DNA of 62,634 bases, counting the filler. It is 10 parts of 10 records of this genome, joined end to end, with 100 filler letters (N's around TTAATTAATTAA, not from the genome) between each part and the next. Parts side by side here need not be neighbours in the genome. Positions count along the whole stretch, not along the records: positions 49,784 to 62,634 come from SRR7504441_14629; 9 more parts are not named here. One strand, given 5' to 3'. Below are positions 1 to 62,634 of the stretch, in pieces; position 1 is the stretch's first letter; each line of letters opens with the position of its first letter. The notes beneath the pieces were generated by a model. The model saw only the letters and a list, made by a program, of their open reading frames with translations, did no database searches and was not told where the DNA came from. The translations under genes were made by a program, and so were the position numbers.

Positions 1-805
1 CTTTTTGGCCTGCTTCTTCTCCTTTTTCAGAGCCTTCTTACTCAGCGGTGCGGCCGCCGGGCCATCCAGCTGAGTCGGCGGGGCCGGCTGCTGGTTGGGC
101 TCTTCTCCCACCCCCTCGATCCCCCTCTCACCTGTGCCCCCTGCTCGCACGCCGTCAGCCAGCGGCCCACCCTCAATAGAGCCGGCGATCTCCTCCCCCA
201 GCGCCCGCTGCATCACCGCCCGCGACGGATTGTTCTCGTCCGCCTCGATCCCGGCTTCCTCCCCAACTTTAAGCGTCGGGGCAAACCCAAGACCTGCACC
301 CCACCCTCGCCCGGCCCACCCGGCCCGGCCCACCCTCCACCCGGTCGGCGTTGTTGTAGAACTCTCGCTGCTCCTCCTCCACTTGGCCCCGGCGGAGCAC
401 CTGCCCCCCGCTGGCGCCCTGGTCCGGGTCCCCGGCCGCCTCTTTGAGCTCGTGGGCTTCCATCTCTATCTGGTGCCGCTCCCGCCGGGGCCGCTTGCCC
501 ATCGCCTCCTCCATAAGAATCTGCTCCTCGCGCTGGATCCGGCGCAGGTCCTCCTTCCGCCGCTCCCGGGCCTCGGCGTCGGTACCCGACTTTTTCTCTC
601 GCGACCACCACTGGAGATCCTTGCCCTTTTGCCACCGGCCGACCGGTGCGTTGAGCGAGTGCCCCAAGTAGTTTTCGCGCTCCTCGTCCACTCGGACCGC
701 GTCCCAGCTGAAGTCGCCCTGGCCCCGGGTCCCGCCCCGCGACACATGGAAGATCCTGCCCCCTCCGGCTCACTGGGCCCCCAGCCCGCGCGCCCACCCA
801 GCCAT
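1..805 (-). CDS. MMtag-domain protein (MMTAG2/C1orf35-like), 3' end runs off the window
   Basis: ATG at 805, then a 42-nt GT-AG intron, giving [53 protein letters not shown] (MMtag signature). Further small introns; Lys-rich tail towards position 1. Confidence 0.85.
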
Positions 806-828
806 GTACGAATCCGTTGCCCCGCGCA

Positions 829-2387
829 ATGAAGAACCAGCAGTGCGCTGTGGAGCGGGCGGAGGCGCAGGTGGCGGCGGGGCTGGGCGAGCTGGTGTGC
901 GAGCTCGGTCCGGGCGAGGCGATTGTCCGGCTCTCTGGGCTGGTGGCCGCTCAGCTCGAGCAGGCGGCTGGTCAGCTAGAGCGCTGGGGCCTTCCTCACC
1001 AGCCGGCTGTTCCTCGTCAAGCCCAAGCCGCCCGCGTGGCCGCGGAGGACGCCGGCCGGGCCGCCAGCACCGAGCGATGGAAGCGGGCGCTCGCGAGCCT
1101 CCCGGCCCGGCCGGCGCCCCCCCCCCCGGAGCGAGTGCGGCGGGCGGGTTCGACGGCAGGGTGCGCTGGCTGACCGCAGGCGTGGCGGCCGCGAGGTCTC
1201 TGGTGGCGTGGGAGCTGGAGCGTGCCAAGCTGCTCGACGCGCAGGCCGAGCGGCTGGCCGACGAGGCGGTCGAGCTGGAGCAGCGGCGTGTCCGTGCGGC
1301 GGAGGAGGCGGGGGTGCTGGCCGGGCAGCTGGCGGCCAAGCTGGACCAGGCTGCCCGCGGGATCCGGAGCAGTGCGGCCGGGGCGGTGCGGCAGGTGGAG
1401 GCGGCGATCGCGGCGCACGCGGCCCGGCAGGCTAGGCTGGCGGAGGCGGGCAGGGAGGCGCGGGCCGGGATCCAGATGAGTGAAGAGCAGCTGGGCACCG
1501 ACCGGGTGGGCCAGCGGGCGGGGCTTGCGGCGGCCCAACGGAAGCTGGCCGAGCTGGAGCGGGAGTACGCGCAGATGGCTCCGCGGCTGGGGCTGCCGCT
1601 GCCGGAGCTGCCAGGCGGAGTGCTGCTGCAAATACTTGGCAAGCTGCCACAGCCAGAGAGGGTGCGGGTGATCAGCAAGCAGTCCGGGACGGCGATGGAG
1701 CTGGCGGCCCAGGAGCACAGCGGGTGGGCCGGCCGGCTCCGGGTGAGCTGGCTGGCGCGCGGAGTGGCCTGGCCTATGGGGATGTACTCGGTGCTTGCGG
1801 ACGGGTCCTCTGGCGTGCTCTGGCCCGGGGCGAGCGGGAGGGCAGGAGCTCGCTGCACCGGGCTAACGGGCAGGGCGTGTTCGACATCGCCAGGAGCGCC
1901 GGGACGATGCGCGGCATGGTGCGGGTGCGGCTGGAGATGAGCCCAAGCGGCCGGTGCAGCGAGCGCTGGAGGGGTGTTGAGTGGGCGGCAGCTGGGGGGC
2001 GCGGGACGGGGTCGGGTTTGTGGCGGGCGGGTATCGGCACCCGGACTTGGCCCAGCCGGGCGGAGCGGCCATGGTTCGAGCTAAGGACGGCCAGCTGATG
2101 ATAGAGGGCAAGTTGGCAGCGGTGTGAAAGGCAATCGGGGCTGGCCAGCCGGGGGGCAGGGCGAGGACGGGCGGTTGGCGGCGGTGGGCTTACTGGCGGC
2201 CGGGGCGGTGCTGGAGCTGGCGCTGGAGCCGGACGGTCTGCTGACGGTGCGGCTGGAGCCGAGAGATGAGCCGGCGCGGGAAGTGGTGGCGTTGTGGGAG
2301 ACGCGGCCGGCCAGCCTGAGGTTGGCGGCATGCCTCGGAGCGGTCGGCAGCGCGGTGACCATACTGCGGCAAGACGGCCCGCAATGA
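829..2387 (+). CDS. Hypothetical protein: Ala/Glu coiled coil, F-box-like segment, C-terminal beta-rich region (multi-exon)
   Basis: MKNQQCAVERAE start; long coiled-coil stretch; LPELPGGVLLQILGKLP resembles an F-box; frame changes coincide with ~40-nt intron-like segments. Confidence 0.5.
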
Positions 2388-2422
2388 TAAGGCGCGCATG
2401 CTGCTCGTAATAGAAGGGTTGG

Positions 2423-2911
2423 TTATAATGAGTCGGCTAAGTGAGATCGGCTAGGGCTCTCATTCGTAGCAGCAGCTGCCACCGCCGGCTGGCCCGGGGC
2501 TGGCAGCCCGCCGGCCGCCCACGGGTGGCACGGGTCGTCGGCGTGCTTGCTAGGCTCAGACATGGGGCCTGCGGCCGGGAGAACCCTCATGCCCCACAGC
2601 AGCCGGTCGGCACCCTCCATGGCCGTGCTGGCAACCGGACAGCAACTGGCCGCCGACAGGTCGAACACCGGCTCCACCGCCCCCGCCGGCACCGCGATAC
2701 CGTCCAGCACCAGCCCGGGCCGCTCCACGAACGCGTTCAGCACCTCCACTCGGACCCCGGCCGCGCCCCCGGCCGGGCCCTTGTGCACAGCCCGCACGAT
2801 CAGCTGGCAACGGCCGTCGGCGTCGATCGGGGCCAGCCCGAGCCGCCCGAGCGACTGGCCGGTGAGCTGGTGCCCTGGGCCTAGACGCGGCGCCGAGCTG
2901 TCAGCGGCCAT
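2423..2911 (-). CDS. Hypothetical protein
   Basis: 162-aa ORF from an ATG, head-to-head with the next gene and ending in an AT-rich spacer; no recognisable family. Confidence 0.4.
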   Translation of the reverse strand: MAADSSAPRLGPGHQLTGQSLGRLGLAPIDADGRCQLIVRAVHKGPAGGAAGVRVEVLNAFVERPGLVLDGIAVPAGAVEPVFDLSAASCCPVASTAMEGADRLLWGMRVLPAAGPMSEPSKHADDPCHPWAAGGLPAPGQPAVAAAATNESPSRSHLADSL

Positions 2912-2948
2912 TATTGCAACGGACTTCGTGCCTCGGTGATTCAGTCAC

Positions 2949-3016
2949 ATGGCCAGCCTGCTCAGTCTGGACGACCACATGGTCTATATCTGCGTCCGCC
3001 GGCTGCCGGTGCACCC
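2949..3016 (+). CDS. Partial N-terminus, possibly F-box-like, cut by contig end
   Basis: MASLLSLDDHMVYICVRRLPVH matches the L-x-x-L-x-D...L pattern of F-box starts; only 22 codons visible. Confidence 0.3.
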
Positions 3017-3116
3017 NNNNNNNNNNNNNNNNNNNNNNNNNNNNNNNNNNNNNNNNNNNNTTAATTAATTAANNNNNNNNNNNNNNNNNNNNNNNNNNNN
3101 NNNNNNNNNNNNNNNN
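3017..3116. other. Artificial contig linker (first of nine)
   Basis: N44-TTAATTAATTAA-N44. Identical copies at 7897-7996, 12855-12954, 19042-19141, 22714-22813, 27053-27152, 32799-32898, 45969-46068 and 49684-49783. Confidence 0.98.
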
Positions 3117-3531
3117 GCCTTCTTTGTACTTACCCAGCGGTGTCCATATGACTGTGAGATTCGCGAGCTCAATGCACCAAGGTCCCATGGGCTTCGGCGC
3201 TCAAGGACAACACCAGCTGGGTACTCGTACTGAGTCCGTATTTCAAAGTCGTAGCTCTACGAGTATATGACATTAATATATGATAGTTCCATAGCGCAGA
3301 TAGCCTTTTAGAAACACGGCTGGACAAAATCAATGACATCATAGTGTCTGTGTTACTACATGTACTGTGTTACTTACCGTACAATGACTAAGTCTTAAGA
3401 TGGGTGTCATTATTATGTCATGAGCTCCGAGGCTCGGGTCATCAGGTCATATCGGATCACAAGACTTTATGTACAAACTTTAGTTCAAATCACTATGGTT
3501 GGTCCTACGCTGTTGCTATTTGTCCATGCTC

Positions 3532-6500
3532 CTAACCCATGTCGCTTTTCCCTGAAGGTCCAGTGAAACGAGGGTTGACCCGACTAGAAGTTGTGGGCAT
3601 GCGTGAGCTCTCTCCTTTGTTGATCCAACTAGCAAAGCGTGCTAATTGGATCATCAGAACTCGGCGCAGAATACCACTCCTCTTGCCTGTGTTGATATCC
3701 ACGTTCTCACATGGTGTCCCCTGAGCCAGCGCTTCTTGCATGATGTGATATGGTGTGGGGAAGTATACCTGTGCATGCTGCAGTCAGACAAATTGTTGTG
3801 GACTGCGAGCTCACCCGTTTTGCATACTTCCATGCATAATCCCGAACCAAGCAGGTTATAGTGCAACAAGCCAGCAGAAGATAAAAGTCCACGGTGCCAA
3901 ACAGATGATAGATTGACATATAGACCTCTGGCATCAGGTGCATCCACAGATTTGACGCAAACAACCAGGCAAACCAGAGCCCGAGTGAGACTGCCAGAGC
4001 AAAGTAGGTGATCCAGTTGAATGAATGCATCTCAAGTGTGAGCTTGCCAGTCACTACTAGGATCACAAGAGTATAGGTGGCCTCGCCCATGTCGAAGATG
4101 TCCATGTCTTTGCCTTGAGGGGAGGTGATGCACCCGTAGAGACTCATGATGAACCACAGGATGAGCAGTGAATGCCAGATCCCCGAGAGCACCCAGGCAA
4201 TCAGCACCATCACATTGAAATAGTAGCCGGCTGGGCCTGATTTGTACAGCTCGGGTCGAGCCAGCAGCACATTTTTGGGTAGGTCCTGGTCGGTCAGAGC
4301 CATAGACATTACCGGTAGGGCTGTGAAGATTACGTTGTAGCCCATGATAGACCACGGCTCGTACATCGACTGGCCAGACCACCTGCACGAGTCCACAATC
4401 AATGCAAGCCCACACAGTCGATTACCCTGCTCTAATGGCATAGAAGTAGAGCGGAAGATTAAACACAATGTTCTTGTAGAAAAAATAGAGCATCAGCTTC
4501 GCAATCCGTCGGTAGGAGTTGTGGCCGTGCCACAGCAGCAGCGGTACCAAGAATCTGAACTGGGCAAATGAATAATCGCTCGAATTGACAGCTGCAAGTC
4601 CCTCGCGACCAGCAATCCCCACACCAACGTGCGCCGCTTGGAGCATTGATACGTCGTTTGCCCCATCCCCGATGGCGAGTGTGACCACATCTACATTGCT
4701 CTGGATAGTTTCGACCATCTCCGCTTTCTGCATGGGCGAGCAACGGCACCCAAGCACTGCATCGGCCTTGAGGGCCACCTGACACCCAGCTCGCAAGTCC
4801 ACCGGAGCTCAGCAGCTCACCTGCACTAATTTTGCCAGTAACGGTTCCCCGTGCACTGGATCAAAGATTACTGCCAGCGCACGGCCCTCGATCACTAAGC
4901 CCCATTGTCGGCGCGGCAGTGCAGTATTATCCTTGGCCTCGGCCGCGGCCATCTGCTGCATTGCCTTGGTCAGCTCCGCATCCAGGTCGGCTGCATGGCC
5001 GCTGGTCAATTCAATTAGCGGGAGCATATTCTCGTTCAGCAGCCTACACGAGAACCCAATATTGATCGCTGTCTCGCTCTTGTCGCCTGCAAACCAGCGA
5101 GAGCTCAGCTCGGCCAGTGACCACTAGCTGGACCGGTCAGCATCCAAGTTCGGATCCCAGCTTCAGACAGTGCCTCGATTGCAGCTGGGACGCCAAACTG
5201 GAGCTTGTCCTCGATTGCAGTCACTCCGATCAGGTCTAGATCAGTCTCCATCTCCTCGTAGAGAGCCTCCAGCTGCTCGGCACGCGCAGCCATCGAGGCC
5301 CGAGCCTGACCTCATCTGAGCAACATCCACACAGCCAGGTCACCTCCTCGTGTTTGGCGCTCCACTCGGCCCAGAAGGAGTCGTCCATCTCTTTGTACGC
5401 AATGCACAGTGTCCTGAACCCCTCAGCGGCGAACTCCTGCAGCTGGCCACACACGTCGTCCACAAAACTGTCCTGCCCAGACCGCAATCGCGGGAAGATA
5501 ACGGTGTCTGCCCCTTTGCAGATCAGGCACACGCTGTCGTCGCTCCGCTGTATCACGACAGACATCCTCTTTCGGTCACTCGAGAAATCAAGAGTGCATA
5601 GCACCTGAAGCAGCACAGCTGAGCTTTGAATGCTGGGGAGAGCACCTTGAACTCCTCGGTGTGCCCTTCGCTGCCCACTTGCAGAGTGGCCAGCTCGTTC
5701 ACCCGCTGAGCAAACACTATCCCCATCGCAGCCGCCGCCTCCACCAGCGCCACGTCGTCCGGCGACGAGCCCTGATACAGGATCTCGCCGGGCTCGCCAT
5801 CCTCCGGCAGCACTGTGTGGCACAGTGCGAGCATTTGAACGAATTTAAACTCTTCTCCTCCGGGCGCCTGCTCCACAGCCTGCCCCCCAGTCCAGCCGCG
5901 CAACCCTCACCCAGCCCACCTCTTTCAGTGCGGCGCACTCGAACGGTCGCTTATCAGGCTGGCCTCCTTGCTCTCTCAGCCCATCGCCAGTGCAGTGGTC
6001 GTCGGTGTAGACCCGCCCAGCAATCGAGCACTTGCGGAACTCCATCTCGTTGCTGGTGAGCGTGCCAGTCTTATCGGAGAAGACGTATCCTACCTGCCCG
6101 AGCTCTTCGCTTAAATTGGTCGTGTGCGCGGTCGCTGGGATGTCCATAACTGGTGAGTACATGTCTATGTCCTGCTCAATCAGCAGCGAGAGGCAGATCT
6201 TCATCACTTCCATCGTCACATAGAGCGAGATCGGGATCAGGTTTGACACCAGGATGAAGAAGCTCAGGAACGCCTCGGCCGCAAACCCGGAGTGCGACTG
6301 CTCGTTCTGAAGGTACCAGGCCGTATTGGAGCCGGTCCCAACATAGCTCGAGTGCCTACGACAGCTCAGCCGGGCAGACAGGCGAAGGGGACCAGATGCC
6401 GGCGGCGGCGCTGGCGAAGACGCACAGCAGCAGCTCGAAGATGAACACGACGATGATCAACGTGTTGGCCACTTTCTCCAGTGAGCTCTGCTTGAACCTG

Positions 6501-7574
6501 ACCTGTCGATCAGAACGGGCAGGCGCGGCGTGCACCGAGTGTTGGTGGAGTTGAGCATGATCTTGGTCTCCTGGCCTGCCTCCCGCCGCTCGGTGCCGGC
6601 CGGGCCCGGCGGCGCACCAGTGTAAACAACGAGCCCTACAACCCACTTAGTGTTCCGCAGTCTGCAGCCTCGCATCGCCAGGTTCTCGAGGTCGAGCGGA
6701 GTGCGGGTCGACCCGACCTGGCACCGGCCCTCGAAAAAGAGCATCGACATCGACGGCGGCGAGCACTCGAGCACCCCGTCCAGCGCACCTGCCCACCAAG
6801 TATGAGCGCCAGGGGTGCTCCGTCTCACACCGAGCTTCGCTGGGTCGTCGGCCAAGTGGATATGGTCTGCATGCGCCCGGCGCATCTTGAGATTGGTCTC
6901 GCCGTCCAGGTTGGAGGTCTCCACGTAGCATTGGCCCTCGCCCAGCGAGGTGGCGAGCAGGACCATGTCTGTTGGGATCTCATGCCGCTCCTCCACTTTG
7001 ATTATGTCACCCACCAGAAGGTCCGACCACTCGCACCGTACGAAGGTTTGCCTGTCGACAGATCGGCCGGCGGCTGCCCGGGCCCGCCCACCGCCGGAGC
7101 ACTTGGACCTCGCGCTGGTTCTGCGCCTGGTCAGCCTGGTGCCGCTTCCAGTCCTCGTAGGCCTGCCCGGGCTCCGGCTGGGCCTGTCGGGTGGGCGGAC
7201 CTCCTTGCCGGCGCTGATCAGGAGCACCACGCAGAGCGTCATGAAGGTGTTGTACTTGCCGGTGGGGGAGGCGTTGGAGAAGATCTGCGCCTGGCTGGCT
7301 GCTGCGGGGGGGCTACGGCACCTGGACTAGGGAGATGAGCAGGAAGTAAAGATTGGCCACGCGCTGGAACTGCTCCCACAGGTTCTTGGGGAAGAAGCTC
7401 AGCAGCGAGTATTTGGTGGTCGACACTTCGTTGCCGCAGAACTCCTCCTCTTCGTTCAGGTCAGGGCTGCAGCGGGGCTGGCCGGCGGCGGGCGCGGCCG
7501 GGGCACCGGTTGAGCCGGATCAGCCGGTCCGGCTCCCGCTCGAGGTACTTCTCGACCAGCGGCGCGTGCTCCAT
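3532..7574 (-). CDS. P4-type ATPase (phospholipid flippase), many small introns
   Basis: NEVSTTKYS...[62 protein letters not shown] and YFFYKN motifs in order across exons. Exact 3' end uncertain. Confidence 0.95.
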
Positions 7575-7996
7575 CCGTTCTAACGACTAAGCGCCCATCA
7601 CCAGGCGCGCCTGCAGCGCCGCACTGCTGGCCAGTGTGGCAGAGATGCGCGATGCCGTTATACGAAGCCTACAGTCGTAGCCGTAGCCGGCTCAGTGCTG
7701 ACCGTTGGGCACGACATGCTGATATCAGCTATCGGTGCACCAGACCGGAGTCGACGACAGAGCCGGACATCCGGGTCGTTCGCAATGCCGCCACACCGGA
7801 GACCGGGCATCGTGGACGACGAGATCGGCACTGGCAAGTCAGACGAGTGCCAAACACCGGCCTCGCTAGGCGAGCATGTAGGCAGAGTCGGCAGCGNNNN
7901 NNNNNNNNNNNNNNNNNNNNNNNNNNNNNNNNNNNNNNNNTTAATTAATTAANNNNNNNNNNNNNNNNNNNNNNNNNNNNNNNNNNNNNNNNNNNN

Positions 7997-8778
7997 TGAC
8001 CAAATGGGACAGTACCACCGGGGGGATGGGCCAAAAGTTCTACCAGGGGACCCCGACGGAGAGCTACTGGAACCAGTGCATCCATCACCGGATGATGAAC
8101 CAAAAGGAGAACGACTTCATGCTCCGAATCCAGGTGCAGCTTCAGGCTGTCCAATCGTGACCCTGTGCTGCTCAGTCCGGCAATCATCCCTCACTAACGA
8201 TACTGGACACCCCTAAGGTGCCAACGCACCGATCGATCGCAACTTCTGAGATCTCCACGCGCCGCTCCGAAGCGACAGGTTCTGTCCCCCTCGTTACGGC
8301 TAGCTGACGGTTGCTAATCATCGCCCGGGCGCAATTGCTTCCAGACTGACGGGGTGGCCAGGACCGAGTAATTTTGATCGAACTATAGACCATTTAAAGG
8401 GGTTCAATGCATCGCTCAAGGACGAATTAGCTGAACTTAAGCATTACGTCGCCCAGACCCAGGCCAGGCTCGGACAGCTCGAAACATACATGGATGGGTC
8501 GCCCAGTTCGCGCTCGAGCAGGACCGGCAGGTGTGACAGCTCTAGGCCTGCCCGGCGCAAGTATAGGGCTTCAGGTCGCGATCGCGAACAACATCTCGAA
8601 CAGCGCGCTCAAATGCAGCTTCTGTGATCTCAGCGGCTCGGCAAGCGATTGCAAAGTCACAGCGTTCCTCACCGCTACCTCCCATGCTGGAGTAGCGTTG
8701 GGCAGGCGCACTAAAGGGGACAAGGGGAAGTGCTTGCTCATTTGACAGCTGGGCTGAGAGTCCAGCCAGGAACTATAA
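7997..8778 (+). CDS. Hypothetical protein, 5'-partial, multi-exon
   Basis: Frame ..GMGQKFYQGTPTESYWNQCIHHRMMNQKENDFMLRIQ| continues across GT-AG introns; ends before an AT-rich spacer. Confidence 0.45.
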
Positions 8779-8927
8779 TAATGTACTGTTCAAATTGAGC
8801 TGCAATGAGAAATAATACGTAGAACATCGCTAATCTTTTTATCATTTTTAATACAAGTTTATTATTATAAGTAATAATAATGGCGCGAGCTTACAGTACT
8901 CATTCATCACACGATAGAACTGGGGAT

Positions 8928-10039
8928 CTAATCGGAAGAGCTATAATCGGGGACTAAGCTAAACTTCTCGTCGGAACCAACCGACAGATTAGGTTTAGGC
9001 AATCCACCAAAGTCGAGCGGCTCGTCGTTCAAGTAGCCTGGGCACTCTTGCGGCACGGCTTGCTGCTCTGGTAGGTTGGGTTCATAGCTAGCTTTGGCTC
9101 TCTTGCTGGCCGGCTCCGTCTGTTGGCTGAGCACGGCCTGTTGGAGCTGCCCCCAGGCTCGCCCCCGGCCAGACTGGCTCGGCTACCTGCGCCAGCTGTT
9201 GGTCGTGCTTACAGCGCTTGGCGGCTGGGTTCGGGTCTTCATCCGCCCATCGGATATTGAGCATGGCACTGCCCCCGAGCGGCTGATCCATCATGGCCTG
9301 CGCCGGCCGATCAGCGGCTCTGCCCAGCGCGTGGGTTGCCTGGAGCGCGAACTCCGCGCTGGCCCGGTGCGCATACTTAACGAACCCGAATCCTTTCTCC
9401 TGGAACAGCTTGACTGACTCCAACTCACCAAACTCGCCAAAGCACAACCGCACCTGCTCCTGCGCCCCGTGCTCGGCTGCAGCAGCCATAAAGCGGGCGC
9501 ACTTGCAGCCCAGGCTGGGCGACCAGCTTGCCTAGATAAAGTGTGCGGCATTCGCACATTAGCGAGCCCACCCCGCCCCTGTCCTCCCGCTGCTCCTCGA
9601 ACCGACTCCGCCCGAAGATGTCGGTCGCCGGCTCGCACCGGGCTGCCAGCCCACTAGTGCGGCCAGCCGGCGGGGGCGGCACCGATGTCTTGCTGGTTGG
9701 GCACACGGTGGTGGAAGCGGCACTGCTGGCCCTGACAGCCGGTCTGTGCGGCCCCGACCGGCCAGCCACCTCCGTGCAGCGGCCCTTGGCGAAGTGGATG
9801 CAGATGAATGCGCTGGGGTCGGCCGCAGTCTGACCGGCATCGGTGGCCAGGCACAGCCGGTGGCGCGAGCTCTGCCTCGGCTCCCTCCTGCGTCCCGGCC
9901 TCTTGTGGTACCATATATTGTAGTCGCCGTCATCCGCCCATCTATCGTCCGCGCTCGGCCCTCGCGGGATGACCGCCTGCGCCCGAGCCGGCCGATCCTC
10001 CCGCTTCTGCGAGAGACGCGCCCGGATTCGCTCAGCCAT
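8928..10039 (-). CDS. CWC2: Pre-mRNA splicing factor Cwc2/RBM22 family (Torus/CCCH zinc finger + RRM)
   Basis: YNIWYHK, DAGQT..AFICIHFAKGRC, DIFGRSRF..REDRGGVGS..CRTLYLG, RRM FGEFGELE..KGFGFVKY..SAEFALQ|AMMDQ, LNIRWADEDPNP. Confidence 0.9.
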
Positions 10040-10170
10040 GTACCGGCCCGACGCTCAGCCTGTGACCTCGGATCCGCACTGGCACCTGGTGCGTAGACTG
10101 CAGGGTCGGGCTGGGTTGCCGTTGGGTTACGATAATTTCGATACGAACTCAAAGGTGCGTACGGTGCGCG

Positions 10171-10709
10171 ATGTCGCCCCAGCGCTTCGCCAAAGATGGC
10201 GCGTCGAGGTCGCGGCAGATCTCGCCGAAGAGAACGGAAGATGCCGAGCCGCTGCCCTTTATCCACGCTGTTCGGGTGGGTTCCAACAAGGAGAATGTTG
10301 ACCCACTGACGGGACTGCCCACCGCGGCCGTCCGCCCCGTCCGCAAAGCCCTGCAGCAGCTGGACAGCGAGCTGAACCAAGGCCGAGCTACGCGACAGCC
10401 GCTGCGCCAAGTCCAGCTGCCGGCTGTCGAGCCGCAGCCAAGCATGATCAAGCAGCCGCTCCAAGACCTACCCGCGGAGCCGATTTTCGGGAAACCGGCT
10501 CGGCCTAGCGCAGTCCCGACTGGCAAGGCCAAATGCCGCGAGTGGGCCCCGAGGGCTGACGGCGAAGCTCTGCGAATCCGTTGAGCCGCCCCGAAGGCAC
10601 TGCTTGAGCGGCTCAATTAGGGAGAGTGGCTCCGCACTGCATCAATGATAGATCGGTCAGGCTCAAGAGGACGGCCCGGATTGAGGCGCTCGACGACGAA
10701 TCCGATTAA
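10171..10709 (+). CDS. Small basic protein with KEN box and RxxL motifs (3' exons uncertain)
   Basis: SNKENVDP, RKALQQL and RQPLRQV in a low-complexity ORF divergent from CWC2. Confidence 0.45.
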
Positions 10710-10847
10710 TCACTACGGTGCTTGTAGACTATTAAATGAGAATCTTCAAATCTTAACAATCCGAGATAATTCGAGTTGACGTTACTCGTACAATACCGTC
10801 GGTGCCAGCACTGGCGGCGGTTCGCTCGTTGCGTGCTAGTCCGTTCT

Positions 10848-12105
10848 CTACTTGCTCGGCGATTGGAGCCTGATCATATTGTCTATCTTGCTCTGGCGTT
10901 TTGTGGATAGTTGCCGCAGGAACCAGCCGCGCTTTGCAATTGTTGCCTCTCGCTTCAGCCCGACTGAGCGTGGACAATCAGGCTGGAGCCAAGCGTGTTG
11001 CAGCAGCTGCTCAGCCGAGATGCGCGCGTCCGGATCGGGGCAGAGCAGCTGTTGGCAGCAGTCGGTCAGTTCGGGCCGCCAACTCTCGTGCTCGAGCTCA
11101 GTGAGCTCCAGCCCTTCCTGCGGGGCTCGGCCAGCCTGCTGCCCGTCGAGACCCTCCGGGAATTCACCGGTGAGCATCACATACATAACCACCCCCAAGG
11201 CCCACAAGTCCACTTTGGCATCGTATCCGCGCCGGGTCATCTCCGGCGCCATGTAACCTATACCCAGGGTCAGTTAATCAGATAACCTGTCCAGGACCTG
11301 GGCTTCCAATGACTGTGTGCTGTCGCTGCAGCTGTCCAGATTTGGCCAGGGCCGGCTTGGCACAGCTTGAGCATCCGAAGTCAACCAGCTTTACCACCCG
11401 CCGCTGTCCTAACATCAGCCCGGCCCAGCGCTCGGCCACCTTTGGATCGGGCGAGCTGTACAGGATGTTGGCCGGCTTTACATCGCGGTGGATTATCCCG
11501 CACTCGTCGTGCAGGTAGGCTAGGGCCGACCCGACGCTCTTGACAACCAGCTTGACCTCAGGCTCCTCGACAGCCGGCTTGCTGAACACCTCGCCGCCTG
11601 GTGCACCCCTCAGGGCTCGCGGTGAGCAGCGGCTGGGCGCACCGGTTGCCAGCTCCATCACAATCCAGTAGCTCGGATCCTCTGGTACGTCAAAGATCTC
11701 GACCAGCTCGATGATATTCGGATGGTCGCACTGAGCTAGAATCTGCATCTCGCGTTCAAGTGCCTCGTAATCAGCCGGGTGCTCCACCATCCAGCGCAAC
11801 ACACTCTTGGCTGCCACCACACGCCCGGTCTGCTTGTGCTGAGCCCGGGTGACCTGCCCACTGGCTCCGGCCCCCAGCAGCGCTTCGGTCCGGTAGAACG
11901 AGGCGAACGGAGTCTCAGAGTGGACTGGCACAAACCTTCGGCGGAGAGCAGGGCGGGGCCGGAGCAGCAACACCGACACGACCAACACCGCCACGGTGGT
12001 CACTAGCAGTGCAGCCCAGCCCGAAGGCGACAAACTCTCGACCGTGCTCACCAGCGCCGCAGCCCAGGCCTGCGAAGGCCAGAGATCTCCCAGCCACTCG
12101 CCCAT
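10848..12105 (-). CDS. Ser/Thr protein kinase (CAMK group) with N-terminal hydrophobic anchor
   Basis: LGAGASGQV, VAAK, HPNII, HRDVKPAN, DFG, YMAPE, KVDLWALGV; WAALLVTTVAVLVVSVLLL is a likely TM helix. Confidence 0.9.
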
Positions 12106-12362
12106 TTCAACGCCGTTGTCGCTGTCGACGTCCGGCGAGGTGGCGTCTTTGAAAATAAAATCGATTAATCCCGGACAATGGCATTATCTAGAGCTAATAA
12201 TCATAATTATGACCGGAGCTCATGATCAGTATAGTAGCAGCTGTTGTACAATTGTTCTCGTTTAGTGGATCTACAAGGTACGTGTACCAAACTCGTGCAC
12301 GTACGAGTATGCATCGTGACAGTATGCATCGTACGCGTGTACACGACTCTGAAATCTATTAA

Positions 12363-12854
12363 TTAGATGGTGTCAATCCAAGCTGTTTCAGCACTCGCAC
12401 CCTCACAAGGTGGCTCTTCGTCGCAACCAGATGGTTCCTCGGAAGCCAAACCAGGTTCCTCGGGATCCAGATCGGTGTACTCAGACCGTCTGCCAAACCT
12501 GTCGACCATTCAGCTCTGTTAGCCCTATCTTCCGACCTTGAGCGCACGCTACTGCTCACTCCCGCTGCCGCCGAACCGAGCAGACCTGTAAGGCCCTTGC
12601 CCACCTAAGCAAAGCATTTTTAGCTGCTTGTCAGATAGTTTGCATTCACCCCAGTTGCCAGCCCTGATAGTCCTTTACGTGCCCCTAGAGCCGCCCCGGA
12701 GACCCCTTGTTCCCTGGCTCCGGCAACTGTCTTCCTCACCAGACCAAACATCCCACCAACGACACCGTCGCGCAAGCTGGCCAAAGCTCAACTTAATACG
12801 GCGTGAGCCGCACCGCGCTGCCCCGACTTGCAGGCCCCGGCTGGCTGAGGCCGG
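12363..12854 (-). CDS. 3' end of a VPS13/ATG2 C-terminal-like (ATG_C) protein
   Basis: SLRDGVVGGMFGLVRKTVAGAREQGVSGAALGARKGLSGLATG|VGKGLTGLLGSAAAGV, the Gly-rich amphipathic pattern of ATG_C; introns present. Confidence 0.6.
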
Positions 12855-12954
12855 NNNNNNNNNNNNNNNNNNNNNNNNNNNNNNNNNNNNNNNNNNNNTT
12901 AATTAATTAANNNNNNNNNNNNNNNNNNNNNNNNNNNNNNNNNNNNNNNNNNNN

Positions 12955-14906
12955 TGGTGGCGACTCAGCTCAATGGAAAGGTGAGCGAGGAGGCTCAGGA
13001 TGCGATAAAGGCCGGGCTGGAGGACGTAATGCATGAGCAACAAACCGAAGCCCAGATGCCCAAAGTGACCGCATCACGAGCCGATTCAAGGAGGTTAATG
13101 ATACAGCAAGCACGATTCGAGGCCGAGAAGGAAGCTGCAGACGAGGCAGCCAGAAGAAAAGCGGCAGAAGAGGAGGCCGAATCTCGACGCTTGGAGGGAA
13201 AGCAAGAGTTGATGCAGAGGGCGACCCAGGCGCGACTGGAGGCTGAGCTGAAGTTGATCCGGAAAGCGGAGGAAGAGAAACTCTGGATGGAAGAGAACTC
13301 AGGTGCATCTCAAGCGTCTGAAGGAGAATCATGCCAAGAGGCTGATGAGCTGGTGAGGAGATGTGCCAATATGATGTATGAACAGGCAGAAGATGAAGAC
13401 GAAGCGCTGGAGGACGACAACACTGGTGGTGAGGACGCCGATGAACTGCTCCAAAGATGCAACAGTATGGTCAAAGCAGAGCAGGTCACGGAGGCTGAAG
13501 AAGATGTGATTGTAAAACCTGAGGATGAAGCTGCTGGGTTCCAACTGGAAGAGAGCCTCGCAGCTTGCAAAGCTGCATGGCAGAATATCAATACCCCGAC
13601 ATATCCCTCGCCAGTGCTGAGTCCTCAAGAGACAACTCGAGATGACACCCCTTCATTCAAAGACGAAGAAGTTGAGCAGGCAATGGCGCGGTTGCGTTTC
13701 GAGGCCGAGGCTGAGGCTGATGCAATGAACTTGTTTGTTTCACATGATGTACCAGAAACACGAATTTCACTTTCGCCTGCCTCAGCAAGTCATGCACTTC
13801 GAGCTCAGGTCAACAAGCTTCGAACCACTGAAGATAATCTCACCTCGGTGCTGGGCGGCAATTCCCAACGCTCTGCAAATCCGACCCTCCGATCTCCACC
13901 AATGGAAGGAAATGTCCCTGAAGTCAAGTTACAACTTTGCCGAGCTCTGTCATGCGCTGCCAAAGCCTATCTTACAGCAGAGTGGCAGCTCATTGCACCA
14001 GGACAAGCTCAGGACGAATCCAGGCAAGACGAGCTTGTGCTGTGGACGCTCTTCCGGCACTACGCTCAAGGCCGAAACTCGCAGTCGACATGCATGAGTC
14101 ACTCACAGTACCGGGTCTTCCTGCGAGACCTAGATGCCTGTGATTGCAGCTTTACAGTGGCCAAGGCTGACATCATCTTCCACAAATTCAATTCAACGGA
14201 GGAAGGCGGCCGGGCGAATGCGCAGCACGGCACTGTGTACCAGGCTGGCAAAGGCAACGACAGGATGCTCGAATTCAGTGAGTTTTTGCAAGTAATCCAC
14301 GCGCTGGCGCTCGAAAGCTCCGGCAACGAGGAGTCCTTCTTCGCCCAAAGGGTCATACCACTGATTGAGCGCGTAGCCGTCCTTCGTGCCCAAGGCCCGA
14401 ACGAGCCTGCCACCTCCATATCGGACGAAAGCTTCCGTGAGCTGAGCCGGCAGCAGGCGATTATGCGCAACAAAAAACAAATCGACAAGATCTACGACTT
14501 CTTCGCTGGAGCCAATCTCGCTGGCTCAGCGCGGTTTGACGCCAAGATGGCCAAGAAGTTGAGCTTCAAGGGGCTCTTGTCATTTGCCAAGACCTTCAAG
14601 CTGATCCCGAGCTTGTTCGACATGGCAAGCCTGCAAGACACGTTCCAGACTGTGAATGAAGGCTCCAACTCCATGGACCTGATCAGTCGCAAGAGGTTCT
14701 TATATTTCCTTGATTTTTCGGCACAGCGCTTTGCGCAGACAATTTATACCGAGCCTGTTGACCAGAACACAGCGTTGGAGTGGTTCTTTTATAGTTTGGA
14801 TGCAAGCGATGGCAAAGAGAAAATTGCACATGGGCGCAGTGGTGTCATGCTCAGGCCGTTCCAGCTGTCCAGCGCCACTAAGACAACAATGTCCAAGCAC
14901 TTATAG
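12955..14906 (+). CDS. 5'-partial coiled-coil/acidic protein with C-terminal p25alpha/EF-hand-like region
   Basis: Uninterrupted 650-codon ORF; LFRHYA..MSHSQYRVFLRD..ADIIFHK..LEFSEFLQVIHALA resembles the TPPP/p25alpha fold. Confidence 0.65.
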
Positions 14907-15154
14907 CTGACGACCTCTCATGGCGGTCGACACTACACACACACAAGAATGACACAAGAATCACAGATTCGTTCCACAATACTTACAAGACGACTACTAG
15001 GAATACATTCGTACATGTAATCAATACAAACAAGTTACAAAAAAGTCGGTCTACAAGTATATTGTGACATTATCATATGTGACCCTTATCAGGCCCATAC
15101 TGTACAATCATCATCATTCTATCGATAGTAATATATAATTATGCAAGTCTCGAG

Positions 15155-17169
15155 CTATTGTAGTTGCTGGTGTGTAGAACGATACACGGCCAAGAATGTG
15201 CTCGGTGACATTGATCTCTCTGTTGGAATGTAGCCCGGAGAGCCAAGGGTAGTCCGCTCCATGTAGTGCGGCCGTTCTCTTGTCGGCGACGGCGATCCAT
15301 GAGCAGCCCGATGAGCCCGCAGGAATGCTGCTCGGTCTGCCACCTCGTGAGTGTGTGGTCGCTCCGGACTCACACTGGCCCGTTCTTTCTGGGCTTGGTA
15401 CAAGGCTCGGCTGGAGGGTCGGTTCGTGGTGTCAGCCTGGCCTGTCGCCTCGTGACGAGGCTCTGGGCTAACGCTGCCCCGATCCTGACGGGCGTACCAT
15501 TCCTCGAATTTGGCATCGAGCGGGTCTACAGCTTTCGCGCTGGCCATGGCTAGATACATGGCTCGGCTGGAGGAGCCGGCAGCTCGATGCAGGATCCCAA
15601 ACTCGACTTCTGGCCGGGACGGCGGCGAAGCTGTCCTGTCGATCGATTCCACGGCCGGTCTGGCTGGGGGGGAGCGCACTATAGGCCGGGGGGAGTCCAG
15701 GGCGCACTTGCGGTGGTGTCGCCACCTCCAGACGACGCTGTATAAGCAGCGCTCGCTAATCCTCCAGAACACCTGACGAAGTACTGCCACGAACTCGTTT
15801 GCGCCTGATCGGAGCCGCTGAGGCAGACTGAGCCGCTGGGTCCGCTGCCAGGCGCTCCAATTGCACTCCCAGCCACTCAGAGCGTGGTATACATCTGCCA
15901 GCCGGGCTGTAGCCTACACTCCCGGGGCTGCTCACCGGTGCGCCGCCAGCTGGCCAACACTGCAGTGAACACGCCGGCCACCCGCGCACAGCCTGAGTGT
16001 GACAGGTTGGGCAGGCTGATCTTGCCCACTGTCCTGTGCACTTTGAGCGGACCGGGCTTCTTGCTGCTCGGCTTGCTCGCCAGCCTCGCCTTGTCGTTCT
16101 CATCCAGTAGCGAGTAGGCCAGGTTGCGCGCAGTCGACACTTCCCTGCAACCCCTGTGAGCCCGCTCCCTGCACCCGCCCGCCTGGACAGCTTGTCCACA
16201 CTCGAGCATCTCAGCTCGTCCTCCTCATACAGCCCTATGCTCGCACTCAGAGCGCTGCCCGGCCCGAGTCAGCTCAACCGCCCAGCCGGGGCACCGGTCG
16301 AGCTGGACGAAGCCCTCCCTGAGCAGCCCGGCCGCCACCAGCTCGCGACCCTCCTCGAGCATGGCCTCGACCAGCGCCACGCTCCGCCCCGAGCTGACGG
16401 GCGAGCGGGGTGCGTTGCGCGGCCGGCGGCGCGGGCTGCACGGCATCTGGTCCATGTGCCACCCGCTCGGCCGGGCAGGGCTCTGGGCCTTGCCGGTGAG
16501 CACGATGTTGTTGACGCAGATCGCGTTGGTGAGCAGGTTGGTGGTTCGGCCACTCAGGCTCGCCCCGAGCTGTGCTGGCAGCCGGAGCCCGACAGCGAGC
16601 GTCTTATCGAACAGCTGGGTCTCACCCACCTTGACAGACACCAGGCAGCCGCCCTGGGCCGGCGCGCTCTCTAGGCCGACCTCCACCCGCCGCCAGCGCT
16701 CGGTGGCCAGGCCTCCCGGCACTGGACGGGAGCACAGCGGCACCCCCGCCGCCGACAGCACCGAGACCGTATTGGGCGCTCGCGGCAGTGCCCCGGGCCG
16801 GCCGGAGAGGTCGAATCCTACCGCGAGCAGCACCGACCGGCTCCGGGGGAGCCCTAGCCGCCCGAGCTGGCCGGCGGGTTTGTCCCACTCTGGGACTGTG
16901 GGGTCGAGCAGGGCCAGGCAAAAGCCCTCCCCACCGGTGGCGAACGACAGGTTGGGCCCGATCGTGTACTCGAGCCCGATCCGGATCCCGCCCGCGGCGG
17001 CCACTGGGCACGGCCGGGTGCAGAGCAGCTGGCCGTCCTGCAGCGGCCGGTCCGCGGTGAGCTCGAACCCGCGGCCCAGTCGGACCCCGGCCGAGCAGCG
17101 CCAGATGGCCGGCTTGCCCACCCCGCGCACCGGCTTGCCATCCCGCAGCTCGTAGTCCACGTACTCCAT
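15155..17169 (-). CDS. Protein with N-terminal legume (L-type) lectin-like domain and low-complexity C-terminus, multi-exon
   Basis: GGEGFCLALL, LAVGFD, PNTVSV, WRRVEV and LGASLSGRT follow the L-lectin pattern; ORFs at 16225, 15877 and 15155 join through ~38-40-nt introns. Start may lie further upstream. Confidence 0.6.
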
Positions 17170-17288
17170 CTCTGATGTGCCCCGCGCGGATGTGCCTGCA
17201 CCAAGCTGTGCCCCCGACTGCCCCCGGACGCGCTAACCGACTCTGCCTCCGGACTCCCGACTGCTCGGGCTCTGCCTCCGGAATCCGC

Positions 17289-18717
17289 ATGCGACTGCTC
17301 GGGCTGCTGCTTTGCAGCGCGGCGGCCATAGACTACCGCAACACCTACCCGCTTTCGTGCCCGACCGGCCTGGACGTGGACGGGCAACCCTCCCGGCTGT
17401 GCACCCCGCGCTGGCCGGCGAGCTACCGGATGAATCAGAGCACCATCTTCATGCCCTGCAACGACAGCGGCTACTACGATCCTCGGATCGCGGCCCGGTA
17501 CGGGATCGTGGACTTTGACTGGTCCAACGGCAAGCAGGCCTGGGCCAACGCTCGGCCGGTGCCCGGGCCGGCCGGACGGAGGTGAGTGCGGAGGGCAGAT
17601 GGACTGCGAGGAGCGGCTGGAGCGGCAGGCGGCGATCATCAAGGCGGTCAACCCGGACACAAAGGTGTGGGTCTACAGGAATCTGGTCAAGGCGCTGCCT
17701 TGGTACAGCTCGGTCCGTGAGAAGCTGTGCGACCCCGGTGCGACCTTCACCGGGAGCATCGCTCACCCTTGGGGTGCAGCGTACAGCGGCTGGTTCCTCA
17801 AGTTTGACCCAGCAGTCAAGCCCCGGGTGCCCAAGTGCGACAACAACTGGTCGCCGCCAAAGTGCACCGAGTTCTACCACGACCAGGAGCAGACTCCGCA
17901 GCACCCTCACGGAGACGGCAGCTGCGCGCTCGCTTGTGACTGCGGCTGCGTGCCATGCGGCGAGTATCTTTGGGATCATAGGAACCAGTCACTCCGCGAC
18001 TGGCTGGTCAACGTGCACGTGACTGGCCCGACTTCAGTGGGAGGACCGCACGTGGACGGCATCTTCACTGACGACGAGTGGCGGACCGACGTGGACCCAG
18101 CAAACGGCGGGGGGCCCAGCGAGGAGGATAGCCACTCTGTGGAGGACATGGGGCTCTCGCGGCAGGACGTGGCGGAGCTGATAGGTAGACTAGCACGGGT
18201 CTTGCCTGTCTTATACTAACACGGGTCTATGATAGGTAACTGGACGCTCTCAATGCGCGCGGCCCACCAGGCTACTCTGGACAAGAACGGGTTTGCCTGG
18301 CGACTATTCTCCCCAGGCTCGTCCACAGGAGGCTCGGACCCGCTCGGAGGCAAGAGCGGCTGCGCGGCTGCGCTCCGCCGACACTGTGTGGCTAACGACA
18401 CACTGCAGCATTCGGCAATGATGATGAGCCAGGGTGACGACTTTGAGCAGTACTTGGCGGGCTTCCTGCTCCTGCGGGGCCCTTATGCATGGTGAGCTCG
18501 TTTGGCACTGGGGCCGACCAACTCGGCCTGCAGGTTTGGCGAGGCATGGAAGGGGTGCAACCAGGTGCCCAACAGACCGGCCGCTCTCGATCAAGACTAC
18601 GGCGAGCCGACTGAGCATTGCAAGGAGAGCCACCCCGGGGTTTTTGAACGAGATTGGACCAAAGCCAATGTGGTGCTGGATTGCAACAAGTGGGAGGCCA
18701 AAATCACACAAAAATAG
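17289..18717 (+). CDS. Secreted putative glycoside hydrolase (GHL15/GH168-like TIM barrel)
   Basis: Signal peptide MRLLGLLLCSAAA; YGIVDFDWSN, IKAVNPDTKVWVYRN, DGIFTDD, YLAGFLLLRGPYAW, DYGEP..C.E..PGVFERDW. Confidence 0.7.
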
Positions 18718-19341
18718 AATAGTCAAAGCCGCCCGCGCCGCCCGCGAGGAATATAAGGAAACTACGGAGCCCTATAGAAAAATCGATTTTGCGATAGCTC
18801 GGTCTCGTCCCGCGTCGATAATGATTGACTCGCACGCCCCTTCCTTCGAATCCTCCTACGAGTAGCTACTCCCAGCCGGCCTCCGCAGCTCCCGCCCAAT
18901 CAAAACTGCTTAGGCGCGCCGGAAGTCTCATGAGTCTCTCGATCGTGAACCGAGACGATGGAGCACAGCCGCATTATTAGCCGTACCGCCGAGACAACTA
19001 GCATTGAGCGAGAGCCGGCCGGCCGGGCCTTCCAGCGGCTGNNNNNNNNNNNNNNNNNNNNNNNNNNNNNNNNNNNNNNNNNNNNTTAATTAATTAANNN
19101 NNNNNNNNNNNNNNNNNNNNNNNNNNNNNNNNNNNNNNNNNCAGGTTCTCGCTCAGCTCGGCCGACACCATTTGGATCAGAGTTGAAATTCAAACGGGTA
19201 CGGCGTTGGGGCGGCTTAGAGCGTTCCGCAGTTTATTAAACAAGCACAATATTGTGTGCTATACATGTACACAGTGATCAAACTCAAAACAAGTATACAA
19301 TGTCATGTACTGTATGCATTATCATTGAGGCTCCTTGGTAT

Positions 19342-20602
19342 CTAAGTATAGGGGTTATACTTGCACACACTCTCATACGGCAGGCCCTTCACCACATCCC
19401 CCGTGTCTCGAAGCTTGACTGAGACACAGAACTTAGCCTCGTCGATCGCATCCAGGGTGCCCCGCTTGCCCTTGTGCTCCCCGCCGCACACAATCACCGC
19501 CTTGCCCGCCAGCGGTATCACAGTCTCAAGCTGCTGCTCCGGCAGGTCCAAGCACGGACTCTCCGGCTCGCCCTCCTGCACAATCTGCTGCACCCGGGCC
19601 AGCTGGTGCGCCGAGTCGACCGCCACCACCCGGACCTTCTTCTTGTACCATTCCGAGCTCTTGCCCACTACCTTGACTACCATATGCTTCTTAAGCCAAG
19701 TCCCCCCGCTCGGCTTGCTCTTCTCCACTGGTTTGGGCTTGGCCGCCGGCTGCGGGGCTGGAGCCGGCGGCGGCTTCGGGGCGGGCGGGGCCGGCTTTTT
19801 GAACAGCCCGCCGCTCATCGAGAACGCCACTTTCTCGTCGCTGAGTCGGTCGGTCGCCTCTGAGACGACGGGCACGATCCCAGCCAGTGCTGCGGCCTCG
19901 GCGGCCGCGGCTGCCAGCTCCAGCTGGTGGTCTTCTTCGTCATCCACCGGGCCGCCCCCGTCGATCTGGCCAGCGCACTGTGATGGCAGGCCGGTGGGAG
20001 GCTGGGGCACCTGATCCCAGCGCGTCTTCTTGTTGGGGGGGACCAGAGAGGCCTGCGGGGCGTCGTCGGCGCTGTTCACGCTGCCGTCCGAGTCGAGCAT
20101 GTCCTCCGACACCTGCCGGTCGGCTCCAGCCGGGCGCGTGCCGGCGAGGCACCATGAGCATCCAGCCTTTGATCCCCTTCTGAGCGTCGATCTTGCCACG
20201 GTCGCGCATGTACGCCACGAAGTTACCGAGCGTGCCCCACGAGGTGCGGGCCATCTGCTTCATCCGGCGGTCGCCGCGGCCCTCGTCAAAGTCCTTCATC
20301 CACTCGATGTAGGCGTCGTGTGCGAGCACCTGGTGGTTGAGATGTTCCACCACCATAAAGTCCAGAAACTTCCTGCAGAACGCCTTGCTAAAGTCGTCCA
20401 CGTACATCCGCCCGCGCTTCTTGCTGGTGGCCACGGTGCTCTCGTTGGTGATGTGCTTCTCCGACTGCAGGTGGCACTTGAAACCGTTCTCGTCCTTGCA
20501 GGCCACCCCGCACAGCCCGCAGAACCACCGGATCTTGGTCTTGCCCTTCTTGCGCTCCTGGTTGGAGATCCATTTGGGCGTGCCCACCTCCGGCTTTGGC
20601 AT
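19342..20602 (-). CDS. KIN17: DNA/RNA-binding protein KIN17
   Basis: MPKPEVGTPKWISN..WFCGLCGVACKDENGFKCHLQSEKH zinc finger, winged-helix region, C-terminal WLKKHMVVKV..LETVIP KOW/SH3 pair; two small introns. Confidence 0.92.
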
Positions 20603-20751
20603 CGCCCAGTCGGCCTAGCTCACCGCGCCACCCGCCCGGTACAATGCCGCGTGCCGCGAGGAAGGTGGTCTTTGGCCACGAGTCCGGCCGATGATCCGTT
20701 ACTCTCGGAGGCGCTCCGGGTGCCTTTCAAGAGGTGCCTTTCAAAGCGCCG

Positions 20752-21960
20752 ATGCCGCCCAAGCTTTTCTGGGGCGCCAACAGCGTCAGTGCGGTGGCGG
20801 CCGGCTCGGCCAGCCTGCTCAGCCTGCACCTGATGTACAAGCACGCCAAATACTATTGCAACCCGGGCGAGCAGCGGCAGATCATTCGGATCTTGCTTAT
20901 GATCCCAATCTACGCCGTCGACTGCGCGATCGCCACCTGGGAGCCCAACCTCTCGCGCTACGTCGACCCGATACGGGACTGCTACGAGGCCTTCGTCCTG
21001 TACTCGTTCATGGCGTTCCTCAAGGCCGCACTCAGCACGCCGCAGGGCGAGCTGTCGGTCCGCTTCGAGGGCGAGACGATTCACCACCTGTTCCCGTTCA
21101 ACATTTGCTTCAACCCGACCCCGGTGAACCGCAAGTTCTTCGCGGTGACCGAGCGCGGCGTGATTCAGTACATGCTGATGAAGCCGTTGCTGGCAGTAAC
21201 GCAGCTGATTCTGACGCTGTGTCACAAGTTCGACGGGGGGGTGTTTGATTACACGCGCGGGTACACCTATGTGCTGATGTTTACTAACCTGAGCCAGACC
21301 GCCGCGCTGTACTGCCTGATCTACATCTATCACGCGATTCATAAGCAGCCGGAGATGCAGGGCAAGCAACTGCTGGGCAAGTTGCTCTGCATCAAAGCTG
21401 TGGTGTTCTTCAGCTTCTGGCAGACCTGCCTGTTTGCTATCCTGGAGCACTTCGATGTGATACGGGCGTACGGGAACATGTCGGCCGATGTGCGGGCCAC
21501 TGCGTTGGATGACTTCATCCTGTGCCTGGAGATGGTCGCGATCTCGATCGCACACCGTTACGTATTCAGCTACAAAGAGTACAGGGCGGTGGTTGCGCCC
21601 GTCTCGCACGCGCTTAAGACCTCGGGCTGGAGATCGGCTGAAGACACAGTCGACCATGCGGCGCTGCCCGAGCAATATAGAGACATGTCCGAGGCTGAAC
21701 TGGAGGCTGCGGCGGCCCAGGAGAAGCAAGATAGACGGGATCGGAAAGGGGCCAAACGAGGGGCCGTAATTGATATCTTGAACGTCAAGGACGTTGCTGG
21801 TGATGTGAAGGAGGCTTTGATGACTTCGGGTGCCACGCCGGAGTCTGTTGAGCCGTTCATGGATGTAGAGCAAGACAAGCCATCACCTCCTGAGCAAGCC
21901 GACATCACCAACAGTGGCCATTCAAGTCTTGAGTACACAGAGCATATTAATGTAAGTTAG
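20752..21960 (+). CDS. TMEM184 / organic solute transporter alpha family membrane protein, intronless
   Basis: QRQIIRILLMIPIYA, RDCYEAFVLYSF, KLLCIKAVVFFSFWQ, FILCLEM..HRYVFSYKEY. Confidence 0.92.
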   Translation: MPPKLFWGANSVSAVAAGSASLLSLHLMYKHAKYYCNPGEQRQIIRILLMIPIYAVDCAIATWEPNLSRYVDPIRDCYEAFVLYSFMAFLKAALSTPQGELSVRFEGETIHHLFPFNICFNPTPVNRKFFAVTERGVIQYMLMKPLLAVTQLILTLCHKFDGGVFDYTRGYTYVLMFTNLSQTAALYCLIYIYHAIHKQPEMQGKQLLGKLLCIKAVVFFSFWQTCLFAILEHFDVIRAYGNMSADVRATALDDFILCLEMVAISIAHRYVFSYKEYRAVVAPVSHALKTSGWRSAEDTVDHAALPEQYRDMSEAELEAAAAQEKQDRRDRKGAKRGAVIDILNVKDVAGDVKEALMTSGATPESVEPFMDVEQDKPSPPEQADITNSGHSSLEYTEHINVS

Positions 21961-22165
21961 CACTTGAATGAACGAATAGAGACGTCTTACTAGTTTTTAC
22001 CGTTTTATTGTGCGTATTAAATGATGTCCAATCCTAGTCCATGGTCTAGACACTCGTGAACTTGTACGAAATATACACGAAACAGGGCGACATCATTCAG
22101 TTCATTCTGCAAAGGGCCAGTTCAAGCAGCAGTTTGGCTCAGAACTCTCAGTTTGAGCTGTGAGC

Positions 22166-22713
22166 TTAGAAATGTCCAACGTGTCCAATTAGCATCCTGG
22201 CCTCGCTCACTCTCTGCTCGATCGCCGTCCTCTCCATCATCGTTTCGTGAATCCGCTGTGAAATCGAGACCCTCCCCAAAGGCACATGCTCAAACGCCGC
22301 TAAAGGGAAGTGATACTCTGGTAAAGGCGGCAACACCATGCCCGGCTCCTGCACCAGGCTCAGCCAGGCTCGGCCCGGGATCACCTCCGGCTCTACTGCT
22401 GGCCTCAGCTGCGCCAGGTCCTGCTCCAGCTTGGCCATCCTCTCATTGGCGGCCGTAAACGGCAGATAGTTTGGCGGTGCGTAGCTGGCAGGCAGCCCGA
22501 ACGTGCCGGGGTGCTGCCTGGGGACGTAGCTGCCCGGGATCATAGGGACTGTGCTGTAGTCGGCTGGGTTGAAGTCCGCCGGCAGGTGCGCCAGCAGCTC
22601 GGGAGTCTGGAACCGCCGACCTGTTCGCTCAAACAACTCGTTTTCGATCTCCGCGGTGCTCATCCCCTCGACTGCCGGCAAGACCGGCTCCGGCTCTGGC
22701 TCCGGCTCCGGCT
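22166..22713 (-). CDS. Hypothetical protein, 5'-partial (begins in an EPEPEP repeat; 3' exons uncertain)
   Basis: Open frame from the contig edge with coding-like composition; CCGGCT repeat at 22684-22713. Confidence 0.45.
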
Positions 22714-22820
22714 NNNNNNNNNNNNNNNNNNNNNNNNNNNNNNNNNNNNNNNNNNNNTTAATTAATTAANNNNNNNNNNNNNNNNNNNNNNNNNNNNNNN
22801 NNNNNNNNNNNNNAGGTGGA

Positions 22821-24172
22821 ATGACGGGCGGGCGAGAGCTCACCTGGGGCAAGAAGCTGGCGCACAACGGTGGGGGGCGGCTGGGGTTGAGACTAGCGTC
22901 TGGGGCGGCAGATAAGAAGGTGCGGGACAAGACGGTGAAGGTGCTCAGGGCCTGGCTGAGCAAACAGGCCGGGTTGGGCGAGCTCGACGTGCTCAAGCTG
23001 TGGAAGGGCCTGTTCTACTGTGCGCCCCCCGCCCATCCTGCCCGACCGCGCTGAGCCAGGCTTCTGGATGTCGGACAAGCGGCCGGTGCAGCGAGAGTTA
23101 GCGGGCACCCTGACCGAGTTGGTGGGCTGGGCGCACCCAGAGTGCCGGATGGGATTCATCAAGGTGCGGCCCGCGAGCGCAGCTCAGTCAGCCAACCGCA
23201 GGGGTTTTTCAGCACAATGCACCGCGAGTGGTCCGGAATCGACCGGCTGCGACTGGACAAATACTTCATGCTAGTCCAGACATTCCTGGCCGGCAGCTTC
23301 GCCACCCTGCGCGACGCCGAGTGCGCGGCCCGGGTGGGCGGGGGGCCGGATGGCTGATTGCAGCTGGGACGAGGGAGTTGTCGAGCAGTTTGTGCAGGGG
23401 ATGACCGAGGGCGTGCTCTCGGCCCAGGGTAGCTGATTGGGCTGGGCTGCTCACCACTCGCCGGGCAGCGAGCGCGGCCAAGGGCCTGGCCATGTTCCTT
23501 ACCGAGAAATGGCTGGTTCAGCTGCGCCGGGCCTCGCCGGAGGTGCACTAGCCGCGTTTCAGCTGGTGAGGTGCAGTAGGTGCCGGCCCGGGCTGTGAGT
23601 CAGCTGATTGAGCCATTCTATCACTTCCTCTCTCAATCGGCAGACAAGCAGATTGTCAAGCTGGTGGTCAGCAAGATCTTCGACCCGCTGCTGCCACAAA
23701 ATGTGCCCACAGCCTGGGTTACCGAGCAGTGATGAGGCAGATGAAGCCGGACGACACACTAGTGGCTGACGTGCCACAGGTATGCGACCGGCTCTTCCAG
23801 CTGGCAGCTGCACGGTGTGGGCACAGCACAGCCGCTGGCTGAGCCAGTGCAGAGAGACGCGCTCGGGCAATCGAGGGGCGCTGTACGAGTTGCACAGCCA
23901 GTACGAGAGCTGTGTTAAGCAGTTGGCGCTGATGGAGGAAGAAGAGCAGGGCGGTTCCACAGCTGAAGAGAGCCCCAAAGGTAGCCGGCTCAAAGGCAGT
24001 GACTGCTCAGCTTTGGCTTTACGCAGTGGCACCCAGAGGGAAGCCAGGTGGCAAACATCGCAAAAGGAGCGCAGCAGACGAGACTCAAGGTGCATGCATC
24101 TAGTCACTGCTTCGTTTGAATGTGTCACAAGGTGACAAGGTTGGCCGCAAAAGGAAGCAAAGGACAAATTAA
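22821..24172 (+). CDS. RRP1: Nucleolar protein Nop52/RRP1
   Basis: KKLAHN|DKKVRDK, LKLWKGLFYC|FWMSDKRPVQ, TMHREWSGIDRLRLDKYFMLV; about eight introns of ~40 nt. Confidence 0.92.
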
Positions 24173-24548
24173 TTAGTTAACACTCAGTCTAACATCCACG
24201 AAATACTGTAAAGTGTGTATTATAGTAGTGTGCATTAATCCTCAAGGGATTTTCACCGATAAACCAACTTCAGAATTAAGATCTCTGACTAAATTTACTT
24301 GTACAGTAGTAAATTATTGATATCGTCCCGCGAATTCGAAGTTATTGCCTGCGCTCGTGAACGTAATCTAATCTTCATTATGTCCTCTAGTCAGTACTTG
24401 TACGTACCTATGAAAGGCCCGGAAACTAGTTGTATCACTTTGCTCGCAAGGCTGGTCCGGTCTGGTCGCCCAGGGTACGCCCAGGGGTAGCGGATCACAA
24501 AATGTTGCCAGAGTCTGATCCTCCCATACACAGTGATGCTTTGTTGCC

Positions 24549-25038
24549 CTAATCCTCGTGCCCTAAGTTGCCCAAGTGAAGACCAAAGTCGAGAGTTGTA
24601 GGTTGTAAAGCTTTTACTTGTCTCCCATGTTGCATCGCTTTGGCCGATGAGGCCCAATCCTTTGACTGCAAGGGATTTTGAAAATCTTGGAGGTTGTGAG
24701 GATTTCTCATCAATCTGGACCGTTGCACCACTACATCCCCATTCAGGTCAATTTCGTCCAAGTTGCGTGTCAGAAATATGCCGTTGCCTTGGCAGCCCCT
24801 CGAAGGCTTGCATATGTAAGTGCGAACCTGCGCATCCCTCATATGTTTGTTGATTTAGTCTCCGCGCCTTCCTATCCTGGGCCTGCTTGTGCAGCTCTGC
24901 AGCATCGGCCGGGAGCACCCATGTCTTTGGATAAAAATTGAACATCCCCGGTGGCAGCGCCTAAGGTGCCTCACGTTGGCCCAACAATGCCGACTGCACC
25001 TTGGACAGGCGGTTTAGGTTACGCGCCAAGCCGTTTTT
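24549..25038 (-). pseudogene. Incomplete tubulin polyglutamylase (TTLL6/13-like) gene
   Basis: KNGLARNLNRLSK|ALPPGMFNFYPKTWVLP...QDRK|VRTYICKPSRGCQGNGIFL...VVQR, with intact introns at 24961-24999 and 24828-24867. The upstream NHFPG and downstream KFDLR/WLLEVN motifs are absent. Confidence 0.75.
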
Positions 25039-25393
25039 GAGGAACTAAGGAGGATTCGAGAGCACTCTGCTTCCACCGGTATTGGAGCTGTTCGTAAATC
25101 CAAAGAATCCATCAAGGAAGCAGAATTAGAGTTTCCGAGGGCTTCGTGGCTTGCCATTGCCGCCTGAAGCTAGACCGCTAGACTATTAAAGTGTAGTCTA
25201 CTTTGTGAAAAGTTGGGTGCCGCCTGCCTCCATGGGGGGGTGATCTGCCCATCCAAGTTCGGGTGTTTTGACACCGTCCTAACACCGTCCCTAGAATAAG
25301 TAATAACTGAAGCGCTGAAGGAGGGTCAGCCATGAGCAAACCTTCGACCGTTATATCACGACAGGTACCGGACCGCGCTCGGCAGGATTCGAC

Positions 25394-26579
25394 ATGGACT
25401 CGGATACGGAGAGCGGCGACGAGGAGTTCGAGACGCAGAAGCAAGTGACCCGCCGCTCCATGGAACCCTTTGTCAACGAGGAGCAGGACTTCCCAGCTTT
25501 CGGTAGCGCCACCCAGCAGGTTGCCTATCGGCGCGGTTTGGCATGGAGCTCGGGCCAGGTTGCAAGCTCGATGAATTATAGCTCTGCGTGGGCTTCGAGC
25601 GCGGCGCCGTCCTCGATGCCTGATGTGCGCTTCCCAGCACAGCACGCCTCCCTTCATATCTTGGCGATGGCAGGTGATGGTGCGGTCGAAACGTCGGGCT
25701 CCGGCCGCCAGCCCGTCTGCTTCCGCTCCAGAGCCAGCTGTGGCTCAAATCGCGGACGCTGGGGCAGGCGGGGTGCCTTGGCGCGCGTCGGATTGGGATC
25801 GCTGCATGTCTAACGTACCGCGGTGGTCTAGCGAGCCACCGCGCGGCTTTGGGACTGTACCCCGCCAAGACCCGTATAGAAGGGCCAAGAGTGGCTCCGC
25901 GCCCAAGCAACCAGCAGCGCCCAAGCGTCCGGCGGTGAGCGCGTGCTGCTTGACTTGAGCTAAGCGTGGGGTCAGGAGAAGAAGGCGGTTGCTCAACCTG
26001 TGGCGCAGCAACCAAAGCAGGCAAAGCCAGAAAAACAGCCGGCAGCAAGACCTGAGCAAGATGGTGATGGGTTCACCGAAGTGGTCTCGCGCAAACAGCG
26101 GCACACCACGGAGAGCAAGGCGAGCAGCAGCAGCTCAGCACCAGCCAAGGCAATACAGACCTCGTCTGCATTCGATGCGCTGCAGCAGCTGGAAGGTGCA
26201 GCCGGCTGTGGGCCTGGCCACAAGATGTTTGCTGTCAGGAAACGCCAGCCCGCCTCAGAAGTCGCAGCCGGATCAAGCGCCGTCCCAGAAGATCAAGGCT
26301 GAGAAAAAGCAAAAGAGTAAGTCAAAACCTGCCAAGCAGCCTGTGCGTGCCCCGACTCAACTCGCACCCAAACCAGTCCCAGCAACTGAGAAAAAACCCG
26401 ATGAAAGTCGTGAGCAGAAGACGAAGAAGAAGAGTGGCGGCAAGCGCGGGTCTAGGAGAGGTGGTTCCAACGGCAGCAAGGAAGCTAAAGCTATTTCTGG
26501 TCTGCCCATAAGCTATGTTGTTGTTGCCGCTGTGCTGGCAGCTGCACTGGCATATTACGTAGCCAAGACTCAGATCTAG
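25394..26579 (+). CDS. Hypothetical low-complexity protein with C-terminal membrane anchor
   Basis: MDSDTESGDEEF start, DGFTEVVSRK motif, Lys-rich linker, ends ISYVVVAAVLAAALAYYVAKTQI*. Confidence 0.6.
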
Positions 26580-27259
26580 GCCAGATCCGGAATTCTTCAC
26601 CTTAAAGGCCGGAAATAATGCTCGATCATGAGAGGAAGGCTGTCTCGCGTAACATTGCTTGGGTAGGAACTTCCTTGGTCTTTGGCCTCACTGAACACGG
26701 CCACACTGGAATTTGGGGTATGATGTAGGGTTTGAAATTGTTTATGAAAAAATAAAAAAGATAACTGATTGTTTGTTTCACAATGAGGGGATGGAGGAGA
26801 GATGCAAGGTGGCATCTCTTTGGGCTGAAATCTTTCTTTGCCCAGGATGGAATATTACAAGTCCAGTAGTGTAGGCCAGTGGTCGAGTTTCGCGCCAAAA
26901 CCGAATCGTGGCGTCAAGTGCGGGAGTCTATCTATTGAGGAGAGAGAGTCTTGTCAGGTGGAGGCACCGAAGACCGGACGGGAGGAGTTCCGATCCCTAC
27001 AGTGGGTTGGTTATGGGTTTGGGGCCCGGTCCGCCAGCTCGTTCACCGTGTCNNNNNNNNNNNNNNNNNNNNNNNNNNNNNNNNNNNNNNNNNNNNTTAA
27101 TTAATTAANNNNNNNNNNNNNNNNNNNNNNNNNNNNNNNNNNNNNNNNNNNNGCTCGAGCAGCCGACCGACCCACCCACCGCTCATCGCACTGTCACACC
27201 AGGAGCCCTGCCTCGAATAACTTCGGATAACGGAATTGGGCATCGGGGGGGCTGAGGCG

Positions 27260-30200
27260 ATGCGCGCACCGTCGTTGGGACGCGACAGCGTGGACTCCAA
27301 CCCGCTGCTGGCCCCGCCTCGTGTAGTCCCGCGCCCCCCAGCGGCGCCCCCGCCTGGAAACTCAAGTTGGGTCCCGCCCCGGCCGCCCGGGAGTCCCCCA
27401 CCGGTCTCCGGGAAGAGCGAGCTGTCGTGTGCGTCCACAGCCCAGCCGGCGCGCAAGCCAAACCCAATGTGGAAGCTGGGGCGGGACAGCGCGGTGCTGC
27501 TGGCCGTGTTCGCAGTCTGGGCCTTCGGGGGGGTGCGTCGGCCGGCTGCGGCCGGTCAGCGGGTTGCAGGTGCTGTTCTACTGGCTTTATAAAGTGACTG
27601 GCGACTCCGGGATACAGATGCAATACAAGCTGCTCGGCCGGGACGCCGGGGGCGACTGCACCCAGCCGCTTCACTCGGACTGGCGCTACCGCCTGAGCCA
27701 GAACATCGACGACAGCTGGAGCAGCTGCGCTGAGCTGGCCGAGCAGCAGGACGGGCCGTGCTGCGGGCTCAAGATCCGGTACGCCGGCGGGCTGATCTCG
27801 CCGCTCGGCCGGGACTGCTCGGCCGCGGACGTGATCACTTTCCGCACCTTCTCGGACGCGGCTGCGCTCTCGATATCGATTGCGCCGCTCAGCAAGAAGG
27901 GCGAAGTGCAGGGCGCGCTGCTGCCTGTGCTCGCCAGGACAGGACCGCCTGTAGTGAACGCGACGGCCCCGCCCGACCCGGCCTGGATGGTGGTGGACAA
28001 CTCGGGGCCGCTCTACCCGGCCAGTCTCGGGCGAGTGCCGGCGTACGGGCCCGGGGCTGAGTGCTGGGCAGCTCACCAGAATACTTTGCTATCGACCTCG
28101 AGTACCTGTCGAGCGATATCAGCAGCGGGGCCCGCCCGACCCTCTCGCTCACATGGAGCGGCTCCGGGTTCGACGGCGGGATCGTGTCGGACGACTGGTG
28201 CGAGGCGATGCGATGCCAGTCTCAGCGGAGACAGGTTCTTTGCGCCTAATGAGAAGACGATCGGGCAGCACCTGGCCGAGGCTGATCTTGCCACCCGCAC
28301 ATGGACGGTGCCTGCCGGGCCGGGCCGGGCCAGCGGGCGCAGGTGATAGTAATTGTGACGATCCTGGCTGTGCTGTGGATCTCTGGAGAAACAGTTTACA
28401 TCGTGAGAGGGCAAGTCGACAAGCGGAGCGAGCAACGTGAGCTGGAGGAAGCCAAGCTGATGCGCGCTCGCAAGTACCAGGAGCGTCAGGGCAACCCGCA
28501 CCCGCTGGCTCTGGTGGGCGCTGGCTCGGGCCACTGGTGAGTCTCCGGGCAGACTGACGACGCATCGAACGGGGCGGCCTCACTCAAGTATCCACTCAAG
28601 TGGGGGGCCAAGCTGGCCAAGTGGCGGGCGCGCAAGGGGATCGTCAAGAAGGCGAATGAGGGGTGCGTCGGCAGTGCGGGCTGGCTGACCTGGCAGCAGG
28701 CTGTCTATAGGCGCCGTGGCCACATCGTTCATGTACTTTGCAGTGGGGATGGCGGTGGTGGCCTTCTTCCTGATGCTGGCCCCGACGCCGCCCAGCGCCG
28801 CGCAGGAGGCCGACGACCTGTCCGACCCGTGGTTCTACGTGAATCCGTTCCGGAATATAGGAATGTACGGCTGGTACGACTTCTTCTGCTTTGGGGCACT
28901 GTTGCTTGAGACACTGCTGTTCATCTGGGCGCTGCTCACTGTCAATTGGCCGGCCAAGGGGGTCAAGGAGCGGGCGATCGATGCAGACTTGGAGGCCGCA
29001 ATGCTGCTCCAGGAGGAATCTAGAGACCAGGTGGGCAGCTGCTCGGGCATGGCTCACTTGTGCTGCAGGTGGCGCTGCTGATCGCCACACACAAGTGTGA
29101 CAGCACTGTCGAGAAGCGCGACGGACTCCGGGCGGCGCTGAGGGCGGCGCTCCGGCGGTTCCCGGCCTCTTCGATCTTTGTGTGCGACAATGCTCAGACG
29201 GAGGCGCCGCCGGATGCGACGTACGATCTGGTGCAAGAGGTCTGCCAAGAGGAGAACGTGACCGAGCAAATCAATTACATCTACCTGCCGGTGGGGAACA
29301 AGACGGTGGCATTCTTCTGGACGGTGGACGTGTGGATCCCGGTACTGGAGAAGCACCAGATCTGCCCTCGTTTCAAGTACATTATGATGATCGACGACGA
29401 TGTGCAGGCCAGTCCGCCCGGAACGCTCAGCAGTGACGGGAGTGGCCAGGTGCCTGAGGAGCTCCGGCTGCCGCTGCGGTCGTTCACCAAGGAGCGCGAT
29501 GTGATGGCGTACGCGTATTGCATCAACACCTTCCACAACACCAGCGTGGAGGTGCCCCCAGCGCCCCTCAGGCCCGCCAGCCTGCGGGCAGGCACCCAAC
29601 GCCCCGATGCTGGTGAGGTATCAAAACCTCGAGTATCTGATGGCCGGATTCTTCAAGCAGTTTCAGGCGCCCGCCGGCCAGCGCCTGCGCGAGCCGTTGT
29701 GCCAGGCCAAGTACGGGACTGCGCTGGCATGTCATGGGGCAATTTCGCTCTGGCGGCGAGAGATCCTGACTAGCCGGATCTTCTGGGAGCACGACACGGT
29801 GTTCAACGGCGAAGGTGGCGGCACAGAGCCAACCGTAACTGAAGCGAACTGTGGCAGATTTGCAGATGGGGCTGATTCTGCACTCAATGAAGGCGGGGTA
29901 TTCAATCAATGTCTCGAGCCGCGACATTGTGATGACTGAGCCGCCCGCCGACTTCTACACGCTGTGGAAGCAGCGGGTCAAGTCATGGGATGTCACTCAG
30001 CACCGGAAGACACTAGACTTCCTGCAGATCGTGCTGTTCCACTGGTGCGGCGGGGTCAAGACACTCATCCTCAAGCCGTTTCTGCTGATGGAGATTTTCA
30101 ATATCATTCAGGATTGGGCCCGGATTTTCTTCTTTGGTTACCTGCTCACCTACAACGAGGGCAGGATCCACCTGGCCCAGTGGCTGATCTACCTGGTGAG

Positions 30201-30748
30201 CCTCGGCCGATATCAGCGCTTTGACAGCCAGTCCGCAGATCATTCTGCAGTGGATTGCGTTTGCTGTGTTCTATCGGAAGACGCTCAAGCACCGGCCTGA
30301 GGATAGAGACAAGTGGATTGTTTTCTTTCTATTCCCGCTAGTCTACAAGCCAATGACACAGGTCTTATCCTCCTTTTAGGCGCCTCGTTGTGAGCGTGTG
30401 GCAGCTATTTCGTTGGTACGCCCTGCTAGAGAGTATCACACGTAAGGAGAAGCCCGCGTCCAAGATTCGGTGAGAGCGAGCCTGCCCAGCACAGCTGACT
30501 GGCCTGCAGGGACAAGGAGGAGCTCCAGGTGCTGCCGCCCAAGCCGTTCATGAAGCCGGACGAGGCACCTATTGCTCAGGTCGCGACTAACCAGCTGGTG
30601 ACAGATCAACTGGAACGATGTTTGGACCGCCGATATTCCTCCAGGATACGAGGACACGCTTGCACTGCGGATGGGCCACGGAAGGCAGAGTGAAAGAAGC
30701 CTCGCTGACCAAGATGGCCACGACGACAACGGCAATTTCTTCGTCTAG
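27260..30748 (+). CDS. Membrane-integral processive glycosyltransferase family 2 with large N-terminal extramembrane domain
   Basis: IFVCDN, GNKT, MMIDDD, FNGE|DLQMG (intron 29815-29857), LWKQRVKSW (QxxRW-like); TM helices on both sides. Confidence 0.8.
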
Positions 30749-30873
30749 TACTTCGTAATAAAATCACAAAGATTAAATGTAAATCACTGATATCAGCACT
30801 TGTGATACTATGTTGGCTAGAGCTCGGTGTTATATCGGTGTAAGCTCGTAGACGGTGACTGTAAGTCGTGGAC

Positions 30874-31605
30874 TTAGACGATTTCAAACTCTCCATCGAC
30901 GCATAGCTGCTTCAAGACTTCCGCCGTCTCAGTGTGGCCGCCGGCTCGTGCTCGGGCCGTTGGCGTCAGCCCCTTATTGTTTGGACTGTTCAGATCAGCC
31001 TTCAATTCGGCCAGTGATTTCACAGCACCCGTTCTGCCCATTGATGCAGCTGTAGATATGGGCGATGTGCTGCTGTTATTTCCTTGGTTAATATTTGCGC
31101 CGTGTGCTGCAAGCAAGTTGATGCAGTCCGTATACCCATAGTACGCCGCCATGAACACGGGGGTACGCCCGTTTTTTGAGGCCACATGAATGTCGGCCTT
31201 CTTTTCTATCAGCAACTCCAGCGTGCTATACTTGCCATACATGGATGCTATCCAGACTAGTGAGCCTCCGCTTGCAGGTGACTTATAATCAATCCCTTCA
31301 GTAGACGTTTTAAGGAGCTTGGCTAGATCTTTGGTCTGTCCCTTCATACTGGATCTGCACTCTAGCAAACAACCAGCATCAATTAGAAGCGATCGGCAAC
31401 TCTCTCGACGCAACACCCTTTTGGCGTGCAATTTGCGTCGCAGCTGGCCACTGCATCGCAGTTGACCGCGGAGGGCGAGCACCCGCCTGCGCCCCCCTCA
31501 AGTGAGCGGAGGTGGGCCTAGGGCGGCACCGCTCTCGCACCAGTGGCACGAGTAACCGGAGGTGATGCAACCCTCGCAGGAGCCGCTGAAGCTGCAATCC
31601 CCCAT
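30874..31605 (-). CDS. Ankyrin-repeat protein with predicted N-terminal Cys-rich (PSI-like) exons
   Basis: GRTPVFMAAYYG, SPISTAASMG, GLTPTARARAGG repeats (30874-31347); upstream exons MGDCSFSGSCEGCITSGYSCHWCESG|GCSPSAVNC. Confidence 0.7.
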
Positions 31606-31706
31606 GAAGCTCCGACGCCGATGAACGGACTCTGAGTTGGGAGCCTCGAAGAGTTGTCGAAGAGGTGAAGAAAATTCCTGAAGGCGGACGTTGTGGAACT
31701 CTCAGC

Positions 31707-32710
31707 ATGCCGCTCAGCTTCGTCTGCGGACACATAGACAAGAGCGGGGCAAAGCACACGCAGGTCACCCGCTCGGTCGACGACACGGTGGCTGGCCGCT
31801 CGCTCCCAGGCTGACTGATGGACAGGTGGCTATTGACCTTGGGGCTCGGTCGCGCCCCGAGATCAGCACGGTGGTGGCCTATGACAGGACGGACCGCAGC
31901 CGAGACCAGCTGGGCCGGACCTGGACCGCTACCCGGCTGGACCCGCGACCGGCCGACTTCAAGTTCGAGACGTTCAGCACCTCGTTCAAGGCGGCGGGCG
32001 GGGCGGACCACGAGAGTTACCGCCGGGCGGCCCGCGGGATGAGCAACCTCGAGTGCCGGTGCTACGCCACCATGCAGGACCATCTTTCCGACAGAAACGC
32101 TCGAGCCGCTCACCCGACGGTTGCCTTCCCACGGGTCAGCACCGCACTGGAGAGAGCCGCCGCGCTCGAGAAAGCCCAACTCCCGGAGTACTCACGCAGC
32201 TGCGCCGGCAAGACAAAGGGCGGCGGGATCCCATCTGGTGGGGCCAGTGAGCTGCGGCGCGAGGGGGACCGCCGGCCGAGCAGCGAGCCGTTCGGCTACA
32301 GCCGGCAGTTCGGCAACCCCTGCCGAGCCAGGCTGACCATGACGACCAGGGCGCCGCTCGGCTTGGGAAGCGAGTCTGGCGTCAGGCCGAGGGATGCTAA
32401 GTACGCCACGGGCTACAAGCCTGCCAAGCAGGCCATGCCGATGGCGAGCGACCCTCTGGACTTGGAGTCGGCGCCCAAGAGCTACACAGAGATGGTCAAT
32501 GCACAAAAGCTCGGGATCCCGTCGCACGGCAGCGAGCATCCTGGGGCGGCGGCTCGTCGGCAGGCTAGGAAGGCTAAAAAGGAGCCAAGGAAAGGCTACG
32601 TCCAAGCGCAGAATGAGCAAAGGCTGCAGCTGTGCCGGGAGAGTATGCAGATCAGCTCAAGATCAGACTCACGGATCGAAGCGTTCAGGCAGCCCGAGTG
32701 GGTACATTGA
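31707..32710 (+). CDS. Hypothetical protein
   Basis: MPLSFVCGHIDKSG start, one 38-nt intron, then a long open frame to TGA. Confidence 0.55.
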
Positions 32711-32898
32711 TCACTTGAACTTTGTACGGGTACGAGTAACATTAACATTAGACCTGATTAGACGCATGAAAATCGGCGGCCCGTCCGGCCCAGTACTCNN
32801 NNNNNNNNNNNNNNNNNNNNNNNNNNNNNNNNNNNNNNNNNNTTAATTAATTAANNNNNNNNNNNNNNNNNNNNNNNNNNNNNNNNNNNNNNNNNNNN

Positions 32899-33937
32899 GA
32901 TGGGTCCAATACCGGCCCTTGATCGTGCAGAAGACGATATCCTTCTGTTTAACATCGTCGTGCGCTTTCACCGGCGCAAACTTGCGGCACTCGCCGCTCC
33001 GTAAACGCGGGGCCAAGCTATTGCCGCCGCCCCTGAACTGCACAGTCTCACCGTTCTGCAGGCGGCGCTTGAATGCGTGGTGGCCAGTCATCAGGTTGCC
33101 TATCCCGCCGTCTTCCTCTAGCTCCGCTGGGTGATCGTCCATGACCAAGATCCCGTCGCTAGCAGTGCGCCGACGGAGCGCGTCTGTGAGCTGGACAAGT
33201 CCGTCGCCAAAGCCCGGCAGGCCAGGTGGCTGGGCTCCTGAGTCCAAGCAGTAAGGCTCCGTCCATTCTCTAATCTCCTGCACTACCTCCGGCTGCAAAT
33301 CAACGCTATCAATGCTCAGCTGGAGCTCGAGTCCCTGAAACTCAACCGCTATCCCGAGCTCGCCGTGCACAAACAGCGACGAGGGAGCTCCGCCGTAGCT
33401 CTCAAACCCGGCGGTTCCGGATAGCGCCGTGCACAGTGCATCCCCGACTCCACCCGACGGCAGTGTGATGGTGACCGCGGCGGCGGCCCCAGCCTCAGAA
33501 TCCGGCACACCGGGCTGGTCCGAAGCTGCGGCGGCGGAGATCTGGCGGCAGCGTGCACTAGCCCATTCGACTGCTTCACCCGCTACCGCGCAGACAGCCT
33601 CTTCGCCGATGTTGTCCCAGCACAGCTGCCGGAGAACGGCAGCCAGCTGCGCATCATCATCCCACGGCCGCGCACTCGGCTGGCCGGGGACCAGTGTCCC
33701 GCGGATCTCGGCCGGTCCGTCGGCAAGGTATCGTTCCCCGAGCGAGCAGTGGAGCGTCAGCCGGCCCAAGTTCTCCTCCAGGGCGATCTCCAGCTCAAAC
33801 CGCAGCGGGAATGAGAGCCCGGGCTCTGGCCCGATCTCGCCAGCTGCGATGAAGCCGGCCAGGTCTGGGTCGGCGGCGCGGAACTCGTCGGGGTAGATGC
33901 TGGACACCGCCAGCAATTCCTCGAGCACTTGGTCCAT
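32899..33937 (-). CDS. RWD-domain protein with C-terminal S24/S26 peptidase-like domain, 3'-truncated
   Basis: EELLAVSSIYPDEF...LHCSLGERYL...IGEEAV (RWD); GETVQFRGGGNSLAPRLRSGE...DIVFCTIKGRYWTH. Confidence 0.7.
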
Positions 33938-34183
33938 CGAGGCCGCGGTCGGCTAGCTGGATGACCCCCGGGCTTTCACGGCCCTGCTGAAGAACCACCC
34001 AGCGTGCTTGAGCACACCGACAGTGCCTTTGCGCCTACTCTCTCAGTGATGGCTGCCCCTGGATAGCCCTGCCCCGCTGTCGCCAGCCTCTGAGCTCCAG
34101 GCGCCCAGGAGACGTAACGGAAGTTCATCATTGGGAGCCCCTGTCCCCTGGTGAAGGACGGGGTCCAGCAATGCGCGGGTAGG

Positions 34184-34727
34184 ATGATCACCCCCGCGCC
34201 GCTGCCGCTGACGACCCCCGTGAGCACAATTGTCTTCAGCACCCAGCCCAGCCCCGCCCCGGACCCCCGACAGTGCCAACCCTCCCTGCCTGCGCCCACC
34301 GGCGGCTCAGATGGCGAAGGCCGGGCGGCGCCCCTGCTACCCCAGAACCGAGCGAGCGGCCGGCGGTAAGCTTCGGAGAGGCGTTCGCGGTGGGGCCCCT
34401 GCCTAGGTCGAGCTGATTGAACCGTCAGCGGAATACGACCGGCAAGCCGCGGCTGGACAGTCTGCTGGCCGCTTCGCCAAAGAAACACCACATCACACTG
34501 ACAGAGGTGTGGCGCTGGCTTGGTACGCATGGGAGCGGGGGCAGGCGCGGGCGGCCAAGGATGCGTCGGAGAGCTCGGAGCAGATGAGCGAGATTGAGAA
34601 GTTCGAGCGCGAAATGACTCTTAAGAAGGTGCTGTGCTTGGGTTGAGGGCGGGCTGATGGGGGGCAGATCATGGAGTTTGAGGCCCAGCTGGTGGACCCG
34701 ACCGTCCGAGACCAGATGTTCGAGTGA
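34184..34727 (+). CDS. Hypothetical small protein, multi-exon, start uncertain
   Basis: Exons join through ~38-48-nt introns to ..SEIEKFEREMTLKK|IMEFEAQLVDPTVRDQMFE*. Confidence 0.4.
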
Positions 34728-34957
34728 ATCGGCAGATGATGCTTGTGGCAGGCCGTTTCCCGTGCCCCTAGGGCCAATGTGGAAACGAATTGCCTTCATG
34801 AATTGTACAGTAGTTGTTGTGTAGCTGCTGTGAGTAATGTGAAGTCACTCGTGTAGATTGTAAACAGTACAGCTCTAGACGCTGATATCAGAACCTCCAA
34901 TCGAATACACATGCATCCATGCGTTCATTATATTAAGAGGTTTTATTAATAATCAAC

Positions 34958-36247
34958 CTAGTGAAGCCCGGGTTTGGTGCGAATGACCCCTTGAGCCTCC
35001 AGCCGGGCAATCTCGCCTTGCTCCACTCCAACCTCGGCCAGCACCTCCCCGGTGTGCTCTCCGATCAGCGGCGCGTGTCGCCGGAGCTCGAAACCACTCT
35101 CAAACTGCGCCGCAGGTCGCGGGAACTGCAGCGGGCCACAAACCGGATGCTCGGCTTGAAGGACAGTACCATTCACCGCCAGCTGCGGGTCGTCCAGCAT
35201 GGCCGCTCGCGGGTGGTGCACCGGCCCACACGGCACCGCCTGCGACTCGAGCGCTGCCAACGCACTCGCCGCTTTGAGCTGCCTGATGCGATCAGCAATC
35301 ATGTCTATTCTGTCCGCCCTGTGCTGTGCTAGCCCAGCCGCTGTCTGGAACCTGGGGTCCTGAAGCCAGCCGGGCCGGTCTAGCGCGGCGCACATGCCCT
35401 TCCACTCCTTCATGGTGACTGCGCCGCACGTGATGTATCGGTTGTCGCTGCACAGGTAAATCATATCCCTAATCCTCACGTCCTCACCCTGCACATACAT
35501 CCCGCCCTTGGCGGCCAGCCGCGCCATCTCAGTGTTCTTGCCCACGAACGTGTGCGCGGCCATCCCCTCGGCCCACATGAATGCGACTACAGCATCGAGC
35601 ATAGAGATTTTCACGTGCTGGCCAAGCCCAGTCCTAGACCTCTCTAGCAGCGCAGCAGTGATCGCCTGCGCCGCCTTGACTCCAGTCAGTTTGTCCGGGA
35701 TGATCAGCCGCATCATCCGCGGCCGGCCGTTCTCGTCTGCTTGGATTGAAGCCAGTCCCGAAACGGCCTGGATTACCGGATCGTAGACGCGTTTACCACT
35801 GTAAGGCCCTCGCTCCCCAAAGCCCGATATGCTCACGTACACCAGCTCAGGGCGGATCTCACGGAGCGCCGCGTGCCCCAACCCCATCCGGTCTGCCGCC
35901 CCGGGCCGAAAGTTCTGCACGAAAACGTCCGCCGACCGGACCAACCGTCTGATCAGCGCGAGCCCCGAGGCGGCTTTGGCGTCGACAGCGATGGAGCGCT
36001 TGTTCCGGTTGATCACCGCGAACGTGGAGGACATGCCGCTCGACATGGCCCGCACCTGGTCCCCAGCTGGCGGCTCCAGCTTGATCACGTCCGCCCCCTG
36101 GTCGGCCAGCATGGCGGTGGCGATCGGCCCGGAGACCATCTGGGTCATGTCCAGCACCCGAAACCCGGACAGCGGCCCGGCAGCCGCCCGCAGCTGGCCC
36201 GCAAGCACCCCCACCCGGCGCTCCGGGCCCGAGCCTGCTCCTGGCAT
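34958..36247 (-). CDS. CoA-transferase family III (CaiB/BaiF), intronless, with PTS2-like leader
   Basis: GPLSGFRVLD, LADQGADVIKLE, NRNKRSI, DVFVQNFRPG, SISGFGERGPY, YDPVIQAVSG, APLIGEHT. Confidence 0.95.
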   Translation of the reverse strand: MPGAGSGPERRVGVLAGQLRAAAGPLSGFRVLDMTQMVSGPIATAMLADQGADVIKLEPPAGDQVRAMSSGMSSTFAVINRNKRSIAVDAKAASGLALIRRLVRSADVFVQNFRPGAADRMGLGHAALREIRPELVYVSISGFGERGPYSGKRVYDPVIQAVSGLASIQADENGRPRMMRLIIPDKLTGVKAAQAITAALLERSRTGLGQHVKISMLDAVVAFMWAEGMAAHTFVGKNTEMARLAAKGGMYVQGEDVRIRDMIYLCSDNRYITCGAVTMKEWKGMCAALDRPGWLQDPRFQTAAGLAQHRADRIDMIADRIRQLKAASALAALESQAVPCGPVHHPRAAMLDDPQLAVNGTVLQAEHPVCGPLQFPRPAAQFESGFELRRHAPLIGEHTGEVLAEVGVEQGEIARLEAQGVIRTKPGLH

Positions 36248-36335
36248 GCTCCGTAAGCTGCGCAGCCCGGCCGCGGCGCCAGCAACGGACGCGAGCCGCT
36301 GTGAGCGACTGGGCGAAGACCGGCGTCGTGCGCTG

Positions 36336-37601
36336 ATGGGGGGCGGGTGGGCGGAGCTGCCGCACGAGGTGCTGGGTCAGATCGCCAGGCACCTCGGGGC
36401 GGCCGGCCCGGTGGCGCGCTTCGGGATGTGCCACCCGCGGATCGCCCGGTGCGTGGCCCAGAGCCCGAAGCTGTGGCGACAGCTGTACAAGCAGCGCTGG
36501 CCGGCCGCCAAAGAGCCTCGCGACTGGAGGCGGGGTTATATCGACCGGGTGGTGGACGAGGGGGTCTGGCGATCCGCCCGCACCCGCAGCTTCAGTCTGG
36601 CTCACTGCGCCCGGGCGGTCCGCGGCCTGGCTGTGCTCGCTGGCGGGACCTCGCTGGCGTGGGCGGCCGGGCGCGCCCTGTACGCCGCCGAGACCGGCGA
36701 GCTGCGGGCCCGGGTGGTGGCCTCCGAGAACAGCGGAACGGTGCTCTGTGTGTGCCCGGTCGGATCTGGTGGCGTGGCATATGGGACGAGCGCGGCTGAG
36801 TTGAAGTTAGGCCGCATAGGCTCAGAGGAGCGGAGCTGGGGCTGGACTCGTGCTAGTCACCCGCACCCGGGTGGGCTGCTCTGCTGCGGAGCGACGGCGG
36901 ATGGGGCGATGCTGGTTGCGGGCGGCGAGGGTTCGCAGGCTCATTTGATTGACTGCCACACAGCGCTCTGCACCCGCAGCCTGCCGCACGGGGGCTGGGT
37001 GCGCGGGCTGGCGGCCGCCAACCGGGGGGCGATGGTGTCTGTGGGCGACAACGGTGCGGCTCGGCCGGGCTGCTGCTGCTGCAGGATTGGGCAGGCCTGT
37101 GTGTATGGGATGTGCGCTGTGCCCACTCGGTAGTCCAGCGTGGATGCCCCGGGAGGACGATCTTTGCGGCCGGCTGGCTACCCCAGACCGGGCTGGTGCC
37201 GCCTGCGCTAGGCGGGGGCTTGCCAGCCGGGGGCAGTTGGCGTTGGGATTGGGGGCCGACTTGCGCGGGTGGGAGATGCGGAAAGCTCAGCTGCTGGAGA
37301 GCCGCCGGCCTGAGGAGCGGCTGCGGCATAGCTCGAGGATAACCTCAATCGCTGTGCACGACTGGCTGGTGCGTCCAGCGCGGCCCGGGTCGAGCCGGGG
37401 CAGGTGGCGACTGGGTCTTATGACCGTTCGGTTCGAGTGTGGAGCTCGTTGTCAGGAGGCTTGGAGGTGGTGAGGGTGCTCAGGCATCATGATAGCGTAG
37501 TGCACTGCGTGGGCTGGCCGGCCAGTCAGGACGGGCTCCGACTGTTCAGTGGGGCCAAGGATGGGTGTGTCGCAGCGCACGAATTCATTAGACCGCTCTA
37601 A
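36336..37601 (+). CDS. F-box / WD40-repeat protein
   Basis: WAELPHEVLGQIARHL..LWRQLYKQRW; HSSRITSIAV, ATGSYDRSVRVW, LFSGAKDG. Confidence 0.8.
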
Positions 37602-37800
37602 CGATCTATCAACTGGAGCGATCAATCTCGCCGGCTTCAATGAAATATTGCACTTCTAGTTGGAAGCATCAGCGCGCGGCTTAACGCAATGAATATCACA
37701 CTAGTATCGCATGGAGAATTAATATTTTCTTATGCATTTATTTGCGTTTCACCATTCGTTTGACATGTCTGTGTACAAGATCTTCACTTGAGCCTCGCGT

Positions 37801-38493
37801 TTATTGGAGGCCAGTGACGCAGGACACGTTGATCGAGCCCGCAATCCGATCGAGCTCTGACCGGCCCTTGCTGGTGATCTTGCGGCCGCCATCCTCGTGG
37901 TCCTCCAGCAGACCTTGAGCCTCGAGCTGACCAGCCCCTCAGCACTGGCGCGCCCGCCAGGCCACCTGGTGCAGAGCGTTGCGGATCACGGCACCGGAGC
38001 CGCGGGCGTGCCGGGTGGTGCGAGTGCCACGGCGGTGCGCCCCGCCATACCTGCCCGATCCTCCGCACCCTGCACATGCTGCGGAGAGTCACCAGTCGCG
38101 GAGGGCGCCAATGCCGCAGCCTGGCCTAAGGTAGATCTTCCGCGCGATCGAGGCAGCGCGGATGTAGAACCAATCCTGTCAGACACCAGCCTCAACCATC
38201 TGCGACTCATCCGACACTTTGACTGGCGCTATCGACATCCAATTTTGACAGGCGCTATGACAGCCGACTGAGCAAACGGCAAGTCGACTGACCTCATCGT
38301 ACGGAGCGAGCTCCTTGAAGTGGCCAGTCTTGACCAGGTCGGCCCACTTGGGCACCTGCCGCCCCGGCTCGCCCGGCCCCCGGCCCGGCAGGCTTGCCTG
38401 GAACTTGGGCTGCCGCTTGAGGAAGTCGGCACATTTCTTGATAAAAGCGTCGGCTGGGACGTCTTTGACTGTGATTCCGCGACGAACAGACAT
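37801..38493 (-). CDS. RPS19: 40S ribosomal protein S19 (eS19), four CDS introns
   Basis: TVKDVPADAFI..Q|VPKWADLVKTGHFKELAPYDE|DWFYIRAASIARKIYLR..GSGAVIRNALHQ|LE..GGRKITSKGRSELDRIA. Confidence 0.97.
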
Positions 38494-38933
38494 CTGCCGG
38501 CCAGCTGGGTCACTGGCTGATCGGCCCGGGGCAGGTTGCGCGCGGCCGTGGCGCTAGATCGGGGGGTGAGCGCCTCGTATGGGGCAGCCAAGGGTCAGCT
38601 ACGGGGGGTCAAGCTGTCGCTGGGGGACACTGCGCCTAGCCTGATGCAGTACCCCCGCCCTGTCGCCACGCGGGCCGCCTACGACAGGCGCGGGCTGCCC
38701 GCGGGGGGCGGGGGGCCGCGGTGGGGGCGCGTGGGCCAGGGACAGATTCGGGGGTCGGGGCCGGGAGGGCGGGTGGGTGGGAGGGCGGGAGTGGCTCGTT
38801 TGCCGCCCCGCCCGCGGGACCGCGGTCCTCTTCCCTGGCCCGGCGGGGAGTGGCTGACCTTGGAGTCACTGGCGAATGGTGGCGCTCTCGTCTGGCTCGC
38901 TCGCGGTTGTTCCGTTGCCAGCTTCAACGGAAA

Positions 38934-40602
38934 ATGATGGGAGATAACCCGGACCAGCTCGAGGCCCGGCTGAGCAACCTCGAGGCCGACGTCCAGGCCC
39001 TCTCGGGCGATCTCAGCACCTCCGCCGACCTCGGCGCCGCCAGCCCCGGCCCGGGCGGATTCCTGCCGCTCTCGCCCGCCGAAAGAGTTCCGAGAGACGA
39101 AACTGAGCTCTTGATCTCTGTCGGCGAGGGAGTGATGCAAGAATTCGGCCCGTCGGGTAAGATGGTGTTGCACCCAATGCTCAGGGGCAACTTTGTCGGT
39201 TACTGGGTCACCACCCGGACCAAGCGCGAGGACTTCAACCAGTGCGCCGTCGGCAACAACGACTCCGGAGGGGCCGAAAAGCTGGGCAGCGCCACAACCT
39301 ACAAGTTCGTCCAGCAGGACTGGTCCGGCCGCCCCCGGTGTGTTTGGCTGACCCCCGGCAGCTGCCACCAGTACGAGGTGCTCCGGCGTTACTCGGACTT
39401 TACTTGGCTGCTCGACCAGCTCCGGGCGACCGGGTTGCTCCAGGCAGGTCTGAGCCCTGGCAGGTGGCCTGTCCGGCGGTGCCGTTGCCGATGCTCCCGC
39501 CCAAGGACTGGGTGCCCGCTGCGGGCGTCGCTAGCTCCGTACAAGACCGGCACCACGCGCGCCTGCGCCGAATGCTGCTTTGGAAGTTCCTGCAGCGCGT
39601 TGGGGCACATCCAGTGCTGGCCAACACAACGGTTTTCCGGGACTTTCTCACCTGCGACTATGGCTTCAACCGTATGAAAGACTATTGTGCGAACGGTGCT
39701 GATCGAGCTGTTTGTGGGTCGTGATTTCGTGGCAGAGACCAAGGCAGATGGAGAGAGCTGGGAATCGCAGCACGCGGCCAAGGGCGGTGGGATGTCCGTT
39801 GTATTCGGTTGATGCTGTCGGGGCAGGCTGGTTGAGCAAGATGAAGATGAAGGTTAAGTCGACTCCAAGCGACATCAAGGAGCTTGGGTATTCATAATAT
39901 ATTACTTGTACCGTGCCAGCACTCAATTGTTGTTTCAGGTACAGCCCAGCGTACCATTCGGAGCTGCCTCGCGTGGAAGCTGTGGCCAAGCAGCTCGAGA
40001 AGCTGCTCGGGAAGGGCTCCAAGTTCGCAGCTGCTCTCGACAGCATGGCCGACAGCACAGCCGAGCTTGGTGAGCAGTTGAGGCGGCTGGCCGAGGACGG
40101 CAGCTCGCCGTTCAGTGTGTACAACGGACTGTGCGAGCACGGGTCGGGGAGCAAGGCCATGTACCTCCAGCTCGGGAGCACGCTCACGCAGGCAGCTAAG
40201 GTTTTGGATATGCAAGCTGAGGCCTTCACAGTGCAACTTGTGAGCACACCGGCCCAGCAGCACTGGCTGTGCGGCGAATCGGCCCGGGCGGTCCAGGCGA
40301 GCCGGGCCACGCTGCTGTCGGCGGTGGCTGACTCAGTGGGCGACGCACGCGAGGGTGGCAAGAAGGCGGTGCAGGCGCGGGACCAAGAAATCAAGCGCGA
40401 GCTACAGCGGCTTAATTTGGCCTTGCTTGAGGACCTGAAGCAGATGGTCTCCGGGCACGTGGCCGCCCGAAAGGCTCTGATCCGGGAGGAGTTGGCGGCC
40501 TGGGAGGAGATGGAGCAAACGGCCGCGTTCGGCAGCGCGCAGCTCGAGACTGTGGCGCCTTGGCCATCTGCAGCGCATGGTGCATCTCGGCCGAGCTATT
40601 AG
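38934..40602 (+). CDS. Sorting nexin-like protein (PX domain plus BAR-like helical region)
   Basis: FVGYWVTT, VLRRYSDFTWL, PMLPPKD, FLQRVGAHPVL..FRDFL, followed by long amphipathic helices. Confidence 0.8.
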
Positions 40603-40810
40603 TTAGATTATATTATGTATGTGGCACGCGTGGCTGTGCAATATATCGCTTACTATAGGTATATCGCTGTGGTGCACACTCAATCGGTAGATGTACGACA
40701 CGTACTCTTGAAATCGGTGCACTGCCATGTGCACTGCATTGCACTGAGCATTGCCCGAGTTGTTGGGTAGGCTTTCATTCAACCACAAAGATCTACACCT
40801 AGCTAGGCCA

Positions 40811-41395
40811 CTAGCTCGACAAGCTCTTGAGCTTCGCGTTCTCGGCCTTGAGGTCGGCCACCTCCAGTCTGCTCTTGAGCAGCGCAATCTCGGCGTCCCT
40901 CTCCCGCAACAACGCCTCCAGCTCGACCACGCGCGGCGCCCCCGTCTGGCTCCGCTTCTGGCTGCGCTTAGCCGCGGTCTCTGCCTTGCGCTTCTGCTTT
41001 TTCCGCTCGTCCCGGGCCACCAGCAGCTCTGCCCTCTCCTTGTCCGCGGGGCTGAGTTCCCCCCCGCCCTCAGCCAGCTGCGCCCTCAGCCGCTTGTTGT
41101 GCGCCACCTTGTCCGCGCTGGCCTGTCCGGGCCAGCTGGACTCTTCCGGCTTCACAGGCCGCCGGCTGCTCGGCGCCGGGCTGGCGGCCGGCTTTGCCAC
41201 CGGCGCCGGGCTGACCACCGGCTCCTGCTTCACTGGCTTGGTGCTGCGGGCCGGCGCAGCTGACCGAGGGCGGGGGGCGTTGCCGATGCTCCCCCCGGCC
41301 TTCAGCGCAGCCTCCGTGTCGCGCTCGCGCATCTCCTCGACGGAGATTCCCCGCTTCTCCGCCCGCCGCTGCAGCGCAGCCTCTGATCGACCCAT
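40811..41395 (-). CDS. Hypothetical basic coiled-coil protein
   Basis: 194-aa intronless ORF from ATG (MGRSEAALQRRAEKRG) with a heptad-rich C-terminus. Confidence 0.6.
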   Translation of the reverse strand: MGRSEAALQRRAEKRGISVEEMRERDTEAALKAGGSIGNAPRPRSAAPARSTKPVKQEPVVSPAPVAKPAASPAPSSRRPVKPEESSWPGQASADKVAHNKRLRAQLAEGGGELSPADKERAELLVARDERKKQKRKAETAAKRSQKRSQTGAPRVVELEALLRERDAEIALLKSRLEVADLKAENAKLKSLSS

Positions 41396-41588
41396 CCTGT
41401 TCGTCCGGTCCCGCCAACTTCACTTCTTTTTGCGGGCTTTTCACAAAATCAAGTACGAAATCCATGCAGCCAGTGGCGCTGCCCATCGGCCCGTCGCCGC
41501 TGCCTCCTCTCCAGCCAACCGTGCGGCGCCGACCAGCGGGGCCGGATCCGGGGGACAGGACTGGGGCCGCCGCGAGTCGCGCAAGCCG

Positions 41589-42253
41589 ATGACCGAGAGC
41601 CACTGCATGCAGGCGCTGAGGGAGCTGATAGGGGTAGACTGCCCCGCCCCAGGCATCCCTATCCCAGAGCGCGACATCGCCCCCATGATCCAGGCAGCGG
41701 CCGGGCCCGGGCCGCGGCCAATTCTGGCACAGGCGCACTGCGGCTGGCGGGTGCCCCCGCCCCCAAAGTTCGTCGCGCGGTGCTACAGCAGGGCGTGCCT
41801 CGAAAAGCTCTGGCAGTCCGCGCACGAGGTGGTTGTCCGCTCGACCGATCTGGACTCGGTCACCATGCTCTCGGTCAAGCAGCGCTTGGAGGCCGAGTTC
41901 GGTCCGGAATGGGTCGAAGGCTACCCGCAGGCCACAACCTGTGCCGCCCGGGCCGAGCCGGCCGCAGGTGGTATCGGAGGCACTCGAGGCCGCAATGTGC
42001 GGCTCGATCAACGGCGCGCACCAGCTCAGGGCGGCAGCCTCGGGGTGCGGGGTCGGTGCGGACGGGGGGTGACACTCGGGGCAGCGCGGCGGTGGCGGCG
42101 GCGGCGGCTGAGGCGCGGCCGCAGCGCGAGGAGATTGGGCGGGTGGCGCCTGGGCCATTGGACGAGTACGTGGACAGCGGGGCGGTGACTGTGCCGCGCA
42201 AATGCTCCAAGTTTCAGGACTATTACGTTAAGTTTCTACAAGGATGTGAGTGA
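41589..42253 (+). CDS. DEK-C-like domain protein, multi-exon
   Basis: AHEVVVRSTDLDSVTMLSVKQRLEAEFG matches the DEK_C pattern. Confidence 0.55.
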
Positions 42254-42392
42254 CAACTTACTCTACCGGTAGATAATTATGTACAGTTCGTACTCGTACG
42301 AGTACCAATAATAAAAGCACGTTTATGCCTCAACCTTGGCCTAAAACAGCTAAAAGTCACGGTGCTACCGCGCAGCGCCTGTTCCTCTCAGC

Positions 42393-43802
42393 TCACCACT
42401 TCTTGTGCGCGTACGGGTCCGGCGTCGGCTTCTTCTTCTTCTGAATTGGGTTGGCCAGACCGCCGCTCTGCCCGTAGTACAGTGACCGCCGCTTCTCACC
42501 GCCCCCCGAAAGCTCCTGCTGCAGTTTCTTGGCGTTCTCGCGCACCCGCTCGGCTTCCAGCTCGAGCCGCCTGACTTGCCGCCGGCGCTCGAGCTCCTCC
42601 TCGTCGGCTGGAGTGGTGCCGTACCGATCCTTGTCGCAGATTCTCATGTTGCACCGCGCTGTCTGTTTCTTTTTGAATAAATTCACATTCCCGCAGTAAC
42701 CGCACTTCCAGTCGCCGTTGGCATAGTTAGTATGCTTCTTGTCGTAGGCCCGCATTTCCACTTGGATCACTGGCTCGGGTTCGGCTGCTGCCTCCTCCTC
42801 AGCCGCTGCTGGTTCGGGGACTGCCACAGCCGGCGTGCTATCCAGGTAAGGGTTAGGCGTGGCCTTGTCCTTGGCCGCGGTGGCGGACTGGATCTCGGCG
42901 GCAGTCAGGGTGCCACCTTCCCGAGGGATGCTGAACGCTTGCAGGCTCTTCAGCTTGGCCGGATTCCCCACAGGCGCCATCCCATAGAACCGAGTCACAG
43001 AGTCCGCTCCCCCGAGGTAATCCGGCAGCTTGAAATAAACACCGTTCGACCCCGCAAAATGGTACCTGCCCGCCAAGGTCCAGCCGCGCCCCGGGAGCGG
43101 CACACCGGAAGGATACCTCAGCCGCGAGCCTGCCCACCGCGGGGGACACTGCCCCGGCGGTATCTGCTGGCCTCTCGTCGGGCAGCAGAAGCTTGTCGAA
43201 GCCTTCGCCCCACTCGGCCGTCAGCAGGATGTCCACCCCCTCCCCCTTGAACGCCCCGGACTCGATGATCACGTCCTCCACGTCCCCGACGTGGTACGCG
43301 CGCTCATACGCGCCCGGCCGGTCTTCGGCTGGTTCCCCTTCGTATGTGTAACGGTTGTAGCTCCCGGAGAGGTAGCACACCTCCAGCCCGCACACCTTGG
43401 CCCGGCCGGACCGCCCGAGGTAGCGCAGGTTAGGGCATAGCTCCCCGCCGCCGGCCATCTTGTCTATGGGCTCTGGCAGCTCCTCTGCCCCGCAGACGAA
43501 GTAGGTGGGGACCGGCACCTCCGCCGCCCCGGTCAGAAACGGCTGTCCCCCGGGCTGGCCCAGCCAGCCGGCTGGCCAGGCACCTCCAGCTCGGCGTTGG
43601 ATTCCGGCCCGAAGAACTGGCCGACGCAGAACAGCGCATCGAACGGCCCCGCCTTGGCGTTCACCTTGCGCACAGTCCCAAAGCAGCTGGCGAACTTGCC
43701 CCGGACGTCGCCCATGACCAGCACCTTGGCGTTGCCAGACCCCGAGGCCGCCGCCGCCTGCAGCCCCGGCGGAGGCCGGTGTGTGACGACCGGAGCGGCC
43801 AT
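42393..43802 (-). CDS. CWF19L1/Drn1-like metallophosphoesterase domain plus RanBP2-type zinc finger
   Basis: KVLVMGDVRG..KAGPFDALFCVGQFF, PVPTYF, LCPNLRYLG, VDILLTAEW, RYHFAG; GDWKCGYCGNVN...CNMRIC. Confidence 0.85.
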
Positions 43803-43829
43803 CGTCGAACTCGAAAGGCGACTGCAGAG

Positions 43830-45050
43830 ATGGAGGAGCTCACAGTGGCGGTGGCTGAGCCTGGGGAGCCGCTCCCCGCTGAGCTGGTCGAGCTGGCGGT
43901 GGCCCGGCTGTCGGAGCACGGGGTGTGCCACCTGGCCGGGGCGCTCCCCCGGGGTCCGGTCGATCGGCTGGCCGCGGCCTTCGGGCCAAAGTTTGAGGAA
44001 CTCGACCGGCGGATGGACGCCATCGAGCTCCCGCGCGACCGAGTGTTCAAGTGCGGCCCCGGGCCTGGCCGGCCGAGCGGTGCGGCAGGTTCAACGAGCT
44101 GTGCAGCCGCAAGCCGGGCCGGTTCGACGTGCAGTATGGGATAAACGGGCCGGAGTTCGCCGAGGTGCCTGGCGATTGGGCGCCGCCGGGAGCCCAGGGG
44201 CAGGTGGAGGCAGCGTTCGGGCGGGTGATGGGGCCAGTGCTGGCGCGGCTGCTGGGGGAGGATTTCGCCATCCACCAGAAGGGCGTGATCGTCAACAAGC
44301 CGGGCTCGGTCGACCAAGCCTGGCACCGGGACGGGCCGCACCTCTACGAGCAGGCGCCGGCTGCCATCCCAGGCCGCTCACCACCGGCCGCAGCCGCTGC
44401 CGCCGCACGCGTTCACAGTGTTCGTGCCGCTTGTGGATTTCACGGTTGAGAATGGGCCGACAGAGTTCATCCCAGGTCTCGGTGGTCACCTGACCGAGCT
44501 GACCGGAGCGCAGACTCGCACCACTTTGAGAGGAAGCGGGACGGGACCGATGTGACGGCCCCGCCGCTCAAGCCGTTGGTGCTCCGCGGGGATATCTCGC
44601 TTTTTGACTTTAGGACGCTTCACCGTGGGCTCGCCAACAGCAGCCAAGCGCTCCGGCCAGCGGTTTATTTCGTGCCAGCCCGGAGCTGGTCCGCGGGGCC
44701 GGGTGGGGGCTGCGGACGGGCGGGGCAGGTTTAGAGACAGCGGCAATGCGTTCCCGACGGCGCATTCCATATTTAGCGACAATCCGGGCTTGGGAGCGGT
44801 GGCCGCTGAGAAGAAGAAGCCCAACAAGAAGCTGGCGGCGCTCAAGGGTCGGTCTGACGGTCGGCCGGCCTGAGCGGGGAGCAGCTGCACTGTTGATGAA
44901 GGCCATGTTTGGGGGTGGCAAGAGCTCCGGTGCGTTGCCTAGCCGGCGCTACATGAGATAGGTTTCGCAGGCAAGAATGCGACGGAGGGCGCCGAGCCCG
45001 CGGCTGCTGGCTGTGCTGACGAGGGGAATGCGGAGGACAGTTGTGGCTAG
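43830..45050 (+). CDS. Phytanoyl-CoA dioxygenase-like (PhyH) 2OG/Fe(II) oxygenase
   Basis: QAWHRDG, VFVPLVD..NGPTEFIP, GDISLFDFRTLHRGLAN. Confidence 0.88.
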
Positions 45051-45200
45051 CTCTTTCCCTAACATGTGTCCGGTATGTTGCTTAAGATGATAAATGAATT
45101 ACTTAATGAACTCTACGTATCATATTACGATCCAGACTCTGCCCCATCCCCGCCAGTCACTGGGCCCAGCGCGCTCAAACGCCTCCGTGGAGCGGGCGGT

Positions 45201-45604
45201 CTAGAGCCCGTACTTCGCCTTCTGTTCGCTGGCCGCCTTCACGTAGGCCGCTTGGGCGTCGGCGGCCGACATGCCTGCGCCTATCCTTCCAGCGGGGCCT
45301 AACCACGGGGCGGCGCACCCTTGAAAGAGTTCCACGAGTCCCACTTATACCGCGCTGCCCGTCCTTTCAGCCGCCGCCCGGGGCAGGCGCACCGGTTGGA
45401 CTGAACATCCCTGGCCGGTCTGCCGCCCGGCTGTGAGCGGCTGGCCACGGCCGGAGTACCTGTGTTGTTGTCGCCGTCCTTCTGTTGCTTGAATAGACCG
45501 TAGATTACCAGTTGGTCCTCGTTGCTCGCCGTTTTCTTCCAGGCCTTGCCCGTGTCGTCGTCGTTGAAGAAGGCCACCGCCTCGTCGAAGCTCTCGAACG
45601 CCAT
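45201..45604 (-). CDS. ACBP: Acyl-CoA-binding protein, three introns
   Basis: FDEAVAF..LVIYGLFKQ..GDNNT|.RPGMF..|RYKWDSWNSFK|GMSAADAQAAYV. Confidence 0.92.
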
Positions 45605-45797
45605 CCTGAGAGTGCGACAACCGGTGTGCTGACTGAGATTGTCGGTTGCAGAGAGCAACGGAAGCGCCGTTGGGACTCGTGAGCGGGACCGCCATTCGCC
45701 ACAGATTCTGGGTCCCCGTCAAAACTCGCTATTAACACTTGCAAGTCAAGATCCACTGACCTCAGCGGCGGATTGCGGATTCAGCACCGATCAAAGC

Positions 45798-45968
45798 ATG
45801 GCCTCTAGCACGCAGCGGCTGTGGATCATCAACAGTGAGCAGCCCGACCTGGACGACGCCGTGGTCAGCTCGCTCGCCGAGCGTCTGACCGACCACCAGA
45901 TCCTCAAATATAGGACCGCGGCCGCGCGCCGGCGCACCCTGCTCAGCCACCTGCTCCAGCGGCACGCC
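45798..45968 (+). CDS. Partial hypothetical protein (contig end)
   Basis: MASSTQRLWIINSEQPDLDD open to the gap, divergent from ACBP. Confidence 0.4.
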
Positions 45969-46068
45969 NNNNNNNNNNNNNNNNNNNNNNNNNNNNNNNN
46001 NNNNNNNNNNNNTTAATTAATTAANNNNNNNNNNNNNNNNNNNNNNNNNNNNNNNNNNNNNNNNNNNN

Positions 46069-49000
46069 CCCCCCCCCAGCCGCCGGCGCCATCTAGAGCC
46101 CGGGGGACAGTCGGCTGGCCCGGCTGCTCGACCGGGTGCTCGGGGACTACCTGGAGTCATTCGACCGCGAGTCGCTCTCAGTGGCGGTCTGGGCCGGCGA
46201 GGTAACTGGAATTCAACGGACCGGTCGAATGTGGGGCGGGCAGGTGACCCTCACCAATGCGAGTTTCAAGCGGTCCGCGCTGGATTGGCTGCTGCCGGTG
46301 TCGATCGTGCGCGGCGTGGTCGGCCGAGTCAAGCTGGTGGTCCCCTGGAACCGTCTGCGCTCCGAGCCTCTGGTCCGGCCCGCCCGGGTGTCCAGCCGAT
46401 CGGGGGGGGCAGCTGCTCGAGCTCGAGGACGTTTTCATCGTGCTCGGGCCCCGCGACTTGGAGCAGGAGGACCCAGCTGGCGCCGAGCATCTTGCCAAGG
46501 TCGCCCGGCCGGCCGGCGGCGGCGCCAGCTGGCGGGCAGATGCGGCGGCTCGAGCAGTTTGAGCGCCAGGTGGCGGCACGGCAGGCGAGTCAGGCCGCAG
46601 GGGCTGGGAGCGGGGCGAGCTCGGTGGCCGGCCACAGCGGGCGTGTGGCTAATCCGCTGCAGATGGGCACGAGCATGATGATGATGCTGGTGGACAACCT
46701 GCAGATCTCGGTCCGGAACATCCACATCCGGTGCCCTGCCCAGGCTCGGCGGTTGAGCCCGGCCGCAGCTACCAAGACAGCAGCGGGCTTGCGTGTGGGC
46801 TGGCTGCTGATGAAATGGGCGCGCACACCACCGACAGCGAATGGAATCGCAGCTTCTCCCGGGACCCGAGTCAGCGCTTCAAACTCGGGACTATAGCTGC
46901 CCTCCGGGCCTATTGGGTCTCCCAGACTGAGCAGCCGGATCAGTTCAAAGGCAGCTGTGATGAATTCAGGCAAGCTATGGCCAGGTGCTCGGCTGACAAG
47001 TCGGCTGGCTGACTGCCGGCCAGTGGGATGAGCCAGCCCGGGTACCAGCTCCTCCGGCCTGTGACGGCACAGCTCAGGTCGACCTTGGAGCGAGGCTCAG
47101 GTGCGAGTTGATTGCTCTAGGATGGCAATAACTGTCGAGCTGCAGGGCGGCAGCACGCCAGCTTCGCGCTGTGCTTGACTGAGGTGTACGGACAACTAAC
47201 AAAGCAGCAGTATGCTCAGATGCACGCGCTGGCCTCCAAGCTGGCAGCCCCAGACAAGAAGCCTGCCGCCGTCCGTGATTCGAGACCTGTCTCCAGACCG
47301 ACTGAACAACCTACTGCCTGGTAACCGAGCCGAGGAGCGACCCAACCTGTGGGTAGGTGGCACTATGTGCTGCAAGTGCTGGCGGCTGAGCGCCGCAAGA
47401 GATTCCCACAATGGCCCGCGTTGGCAGAGAGGAGAGACCGGAGGGTTAGGTGGGTCTGATGGTGAGCTTGGTGCAATCCAGCTGGTGGGTAGGTACATTC
47501 AGCTCTTCTCGAGGCAGCAGGACGCGCCCTGGCTGGCTGGGCAGCAGCTGACCAGCGAAGAGCTGGACGAGTTCAACCAATTGGAGCATCTTTTGAGTGT
47601 GGACGACTTGCTCTTGTTCCGGTCGATTGGGATCCGAATGCTCGAGGCTGCTTGGGTCAAATACAACGAACACCAGGCCGCTCTCAAGCAGCAGCAGTGG
47701 TTTGGCGGGATATTCAGGTCGCGCCCCGGGCTGCTCGGAGGGTTGAATGGGTTGGTTGCGGCAGCCGGCGGGCTGAAGCTCCTGTGATTGAGCTGGATGA
47801 AGAGGAGGAGGCAGCTCTGCGCCGACTGGTTTCGGAATACGACATGGGTGCAAATGAAAGCAACTTTGAGCAGTCGGCAGTGGCGACTGCCATGATGGAG
47901 CAGGCGTCGATGACGCTGGTGGCCGAGGATGGCGAGGTTATCCTGCAGTCTTCTATGACTGGAGCATCCGCCTCAATTGCGTCAAGCCAGAGCGCGATCG
48001 AGGCGGTGAGTGCAGTGCTTGGGCTAGCCAGGCTGCTGTAGCCTGCTAGATAGTCTTAATGCGTGCCTTATTGCCCGCGCTTAGGTGGAGTTTGCTGTGC
48101 AAGAGCTGCAGCTGCAGGATCCACAGGCGAGTGACCCGACCTACCAGTACCCTGTGCAGCTGCGGAGTTCCGAAGACTACTATTCGCCGGATGAAGACGA
48201 AGATGAACTAGCTGTGAGCCCACAGTCCCAAACTGCAGCATTGCAACTGCGGTATACTACAGCCTCCAGCAAATTACCTGAGCTTCGAGCTCAACTTGGA
48301 TTTCCACTCCAACTGGTCTGCAACATTGCCTTATTCCACCGTATTGCACAGTTTATCACTATACGCGGCCCGCACCGCTCTCTTGGGCTGGCAACAAGGG
48401 CCCGGAGACTAGGCAAGTACTCGGCAGCTCGGCTGAAGCAGCTCGCACTGGCTAAGAGTTCAGTGCAGCTGCACCTCACGGTGCCTGGTGTGGTGGTGTG
48501 CGTGCCAGCATCAGACTCTACCTCGGTGGTGGTGCTCGACATCGGGCGGTTCATGCTGCAGACTATGGACAGCACCGACAGCGACACTCTCGAGGGAACA
48601 ACCGACCGCTATAGTGGCCACCTCCCGAGTATCCAGCTGTCAGCAGCAGAGAGTATGGATCAATGGGAACAGCTTCGTGATGATGATGAAAGTGAGATAC
48701 GGCTGCTAAGTAGGTTGGAAGTCAAACTGGTGTTTGAAAAGCGCTTCACGCTGGAAGGCGAGCTCACGAGCCGGGTGGCAATCACAGCTAACAGCTTTGA
48801 GATGCACGGATACAAAGAAACCTTGGCTAGAATGCACCACCTGATGTCTTCCCTTCTCGAGCAAGGTGCTGCCGTCGGGCTCCTCGCGCCTGGAATATGA
48901 TTGGTGACAGGTGACACTCAGCCTCAGGCGTCTTTGCCCCGTGTAGATTCCCAAGAGCTTGTTTCAATGCACAGAGTGGAGAGCGTTGAGGCCATGGAAT

Positions 49001-49683
49001 CGATCGCTGGGATCATCCTCGCGCGAAGTCCCGGTGGTACTCCGGCTGACCTGCAAAACCAGCAAGCACATCAACACACGGAGATGGAGGTGCCCTCTCA
49101 TAAACATGCCGGTTGCATTCCTGCATGCTGATTTGCCTTTTTGTCACAGATTTCGGTGTCTGTTCCAATTATTTCTCTTAGTTTGAGCTTTAGCAAGCAA
49201 GAGCCAATTGTGACTCTGCTCCTTCATGGGACCTCCATGGAATTTAGCAAGAGCCTCACCGTTCAGACAGTTAAATTCAGCATTGGCAATATTTTGGCTC
49301 GTGACATGAGGCAGAAGGCAAAGGAGTTCAAGATGCTAATGACTACGATGCAAAGTGATCATTCAAAGGCAGAAGAGTCTCCTGTACAGATAGAAGCCAC
49401 TCTGCACAGTCCACAAGCAATCCAATGCTTGAAGACAGGAATCGCTCGGATTATAACTTGTCGATTCAACGAACTGCAAATGGAATGGAATCATCGGACC
49501 ATTCAGGATATCATGACTCTTCTTCTTATTACCACTGATAGCAGCTCCCAGCCAGGCTCCAAGAAAACTCTACGAGCAATCCATAGTGGCAGTACTAAGG
49601 TGGAGATCTCTGTGTCGTCGCTGAGCATCAACATGAACCGCGAGGACGAGGGTCGGCACCTGGCGCGATTCACAATGGAGAAT
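46069..49683 (+). CDS. VPS13: VPS13-family lipid transfer protein, N-terminal (chorein) part, partial at both ends
   Basis: RVLGDYLESFDRESLSVAVWAGE|VTLTN..LPVSIVRGVVG..VPW, LVDNLQISVRNIHIR, LEHLLSVDDLLLFR, WFGGIF. Confidence 0.9.
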
Positions 49684-49783
49684 NNNNNNNNNNNNNNNNN
49701 NNNNNNNNNNNNNNNNNNNNNNNNNNNTTAATTAATTAANNNNNNNNNNNNNNNNNNNNNNNNNNNNNNNNNNNNNNNNNNNN

Positions 49784-50389
49784 GCCCCAGCCCGATGCCA
49801 GCCGTGATGCCAGTCCGGGTGCATTAAATGCTGGCCGCCCAAACCAACTGCATGACTGTCCCCTTCGTCGGAGATGTCTCTCTGTGGAAATCACCATCTT
49901 TGCAGTCATTTCGAACGGGAGTTTGTGCACGGGATAGGGAACCATGCACGAGAAGCACCGGATGAGCTTCTTGTATTCTGAGCGTTTCTGGGATCCTGCC
50001 TGTGTCTCAGTCAAGTCATCATCGTCGGCCTCGATTGTGTCAAGTGGCAATGGCACCCCAGATGTTCCCTGCAACCTAAACGCCTTAACCTGCAGCATCC
50101 ATATCTTCCCATCACTGTCCTTCACAAAATCAGCAACTAGCTCGGTGAATTTGACAGGCGCAGGTCCAAGTGTCCTCTCCAGATAAACAACAACTCTCTC
50201 ACACAGCTCAGCGTATTCTTCAATCACGGCTCCACGCTGCTCAAATACAGTGCATGAATCCACTTCTTCAGTATTGGTACAATACCGATCCCTCGGCTCG
50301 ATGCTCTCGTCGTCACAGTAATGCCTGTTTGTGATCTGCCATCCGACCGCGGAGGCATTGGCTCGCCAGAGAGTCCTTGTTATTGCCAC
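49784..50389 (-). CDS. C-terminal portion of an ATP-grasp-like protein (no ATG start of its own)
   Basis: RTLWRANASAVGWQITN...FTELVADFVKDSDGKIWMLQVK resembles the ATP-grasp D-F-x-x-D...W-x-L-[EQ] strand; CxxC follows. Confidence 0.6.
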
Positions 50390-50455
50390 CGTTCGGAGGG
50401 ATCAGCTACAGCTCTGAGGTGCCCAGGCTGCCCCGGCAGGGCTGACCAGGCTCAG

Positions 50456-50880
50456 GTGCTGTATGAGGATAAGAGTGTGAAGCTGGTCCCGCTGACAGGG
50501 ATGTACAAGTTCCTCACCAGCGGCGATTCCGGGCTCAAGTCTGCCCGCCGGTGCGCCCCACCCACCGGGACTGCGTTGACGCTGAGTGTGCAGTCCAAAG
50601 ACTGCCGGCTCTCTGTGGCAGTCGCGTGCGGGCCGTGGAGGACCAAAGCTACGGGTCTGGATCCCCCACACAGTTGTGTACAAGGACACGGACATGCCCA
50701 CTTGGATATACACCAACGCGCACGGGGAGGTGTGCAAGACCACAAATTTCACGGAGCGCCATGTTCTCGAGACTCTGGGTGACCTCACCGGGGATGAGAC
50801 AGCGCCCGTAGCAGTGCTGAAGAAGCCGGACTGGAAGCTGCCAGAGGGTAATGAACTGGGGCTGCTCAGCACAAACGATG
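50456..50880 (+). CDS. Two internal exons of an ATP-grasp-like protein in inverted orientation
   Basis: Acceptor GCTGACCAGGCTCAG|VLYEDK..., internal 43-nt GT-AG intron, VWIPHTVVY..WIYTNAHGEVCK..VAVLKKP; no start codon ahead of the first exon. Confidence 0.6.
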
Positions 50881-50934
50881 CCTGCCTGGGGCACCCTCGA
50901 CTCGCAACGGGACGAGATCTCCGGCTGGAGGCAC

Positions 50935-51156
50935 GCCTCCGTGGTCTCGCCGATCGGGCGGGTGTGCACGCTCAGAGAGCCTCGTTTGGCCAGATTGAGG
51001 CTCTTGGGCTTGCGGGGGGCGATGCTGCTCGGGAGCGGCTTCTCATGCAGCACCGCATCTGCCAGCCTGTCGCCCGGCCCGCCCATCCCCGGCCGCACCG
51101 AGCTCGTCCTCGTCCAGCGCCACCCGCGGCGCGGGCTCGGCCGTGGCAGGCACCAT
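50935..51156 (-). CDS. First two exons of a minus-strand gene (probable N-terminus of the ATP-grasp-like protein)
   Basis: MVPATAEPAPRVALDEDEL|DAVLHEKPLPSS..RPIGETTE with a 40-nt GT-AG intron; head-to-head with the ATG at 51192. Confidence 0.55.
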
Positions 51157-51191
51157 GATCCAAATTCGTGCTTGCCGAAAGTTGCTCCTCA

Positions 51192-52385
51192 ATGAGGGCC
51201 CCCGACAGCACCGCGGGCGAGCTGGACGAGCTCGGGACCCAGCTGGGGAGCGGGCTGGGCCGGGACCTGCAGGCGGCCACCAACGACCTCGCGGCCGCCG
51301 CCCAGGAGACCGCGGCGGCCGCCGCCGCCCTGGAGCGGGCGGGGGGCGGGGATTGGGGGAGGGCGCGGCTGTTGGGCCGGGAGTGCGGGCAGCTCGGGCG
51401 AGAGCTGCGGGAGCTGGTGCGGCAGGTGGACGCCTGTGCGGAGGGCGGGGGGCTGGCCGTCCCGGGGTGGGCCGCTGGTCGGGCCGAGCTGGGCGAGCAG
51501 CTGGAGCTGCTGGAGGGGCCGCTGGGACTGGCCAGGAGCGGCCCAGCAGGCGAGGACAGGCTGGCCCAGCTGGAGGAGCAGAACGAGCTGCTGCAACGGC
51601 AAGTGCGTGAGGCTCACGAGACAATCGCAGATGGAATACACGCAGTGCGGTCTGAGTCGGTCGAGGCAGAGCAGGCGGGGAGGATCTCGGAGCTGCAGCA
51701 GAGGGTGTGGTCTCAGCAGCGGCAGCTGGAGCGACTGGAACTCGAGGGACAGGCGGTGGATCCGCCCGAGTCGGTGCTGGCTGCATGTGCCCGCCAGTGC
51801 AGGCCACGACCCCGAGACAGGGAGCAGGTGAATCGCTCTGGACTGAGGGCACTGCGATGGAACAGAGCCTTGGCAGCCTGTGCTCCGAGATCAGAGCGCT
51901 ATCTGCCAGCGAGCAGCCAGGCGCTGCGCGGGCGGACGCCCTCGGTTCAGCCAGCGGGGCAGGAGAGGCGGAAGAAGTAGTGCGACTCATGGAAGAAAGG
52001 CAAAAGATGCTAGAGACCAAGCTCCAGCTGGGGACGTCACTCGAGCCGATTAAAGCACACCTGGGCGGCTCCAGCCCGGAGGCCAGCTCTGCCGAGCGTA
52101 ATGATGGTTCGAAGGTCGCCCACGACCTTCCGGTGCCTCAAGTGTTGGTGGTTGGGCTTATGGAGGGGCAGGAGCAGCGCGAGCGAATGCCCTCGATCGC
52201 AGAGCGGATGGAAGCCTTGGCTGTGACACAGCGGGTGGTGTGACCCTCTGCGAACAGTGACAGTTGCTTATTGCCGTGTGCTTCTGCAGGATTATGACGC
52301 GGAAGTGGGGCTAGGGCAATCCGCATCAAAGCGGTCAAGAATGCAATACTCGCGGCCAAGCAAGGCACGCCATGGAGGACTTTAG
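51192..52385 (+). CDS. Hypothetical coiled-coil protein
   Basis: Long Glu/Leu/Ala heptad-rich ORF, then small exons. Confidence 0.55.
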
Positions 52386-52784
52386 TACTTTAGAAGGACT
52401 TGTAAAGGACTTGCCAGCGACCTATAGAATAAGGTCGCTAAAACTTTTATACAGATGTGAGCAGATGTTCACCGGGACATCAATAATTACATGTATATTG
52501 CAATTGTACCGAGATTCAATCTAAACCGTGGCTAAACCGTGGCCATAGGGCTCAATCTCGTCTTCATCGTCAATCGAGCGATTCATGATCATGAACTCTC
52601 CGCATACAACTTCGTAACAAATGAATGTATAAATAATCAAGGTACGAACAGACTAGAGAGTAAGGTACTATCGATATAGCAGAAGCGACGCAGACGACAG
52701 ATAATTACGACAGAATAAAATTGAGAATCTTCAACAGGCCTGGCGTTGGGCTTGGCGTTGGCGGTTATTATCAGAAACGCCCAG

Positions 52785-55700
52785 ATGGCAGCGCTCGCCG
52801 TGCTCCTGGGCGCGCTCGCGGTGGCGGGGGGCGATCCGGCCCGGTCGCGGCCGGGCGACCTCCCGCGGCTGCCCCCGGCCCCGGCGCCCACCGACTTCCG
52901 GTTCGGGCAGTACGTCACCGACTTCCAGTACGGCCGCCTCGATCGCCGCCGCCGGACCTATGGCACCAGCGGGCCGTCCGAGCTGGAGCAGGCCGGCGCC
53001 CGGGCGGAGAGGCGCTGATCCGGGGGGGGCAGGTGCTGGCGGACGGCGGGGGGCGGGGGTGGGCGGTGTATTTCTACGTGCCCTGGTGGGCCGGACCGGA
53101 CTGGCCGCGTGACCGATGGGGTTAGGTGCCCCCATTGTCCGATGTTTTCGAGGGAGTGGTCGGCGGTGCGGCCCGCTCGGATTGACTGAGCGCCGCGATA
53201 GGTGGCGGCCGCGCTGGCTGGACTGCCGGAGGAGTGGGGCGCTCCCTGGTGCGGCGCGGTGCGGCCTTGGCGGGGCGGCGGGGGCGGAGGGCTAGGTCAG
53301 GTGAACTGCGCCGAGCATCCGCGGCTGTGCGACCAGCACCGGGTCAGGACCTACCCGACGGTATCGGCCATTGCCACCCGGCGCGGCCACAGTCGATGCA
53401 GGTCGGATTGGTCAGGCCGAAAGCACCGGCTCTGCTGTATGCCGGGTGGCACAGGCTAGGTCCGGTGCTCCGTTGGCTGGCCGAGCGGCTCCAACGGACA
53501 GTGGTGCCGCTCCCACAGATCGCCCAGGCGAGCCGCATGGCCGCCAGGGGCCCACAGGCAGGCCAGGCTAACCAGATGGCGGCGGCTGGCCGGCTCGGGC
53601 TGCCTCGCGCAGTGCTCTTCCCTGACTCCACTGGGGCGATGGCAGCGGAATTGCCGTTACTCCACGAAGCCTGCACCGCCTCCGACGGGTACGCCAGGCC
53701 GCGCGCTGGCCTCACCGCCCTGCAGGCGGAGCCACACGGCGCTGTGTGCCGTGGTGCCGCCGGGTGCTGAGCCAGAAATTCGGCAGCTGCTCCTAGGCAG
53801 CTCGACCGCCGCCCCGGTGCCCTCTGCCCGGGCGGGGCTGATCGCGCTCAGGGCTCGGTGCTTTATGAGCTCGGGGACGGGCCGCCGGCTCGGATTTGCC
53901 CGCTGGGAGGCCCCGACCAAGCCCGCGCCATCGCACAGTGCCTAACTCCCGGGGCTAGCTGACTGCCCGACAGATGCGTGGCGCACATGCGCGCCCCACC
54001 GCCTGCAGCCGGCCCGGTGCCCAGCCCGCCCCCAGAGCCAGAGGAGCACCTGTCCTGGCGGAAGCTTCCGACCGACAAGCAGAGGGTGCACGCAACGGAG
54101 CTCGCTGCCACTGTCCACTTCCTACTCAAGCACGCGGCACTCGCCGGCGGTCACGCCCCTCCGCGCGCGCTGATGCTAACGACCAGTCAGGCCTGGCCGG
54201 TCCGAAGCGGCGTGCATTAGTGGCGCTGCTCACGGTGCGTGCGAGGCTCTTGATCCAGCTGACGGTGCTCAGGCGATTCAATCCGCGGCGCCGACCCGTG
54301 GGCTCGGGCGGCTGTCTAAGCAACTGAAGGCCGCGGGCAAGCTGACGCGGTCCGGATGGCTGGCGATGCTCCGGAAGGCGCGGCCGACGCTCTGGGGGCT
54401 GGGCCAGGCGGAGGCCGGATGGGCCCGGTGCTCTGGCCCGGGGCACGGGTTCAGTTGCGGGCTGTGGATGCTGTTTCACTGGCTTGTCGAGCAGCCGAGC
54501 GAGCGCGGCGTGGGGTTTGTGCTGATGCTGATCCAAGACACGGTGGCGCACTTCTTCGGATGCCGCGAGTGCCAGCAGGCGAGTCGAGTCGGTTGGGGCT
54601 TAGTGAGCTTCTGCCAGGGTTTCGCTGCAGCCACCGTCGGGCTGGAGCTGAGCGTCGATTCGCCCGAGGCGCTCCGGCTGTGGCTCTGGTGGTATCACAA
54701 CCAAGTCACAGGCCAGCGCTCAGGGTCGGCCCCGCCCTGGCCAGCCGACTGCTGCCGGCCAGACTGGGAGGCTGAGCAGCCGGCTCAACCGGACTGGCGG
54801 GACTGGAAGCGGAGCGTGCGCCACCAGCGATGGCGGACAGACGACGTACTCAAGCGGCTCAGCGCTGTGTATAAGCAGCCTGAGCAGCAAGTCCAGCCGA
54901 CCCCGGCGCCCACCGCACCGACGGAGGCCCCTACCTCGCCTCCCACCAACTCGGCCGCCTATGCCGACTGCGAGGCCGAGAAACGCTGCACACATCCGGT
55001 GCGCTGTTACAGCTAATGGTTTCCTGATCTGGAGGCCGGGTCACAGGTGTGGCGGTTCGCCGGGCTGTCAGGCCGGCCGGATCCTGAGGCGATCACCGGG
55101 TACTGCTTGGCCGACGGGCGCTGTCGGTGCCTTCTCGGGTTTGCTGGGAAGCATTGCGAGAAGGAGCGGCCTGCCTCCGATCGAGTCACAGGGCACAGCG
55201 CCGATGCCGCCAGCCAGGCTAGTCGCATTGATGGGTAGGGCTCTAGCCGGCCGGCAGGTGTCGAGCCCTAAGCAGCGGTGCATTCAGCAGCGGCGGTGCG
55301 CTGCAAACGGAGACTGGCAAGGCAAGTGCTCCGATCAGGGCGAGTGCGAGTGCTTCACGGGCTGGACCGGCAAGCTGTGTGACAAGAAGAAGAAAACCCG
55401 GAGCAACAGCGGCTGGTACTTTGAGTCGGCTAGAGAAGAGTGCCTGCACCAGGAGCGATGCGTCCATCACACGCCGCACGCCGGCGAGGAATGGACTGGC
55501 CGGTGTGACGACCAGGGCCAGTGTCGCTGCTTCGGCGGCTACTCGGGTCAGTTCTGCGAGGAGGCTGCAGCTCCAAGCCCGGCCCCCACCGCCGCCGTGA
55601 CCGGGCCGGTTGGCACCCACACTGAGGTATCCTAGCCATAAGGTGGCCATGATCCTCCGCAGGTGCGCAAGCCGTCGCCGTCGCCCCAGCCGAGCCGAGC

Positions 55701-56026
55701 TCCGAGCCCAGCGACCCATAGAGAAGTGCCTAGCTGGCTCAAGGTGCAGTGACACAGCTAGATCCAGCAATGACCAACTGACAGGCGCTCGACCCGCTGT
55801 CTGGGCCGCATCGCGGGCTGAAGCTGTTCAGTTGGATCCTGATCGGTGTGTTTCTGCTGGCCGGACTGCTCGCGCTCTGTTGGTGGCTCTGCCGACCGGC
55901 TGAGGCGAGCTGCGACCCGCCTGCAGAGCTTGAGGGGCGGGGCAGGTCCATCCCGTGTATGAGCCGGTCCCTCAGCAGGAGGACATTTGGGGCGTGAGGG
56001 TGAAGCCCGCCCCATTCGCGTTTTGA
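52785..56026 (+). CDS. Quiescin sulfhydryl oxidase (QSOX)-like protein with EGF-like repeats and C-terminal TM
   Basis: Signal peptide; FYVPW|CPHC, VNCAEH..C..VRTYPT; HGFSCGLWMLFH, FFGCREC, LWLWWYHNQVT; CRCLLGFAGKHC, CECFTGWTGKLC, CRCFGGYSGQFC; TM LFSWILIGVFLLAGLLAL. Confidence 0.85.
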
Positions 56027-56169
56027 TCTCCCGCCAGACTTTAGCTATAGAATAGCACTGCATGTTGGCTGAGCCCGAGGTATGTGACCAGCAGCTTGTG
56101 TCAGTGCATGACATTGTGCAACTGATAATTAATTATTGCCATCAAGCTTTCTGAGTACACATATATAGA

Positions 56170-57345
56170 CTAGTAATTCTTTATTGCGTGCGCGTAAGAC
56201 TTCTTTGGAGCGTTACTGTTCATATTTTTCGCGAATTTATCTCTTTTGCTGCTTTGAAAGGGTGGCTTGGATTTGGCCACTCCAAACGACCACGTGCTCT
56301 GCACTGCGTTTGCTGACTTTTGAACATGGGTGGCTTCGTCCGCGGCGCTGGCAATGCCCTGCACCGTCCTCAGTATTCCCATGCTGCTCACGCTGCCCTC
56401 CTGCCGGGACATGGCCGCAAATGACTCACCCACTGAGCTCTTCCCATGCGCAGTGCCCGCGGCAGGGCCACGGCTCGCGGTGCTCTGATTCAATGCAGCA
56501 ACTGGGTCGAATCGGCGCACCTTGACGGGACTGCCCTGTGACACGTTCCACACCGACGAGCCCACCGAGCCCACCGAGCCGTACGAGCCGTAACTGCCGT
56601 AACTGCCGTACGAGCCAACAGACCGGACGCTCGAAACAGTTGCCTGCCGTCGGGAGCCACGGGGCCGCAGGTTTGGAAAGCTCTCTGCGCGGCATTGCTC
56701 CGATAGCTCAACCAGCTCTCTGAGCGTTTCGAGCTGGCCGCTCCTGGCCCGGGAGCTTGCGAGCTGGTTCCAGAACTGGTTACCATAAAACTCTTCGCGC
56801 AGCTGCAACTGGAACGCGAAGGCTGGCAGGAAAAGGTTTGGCAGGTGCTTGTGCAGCTGATAGAGCTCACGTAGAGAAATCTTGCCGTCGCCGTTGGCGT
56901 CAAACTCCCTGAGCACCCGCTTGGCGTATTTCATCATGGTCCGGTCATAACTGCGGCCCTGCACAGACTGCAGCAGCGCTTCCACCTCGTCCTCCTCTAT
57001 GTAGCCCGAATTGTCGCTGTCAAACATCTGGAACGTGAAGCGGAGCAGTCCGTGGGCGTCAAACGAGCAGATGTTCCACAGCCCCAGCACAAACTCGGCG
57101 AATCCGACCAAGCCGTCCCCGTCCTGGTCAATCATCGCAAAGCACCGGTACGAGAACTTGCTCGGCTCTACTTTCATCACATCCAGGAAGTCGTCCACAG
57201 TCAGCTGCCGGCCCACGTCCGAGCAGTAGCCCAGGAACCGCTCGCGCAGGTCGGCGATCATTGACCAATCGATTCCGAGCCGCCGGGCCAGCAGCTGTAT
57301 CCCAGGATCCGGCGGCGGCCCCACGCAGCAGCTCGCCGCGCCCAT
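56170..57345 (-). CDS. Calcineurin-B/recoverin-like EF-hand protein with acylation-type N-terminus, intronless
   Basis: MGAASCC; DQDGDGLVGFAEF, DSDNSGYIEEDE, DANGDGKISLRE. Confidence 0.85.
   Translation of the reverse strand: MGAASCCVGPPPDPGIQLLARRLGIDWSMIADLRERFLGYCSDVGRQLTVDDFLDVMKVEPSKFSYRCFAMIDQDGDGLVGFAEFVLGLWNICSFDAHGLLRFTFQMFDSDNSGYIEEDEVEALLQSVQGRSYDRTMMKYAKRVLREFDANGDGKISLRELYQLHKHLPNLFLPAFAFQLQLREEFYGNQFWNQLASSRARSGQLETLRELVELSEQCRAESFPNLRPRGSRRQATVSSVRSVGSYGSYGSYGSYGSVGSVGSSVWNVSQGSPVKVRRFDPVAALNQSTASRGPAAGTAHGKSSVGESFAAMSRQEGSVSSMGILRTVQGIASAADEATHVQKSANAVQSTWSFGVAKSKPPFQSSKRDKFAKNMNSNAPKKSYAHAIKNY
56558..56620. repeat. 9-bp coding tandem repeat (GSY/GSV)n
   Basis: GAGCCCACC, GAGCCGTAC and ACTGCCGTA units encode GSYGSYGSYGSVGSVGS on the minus strand. 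Confidence 0.8.
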
Positions 57346-57497
57346 TGCAGCTGCGCACGCTACAGCGCGCTGGGCCGGTGCCAGCCCAGCCGCACCGGCT
57401 GAGGGCGTGTCGGGGGACCGCTCTAGAGGTGCTGCGCCAGGTGCCCTGTCCTGATTGGGGGGCCGATTCCGTTGCCAGCTGCAGGGGGTTGCATCAC

Positions 57498-59368
57498 ATG
57501 CGGCGGCTCTGGCTGGTGGCAGTGGCGTTGGCGCTGGGATGGGCGGACGGGGCCCGGGCCAACAAGGCGCGGTACTACCGGCCGAGCGCCGAGGAGTTCG
57601 ACCAGGACAAGGAGTTCATCAGGTCCAAGATCGGGATCAGTTCCGAGGCGGGCGGGCGGGCCGAGCCGAGCGAGCGGCCGGCAGGTGCCGGACCGGTTGG
57701 CCAAAGTGTCGCGGGAGACTTTCGCCGAGTACTTCCAGGCGGGCAAGCCGCTGATCGTGACCGACCTGGCCGAGGACTGGCCGATGCGCAACTGGACCTG
57801 CAGCTCGGTGGCTGACGAGTTCGCGGACGAGACGGTGCGGGCGCTCGGGGCAGCGAGGGAGGCGGGACAGGTGATGGTGTGGAGCTACCAGGAAGGCTCC
57901 CGGCAGCCCAAGCACTACAAGCTGCGCGACACAAAGCGCTGGCAGTCGGTCCGGATGCGGCAGGAACCCACCGACGACCCGGCGGCCCCGGAGCTGCTCT
58001 CTTTCCACTGGTATCCGGTGCAGATGGGCTTCGAGGGCGACGCCGACGAGGATCGGCTGAACGACGGGGACGACTACCACTCTACCCTGGCCTCGCCCAA
58101 GGTGATTGCGGGTCTGGCCACCGGACGAGTCGGGCACAGGCGCGGAGGAAGATTAAGAGTTCTTACAAGATGCCGTATTTCATAGAGCAGAACCCTATGA
58201 ACCTGGAGTTCACCAAGGAGCGGATAGAGGTGCCCCCCGGTCCGCGCCCGCTGCCAGCCGATGGCAGTTCTTCCTAGGGATGCCAGGCTCCGGTGCTGCG
58301 GTGCACGCCGACGCCGTATGCGAGGCCATCTTCTCTGTGCAACTCTCAGGTGGCGGCCGGCCTGTGACTGGCCCACCCGGTGCAGGCACCAAGCAGTGGC
58401 GTCTGTCCCCGCTGCCGCCCTACACGCACGCCACCCAGCGCCCGGGCAAAATGAACCAGCCGAACGGTGCTGGCTCTGGCCAGGCCGGCATCTGACAGCT
58501 GGCAGGTCGCGAGTGGCAGCCTAGCTACACCTTCGAGCTGCAGCCGGGCGAAGCCATCTTCTTCCCGCCCTCCTTCATGCACGAGACCCGTGCGAGCGCC
58601 TTCGCCGACTGAGCTGATTAACAAGACAGGCAACACTGGGGACGTGTGTGCTCTGTCAGCCTCCCTCCAGATCCGGTGGCCGCCCAGCCCCGGGCCGGGG
58701 TAAGTGTGGGGGCAGGTATCCGTTCCCGGTGGGCCACATCCGAGATTTCTCGCAGCGGCTGCTCAACTCGGTGCAACCATTGGTGCGTTGATTGCCGATG
58801 TTTGTCTGCAGCAAGAGGTGAGCTTCTGCTTTGAACACTGGGCCCCTTTCGTGACGGGGCACAAGGACGGAGTGCGCGAGATGTACCGCCAGATCTACAA
58901 GTGCCGCCAGCCCGCGCCCCGCTCATCCGGCGGCAGGGGAGGCAGCCCGGAGCAGGTCGCGGGAGCCTTCTTTGATGAGATAGACGCTAATGGTGACGGA
59001 CTGGCTAGTCAGCGCGAGAAGGAGAAGCACTTTGACGGTGTGATTCGTGAGCACCGGGGGCAAGTAGAGTTCATGGCGAGACAGGCGGGCAGTGCGGCCG
59101 GCGGGGCTGAGCTGTGCGGCAGGAGGCGGACGATTGGTTTGTGTTCAATGATGTCAACAGAGACGGCAAAGTGAGCAGGGACGAGTACGTAGAGCTGCAG
59201 CTTCAGATCCAACGGAACTACTCGACGGCGATTGACCAGGGCGCGTGCGACGAGGACGGCTGCCACGCGCACGTGAAGCAGAACGTACTGGCGGCCAAGA
59301 TGAACGGGATTGAGTCAGCGTTCGTATCGAATAATATTTACAACGACCAAGGATACGACGAGATGTAG
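57498..59368 (+). CDS. Secretory-pathway JmjC/cupin protein with two EF-hands
   Basis: Signal peptide MRRLWLVAVALALG; GKPLIVTD..WP..W, GSGAAVHAD..SVQLSG|TKQWRL, LQPGEAIFFPPSFMHET; DANGDGLA, DVNRDGKVSRDEY; ends GYDEM*. Confidence 0.8.
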
Positions 59369-59444
59369 CCGCGACAAAGCGTGCAATGCAGTTGGCGATA
59401 GTATACATACAAAGCCCTCCGGGTTTATTGTAATATCGTTTCGG

Positions 59445-60665
59445 CTAGGCCCCGATCTCGCACTGCGGAGCAGCCAGGCTTCCCGCCTCGGCCTCTGGCA
59501 AGAACAACTCGACCATTTGAAGCAGCCAACTCAGCCGCCGCAGGCTCCGCCTATACTCTCCCTGGTTCGGGTCCACCGGCTGCGCGCTCGCCCGCTCGGC
59601 CACCTTCTCCGGGGTCTCCCCGGGCAGCTTGTAGCTGATCGCCCACCTCATATAGTCCAAGGTGGCCAGCTTGAATAGCCGAACTGTCTCGCCAAAGCCC
59701 CACTTCCTAGCTTGGCGGAGCTCATCGGAGAGCGCCGCCACAAACCGTTGGTGGTACTCGCGCAGGGTCTGCTCCCAGTTGTCGCAGCAGTCGTCCGAGG
59801 CGGCGGTGGCCAAGAAATAGATCAGATCTTGCCCCGGAACATTCCAGCCGGTCCACTGCCAATCTATCACACACACAAGCTCGGTCCCGGGCTGCACGAA
59901 GATGTTCCCGGCCTTGAAATCCCCGTGCGACAGCGTCTGCCAGCCCGCCTCTCCGATCAGCCGATCCACCTCCACTGCCACGCTGTGAAGCCGTTCACCC
60001 AACCGCTCAGACGGCAGCCGAAACAGCTCTGGACTGGCGGAGCTGAACGCATCCCGGAAGCGCGCGTACCCGGCCGGCAGCCCGTCGAGCTCGCCGGCCG
60101 GCCGGTTGGGCAGCGCGGTGTGCCCCCCGTGCGCCCAGAGCTCTAGAGCGGCCCGGTCCTCAGCCAGCTCGAAGCCGAACGCGTGGAACCGAGCGAGCCA
60201 TCCGAGCGAGGCCAGGCTGAGCGGGCGGTCGAAGGCGGGCATCTGCGCGAACTCGGGCGTGGCCGCCTCCATCACCAACAGCAGCCTGAACGGCTCCGGC
60301 TCTGTCTCCGCCAAGTACAGCGCCGGGATCCGCACACCAGCCGCGGCCAGCCGCCCGGCGAGTCCACGCAGGAATGCGGCCTCGTTAGTGTACGAGCGGA
60401 TAGTCCGGAGCCGCTTGGGCTCGGGCACACCGGCCAGGGCCTCGGAGGGGTCCACATACTTGATTAGTGCGCTGGGAGGCCCCGGGCGGTCGGGCGGCCA
60501 CTGGAGGGCCAGCTGGGCGATGAGTGCGCCGGAGTAGCCCATCTTGATCACTGGGCCCGCCAACGAGGCGGAGGCCACTCCCGGGAAGAGCGGGGCCACC
60601 AGTTCCTGCGGGGTCACCGTCAACTCGCCCGGCGGCACCCGCGAGAGCAGCGTCGGCTCTGCCAT
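59445..60665 (-). CDS. Aminoglycoside/choline/ecdysteroid kinase-like phosphotransferase, intronless
   Basis: SYTNEAAF, WLARFHA, TLSHGDFKAGNIF, VIDWQW, QDLIYF; start taken at MAEPTLL. Confidence 0.85.
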   Translation of the reverse strand: MAEPTLLSRVPPGELTVTPQELVAPLFPGVASASLAGPVIKMGYSGALIAQLALQWPPDRPGPPSALIKYVDPSEALAGVPEPKRLRTIRSYTNEAAFLRGLAGRLAAAGVRIPALYLAETEPEPFRLLLVMEAATPEFAQMPAFDRPLSLASLGWLARFHAFGFELAEDRAALELWAHGGHTALPNRPAGELDGLPAGYARFRDAFSSASPELFRLPSERLGERLHSVAVEVDRLIGEAGWQTLSHGDFKAGNIFVQPGTELVCVIDWQWTGWNVPGQDLIYFLATAASDDCCDNWEQTLREYHQRFVAALSDELRQARKWGFGETVRLFKLATLDYMRWAISYKLPGETPEKVAERASAQPVDPNQGEYRRSLRRLSWLLQMVELFLPEAEAGSLAAPQCEIGA

Positions 60666-60756
60666 CTTGTTGAAGTCCGTTATGATGGCTGTTGGGTGGG
60701 ATTCCTCCAAATGTCGTGCACGGGAGGTTGCTGTTGGCAGCTCCTCGGGCGGCATC

Positions 60757-61630
60757 ATGGTTGGCACCGAGGTAGAGCGGGACTGACCGGTCGGCGGCAG
60801 GGAAGGCTGGTCTGTCATCACTCAAACTTCCAAGGCTTCTGCGGCAAATGCTCGGCCGACGGCCGGAACTGCGTGTATCTCGAAGACTATCAGACCGTGG
60901 TATGCCACCACATGAGCTTCAAGGGCTGCTGCGGCAAGTGTGTGGTATGCGGCGACTCGGCCGGGGCTGAACGGGCACCGGCAGGTTGACGGTGGCAACT
61001 GCAGGATCGTTGACAAAGCAACCTGCGCTCCCTGCGCCCCGACGTACGGCGGCAGCACCACCACCTACGCCCCGCCTCCGCCGGCCCCGACGCCGTGCTT
61101 TGGAGGGAGCAGCTCTTACACCCAGTCCTCCACCACGTACGGACCCGGCGGCTCGACCACGACCTATACCACGTCTTACGGAGGGGCCCCGCCTCCACCC
61201 CCACCGCAAGTCAACTACGGCCAGCCCCAGCCAGCATATGGGCAGCCGCAGCCAGCATATGGGCAGCCGCAGTACGCAGCTCCGAACATGAACTGCAACA
61301 ACTGCGTTAATTGCACCGGATCGCGGTACTGCAACGGTATCAGTCGAGGCTGGTACAGCCGTCTGACCGGGGGGCAGGCTGCACTGGGTGCACCAACTGC
61401 AACGGCTGCACTGGCTGCACCAACTGCACAAACTGCACCGGTGCGGCCGGGCAAGGGCCGTCTGACCGGGGGCAGGGTGCACTGGGTGTGTCAACTGCCA
61501 CGGGCTGAGCAATGCGAGCAACCAAGTCAACGTGGGCCAGCCGAGCTACAGCCAGCCGCAGCCGAGCTATGGCCAGCCACAGCCAGTGTACAACAGCGGT
61601 TACGGTACAACCTACCAGGGGCAATATTGA
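60757..61630 (+). CDS. Cys-rich and Pro/Gln/Tyr-rich protein with CxxC triplet repeats
   Basis: M|GRLVCHHSNFQGFCGKC..VCHHMSFKGCCGKCV|..YGQPQPA repeats..NCNNCVNCTGSRYCN|GCTGCTNCNGCTGCTNCTNCT|GCTGCVNC; four 35-41-nt introns give one frame. Confidence 0.75.
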
Positions 61631-61818
61631 ATCGGGATCTGCGTACAAATCTAGGTCGCACAATCATACGAGCACGTACCTCAGTCCATAGGTACCGCTA
61701 TCAAAGCACGGTAAAGCCTCGGAGCCCCCGGTATACCTACAGACTGGTATGCAATGCATAGACTTTCATTAAATCTAGTCTAAACCCAACCGGTATTTTC
61801 TAAACACAAATAGTACTT

Positions 61819-62505
61819 TCACGTCAGACAGTCTACTTGCCCCGTGTTCCGGTGAGCGATGTAGTCAATCACAACGTTCCAGCAAAGGTTGGCCAGTGCC
61901 ATCGCCCGCACCCGGCCGGCCGGCTTAACCAGCCTGAAGTTCACCCACATGAACGGCAGCCAAAAGCCGGTCCCCATGGTGTAGGCCTCCCACCACTCCC
62001 GGCGCAAGTTGGCACCCGCCCGCTCAAGGCTGCCCCCTGATAGCAGCTCCACCCCGTAAAAGTAGCTCGGGGTGTAGATCAGCCCGACGTGCCCATTGTC
62101 CAGCACAGCACAGCCCAGCGCGTGCCATCCTGTGTCCAGCGTGGCCATCCGTCGCCACCCGGCCGCCCCGGCAGCGGCCTTCACTAGGTGCGGGTAGACT
62201 CTAAAGAGCCAGTGCAGGAACCCACCCACGTACAGTGTGCTGAAGGCGGTGACCCCGAACACCCGGTTCCAGTCCAGCCGCCCCCGGCCGCCCAGTTCGA
62301 TGTACTGACAGGCGAGGTCGCCGGCCAAGCCCAACCCCGTCGCCGCCGCCATGTCCTGGGCCAGCGCGCGCTTGCACAGAGGCAGCACCGGCACCGGCAG
62401 ACCGGCGGCGCATAACCGGCCGCCGAGCGGCACCAGCCTGGAGCGCAGCAGCCCAGCCCGGCGGCTCACGCCGAGCATTTTCCGGTGGTGCACGCGTTGA
62501 CTCAT
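61819..62505 (-). CDS. Mpv17/PMP22 family membrane protein with Arg-rich presequence
   Basis: GLAGDLACQ..LDWNR..LHWLF..FWLPFMWVNFRLVKP..RV..ANLCWN. Confidence 0.85.
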   Translation of the reverse strand: MSQRVHHRKMLGVSRRAGLLRSRLVPLGGRLCAAGLPVPVLPLCKRALAQDMAAATGLGLAGDLACQYIELGGRGRLDWNRVFGVTAFSTLYVGGFLHWLFRVYPHLVKAAAGAAGWRRMATLDTGWHALGCAVLDNGHVGLIYTPSYFYGVELLSGGSLERAGANLRREWWEAYTMGTGFWLPFMWVNFRLVKPAGRVRAMALANLCWNVVIDYIAHRNTGQVDCLT

Positions 62506-62634
62506 CAGATCAATGTCCGTTATTATTCCGACCTAAAAACAAGATAGGGAGGGAGGGCGCTGAGCGGCACAACTTGGCATGGATAGCTTGGTGAGCCCCG
62601 TGGCCGAGCTGCATCTGGCCCGGCCAGGCACCGC

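Follow-up and report, generated by a model that had tools for sequence, protein, structure and literature searches.

The published rearrangements that most closely resemble the locus described here are the inverted chimeras generated by MDA. According to the analysis of Lasken & Stockwell 2007 (PMC1855051), 406 of 475 MDA chimeras (85%) were inversions, most of which joined sites separated by less than 10 kb, and the chimeras characterized there were primed at complementarities of 2-21 nt and came with deletions. A second type of related event is the template-switch micro-inversion (PMC5453318, PMC8755829), in which a switch and a return at nearby inverted microhomologies lead to a short inverted segment with local indels; the examples treated in these two reports mostly comprise tens of bases and stem from primates. 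In addition, coding segments on the opposite strand that are flanked by inverted repeats occur in invertible segments of the Hin/Gin type and in the scrambled genes of ciliates. On the protein level, the closest described system is DC4 (dDC4/TbDC65) of the trypanosomatid outer-dynein-arm docking complex. dDC4, a docking subunit, is described in PMC7617938 as resembling ATP-grasp proteins in structure and as required for swimming at normal speed.

We analyzed a stretch of 62,634 nt from a marine assembly, in the following called the window, which consists of ten contigs of 3-13 kb each. Because the window is a concatenation of contigs separated by linkers (Table 1), adjacency across the linkers has no meaning. 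The DNA is GC-rich and eukaryotic, with short GT..AG introns, and it includes genes for a P4-ATPase, KIN17, Nop52, a protein kinase, and ribosomal protein S19e as well as a piece of a TTL gene. The last contig, which extends from 49784 to the end of the window, contains a conserved eukaryotic gene that has its middle ~465-470 nt on the opposite strand and lacks ~43 coding nt. The strand switch is present in the sequence, far above the chance level, and lies 600-1100 nt from the left end of the contig.

With the inverted MDA chimeras the locus shares an inversion between sites less than 1 kb apart, a complementarity of 10-15 nt, and a small deletion. A single MDA chimera has one junction, whereas here two junctions are found at the same repeat pair, with the flanks in place and a third lesion 25 nt away. 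The template-switch micro-inversions are similar in their combination of a short inverted segment and local indels, but here the segment has a length of ~465 nt and belongs to a constrained gene of a marine protist. In contrast to the Hin/Gin-type segments and the ciliate scrambled genes, the repeat is short and imperfect, no recombinase was found among the ORFs scanned, and neither orientation yields an intact frame; furthermore, this is a GC-rich genome with the standard code and with spliceosomal introns.

One conserved gene in pieces on two strands

The minus-strand ORF 49784-50401 was compared with a library of 1.84 billion proteins, and 143 homologues of the C-terminal part (C-part) were retrieved, the best of which (P0001, 984 aa) is 50% identical. 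The 85 of them with at least 300 aa were mapped onto the window with tblastn. The C-part on the minus strand (49784-50389) was matched by 83 of the 85 homologues (E<1e-5), and 38 also matched the plus strand at 50400-51060 (E<1e-3). In all 38 cases the residues that match the plus-strand piece are N-terminal to those that match the minus-strand piece. None of the 85 homologues matched the minus strand inside 50420-50900.

The best homologue, P0001, covers all parts of the gene. Its residues 7-33 match the spliced start exons on the minus strand (gene residues 6-33; 16 of 27 identical, with a score that none of 2000 shuffles attained), residues 78-123 and 128-209 match the plus strand at 50414-50551 and 50631-50879, respectively (joint E 6e-24), and residues 239-426 match the minus strand at 50380-49799 (E 1e-55). 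One orthologue therefore spans, in this order, minus-, plus-, plus-, and minus-strand pieces. The match to the start exons is continuous over ..DEDEL / DAVLH.. because the 40-nt intron between them is removed; together, the two exons comprise 74 codons without a stop. A profile of 24 family members likewise matched both middle exons on the plus strand and the C-part on the minus strand (nodes and E values in Table 1). When the middle was re-inverted in a script, a single profile match over nodes 71-396 with 304 bits was obtained, which also includes middle exon A.

An earlier note on this DNA, made from the letters alone, had proposed that the pieces form one ATP-grasp-like protein whose order is restored only when the middle is flipped, and had suggested an alignment to homologues to place the breakpoints. 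The uniform order in the 38 homologues and the 304-bit match bear out the first point, and the alignment both places the breakpoints and assigns the three pieces to the same protein, not to different ones. The start exons and the C-terminal part are on the minus strand as proposed, but their limits had to be revised: the start region was given as 51156 to ~50935 and is now resolved into two exons, 51156-51099 and 51058-50895, and the minus-strand coding sequence resumes after the middle at 50418, not at ~50390. The latter follows from the alignment of L-R-A-V-A-D-P-S (50418-50395) with the homologues. P0002, for example, has ..LLDTDD followed by LRAVTTSG where the window has the end of middle exon B and L-R-A-V, respectively, and the family has [DE]-L-[RK]-x-[LV] right after the position of middle exon B. 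A further peptide, V-C-A-E-Q on the minus strand at ~50868-50882, was considered and is taken as chance; it is the antisense of the strongly matching G-N-E-L-G-L-L-S-T.

Table 1. Positions of the parts of the rearranged gene and of the linkers in the window
Feature	Position	Strand	Remarks
Start exon 1	51099-51156	-	58 nt; ATG 51156-51154; spliced to exon 2 matches P0001
Intron between start exons 1 and 2	51059-51098	-	40 nt, GT..AG; read from the sequence
Start exon 2	50895-51058	-	End ..SSRCESR aligns with family R-C-S-[FY], just upstream of the middle-exon match
Inverted repeat, right arm	50884-50898	.	Right breakpoint zone
15 nt after the last homologous middle codon (..N-D)	50880-50894	+	Two readings (see text)
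Middle exon B	50594-50879	+	..WIPHTVVYKDT..AVLKKP..GNELGLLSTND; profile nodes 98-183, E 1e-28
Intron between middle exons A and B	50551-50593	+	43 nt, GT..AG, after KSARR; spliced out in an RNA contig
Middle exon A	50456-50550	+	VLYEDK..KSARR; profile nodes 72-95, weak when searched alone
Intron-like stretch before middle exon A	50419-50455	+	37 nt, GT..AG; 5' GTGCCC, CTGAC branch-like site, CAG end
Inverted repeat, left arm	50416-50428	.	Left breakpoint zone
Coding remnant L-R-A-V-A-D-P-S	50395-50418	-	Expected directly after the end of middle exon B
Deletion site with frameshift	50390-50394	-	~43 nt (40-49) absent
C-part, VAITRTLW..DFVKDSDGKIWMLQVK..	49784-50389	-	Open frame into the contig end; profile nodes 211-396, E 5e-63
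Artificial linker N44-TTAATTAATTAA-N44	49684-49783	.	Marks the contig end; one of nine identical linkers in the window
Identical linkers, all nine	3017-3116, 7897-7996, 12855-12954, 19042-19141, 22714-22813, 27053-27152, 32799-32898, 45969-46068, 49684-49783		

Breakpoints, lost segment, and condition of the gene

The inverted block extends from about 50419/50429 to 50879/50891, and both of its ends lie inside an imperfect inverted repeat of 13-15 nt. The repeat consists of the end of exon 2 plus the 5' end of the following intron, GTGCCC(C)AGGC, and of the reverse complement thereof; read on the minus strand, its right arm comprises the last nucleotides of exon 2 followed by 11 nt from the start of the intron-like GTGCCCC... 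The junction zones had been set from homology before complementarity was scored. Their complementarity of 10.5 compares with a null mean of 5.7 (sd 1.3) and was reached by 0.46% of 5000 same-spaced window pairs. A long inverted duplication was not found in the window, and confusion of the assembly through a long repeat was discarded, as no inverted repeat of at least 28 nt is present near the site.

Three junction pairs had been put forward in the earlier note, and the one at the imperfect inverted repeat fits. Re-inversion there generates a GT..AG intron of 37/38 nt that separates exon 2 from middle exon A and whose removal links ..CESR with VLYEDK in frame; according to the family alignment, no residue is lost at this join. 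The TTGT/ACAA pair would discard 50381-50418, which is homologous coding sequence of the minus strand (VAI.., LRAV..), and with the GATC/GATC pair the last part of start exon 2 would be flipped, a part that has its family match on the minus strand. At the right junction, the nucleotides 50880-50894 either are original coding sequence for five additional residues in front of L-R-A-V or represent filler that was copied there. With breakpoints at 50418|50419 and 50879|50880, which leave out these 15 nt, the re-inverted gene scores 303.6 bits, and with a crossover inside the repeat, which includes them, it scores 299.7 bits, values that do not tell the two sub-models apart.

Re-inversion alone does not mend the gene, because the ~43-nt gap and the frameshift remain. 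Between ..A-D-P-S and V-A-I-T-R-T-L-W the window has 5 nt, where homologues have 16-22 codons, and the frame of the C-part is one base off from the L-R-A-V frame. The absent segment includes the family motif Q-[KQ]-[FYL]-[VIL], the Q of which is invariant in the family alignment (A1). In the re-inverted reading, 17 profile positions (nodes ~192-208), including Q-K-F-V, are deleted. The possibility that the segment is located elsewhere in the window was rejected, since a search of the window in all six frames gave no match. The recorded copy is therefore not an intact member of the family, in agreement with the earlier suspicion that a Q-x-[FY]-[IV] motif is missing and that sequence has been lost.

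Outside of the three lesions the gene is in good condition. The 209-214 plus 202 codons (~1.2 kb) are free of stops and frameshifts, and the three introns have kept GT..AG. Both plus-strand introns that had been pointed out earlier were recovered, i.e. the intron-like stretch of 37 nt and the 43-nt intron after KSARR; RNA confirms only the latter among the three. The introns of 37, 43, and 40 nt have a 5' GTGC and a CAG end in common, and a TGAC branch-like motif is found 10-15 nt before the 3' AG in the 37- and 43-nt introns (CGAC in the 40-nt intron). These common features may represent an intron signature of the organism.

To this gene we compared public marine data. Fourteen runs from ten studies contain 5-12% of the sampled words, and four of them (two DNA, two RNA) were compared with the gene in detail. 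Their contigs cover 49837-50177, 50509-50743, and 50611-50846 and span neither 50390-50455 nor 50880-50895. A DNA contig (X1) matches 50611-50846 with two differences, and another contig (X5) matches 49837-50177 with four differences, three of them synonymous and one a T to S exchange. A metatranscriptome contig of 192 nt (X6 record 15; two differences, 99% identity) matches 50509-50549 and 50593-50743 and thus skips the 43-nt intron. Altogether, four of the five in-gene differences are synonymous third-position changes in the frames proposed on both strands, and the fifth is the T to S exchange. The gene is thus under constraint and in use in nature, and the lesions are either very young or not biological.

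The GC3 values point in the same direction. In the restored order of the pieces they fall steadily (0.95, 0.89, 0.81, 0.69, 0.55), which is not the case in the recorded order, and the flip is therefore recent or not biological. A colinear protein of the same species was not found in protein word searches: the search with middle exon B against longer and similar-length proteins gave nothing, and the C-part retrieved only P0144 (52% identity) among longer proteins. A scan of metagenome contigs with the C-part revealed one distant locus only (L001, 42% over 31 residues).

Origin of the rearrangement

We favor, with some reservation, an origin outside of the organism, namely a double template switch at the inverted repeat while the DNA was amplified or assembled. 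In the underlying gene, all parts would be on the minus strand: exon 1, the 40-nt intron, exon 2, the 37/38-nt intron, middle exon A, the 43-nt intron, and middle exon B, which would run straight into the Q-K-F-V segment and then the C-part. The end of middle exon B contains a stretch of which the 5' end of the 37/38-nt intron, GTGCCC(C)AGGC, is nearly the reverse complement. The 3' end of a growing strand that had just copied one arm could then anneal to the other arm on the opposite strand, the ~465-nt middle would be copied backwards, and a switch back at the same repeat would leave a clean inversion as the net outcome. A third slip nearby would remove the ~43 nt. We infer that no cell was involved and that such switches took place in vitro or in silico, through phi29-type amplification or through assembly.

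Several observations are in line with a copying artefact. The coding sequence is intact outside of the lesions, the re-inverted reading gives one match, the gene is constrained and spliced in nature, and only in the restored order does GC3 fall steadily. Both breakpoints are located in one repeat, which is the substrate needed for strand-switch priming, and three lesions are clustered within 500 nt; a contig end lies 600 nt away, and the contigs of this assembly measure 3-13 kb. The lesions resemble the MDA chimeras characterized in PMC1855051: the middle exons are inverted relative to both flanks and at most 500 nt away from them (published limit, less than 10 kb), and the imperfect complementarity of 13-15 nt at both junction zones (p about 0.005) is within the published range. 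On the other hand, two switches at the same repeat are required for a net inversion and yet another event for the deletion, where one MDA chimera accounts for a single junction. The colinear form was not seen directly, since no contig in the four runs crosses either junction. In addition, the remainder of the window gives no hint of chimerism: all four other genes with a Pfam model split over several ORFs (P4-ATPase, protein kinase, KIN17, and Nop52) are colinear. A pure assembly error is hard to explain, because a repeat of 13-15 nt is too short to confuse an assembler with a k of at least 21. The earlier note had judged a chimera to be at least as likely as a biological origin, and our preference for an artefact agrees with this. 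If correct, the locus illustrates cleanly that a short inverted repeat is able to cause a full two-junction inversion within a gene in an environmental eukaryote assembly, and it is a warning for gene calling in assemblies of this kind, which would predict the gene as fragments on both strands.

A real and recent mutation in the sequenced cell or lineage is the less probable, yet serious, alternative. Template switching or repair at the repeat would have flipped the middle and deleted ~43 nt, and the product would be a dead allele, with the gene still functional in the wider population. The contig is smooth through both junctions, no other chimeras were seen in the window (all four multi-piece genes are colinear), and an inversion with a nearby deletion would fit one complex replication event. 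Living cells are known to produce micro-inversions flanked by short inverted repeats as well as clustered template-switch mutations, as documented for the cases in PMC5453318 and PMC8755829. However, the gene is under purifying selection at ~1% divergence and its spliced transcript occurs in nature, there is no secondary decay over ~1.2 kb of coding sequence, and a gene-killing variant would have to dominate the haplotypes in the source material. If the mutation were real, a widespread marine protist would offer a natural micro-inversion at a stage at which decay has not yet begun, which would be useful for the study of template-switch mutagenesis outside of model organisms.

A functional arrangement is very improbable, be it a reversible DNA switch at the inverted repeat, a scrambled gene as in ciliates for which the repeat serves as pointer, or trans-splicing after the plus-strand exons have been transcribed separately. 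The repeat is exactly where pointers or crossover sites would be expected, and the middle exons retain a complete acceptor-side intron and are transcribed and spliced in the plus sense. These readings fail because the frame is still broken after re-inversion, a donor is lacking, and no recombinase was found in the scanned part of the contig. Neither orientation gives an intact product, as the re-inverted form has the frameshift and lacks the 17 conserved positions including Q-K-F-V. Behind middle exon B there is no GT at 50880-50881 nor, in a usable frame, in the next 15 nt that could serve as a trans-splicing donor. Furthermore, the repeat is short and imperfect. No domain of a recombinase, integrase, or transposase was detected with Pfam in 430 of the 474 window ORFs of at least 70 aa, a set that on this contig reaches up to 59012 and leaves out 30 ORFs at 59012-62591; 14 ORFs of the flipped-gene region were also outside of this set, and three of these were scanned separately. 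For these reasons, the invertible switch, the scrambled gene, and the antisense-exon trans-splicing considered in the earlier note find no support.

It is likewise a long shot that a real inversion exists as a polymorphism in a marine picoeukaryote population, with the repeat, formed by the 5' end of an intron and a coding stretch 465 nt downstream, letting replication flip the middle exons back and forth. In that case, the ~43-nt gap would either belong to one allele or have arisen separately as an artefact, and the gene would have a eukaryotic recombinase-free on/off switch in a putatively flagellum-associated ATP-grasp-like protein. That the pieces are fragments of two paralogous genes, placed head to head by chance, is close to refuted: the middle piece and the C-part do run apart from a common point, with different GC values (0.59 vs 0.52), but the pieces are complementary, ordered, and non-overlapping (profile nodes 72-183 vs 211-396), the start exons, located on the right side of the middle piece, match the N-terminus of the same orthologue, the join between start exons and middle loses no residue, and the GC3 gradient is continuous in the restored order.

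The gene family and its neighborhood

The gene belongs to an unnamed, conserved, and widespread eukaryotic family, which by profile comparison is related to the ATP-grasp-like dynein docking protein DC4. Its members have 700-1400 aa, two conserved C-x-x-C pairs, and a long C-terminal part, and there is no Pfam model. None of the four pieces of the gene had a Pfam match above the threshold; the best was ATPgrasp_YheCD with E 0.08 and 12.6 bits, compared with a cut-off of 26.8. The same is true for all nine full-length homologues tested, for which only one weak Cep120-like match in the C-terminal part was obtained at E<=0.01. In the ESM Atlas, only unnamed eukaryotic clusters were found, mostly from ciliates, with a score of 0.83.

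In contrast, a profile of 22 members (A1) retrieved dDC4 (9e78, E 1.8e-12) and TbDC65 (9e5c, E 4.5e-5) from the PDB. The likeness comprises the region P-D-T-I-V .. Q-K-F .. D-F-x-K-D .. W-L, whereas the extra C-x-x-C pairs and the long C-terminal part distinguish the family from DC4. The label "ATP-grasp-like" is reasonable because of the match to dDC4 and the ATP-grasp likeness described for that protein in PMC7617938. A flagellar role of the gene may be suspected from this relationship. Whether the inversion is an artefact or real, this DC4-related family deserves a name. A bona fide TTL-type ATP-grasp gene is also represented in the window, by an ORF piece at 24552-24854 on the minus strand (PF03133, E 2e-5), which lies on another contig and is unrelated to the flipped gene.

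The neighbor of the flipped gene is a divergently oriented coiled-coil gene. It contains, at 51290-51351, a GC-rich coding repeat of the GCC/GCG type, which draws many unrelated environmental contigs with less than 90% identity and loose ends on both sides; the contig depth at this position is no evidence for the organism. Only 35 nt separate the ATG of the flipped gene (51156-51154, minus strand) from the first ATG of the coiled-coil ORF (51192-51194, plus strand), so that, if both starts are real, the two genes would share an extremely short upstream region.
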